From positions 1-15,748 of the forward strand of contig JBECUL010000019.1 of NCBI GenBank assembly GCA_040225955.1: DNA of 15,748 bases, in the 5' to 3' direction. Both the position numbers and the translations under genes were made by a program. Within the stretch, counting starts at the first letter, position 1; each line of letters opens with the position of its first letter. Under the pieces are notes generated by a model. It did not search any database. It saw only the letters and a list, made by a program, of their open reading frames with translations, and was not told the DNA's origin. Of the stretch, positions 1 to 15,748 are shown one piece after another. This DNA comes from Candidatus Asgardarchaeum abyssi (lineage in GTDB: Archaea; Asgardarchaeota; Asgardarchaeia; Asgardarchaeales; Asgardarchaeaceae).

Positions 1-643
1 TGTCCCCAAATCCTTTTTTTTTTTTTTTTTCGTTATATAGAAGTAAAATTTTGGCTGTAAGTTTTAGGGATATCACACAGTTATTTATTATTTTGAATGC
101 AGAGTACTTGTCGTAAGGATTTGCCGACTTTAGCATAAGCTCGGTCTTTTCCAATAACTTTTTATTTTTCTCAATCAAGGAGTTTATTCTTTCTGCTTGA
201 GTTTTTACTTCATGGACAATCCTATTCAGCCTAGGAGAAATACCAATTATTGGAATTAATCCATGCTTAGAAGCTAAGGAATTATAAAGCTTATAATTAA
301 AAGGAGCAACATAAACATTCTCTATTATTTTTGTGAAACCAGAATTCGTGAGAAAGCTAAGAAGATTTTTTGATTTTCGCTTTAGGATTGCTATAATCCA
401 CTTTTTCTTCCTCAGCTCCCTATTGAGATAAAATTGCATACCGCAGTCAGTAATGGTAACCTCTGACCTCCTCATGTTAATTCTTACCAAACCTTGCATC
501 TCTAATAACTGTAGAGCTTGAAGAAGTTTCTCTCTTGTTAATTTAACATGAAGGAGTATTTCATTTATCGGAATTTTATCGTCTTGCAGTGTTCTTGATA
601 TTCTTACAAGCTTCATTAGCAAATCAACGTTTTGAATAGACAT
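1..643 (-). CDS. wHTH + Cas2-like (PaaX-like architecture) protein, 3'-partial (>=214 aa, runs off window)
   Basis: Manual translation from ATG 643 (overlaps the upstream CARF stop at 624-626) is open to base 1: MSIQNVDLLMKLVRISRTLQDDKIPINEILLHVKLTREKLLQALQLLEMQGLVRINMRRSEVTITDCGMQFYLNRELRKKKWIIAILKRKSKNLLSFLTNSGFTKIIENVYVAPFNYK... The N-terminus has a winged-helix pattern (L..L...GLV....V.IT..G). It is followed by W-hydrophobic strand...L...GF..I..NVYVAP, as in Cas2-like/PaaX central domains, then a helical tail. The ORF track lacks it, presumably because there is no stop in the window. Confidence 0.7.
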   Translation of the reverse strand, partial: MSIQNVDLLMKLVRISRTLQDDKIPINEILLHVKLTREKLLQALQLLEMQGLVRINMRRSEVTITDCGMQFYLNRELRKKKWIIAILKRKSKNLLSFLTNSGFTKIIENVYVAPFNYKLYNSLASKHGLIPIIGISPRLNRIVHEVKTQAERINSLIEKNKKLLEKTELMLKSANPYDKYSAFKIINNCVISLKLTAKILLLYNEKKKKKGFGD

Positions 644-1271
644 CCTTATCGCATCCGAGTTCGATTACAAATTTACCTCCAGCTAATTCATCACCCACGA
701 TCTGATACAGAATTTGGTGCCTACATGGTATTTCTGAATATAATTTTTCACCATACGCTTTTTCATCAATAAGGTATAAGTAGTATATTCTATCAACATT
801 TCTTAGAAGAGCAACTGATAGCGACGCAACAGTCATTATTTTCCTTCCAGGGGTTATATCAACCGCTATACTAACATCTTTAGCCGTAATATACCTATCG
901 ATTGCCCCTTTAATTCTCATTTGAAGCTCGCTGAATGTCGGTCTCTCAGACACTCTAATTATCCCAAGATAATTATTTTGGTCAAGATGATCATTGTAAT
1001 ATTCTAGGAGGCACCTTAACACTTCTTTATACTTCTCAAATACTTTCTCAGCAGAAGGCGTAGCTATTAAGATAACTTTATCAGGAATAAATGAATCACG
1101 CTTTATAGCAGCCCAGATACAGTTTATTGTAGCTATTGGAGTGTGCCCTAAAAACGAAATCCACACCCTATAATTAACTTCATTTTTTCTTTTCAACAAC
1201 TTTCCATACCATTCTGACCTATTTTCTTCATTTGGCGTTTTTCTAAAATTAAGAATAGGGTTGTTGGACAT
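624..1271 (-). CDS. stand-alone CARF-domain protein (Crn1-like ring nuclease or cOA-sensor subunit)
   Basis: Motif I VWISFLGHTP and motif II VDITPGRKIM followed by IYYLYL, with no effector domain. Start moved to ATG 1271 (GGAGG SD upstream, directly after the cas1 stop) rather than 1310. Confidence 0.8.
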   Translation of the reverse strand: MSNNPILNFRKTPNEENRSEWYGKLLKRKNEVNYRVWISFLGHTPIATINCIWAAIKRDSFIPDKVILIATPSAEKVFEKYKEVLRCLLEYYNDHLDQNNYLGIIRVSERPTFSELQMRIKGAIDRYITAKDVSIAVDITPGRKIMTVASLSVALLRNVDRIYYLYLIDEKAYGEKLYSEIPCRHQILYQIVGDELAGGKFVIELGCDKDVYSKR

Positions 1272-1272
1272 T

Positions 1273-2259
1273 TTAAACCCTCCAAATAAACGGTTCAACT
1301 TTTGAATCATGAAGTAAACACTTTATGATTTTCTGAATCTCATTAAGAATGTGGGTTCTATACTTTCCAAATGCTAACTTAATGGCTGTTAATACACTAT
1401 TTTTTCCTCTTTCGTTAAGGTGTATTGCTGTTCCGACTTTGCGGAAATGATATTTTGGGTTTAAAGCCCCATCTAAAATCATTGAGAAAACTACAGAATC
1501 CACAACTGGTTGCCTGAATTCCTCAAGCATGTCTAATGATAAACTATCTCTACCTCGCCCAAATTCATGCAAGAACCCTATTTTTGTATCAAACCCGAAA
1601 TCAAGTAGCATTTCTTTTAATTTATGACCGACAAAGACATATCCATAACTAAGAGCAGCATTTACAGGATCCGTAGGTGGACGTTTTACTCTTCCACGAA
1701 AATCAAATTCGCTAGGAATGATTTCAGAAATCGATTGGAAGTATATATGAGCCCCATTTCCCTCAATACCCATCAAAGATTCGATATTTTCTTCAATTGA
1801 CATGGAATCGGAAAATTCGGTTTGGCTTAACCTAAGAATGATTCTTTCTAATTCCTTTACGGCACTACCAAAGTTAAACCTTGTTATTTTCTCCAGAAAA
1901 AGAAGCATAGATCTCTTATTCATTAAAGCAGAATATACAAACCGTTTTGCTAAATAAAATCTTATTTTTGGTGTAATATAGCTACGTATTTGCATATACC
2001 TTAGTAGCATGGTATTGTAACTTGAAATTCGAATTGCTAATCTCTTAGGGTTTTTCTTAAATATTAGTGATGCACCCGAAAATTGTGAAATCGTGCTTAA
2101 TACCTTTGTACTTATATGCCCAACTCCAAATATCTTAATGACAAAAATATTGTCACTATCTAACGGGATATCATCCTTGCGATCTTTCGTTTTAAAAATA
2201 ATTCTATCCCTCTTTCGATAGAGCAAGAAGCCCCAACCATACTTTTCAATATAACTCAT
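1273..2259 (-). CDS. cas1: CRISPR-associated endonuclease Cas1
   Basis: LMGIEG, FRGRVKRPPTDPVNAALSYGY, IGFLHE and SLSLDMLEEFRQPVVD motifs; catalytic E/H/acidic residues present. Confidence 0.97.
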   Translation of the reverse strand: MSYIEKYGWGFLLYRKRDRIIFKTKDRKDDIPLDSDNIFVIKIFGVGHISTKVLSTISQFSGASLIFKKNPKRLAIRISSYNTMLLRYMQIRSYITPKIRFYLAKRFVYSALMNKRSMLLFLEKITRFNFGSAVKELERIILRLSQTEFSDSMSIEENIESLMGIEGNGAHIYFQSISEIIPSEFDFRGRVKRPPTDPVNAALSYGYVFVGHKLKEMLLDFGFDTKIGFLHEFGRGRDSLSLDMLEEFRQPVVDSVVFSMILDGALNPKYHFRKVGTAIHLNERGKNSVLTAIKLAFGKYRTHILNEIQKIIKCLLHDSKVEPFIWRV

Positions 2260-3283
2260 TAAGCTCTCCTCTTAGCTCACGTAATTTTCTAAGCAGTCTA
2301 AATTCTCTCTCTAAATTATATAAAGTGTCTGATAAGCCCGGAGACATTTGTTGACTTATGTCAAGCTGCACTAAGACCCATGGGTCCTCGCTAACATATG
2401 ATTTCTTATAAATCCTAAATTTTAGTTTGAAAGGAGCCTCAATAGATGATACCTTTAGCTCTAAAAAGTTGGTTGCAAAGATATAGACGACTTGCGGAAG
2501 TACATAAATAGGCCTTTTAATAAAAGGAAGAATCTCCAATTCTTGATCTAAGTATATAGATTCAACACCTAGTGATCTAAACCATGAAACAAAGCGTGCA
2601 TCAGCCCCTATAAAAAAGAAAGAATAATTTTTCTCTCTTGTAGATTCTAAGAAACTATAATAATCTTCCATTATAGCCTTGTCTCCTAATTTTTTTGTAT
2701 ATAATCCCCCTGTGTGTGATTTCAATGTGTATTTTATTAGTTTATTTGAATAATGAAAACTAAACTCTCTAATACCAACTATAGCCCTCAAACATTTTGG
2801 ACTTTTTATCATCTCTTGCTTATTAACGCCAGATATAATATGCATTAGTTCATCTAAAATCAGCGGGCTTACATAAAGGGATATATTCTTTAATCCTTCT
2901 TTCTTTTTAGATAGAGGATAAAAGATATTTGAGACTACTCTGAGAATAAAATCATTTGTGTCAAATAAAAATATAACTGGTTGCCAGCTTGATGCTCTAT
3001 TTATCAATTCGCCAATTTTCTCCGAATTCCTAAGTTCTAAAATGCCTGCTTGTATTAGCGAAGTTCTTACATCATCCAAATCAACTCTATTAGTTTCAAT
3101 GTCTTGACTTAACTCATGCAAATCAAACATTACATAGGGCTTGTCCTCTGCAAGCTCTGCATAAAATGTATAAATGTTCTGATTTCTCGTTCTAAATTCA
3201 AATCGAAGTGTATTATCTAACTTAAAAAATACATTTAGAAAATGAAATATTTCTGGAAGATATATATCAATCGTCCTCATCAT
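2246..3283 (-). CDS. PIN-domain nuclease (CRISPR-associated, extended N- and C-termini)
   Basis: PIN acidic motifs FLFDTN, VSPLILDEL, LGDKAI and FIGADARF. Tightly coupled to cas6 (adjacent) and cas1 (14-nt overlap). Confidence 0.8.
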   Translation of the reverse strand: MMRTIDIYLPEIFHFLNVFFKLDNTLRFEFRTRNQNIYTFYAELAEDKPYVMFDLHELSQDIETNRVDLDDVRTSLIQAGILELRNSEKIGELINRASSWQPVIFLFDTNDFILRVVSNIFYPLSKKKEGLKNISLYVSPLILDELMHIISGVNKQEMIKSPKCLRAIVGIREFSFHYSNKLIKYTLKSHTGGLYTKKLGDKAIMEDYYSFLESTREKNYSFFFIGADARFVSWFRSLGVESIYLDQELEILPFIKRPIYVLPQVVYIFATNFLELKVSSIEAPFKLKFRIYKKSYVSEDPWVLVQLDISQQMSPGLSDTLYNLEREFRLLRKLRELRGELNELY

Positions 3284-4336
3284 TTAGCTGTACACCTCAA
3301 AATAATACATACCAGCACCCATTGTCGCTAATTTGCCAATATGTAGAAACTTACCCATCAATAAAGACTCAAAAAGAGTTTTACCTGTAAGATCACGATA
3401 AATATCCCTCCCTATCTTATAGAAAACGGTTCCTCTAATGAAGTCATGTATCTTCACAAATTTTGCTTTCTTCATGCTAAAACGGGATATTGTCATTCTC
3501 TTAATATTGGAGATTTCGATTCTTGTGTTTTCTTCAACCCTCTTGATCACATTCACAATATTAACATCAAAGAAGCTACTATTCCAGAAGTATTCCGAGA
3601 GAAATAGTATCTTTCTTGTAATGTTCTTAAGGATCGAACTAAGTGAAGGTGGTATTTCAGGAGCTCCTCCAGCAATAACCATGGTTGGAGTTAAAAATTC
3701 CATTTTCAGTAACCTAGGCTCAGTAGATACAATATCCTCCGCAACATCAGATATGAGCCCTCTTGTTATATCTGTTGGCCTACCATCAATTGGTGATTTA
3801 TAAATCCCCTCCCCAAAAACTATGTCAGTTTCCTTAGTAAATGGATTTACCGACAAAATTCTAAGAACAGAGAATTTCCTTCTCTCCTTAGTTCTTGGAC
3901 ATCTCCCCAATCCTAATTCTCCCATCCTTCTTATCACATTGACTATCATCGCCTCTTGACTAAAAGTATATCCTCCAAATAAGTTCAGCTCAAAGTTAAA
4001 TGATAGACCTTCTCTCACAATAATATTTGTTAAAGTATAAGGCTTTGTGATTCCAACTAACTTATATCCAACCTTACTCATAGCTCCAAAAAAAGATCTA
4101 GATGATGTCTCAAATATTATCTTATAGGGGCACCTTGCTGTATATGGGCACCCACGGCAACTTTTCTTCCTAGTAATTTTCTTCCTAGTAATACACACTT
4201 CTTTTCTTAATGAATAACCAAAAACTCCTCTTATAGCAGTACCAAGCCACCCCGGAACATAATAATCATTATCAAAGACACAATCAATCCTCAGTACCCT
4301 AATCAGCGGGTGATCATCTCTCAACAATATCACCAT
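3284..4336 (-). CDS. cas6: CRISPR pre-crRNA processing endoribonuclease Cas6 (Cys-knuckle type)
   Basis: C-terminal Gly-rich loop HIGKLATMGAGMY; N-terminal LGTAIRGVFG plus C..CRGC....CPY; GLG and FLTP motifs. The start may be a few codons downstream because GGTGA overlaps the ATG. Confidence 0.92.
   Translation of the reverse strand: MVILLRDDHPLIRVLRIDCVFDNDYYVPGWLGTAIRGVFGYSLRKEVCITRKKITRKKSCRGCPYTARCPYKIIFETSSRSFFGAMSKVGYKLVGITKPYTLTNIIVREGLSFNFELNLFGGYTFSQEAMIVNVIRRMGELGLGRCPRTKERRKFSVLRILSVNPFTKETDIVFGEGIYKSPIDGRPTDITRGLISDVAEDIVSTEPRLLKMEFLTPTMVIAGGAPEIPPSLSSILKNITRKILFLSEYFWNSSFFDVNIVNVIKRVEENTRIEISNIKRMTISRFSMKKAKFVKIHDFIRGTVFYKIGRDIYRDLTGKTLFESLLMGKFLHIGKLATMGAGMYYFEVYS
4163..4192. 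repeat. perfect 15-bp tandem duplication inside cas6 (ITRKK x2)
   Basis: TTTCTTCCTAGTAAT at 4163-4177 and 4178-4192. Confidence 0.95.
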
Positions 4337-4767
4337 TATATAGAACGAAATTAAACATATTTATTAATTGTTGAGTACCTTCTAAACCTATAAAGATGAC
4401 TTTATAGTAAAGGTAATAATCATCGATAAGTAACAAATTTTGATATTTACGTTGCAGAATGAAAAACTGTTACTGGAGTGATTATATAATTTTATTATAA
4501 GGATTGAAGTATATAATTCATTCACTTCATAAATCACTTCTTGCAACCTTCTACAGCAAATTTCGAATATCTCATCTCTATATATTCTTAAACTCCTCTC
4601 TATAGAAACCTTACTCATGCAATAATTCTCTCTCTGGGCTGAAATACAATTTGACTTCTACAAACTATATAACTTTTGTTATTTTACGTTAGTTTTAAAT
4701 ATACTTCCTTTCTAACTTCTCATTTAAAATTTAATTAAAATTATTATGTCGCTTGGGGGTTTAAAGG

Positions 4768-5499
4768 ATGATTCGACCTGAAATTCCTGGGAGTATGCCT
4801 GTTAGTGAAGTTGAACTATTAGTTTTTGTAATGGATGGATCTGGAAGTATGAGCGAAACGTGCACTCCAGATGGCAGAAGTAAAGCAGAACATTTATATG
4901 ATATAGTACATGGTGTTTTGAATAGACTAATGAACAGTTCGAAAAAAGATGTTTTTAGAATCAGTTTTGTTTACTTCTCTGATACAATTAAGGTGGAGGA
5001 GATAAATAATTCATGTTACTTCCCTATTGATATTGCAATAAGCAATTTAAGGAACCCATTAGATGTTGTTGGAGGTGGATCTACAGCTATAGCTGACGCT
5101 CTTGCTAAGGTCAATGAAATCTTTGACAAGTTTTCAGAGGACGAGGGAATCCCTGAGGATAAAAAAGCAACTGTTTTTCTTTTTACAGATGGGCAAGAGA
5201 ATGTTAGAGGCAAGGATGATGTAATTCAAGAGGCAAAAAAGCTTTTGACGTACCCTCTATCACCAGTTATTGCAACAATATCCTTTGGTTCGGATGCGGA
5301 TGAGAGTTTGCTAATGGAAATTGCAAGTAAGCCTAACGATAGACAGATAAGGCATTTAGATATATCTGGTGTACTTTCAGAGCTGCCAGATACTAATAAG
5401 TTATATCTCCAAGGCCATGCAAGTGATGGAACAATAACGAGAAGAAAAATTGAAGCTATTAGAAATTTTGTAGAGACACTATCAGTTACGAGGACCTAA
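4768..5499 (+). CDS. TerY-like von Willebrand factor A (vWA) domain protein, copy 1
   Basis: Intact MIDAS: DGSGS, GGSTAI, FTDG. Operonic with kinase, PP2C and TerY-C. Confidence 0.9.
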   Translation: MIRPEIPGSMPVSEVELLVFVMDGSGSMSETCTPDGRSKAEHLYDIVHGVLNRLMNSSKKDVFRISFVYFSDTIKVEEINNSCYFPIDIAISNLRNPLDVVGGGSTAIADALAKVNEIFDKFSEDEGIPEDKKATVFLFTDGQENVRGKDDVIQEAKKLLTYPLSPVIATISFGSDADESLLMEIASKPNDRQIRHLDISGVLSELPDTNKLYLQGHASDGTITRRKIEAIRNFVETLSVTRT

Positions 5500-5500
5500 A

Positions 5501-6484
5501 ATGGCGGTTATTAGATTTTACAATAAAAGATTTTACAGCAATCCAATTCAAGTCAATGTAGAGAATGATTTAAAAAATGAAAACTATGGAGGACAAGCTA
5601 GGATTTATTCTTGGAAATTTAGAAACAAGAAATTTATAGTAAAAGCTATACCTGATGATTCTGAAATTTTTAGAAGAATGAGAGATATCTATTATGCTCT
5701 TAGCGATAGAAAGAGGCGTAAAATACCACATTCAATATTTTTGAGAGGTATCCCAGTTGCCCAAGGACTTGGTACTCCAGAAGAATTCAAATTTCGTACA
5801 GCAAAGAGTGTATATCTACTAGTTTTTAGGTATACCTACGGAGAGATACTTAGTGAATACTTTAAGAAAAGGAAGGAGCCTCCCCTATCAGACGTGAGAA
5901 AAAATATTGCCAAGAAACTCTTGGATATACTCATATATATGCAAGACCGCAATGTCATCCACGGAGATCTTTATCCGGATAACTTTTTAGTTGATAGAAA
6001 TGGACAAGTATTTATAATGGATTTCGAAGGCGCTGGCGTTATGAATAGTAACAGAAGATTTTGGATTTGGAAACCCACAGTACTGGGAAAAGATTATATT
6101 TTCCCAAATCCTCCAGAGGTAAAAAGAACTGGGGTTCCTTCATTCTTTTCCGATAGATGGATTGGCGTATTTTTAATATTTTGGACCTTGGTTGGTATTC
6201 ATCCTCTGCCCTTTCTAATAAGAATCGATAATAAAGCCTTAGAAGATCTATATAATAACACCGATAAGAATAAACATCAATGGCCACCAGTTATAAAATC
6301 TACTTGTAAATATATTCAGAAGGAATATCCAATTGAAAAATTTAGGACTTTTATGGAACATTATTTTGGAGATACAAACTTTGGGCGAATTTTATTTTTA
6401 ACCTATATTATTGGGTTCAAAGAACCCAGTAAGAGACCATCTTTTAGAGAAGTTAAAGTTAGTTTGAAAGGGGTGATTGAATAA
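5501..6484 (+). CDS. Hanks-type Ser/Thr protein kinase (TerY-P type)
   Basis: G-loop YGGQARIY, IVK lysine, catalytic HGDLYPDN, DFE, PPE, SDRW, GIHP and KRPS. Confidence 0.92.
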   Translation: MAVIRFYNKRFYSNPIQVNVENDLKNENYGGQARIYSWKFRNKKFIVKAIPDDSEIFRRMRDIYYALSDRKRRKIPHSIFLRGIPVAQGLGTPEEFKFRTAKSVYLLVFRYTYGEILSEYFKKRKEPPLSDVRKNIAKKLLDILIYMQDRNVIHGDLYPDNFLVDRNGQVFIMDFEGAGVMNSNRRFWIWKPTVLGKDYIFPNPPEVKRTGVPSFFSDRWIGVFLIFWTLVGIHPLPFLIRIDNKALEDLYNNTDKNKHQWPPVIKSTCKYIQKEYPIEKFRTFMEHYFGDTNFGRILFLTYIIGFKEPSKRPSFREVKVSLKGVIE

Positions 6485-7824
6485 TGCCATATAGGAGAAT
6501 AAATAATATAGAAATAGCTTGGGATTTTGATTCAACGAAACATTTTGATGATCAGCTATATATTAAAGATATCGGAGATAAACTATTTGTATTTCTGGCC
6601 GATGGCGTTACTCAATCTCAATGTGGCAGAATTGCTGCTACGCTTTCAATAAAATACATAATTGATTCTCTAATAGAGTGCGAAAATGAAATTAGGAAAG
6701 CTTCTAGTGTTAATAATTTAGAAAAAATCTTATTAGAGAGTGTTAAATTTGCTGGAGATAAACTTAAAGAGGATAGAGAAATCCTCTATAACTACGTATT
6801 AATACAGAACCTTTCAGAAAGCTACAACATTCTAAGAACAGTATATAATAAGGTTCAAGAGACTATTATCAAATTCAGGGAGTCTATTTCAAAATTACAA
6901 GACAGTGTTGAAAATTTAAGGAAGTTCTGTAAGGATCTGGTTAATAGACCTTCTCTAGTATTAAACACAGATTTAAATACAAATTTTGATCAAATAGTGA
7001 ATATCATAAGACAGAATTATGACTATGTAACTGCATTTAGAGGACCCTTTAATAATTTAATTAATGAATTACAGAGAATCAAAGTTTCTGAAGAATATCA
7101 AAAAGAAAAAATACTTGCTGAAAAATGCATAATGAACGCTATAATGCTACTAAAAAATGGGTTTAACATGGATAAACTAGATGAAACTATATATAATTTC
7201 ATACTTCCACAGTTACAAGATCCATTTGAGAAAACAGGAATTCAAAAGGAAAATTACGAAAGAGGAAAAGCAAAACTCAATCAAATACTCAATACAATCA
7301 AATTCATGATAAATGATAAACGAGAAAATTATAGGAAGTTAGAAAAAATTATACAAGAACGTATTTTGAATTCAAAAGAGTTAATCTTTGAATCAACTCT
7401 TACAGTAATGGTTTTCTCATTAAATCAGCCTACTAAATTACTGAACTTAATTTTAGGGGATTCCCAGATTTATATTTATAATCCCACATCTGAACAGTGG
7501 ACAGTAGTATACGCTACTTCAAGTCGTGGTGGTTTAGCAAAATATATTTCAAGTGTGAAGGGCATTAGTGGCGAACCACATATATCATTAGTGACACTAA
7601 ATGAAAATGATATTTTAATAGCAAATACGGATGGTGCAAACATTCATTATACAACACCTGGAGGCCAACCAGGAGCTATCTTCCTAAAAAAATTAGAGAG
7701 GTTCATTAGAGAGAGGAAAACAATAAAAGGTTTTCCTGAAGAATGGATCAATTATTTGAGAGAGAAAGATGCACTTACGGACGATGCATCAATATTCCTC
7801 TTACATGTATTAGGAGGAATATGA
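6484..7824 (+). CDS. PP2C/PPM-family protein phosphatase with large helical insertion
   Basis: FDD, LADG, ESTL, LGDS, NTDG and TDDAS motifs. TAATG coupling to the kinase and a GGTGA SD. Confidence 0.88.
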   Translation: MPYRRINNIEIAWDFDSTKHFDDQLYIKDIGDKLFVFLADGVTQSQCGRIAATLSIKYIIDSLIECENEIRKASSVNNLEKILLESVKFAGDKLKEDREILYNYVLIQNLSESYNILRTVYNKVQETIIKFRESISKLQDSVENLRKFCKDLVNRPSLVLNTDLNTNFDQIVNIIRQNYDYVTAFRGPFNNLINELQRIKVSEEYQKEKILAEKCIMNAIMLLKNGFNMDKLDETIYNFILPQLQDPFEKTGIQKENYERGKAKLNQILNTIKFMINDKRENYRKLEKIIQERILNSKELIFESTLTVMVFSLNQPTKLLNLILGDSQIYIYNPTSEQWTVVYATSSRGGLAKYISSVKGISGEPHISLVTLNENDILIANTDGANIHYTTPGGQPGAIFLKKLERFIRERKTIKGFPEEWINYLREKDALTDDASIFLLHVLGGI

Positions 7825-7827
7825 CCT

Positions 7828-8223
7828 ATGATGGCTAATATGGATCTAAGAAAAGTTAGGAGATTCCCCGTTAGAGGAGTATGTAGCGTGACTGGGAAAA
7901 AGTTTTTAATCATTTTCAGAAAAGAATGTGAAGGAAATTACTTTTTAGAACGAGTAATTCCAACAAATGCAAATATTGATGATGACTCAAGTTTTTCTAT
8001 TGAGCTTAGGATAATCGGTACATTTCACGGCGTTCTTAAATGTCCTTACTGTGGTGTTTCTCTGAAGTATGATATAAATTGGGTAAAGTGTACTATGTGC
8101 GGTTATATCAATTGTGCTGGCGGAATCGAAAAATATCATGATGGATTATATCTTCTCTGTAAAAACTGTAACTATGGTGGCTATCTGAGAGATACAGTTA
8201 AAGATTTAGACATGGGTGACTAA
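7828..8223 (+). CDS. TerY-C-like Cys-rich metal-binding protein (stand-alone)
   Basis: Pattern GVCSVTGKKFLI...CPYCG...CTMCGYINC...CKNC matches my recollection of the TerY-C metal-binding domain; AGGAGG SD upstream. Confidence 0.75.
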   Translation: MMANMDLRKVRRFPVRGVCSVTGKKFLIIFRKECEGNYFLERVIPTNANIDDDSSFSIELRIIGTFHGVLKCPYCGVSLKYDINWVKCTMCGYINCAGGIEKYHDGLYLLCKNCNYGGYLRDTVKDLDMGD

Positions 8224-8225
8224 AA

Positions 8226-8954
8226 ATGATTAGACCAGATATTCCAAAATTTATACCTACCGCGGAGGCAGAGCTTCTAATTTTCCTTCTCGATTCGTCA
8301 ACAAGTATGGCTAGTACAAAAACCTTTGATGGAAGAACAAAATCAACACACTTGTACTTATTAGTGCAACATCTTCTAAAAAGATTACTCAAGAGCCCCA
8401 AGAGGAATACATTTAGATTTTGCTTTATCTATTTCTCAGATATAATAAAAGTTCTCAAAAGTTATACCTCAGAATACTATCCAGTCAATATTGCATTAAA
8501 AATATTAAAAGAACCGTTTGACATTATTCCTGGCGGCGCTACAGCAATAGGATACGCTCTAAGAGAAGCAATGAAAGTTCTAGATCACTTCATGAAGGAC
8601 GAAGGAATACCTGATGTCAAAAGTTCAACGATATTTCTATTTACCGATGGGCGAGAAAATTTAATATCGCACGACAATCTTATAGCCATAGCAAACCAGT
8701 TAAAGAGTCATATCATAGCACCATCACTTGCTACAATCTCCTTGGGAAAAGATGCAGATAAAAACACACTTATAGAAATTGCAAGTAACCCAAATGATAG
8801 ACAATTACGTCACCTAGATATGGCAAATTTAATTGATTTCCTGGAGAGAAAAGATAAATTATTCTTAGAGGGACATGAGGGAGATAAGTTCACACGAAAA
8901 CGAGTTGAAATTCTAAGAAATTTTGTAGAAACTTTATCTACAACACGAAAATAA
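8226..8954 (+). CDS. TerY-like vWA domain protein, copy 2
   Basis: MIDAS DSSTS, GGATAI, FTDG. Colinear paralog of 4768-5499 (26 of the first 50 residues identical; shared DEGIP, NDRQxRHLD, RNFVETLS). GGGTGA SD. Confidence 0.9.
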   Translation: MIRPDIPKFIPTAEAELLIFLLDSSTSMASTKTFDGRTKSTHLYLLVQHLLKRLLKSPKRNTFRFCFIYFSDIIKVLKSYTSEYYPVNIALKILKEPFDIIPGGATAIGYALREAMKVLDHFMKDEGIPDVKSSTIFLFTDGRENLISHDNLIAIANQLKSHIIAPSLATISLGKDADKNTLIEIASNPNDRQLRHLDMANLIDFLERKDKLFLEGHEGDKFTRKRVEILRNFVETLSTTRK

Positions 8955-9326
8955 AAATATGATTAGCTTCTGTGAAACAATTTTATTAAAAGCTTATCAT
9001 TAATTAGGTAGCTGGCTTATTATTTTTCCTACAGATATTATTACAATACAAAAATAGTAGTAATGATCTTATTTGGAGTCATTGTTGATTAGTTTCTTAC
9101 TACATGGAAAATTTTTGTTGCTTTATAAGAAGAAAGATGATACCTGCAAATTAGGTGATTTTGAGAAATGTTAAATAAGAACGGGGTTGTAATTAAATGT
9201 GTATTTGGCACTCATCTTTTGATGTTTTCATACAAGAAAATAGAGATACGCATTTACTAAGGATAAGGAACACGACTATTATTGATTATTTTTTATTTTA
9301 AATTCTTAAAATAAAGAAGTAAGTAA

Positions 9327-10289
9327 TCATAAGATTTCATTTATGTTTATTTCTTCAAGTATACCCTTGTTAAGGCCCCATCTTCTCCATTCTGCAAAAT
9401 TCGTCACATTTTCTTGCTCTATGATGTTTCTCAGTTCTATAATTTTCTTTAAGAATGGCGATAACTTAACCACTCTTTTTTCAAGGTCCGCGATAAATAA
9501 TCTCTTCAATTTTGCTTTCTCAATTTTCAATTCTTTCTCTACATAGTTCAAGAACTGTTTCTCATTCATAATTCCTCCAAGCTCGTTGAACTTTCTACTT
9601 ATATTGTCAATTACATCCATAGATAAACTAAACAAATAAAGTTCATTCCAATTCTCAAGAAGCTTCCTTACAATTCCTGGTGTAACTTCTTTTGGAAAAT
9701 TACTTAAGAATTCAGGGTGAAGCAATTCCACATCATTTTGAAATATATAATAATAAACAGTAGGCGTTGCATAAAGAGTACCAGTAACCAGGAGAGACGC
9801 ATTTATTTGATTAGACCCTCCAATCATGTTTACCCAGACTTCTTTATCACGTAAAGACTTCATAGTAACACCTATCTTATAAAAACAATCCTCAAAGCTC
9901 TGATGTTTTACTTCAAGAAAATATACTCTCTTAAGCTTTCTAACGACATCTTCCAAATTCTGAGTCCTTAATTCGTTTAGGAGTTTAGAGACGAATTTTA
10001 AAAATATGCTCTTAAAATCCGCGCTTTTAATAACACCAATGTTAAACCATTTCGATCTTACAGGTTTTATTTTACATTCACCAGAAATCACCTCTCTCGA
10101 TGTAAATAAAATAATTACCTCAGGAGCACCTCTATACTTTTCACTTTTCTCTCCCGATTGGTTAAAGAAGTCCTTTGCTTCATTGATGTTATCAGAATAT
10201 GCTGCTTTCAATAATAAGTAAACATAAGATAGTGGAACAGTAACGCTTCCAGGAGATAGCCCTACACCGCTCAAATGGTATACTCCCAT
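9327..10289 (-). CDS. divergent CARF-domain protein with C-terminal helical/wHTH-like region
   Basis: Motif I YHLSGVGLSPGSVT, IILFTS strand, motif II VWVNMIGGSNQIN followed by YYY; AGGTGA SD 6 nt upstream of the ATG. Confidence 0.7.
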   Translation of the reverse strand: MGVYHLSGVGLSPGSVTVPLSYVYLLLKAAYSDNINEAKDFFNQSGEKSEKYRGAPEVIILFTSREVISGECKIKPVRSKWFNIGVIKSADFKSIFLKFVSKLLNELRTQNLEDVVRKLKRVYFLEVKHQSFEDCFYKIGVTMKSLRDKEVWVNMIGGSNQINASLLVTGTLYATPTVYYYIFQNDVELLHPEFLSNFPKEVTPGIVRKLLENWNELYLFSLSMDVIDNISRKFNELGGIMNEKQFLNYVEKELKIEKAKLKRLFIADLEKRVVKLSPFLKKIIELRNIIEQENVTNFAEWRRWGLNKGILEEININEIL

Positions 10290-10412
10290 AAAGTATCACC
10301 TATTAATTTCAATTAATTTATTTATTCTACTTCCTAAATTATTAGTGTCTTTGCTAAATCTTTAAAGCTAAAGACTTTAAGATTTTGAGATTAACAGATC
10401 TGTCAATAATAA

Positions 10413-11162
10413 TTATTGTGCCATGTTCTTTCTATATTTATTTATTTCTTCTACCTTCTCAGCAATCCGTATAATACATTCTCCATCTTTAGTTATCTCT
10501 ATCAGAAAACGACGTTTATCCTCCTCTAAAGGTACTTTCTTGATAAATCCAAAACGTGCTAGTTCATTTATTTTCTCCGAAAGTTTACCTTTACTTCTAC
10601 CAATCTTCTCTACCTCACTTACGCTAAGCTTTTTTTCTATTTGCTGTGCAAGCTGTGCATACTGTTTTATCTTAATTCCTTCCTTTTTCACCTCACGTAA
10701 AACCTTCAAAATCATAAGCTTTGTCTCACTCGGTAGACGAATACTTATCTTAGGCAGGTTTAACTTTATAATTCTCTCATTTCGATAATCATAAAAGAAA
10801 TAATATATGCCATCTACCCTCGCAAGAATAGCTGCTGTTATAGCAGCTAATGTCATAATCCTCGTGCCACCACTAGCATCGACAATTACTTCACATTCTT
10901 TTTCTTTCTTATATATCCCTAAAATGCAATCAATTATTCTCCCGACAGTTCTCCAATAATCAAGAGAGTCAACCTCAATAACCTTAATTTCGGAACTAGC
11001 AAGGCCAAAATTATTTGTAATCTCGTCTACAATCTCATAAGCTTTCTCCTTGGTCTCACTTGATGGAAAAAGATAAACACCACTGCATCCTGTAGTAAAC
11101 ATTCCATGGAGTATCGTTTTCTTTGTATAATCTCCAACTGTTGCAAGATAATACCTCTTCAA
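10413..11162 (-). CDS. csa3: Csa3-like CARF-wHTH transcriptional regulator
   Basis: YLATVG...VIVDASGGTRIMTLA CARF domain plus a MarR-like wHTH (ILKVL...QLAQ...INELARFGFIKK...IEITKDG). Likely start is TTG 11162 after a GGTGA SD (ORF track start 11174). Confidence 0.85.
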   Translation of the reverse strand: MKRYYLATVGDYTKKTILHGMFTTGCSGVYLFPSSETKEKAYEIVDEITNNFGLASSEIKVIEVDSLDYWRTVGRIIDCILGIYKKEKECEVIVDASGGTRIMTLAAITAAILARVDGIYYFFYDYRNERIIKLNLPKISIRLPSETKLMILKVLREVKKEGIKIKQYAQLAQQIEKKLSVSEVEKIGRSKGKLSEKINELARFGFIKKVPLEEDKRRFLIEITKDGECIIRIAEKVEEINKYRKNMAQ

Positions 11163-11359
11163 TAAAATCACCAAATTATGCGATGTGAATCACCATATAT
11201 TACTATTACTTTGTACATGACCTCTTATCATTTTCGATATTTTTGAAATTTTTCTCTCTTTTTTGGAATGTTCCCATTTCTTCGAAACATTTCTCTGCAA
11301 AATCAATGTCATCGATCTGAAATGTATTATATAAAAATAAGATACGAGGTGATAACACG

Positions 11360-11434
11360 GTGGAGCTGCAATTTTCCGAACCAGAGCCAGATTGGCCGCC
11401 TGATGATCCCCATCCATTACCATGGGATGGTTAA
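11360..11434 (+). CDS. putative 24-aa Pro/Asp/Trp-rich peptide MELQFSEPEPDWPPDDPHPLPWDG
   Basis: GAGGTGA SD at 11346-11352, 7 nt before the GTG; GC-rich island in AT-rich DNA; pyrimidine tract downstream. Confidence 0.4.
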   Translation: MELQFSEPEPDWPPDDPHPLPWDG

Positions 11435-11788
11435 CTGGGTAGGGCGGCCAGTAATCTCTTCTCTTCTTTTTATATTTAAGATCCATAGCATATGCTAATA
11501 TTTTTACACATGCTTAATTCTTATTATTACATTTGTAGTAGACTATAAACCAAAAATAGAAAAGTCACATGTTCTAATCATAAGATGATACCAGCTTAAA
11601 AGCAAAATTATTTTTAAAATTAGGAAATCTATTTTGTATTCTCATAACAGTCTTATCAACAGTCTGAAATTATTTCTGACTTTGTCTACATTTCATTAAT
11701 TCCAATAATTATACATCATACATTAGTTCATAATATTTACAGTAATTACAGTAATTCGTTTATTATTATTCACATTTTTATAGTTCGA

Positions 11789-12056
11789 TTGGTAATTTTT
11801 GCGGCAGGAATCCTTAGTTATGGCGTTCACGAATTATTAGAAGTACTGGAACTTGTAGGTGTAGGCATAGGTGTCCTCGATGCAGAGGCATTTAACATAA
11901 ATCCGCCAGTAAATCCAGATGGTAGCTATCCTTCACTTCACGAAAAAGGGTAATCGGCAGCTTTTTAAAGTCCTTAATTGGATACGATGGAAATCCTGAA
12001 GTTTAAGAGTTATTGTTTATGTTATGTACTGACTGATTGTGGATTTCTCTTCGTAA
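11789..12056 (+). pseudogene. C-terminal remnant of an FTR1-family iron permease
   Basis: Reads LVIFAAGILSYGVHELLE...AFNINPPVNPDGSYPSLHEKG / (frameshift ~11950) VIGSFLKSLIGYDGNPE / (frameshift ~12001) LRVIVYVMY*LIV. The TGA at 12030 sits where FTR1 has YW. No N-terminal part is present. Confidence 0.75.
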
Positions 12057-12449
12057 AACAACATTTAAGAGAACTAAGTAAAACGCGGACCGTTTTTTTA
12101 TTTTATTAATCATTCTGTCCCTAGTTGTGGAAGGGCATTTCGCGAGCATGATGAAAAGCCCATAATAGTGATATCTAGAACGTGCAATATTGGAGATTTA
12201 TTCTCCTAATTTTTGAGATACAGTACGATCAGCTGCTGGAACCAAAATGCATTATCAGTTATTCTACTGATTTTCATTGAAACACTATTATGTTAAGTAA
12301 ACTTTACTGCCTACAATCCTCTTACCAATAAACCCATTTAAATATCTAAACGTTAAAATAAGCCGCGATGTTCACCATCACCATCTCTTAAATATTTCAC
12401 AACCATAAAATATGTCGTTTACCACACTATGCAAAGATAAATTAAAAAA

Positions 12450-12804
12450 TTATAGTTTCAAAAAATTGAAACTAAATTCTAAAACAAACCAAAAAATGAA
12501 AAATTTTTTCATTTGCATATGCGAAAAATTTAAATACTAAAAAAATAACATCGTTATGCTAATTAAAAAGAAGTCTCCTTTGCCTTTTTAAAATTTTAAT
12601 CACTTATTTTCCTTATTTTGCCTTCCATTACTATATAATCTCCTCGTTATAAAAAATAAGGAATACCTTCCAATATCACATCGTTATAGCTAACCGAAAA
12701 ATTTAAAAATTAAACTCAAAATTTACGCGAAATATTCTCAAATTTTTGAAACATGCAACTTGATATAAAGCGCAGAAAAATTTATTAGGAACTTTCAACA
12801 TACC
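12450..12804 (+). promoter_or_regulatory. CRISPR leader with archaeal BRE-TATA elements
   Basis: AT-rich, no ORF, abuts repeat 1. CGAAAAATTTAAA at 12522-12534 and 12695-12707, GAAAAATTTATTA at 12775-12787. The 5' boundary is approximate. Confidence 0.75.
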
Positions 12805-15747
12805 GTTGTATCGAATGCCTCGATGAATAGAGGACGGCAACTCCCTGACAATTATGTCATAGTTGTCCTCGCTAGTTTCAAGTTGTATCGAATGCCTCGA
12901 TGAATAGAGGACGGCAACATATGTATAAAGAATACAGCACCAAAATCTCTAATCTTTGCCTGTTGTATCGAATGCCTCGATGAATAGAGGACGGCAACAG
13001 GGTATTGTTCGATGCAATCGCCGTAATATAGATATTATTTCGTTGTATCGAATGCCTCGATGAATAGAGGACGGCAACAATAGCTCCAAAGTTTGTCGGG
13101 CCACTGTTTGGTACTAATAGATGTTGTATCGAATGCCTCGATGAATAGAGGACGGCAACTATCTTTCTAGCTGTCTTTTTGCAACACTAAGAACATAATC
13201 AGGGGTGTTGTATCGAATGCCTCGATGAATAGAGGACGGCAACACGCGTTTAAATACACTTTTTGCTATCTCACCAACTCTTACATGTTGTATCGAATGC
13301 CTCGATGAATAGAGGACGGCAACATTCTACTGCCTCGAACACCTCCCTGCAATTAACACCTAGCAGTTGTATCGAATGCCTCGATGAATAGAGGACGGCA
13401 ACGGGTTTGAACTCACCAACTATTGGGAATCTGCCACGCACCTTTTGTTGTATCGAATGCCTCGATGAATAGAGGACGGCAACCTATCAAGAGTACAGGA
13501 GTTAGGTCATAAGCCTCTATTTCATGTGTTGTATCGAATGCCTCGATGAATAGAGGACGGCAACCCCATCTTGCTGCCACCACCTCAACGATCTCACTGA
13601 AGTACAAGTTGTATCGAATGCCTCGATGAATAGAGGACGGCAACAAACTTTTTTCTGCAAACCTCACAAATATAAATGCAATAGTTCCCTTGTTGTATCG
13701 AATGCCTCGATGAATAGAGGACGGCAACAATTGTCTCTTTATTCTCTTTTCAATTTCCTCTCTCGTTAATTGTTGTATCGAATGCCTCGATGAATAGAGG
13801 ACGGCAACCCCAGTCATCTCCTATTCCGAGCCAACCTGCTCGAATTGGTAAGTTGTATCGAATGCCTCGATGAATAGAGGACGGCAACAAATCTGAAGTC
13901 TGGGTTCGAACCCAGACTTCATCATCTATAACAAGTTGTATCGAATGCCTCGATGAATAGAGGACGGCAACTTTTCTTTTTTCCTCTGTGTTCTCAAATT
14001 TATCATAAAGGGCTTTGTTGTATCGAATGCCTCGATGAATAGAGGACGGCAACCTTTATCTTTCTCAATTCGAGATTTTTCAGCAGTTTTCTTGTTGTAT
14101 CGAATGCCTCGATGAATAGAGGACGGCAACGTCTAATCACTGGTTGTGTCAAAAATGTTCGGATATTTTCAATTTGTTCTTTGTTGTATCGAATGCCTCG
14201 ATGAATAGAGGACGGCAACGTCTAATCCCTGAAACGGCAGTGTCGTCGGGTACTAAGTTATAGTTGTATCGAATGCCTCGATGAATAGAGGACGGCAACA
14301 TGCCAACACACTTTTTCATTTTCTCTTCTTCCTTTTGTTTATGTTGTATCGAATGCCTCGATGAATAGAGGACGGCAACAGAAAGTGAGGGTGAGGTCAC
14401 CCTCATCGAGGTGCAATAAAAACGATACTGATATGTTGTATCGAATGCCTCGATGAATAGAGGACGGCAACTTCTTCAAGTTTACAAGCTCTCTTCAGCA
14501 GTTTGTTTAATGGTTGTATCGAATGCCTCGATGAATAGAGGACGGCAACACTGCGTCAATGTACTCAGAAAACAACAAGGTACTTTCTGTTTGTTGTATC
14601 GAATGCCTCGATGAATAGAGGACGGCAACATTTTTTCTGGTATCTCCATTTCGAGAATTTGCTCAGGCGTTGTATGTTGTATCGAATGCCTCGATGAATA
14701 GAGGACGGCAACTTGCCTGAATATCAGCAAATATGCTTTATAAGGATCATTGTTGTATCGAATGCCTCGATGAATAGAGGACGGCAACAAAAGTCCATTG
14801 CAAGTCATTGAACTCCGCAACAACACTGTTTATGTTGTATCGAATGCCTCGATGAATAGAGGACGGCAACTCGTAAATATTCATATCTGCCACCATTTAT
14901 TTTGACGCAAGTTGTATCGAATGCCTCGATGAATAGAGGACGGCAACATCAATGGTCTGTCTTCGTTCGATATAGTCTATCTCTGCGTTGTATCGAATGC
15001 CTCGATGAATAGAGGACGGCAACATGCCAACACACTTTTTCATTTTCTCTTCTTCCTTTTGTTTATGTTGTATCGAATGCCTCGATGAATAGAGGACGGC
15101 AACAGAAAGTGAGGGTGAGGTCACCCTCATCGAGGTGCAATAAAAACGATACTGATATGTTGTATCGAATGCCTCGATGAATAGAGGACGGCAACTTCTT
15201 CAAGTTTACAAGCTCTCTTCAGCAGTTTGTTTAATGGTTGTATCGAATGCCTCGATGAATAGAGGACGGCAACACTGCGTCAATGTACTCAGAAAACAAC
15301 AAGGTACTTTCTGTTTGTTGTATCGAATGCCTCGATGAATAGAGGACGGCAACATTTTTTCTGGTATCTCCATTTCGAGAATTTGCTCAGGCGTTGTATG
15401 TTGTATCGAATGCCTCGATGAATAGAGGACGGCAACTTGCCTGAATATCAGCAAATATGCTTTATAAGGATCATTGTTGTATCGAATGCCTCGATGAATA
15501 GAGGACGGCAACAAAAGTCCATTGCAAGTCATTGAACTCCGCAACAACACTGTTTATGTTGTATCGAATGCCTCGATGAATAGAGGACGGCAACTCGTAA
15601 ATATTCATATCTGCCACCATTTATTTTGACGCAAGTTGTATCGAATGCCTCGATGAATAGAGGACGGCAACATCAATGGTCTGTCTTCGTTCGATATAGT
15701 CTATCTCTGCGTTGTATCGAATGCCTCGATGAATAGAGGACGGCAAC
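12805..15747 (+). CRISPR. CRISPR array, 37 repeats of GTTGTATCGAATGCCTCGATGAATAGAGGACGGCAAC (37 bp), 36 spacers of 39-55 nt (27 unique); type III-like repeat; truncated by window end
   Basis: Identical repeats from 12805 to 15711-15747. The CCTC/GAGG stem and GAGGACGGCAAC 3' end resemble type III-A repeats (…GGGGACGGAAAC). The leader on the left supports + orientation. Confidence 0.99.
14263..15710 (+). repeat. 724-bp tandem duplication of 9 repeat-spacer units
   Basis: Spacers 19-27 (unit 14263-14986) recur identically and in order as spacers 28-36 (14987-15710). Confidence 0.97.
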
Positions 15748-15748
15748 A

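What the first reader, a model, noticed from the sequence alone, without database searches (positions are those of the whole stretch)
4768..8954. TerY-P-like vWA-kinase-PP2C-TerY-C-vWA phospho-switch embedded in an archaeal CRISPR locus (best candidate new system)
Seen: five tightly coupled genes (gaps of 3 nt or less) with intact MIDAS, kinase and PP2C motifs. They are divergent from cas6, sharing a 430-bp intergenic region, and bounded on the other side by two CARF genes and the array. Known: the TerY-phosphorylation triad (vWA + PP2C + Ser/Thr kinase) is a described bacterial stress and anti-phage module, typically three genes. I do not know it as a CRISPR ancillary module or in this five-gene archaeal form. 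Inference: a kinase-toxin/phosphatase-antidote switch that is either induced by the Csa3-like cOA sensor through the shared divergent promoter or that phosphorylates Cas proteins, i.e. a phosphorylation arm of type III immunity. The alternative is plain defence-island co-location.
Basis: partly seen in the sequence, partly recalled or inferred. Interest (0 to 1): 0.85.

Follow-up and report, generated by a model that had tools for sequence, protein, structure and literature searches.

The report
Kinase-phosphatase-vWA switch inside CRISPR locus
An uncultured archaeon carries a five-gene protein-phosphorylation switch (two vWA proteins, a kinase, a phosphatase and a zinc protein) inside a complete RNA-targeting type III-B CRISPR locus; it is a rare, expanded relative of a known anti-virus module, and its link to CRISPR signalling is plausible but unproven.

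Summary
Five translationally coupled genes at 4768-8954 encode a vWA protein, a Hanks-type Ser/Thr kinase, a PP2C phosphatase with a ~200-residue helical insert, a TerY-C-like zinc protein and a second vWA protein. All catalytic and MIDAS residues are intact. The cassette lies between cas6-PIN-cas1-CARF and csx1-like/csa3, a 106-repeat array and cmr1-6.

It belongs to a sparse archaeal and bacterial vWA-kinase-PP2C family that resembles TerY-P but is not recognised by PADLOC's models. Most family members lie outside CRISPR loci: beside type I R-M, HerA-NurA/BrxL, a transposase or housekeeping genes. The two closest relatives with readable flanks (L007, L010) both adjoin CARF-PIN-family genes. 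L010 repeats the kinase-PP2C-Zn-vWA2 order.

In other genomes of the phylum, homologous cas6 genes sit directly beside csx1-like or csa3 genes with no cassette. The cassette is therefore a dispensable insertion.

The idea is not new. Altae-Tran et al. 2023 list a CRISPR-linked "vwa + PPC + kinase system" (UAS-87, 14/25.6 loci), and this scan earlier reported an FHA-containing CRISPR-linked phospho-cassette on other DNA.

Verdict: a new variant of a known kind. Functional coupling to cOA/CARF-PIN signalling is about 45% likely and untested.

The parts
4337..4767 (.). 431-bp divergent intergenic region between cas6 and vWA1. It has a TATA-like TTTAAATA at about 4694-4701 and a G-rich ribosome-binding stretch just before the ATG at 4768.
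   Evidence: Sequence read. The promoter assignment is inference only. No 11-mer is shared with the other intergenic regions of the locus.
4768..5499 (+). vWA1 (243 aa): a vWA domain with a complete MIDAS and a family-specific ~50-aa C-terminal tail ending in a conserved LSxT.
   Evidence: Pfam VWA 6e-16; MIDAS and tail conservation; only a weak partial hit to PADLOC TerY (2e-5).
5501..6484 (+). Hanks-type Ser/Thr kinase (327 aa) with a family-specific C-terminal WPP...RP extension and no fused zinc ribbon.
   Evidence: Pkinase 1e-10; best PADLOC hits are mad6, PD-T4-6 and MkoA kinases; K48, D156, N161 and D174 conserved.
6484..7824 (+). PP2C phosphatase (446 aa). The core is residues 1-100 and 300-446, split by a helical insert of about 200 residues (about 100-300).
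   Evidence: AF2 model and Foldseek hits, all PP2C; alignment showing a variable insert, 283 aa in L012 to 455 aa in L010; NCBIfam Stp1 N-terminal hit 3e-4.
7828..8223 (+). Cys-rich 131-aa protein, TerY-C-like. Eight Cys are conserved with its only sequence homologue: C19, C72, C75, C88, C91, C96, C111 and C114.
   Evidence: Atlas features and structure point to PF15616 clusters; no Pfam hit; homologue only in L010, 48% identity; my AF2 model was unusable, pLDDT 49.
8226..8954 (+). vWA2 (242 aa), a paralogue of vWA1 (50% identity) with an intact MIDAS.
   Evidence: It forms a 100/99-supported clade with the L010 vWA, so the duplication predates the split of the two lineages.
2246..3283 (-). 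Context: PIN-like protein, equivalent to the C-terminal half of the CARF_m1 CARF-PIN family. A homologue follows vWA2 directly in L010.
   Evidence: PADLOC PDLC01973 2e-13; BLASTP to the L010 downstream gene 6e-6, colinear.
624..1310 (-). Context: CARF protein, equivalent to the N-terminal half of the CARF_m1 CARF-PIN family. A fused 514-aa CARF-PIN lies beside the vWA1 orthologue in L007.
   Evidence: PADLOC 1e-28; L007.
3284..4336 (-). Context: cas6, divergent from the cassette.
   Evidence: Pfam CRISPR_Cas6. Homologues in G113, G005 and G115 sit next to csx1-like, csa3 or the array without a cassette.
9327..10289 (-). Context: Csx1-like CARF3 protein with no HEPN motif, convergent on the cassette.
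   Evidence: PADLOC CARF3 2e-73; sequence.
10413..11174 (-). Context: Csa3-type CARF-wHTH regulator.
   Evidence: Pfam Csa3_N 1e-9 plus a winged-helix domain.
12805..15748 (+). Context: CRISPR array of 37-nt repeats. It runs on to contig position 21366 (106 repeats) and is followed by cmr1-cas10-cmr3-6.

Best explanation
The cassette is a reversible protein-phosphorylation switch of the TerY-P type, consisting of vWA sensor/scaffold proteins, a Ser/Thr kinase and a PP2C phosphatase. [quoted passage not shown] Shown: all five genes are intact and translationally coupled, with conserved catalytic and metal-binding residues. The core order vWA-kinase-PP2C is conserved in a sparse family found in archaea and bacteria. 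The sublineage adds a TerY-C-like zinc protein, a second vWA protein and a long helical arm in the phosphatase. That sublineage sits beside CARF-PIN-family genes in all three contigs that show context. Inferred: the MIDAS sites of the vWA proteins hold a partner or phospho-peptide. The kinase is released or activated on infection and phosphorylates targets; these possibly include the conserved LSxT tail of the vWA proteins, by analogy with ArnB. The PP2C resets the switch. The output either gates or backs up the cOA-activated CARF-PIN/Csx1 arm, producing dormancy or abortive infection. The input from Cas10-made cOA, through the neighbouring CARF proteins or Csa3-dependent transcription, is the least supported step.
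For: Gene content and motifs. Position inside a complete III-B locus with a GGDD Cas10 and four CARF-type genes. Recurrence: L010 has kinase, PP2C (455 aa, PF13672), a Zn protein, vWA2 and then a PIN-like homologue of window 2246-3283. L007 has a CARF-PIN (514 aa), a wHTH/CARF_m5 protein and the vWA1 orthologue. These relatives are only 37-58% identical to the window proteins and the arrangement differs, so the linkage has survived rearrangement. vWA2 orthology has 100/99 support. Immune flavour of the wider family: fusions of this vWA to a bacterial Death-like domain, a NYN RNase or kinases, and neighbours such as type I R-M with SoFic, HerA-NurA and BrxL. Published precedent: UAS-87, a vWA+PP2C+kinase system, CRISPR-associated in 14 of 25.6 loci; TerY-P with duplicated vWA and CARF nucleases in CoCoNuT operons; a kinase in a III-B accessory cluster of Haliangium.
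Against: None of the five proteins has a CARF, SAVED or other known nucleotide-sensor domain. Seven or more other family contexts have no cas or CARF genes and no array within the sequence available. Some neighbourhoods look like housekeeping regions (Calescibacterium, Pyrodictiaceae). Homologous cas6 loci exist without the cassette, and no other genome among 399 of the phylum has the PP2C. The CARF-linked set is only three short or single contigs, and L007 and L010 show CARF genes but no cas genes or arrays. No shared regulatory motif was found. There are no expression or biochemical data.
Confidence: 0.45

Rival explanations
1. Stand-alone TerY-P-like defence or stress module that merely landed in the CRISPR locus (defence-island co-location). 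It senses infection on its own and acts by kinase-driven abortive infection, independently of cOA.
For: Most family members lie outside CRISPR loci, often among other defence genes: type I R-M with SoFic in L014; HerA-NurA and BrxL in L045; a 1353-aa DEAD helicase in L038; a transposase in L056. Related cas6 loci lack the cassette. TerY-P-like modules are reported to work alone as antiphage systems (Gao et al. 2020, as cited in PMC11090510). No sensor domain for cOA is present.
Against: All three contigs of the closest sublineage have CARF-PIN-family genes within about 2.5 kb despite rearrangement and 37-58% protein identity. In L010 the PIN-like gene follows vWA2 after 17 nt on the same strand. 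The published CRISPR association score of a vWA+PP2C+kinase system is 0.55, above the 0.35 cut-off.
Confidence: 0.35
2. Regulator of the CRISPR machinery itself. The kinase and phosphatase would modify Cas6, Cas1, Csa3 or Cmr proteins, or control transcription of the divergent cas6-cas1 operon, tuning adaptation or crRNA processing rather than acting as an effector.
For: The cassette shares a 431-bp divergent control region with the cas6-PIN-cas1-CARF operon. A Csa3-type regulator is in the locus. In Sulfolobales, a vWA protein together with a zinc-finger/FHA protein, kinases and a phosphatase controls gene expression (ArnA-ArnB, PMC6509490).
Against: There is no DNA-binding domain in the cassette. 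Family members without any cas genes keep the same core. There is no sequence relation to ArnB/vWA2 in the PDB search. There is no direct evidence.
Confidence: 0.1
3. General cellular signalling module (metal or stress sensing, as first proposed for TerY-P) with no immune role. Its place in the CRISPR locus would be an accident of horizontal transfer.
For: Relatives in Calescibacterium and Pyrodictiaceae sit among housekeeping genes, and the arrangement is conserved in several Pyrodictiaceae MAGs.
Against: Death-like-domain and NYN-RNase fusions occur in the same vWA family. Defence-island contexts are common. CARF-PIN adjacency recurs. The distribution is patchy and HGT-like: 0 of 399 other genomes of the phylum.
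Confidence: 0.08

Closest known systems
TerY-P triad (Anantharaman, Iyer and Aravind 2012; antiphage TerY-P of Gao et al. 2020; the CoCoNuT-associated form in Bell et al. 2024, PMC11090510)
   Same: A vWA protein with MIDAS, a PP2C phosphatase and a Ser/Thr kinase in one operon. A TerY-C-type zinc module is present. vWA duplication and co-occurrence with CARF nucleases are described for compound type III-A CoCoNuT operons.
   Different: The zinc module is a separate gene, not fused to the kinase. The PP2C carries a helical insert of about 200 residues. The gene order is vWA-kinase-PP2C-Zn-vWA. The host is archaeal. PADLOC models see only a weak partial TerY match and no TerY-P kinase or phosphatase. 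The module lies inside a type III-B CRISPR locus rather than with McrBC or a helicase.
[quoted passage not shown] 2023 (PMC10910872)
   Same: The same three activities, catalogued as CRISPR-associated in 14 of an effective 25.6 loci. The seed gene of about 324 aa matches the size of this family's kinase.
   Different: I could not obtain its sequences, so homology is untested. Only a catalogue entry exists, with no mechanism. The five-gene form and the CARF-PIN link are not described in the text I could read.
ArnA-ArnB-ArnC/ArnD-PP2A network of Sulfolobus acidocaldarius (PMC6509490)
   Same: An archaeal vWA protein whose C-terminus carries the phospho-sites, a partner protein, Hanks kinases and a phosphatase forming a reversible switch.
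   Different: There is no FHA domain here. The phosphatase is PP2C, not PP2A. There is no detectable sequence relation to the solved vWA2. The Arn network controls motility and the DNA-damage response, not immunity.
Kinase-containing type III accessories: PCk in the Haliangium ochraceum III-B SAVED-CHAT cluster (bioRxiv 10.1101/2023.06.23.546230); the CARF6 CARF-STK-AAA architecture in PADLOC; C3a189 kinase (Shah et al. 2018, PMC6546367)
   Same: A Ser/Thr kinase encoded with type III CRISPR effectors.
   Different: Those lack the vWA and PP2C partners, or they fuse the kinase directly to a CARF sensor. Here no sensor domain is present in the cassette.

Membership tests
TerY-P triad | vWA protein with complete MIDAS, of the TerY type | tested here: inconclusive
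   The vWA domain and MIDAS are clear. The PADLOC TerY model matches only residues 18-62 of vWA1 at 2e-5 and does not match vWA2.
TerY-P triad | PP2C-family phosphatase in the same operon | tested here: met
   AF2 core pLDDT is about 90. All of the top 50 PDB fold hits are PP2C. Relatives carry PF13672. The Asp motifs are invariant.
TerY-P triad | Hanks-type Ser/Thr kinase in the same operon | tested here: met
   Pkinase 1e-10. The catalytic Lys, Asp, Asn and DxG Asp are conserved.
TerY-P triad | Kinase fused at its C-terminus to a zinc ribbon (TerY-C) or OB fold | tested here: not met
   Neither this kinase nor those of relatives have a Cys-rich tail. A separate 131-aa gene resembles TerY_C by Atlas features and structure but not by the Pfam HMM.
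TerY-P triad | Recognised by the defence-system HMMs (PADLOC) as TerY-P | tested here: not met
   There are no PADLOC hits for the PP2C, the Zn protein or vWA2. The kinase's best hits are mad6, PD-T4-6 and MkoA.
TerY-P triad | Protects against phage or virus | not testable with these tools
   This needs an experiment.
CRISPR auxiliary UAS-87 (vWA + PP2C + kinase) | Composition of vWA, PP2C and kinase next to a CRISPR array | tested here: met
CRISPR auxiliary UAS-87 (vWA + PP2C + kinase) | Sequence membership in the published 30%-identity cluster | not testable with these tools
   The seed locus ERZ795109 contig_975 is named, but no sequence is held.
cOA-controlled type III ancillary effector | Carries or is fused to a CARF, SAVED or other cyclic-nucleotide sensor | tested here: not met
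   No such domain appears in any of the five proteins by Pfam, NCBIfam or PADLOC.
cOA-controlled type III ancillary effector | Recurrent linkage to cas10/CARF genes across divergent genomes | tested here: inconclusive
   All 3 contigs of the close sublineage are linked. None of at least 7 contexts in the wider family is linked.
ArnA-ArnB type switch | FHA-domain partner and ArnB-like vWA with beta-sandwich and helix bundle | tested here: not met
   There is no FHA domain. The PDB profile search returns only generic vWA domains, not vWA2.

The most novel reading that the evidence does not exclude
The five-gene cassette and the CARF-PIN genes form one cOA-gated phospho-relay. Cas10-made cOA, sensed by the neighbouring CARF proteins, would switch the kinase/PP2C balance. 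The vWA/TerY-C proteins would act as phospho-dependent clamps on the PIN RNase or on viral or host targets. This would be a true phosphorylation arm of type III CRISPR immunity in archaea.
Probability: 0.25. Interest if true: 0.8.

Novelty: new variant of a known kind. Interest (0 to 1): 0.5.

Why it matters
Type III CRISPR systems are known to signal through cyclic nucleotides to nucleases, proteases, membrane proteins and transcription factors. Protein phosphorylation has been proposed as an output only from catalogue entries, and no mechanism has been worked out. This locus offers a compact, intact natural example. It has a complete III-B effector, a very long array, several CARF proteins and a kinase/phosphatase/vWA module whose closest relatives keep CARF-PIN neighbours. 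That makes it a good template for testing whether phosphorylation is wired to cOA signalling. If the module turns out to be independent, it still defines a distinct, unannotated archaeal and bacterial branch of TerY-P-like modules that current defence finders miss.

Tried and rejected
1. The search for homologous proteins with the PP2C alone, and then with a four-sequence alignment, found only the query itself plus one short relative.

2. The search for related loci with the two-paralogue alignment found nothing in genome contigs. The 34-sequence alignment was too diverse to use.

3. No close relative of the vWA family was found in viral contigs.

4. The AF2 model of the 131-aa zinc protein was too poor to search (pLDDT 49).

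5. Complex prediction with vWA2 + kinase + PIN-like protein (partner) returned "no answer" with a score of 0.00. This is not evidence either way.

6. A search for shared 11-mers between the cas6|vWA1 intergenic region and the other intergenic regions of the locus found none. The repeat scan found no terminal repeats flanking the cassette. The sigma-70 promoter scan is not meaningful for an archaeon.

8. PADLOC scans of 20 unannotated neighbours of distant relatives found no CARF or Cas proteins, only a type I R-M system with SoFic in L014.

9. The CARF census paper (PMC7498327) is not held in the library.

10. I rejected the idea that the Zn protein is a split-off kinase tail, because no relative's kinase has such a tail.

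Full report
**What is there**

The window is the first 15.7 kb of a 35-kb contig of an archaeal MAG (2.6 Mb, 93% complete; ribosomal protein S8e present).

On the + strand, five ORFs run from 4768 to 8954 with junctions of 1, -1, 3 and 2 nt.

- Genes 1 and 5 are vWA proteins that are 50% identical to each other.
- Gene 2 is a Hanks-type kinase.
- Gene 3 gets no Pfam PP2C hit, only a weak NCBIfam Stp1 match. An AlphaFold2 model built on eight homologues has a confident core (residues 1-100 and 300-446, pLDDT about 90). Every one of the top 50 Foldseek PDB matches is a PP2C/PPM phosphatase, including Stp1, tPphA, PstP, RsbX and SpoIIE. Residues about 100-300 form long, low-confidence helices.
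- Gene 4 is a 131-aa Cys-rich protein with no Pfam match, even at E<=10. The ESM Atlas places it with TerY_C (PF15616) clusters both by language-model features (28 of 30 hits, score 0.90, at least 172 shared features) and by structure (TM 0.63-0.69 to TerY_C-only and vWA+TerY_C proteins). I treat this as a good lead, not proof.

**Are the genes functional?**

Across 34 members of the vWA family, the MIDAS residues D23, S25, T106 and D141 are invariant and S27 is nearly so. Both window copies carry all five.

The family has its own C-terminal tail of about 50 residues ending in a conserved LSxT.

In nine kinases, D156, N161 and D174 are invariant, and K48 is present in all eight that include the N-terminus.

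In eight PP2Cs, the metal-binding motifs are invariant (D22-D23, D40-G41, D326, D383-G384, D433-D434). The insert varies from absent (283 aa in L012) through intermediate (383-409 aa) to full (446 aa here and 455 aa in L010).

**Context**

Upstream, on the other strand, lies one operon encoding cas6, a PIN-like protein, cas1, a CARF protein and a wHTH protein. The CARF and PIN-like proteins match the two halves of PADLOC's CARF_m1 CARF-PIN model.

Downstream, convergent on the cassette, lie a Csx1-like CARF3 protein without a HEPN motif and a Csa3-type regulator.

After these come a 106-repeat array (12805-21366 on the contig) and cmr1-cas10-cmr3-cmr4-cmr5-cmr6. Cas10 keeps its GGDD cyclase motif.

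The cassette is thus truly inside a complete, signalling-competent type III-B locus.

**Relatives**

The PP2C has no homologue in 399 other genomes of the phylum.

An exhaustive profile search with the two vWA paralogues found 215 representatives. About 50 of them are full-length, including the tail.

Wherever flanks are readable, the conserved core is vWA, then kinase, then PP2C. This holds for L012/L045, L013, L038/L048, L054, L055 and L056. Hosts include bacteria (Calescibacterium and others) and archaea (Pyrodictiaceae).

Only one contig repeats the window's expanded form. L010 carries kinase, PP2C (455 aa, PF13672), a 134-aa Zn protein (48% identical, all eight Cys kept) and vWA2. Seventeen nucleotides later comes a gene homologous to the window's PIN-like protein (E 6e-6, colinear).

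L007 carries the vWA1 orthologue (58% identical). Directly upstream are a wHTH protein matching the CARF_m5 model and a divergent, fused 514-aa CARF-PIN.

In a maximum-likelihood tree, the window's vWA2 and the L010 vWA form a clade with 100/99 support. The vWA duplication, and so the five-gene form, therefore predates the split of these lineages. The placement of vWA1 is unresolved.

**Is it CRISPR-linked?**

The evidence pulls two ways.

*For linkage.* All three contigs of the close sublineage have CARF-PIN-family genes within about 2.5 kb. This holds despite 37-58% protein identity and different arrangements (fused versus split, upstream versus downstream).

*Against linkage.*
- The wider family is mostly elsewhere. 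Its neighbours include HerA-NurA, a radical-SAM enzyme and BrxL (L045); a type I R-M system with SoFic (L014); a 1353-aa DEAD helicase (L038); and a transposase (L056).
- Other members sit among plain housekeeping genes in Calescibacterium and in several Pyrodictiaceae MAGs.
- No other locus has an array. Twenty unannotated neighbours gave no CARF or Cas hit.
- Homologues of this cas6 in three other genomes of the phylum sit directly beside a csx1-like gene (G113), csa3 (G005), or an array plus cmr genes (G115), with no cassette.

The cassette therefore looks like an insertion between cas6 and csx1/csa3. It is an optional add-on, not a core part of the locus. No terminal repeats mark the insertion.

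**What the family does in general**

Other members of this vWA family are fused to a bacterial Death-like domain (48% identical vWA), to a NYN RNase, or to kinases. Those fusions, the defence-island neighbours and the patchy distribution are typical of conflict systems.

**Literature**

- The TerY-P triad (vWA, PP2C, and a kinase fused to a zinc ribbon) is an established predicted switch and a reported stand-alone antiphage system. In compound type III-A CoCoNuT operons the vWA gene is duplicated around inserted genes, and Can1/Can2-like CARF nucleases are co-encoded (PMC11090510).
- Altae-Tran et al. 2023 state that vWA-related systems associate with CRISPR loci alongside kinase and phosphatase proteins. 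[quoted passage not shown] I could not get the UAS-87 sequences, so identity with this family is open.
- Dedicated type III accessory surveys list a kinase but no vWA/PP2C module (PMC6546367, PMC11229360).
- A kinase, PCk, sits in a III-B accessory cluster in Haliangium.
- The nearest characterised archaeal analogue in logic is ArnA-ArnB with ArnC/D and PP2A, where the vWA protein's C-terminus carries the phospho-sites (PMC6509490). There is no sequence relation to it.
- This scan earlier reported, on other DNA, an FHA-containing kinase/PP2C/vWA operon said to lie in type III loci in 10 of 11 relatives (e1-975150). I did not check that claim.

**Most likely mechanism**

I commit to a TerY-P-like reversible phospho-switch recruited as an accessory to type III-B/CARF-PIN signalling, at about 45% confidence.

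The shown steps are gene content, intact active sites, family structure and neighbourhoods.

The inferred steps are these:
- The vWA MIDAS sites clamp a partner or phospho-peptide.
- The kinase phosphorylates targets, possibly including the vWA LSxT tails.
- The PP2C, with its helical arm, resets the switch.
- The TerY-C-like protein and vWA2 form a second sensor or adaptor pair.
- The output gates or backs up the PIN/Csx1 arm.

The link to cOA is the weakest step, because no cassette protein has a sensor domain.

The main rival, at about 35%, is an independent defence module co-located in the locus. Regulation of cas genes (about 10%) and non-immune signalling (about 8%) follow.

**Verdict**

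This is a new variant of a known kind: an expanded archaeal five-gene form with a CARF-PIN link. It is not a categorically new system, and the idea of CRISPR-linked vWA/kinase/phosphatase modules is already in print. Interest is moderate.

Noticed in passing
window 624-3283 and L007:1-1542: The window's CARF gene (624-1310) and PIN-like gene (2246-3283) match the N- and C-terminal halves of one PADLOC CARF_m1 CARF-PIN model, with cas1 lying between them. L007 carries a fused 514-aa CARF-PIN of the same family.
   Followed up: partly
contig C19 12805-21366 (window 12805-15748 and L006:1-5619): The array is very long: 106 repeats of 37 nt. Four more repeats of the same type sit on contig C144.
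   Followed up: partly
L006:13470-16897: Two large genes (704 aa and 438 aa) directly follow cmr6 on the same strand. They have no PADLOC match and could be further uncharacterised accessories.
   Followed up: no
L062 (G113:C7), L063 (G005:C317), L064 (G115:C49): Homologues of this unusual 350-aa Cas6 occur in only 4 of 399 other genomes of the phylum. There they sit directly next to csx1-like, csa3 or array-plus-cmr genes. The whole cas locus therefore looks horizontally acquired.
   Followed up: partly
L045:3319-6040 beside L045:7602-10222: A HerA (DUF87)-NurA pair sits next to the three-gene vWA-kinase-PP2C module, with BrxL 6 kb away. Both 'nurA + DUF87' (UAS-90) and 'vwa + PPC + kinase' (UAS-87) are separately listed as CRISPR auxiliaries by Altae-Tran et al. 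2023.
   Followed up: no
proteins P0015, P0055, P0100: The same vWA family occurs fused to a bacterial Death-like domain 1, to a Zc3h12a-type NYN RNase, and to full Ser/Thr kinases.
   Followed up: partly
window 4388-4618 (- strand): A 76-aa ORF lies inside the cas6|vWA1 intergenic region. It has no family match and may not be a gene.
   Followed up: no
window 11190-11486 (- strand): A 98-aa ORF lies downstream of csa3, where a cas2 gene might be expected. It has no Pfam, NCBIfam or PADLOC hit.
   Followed up: no
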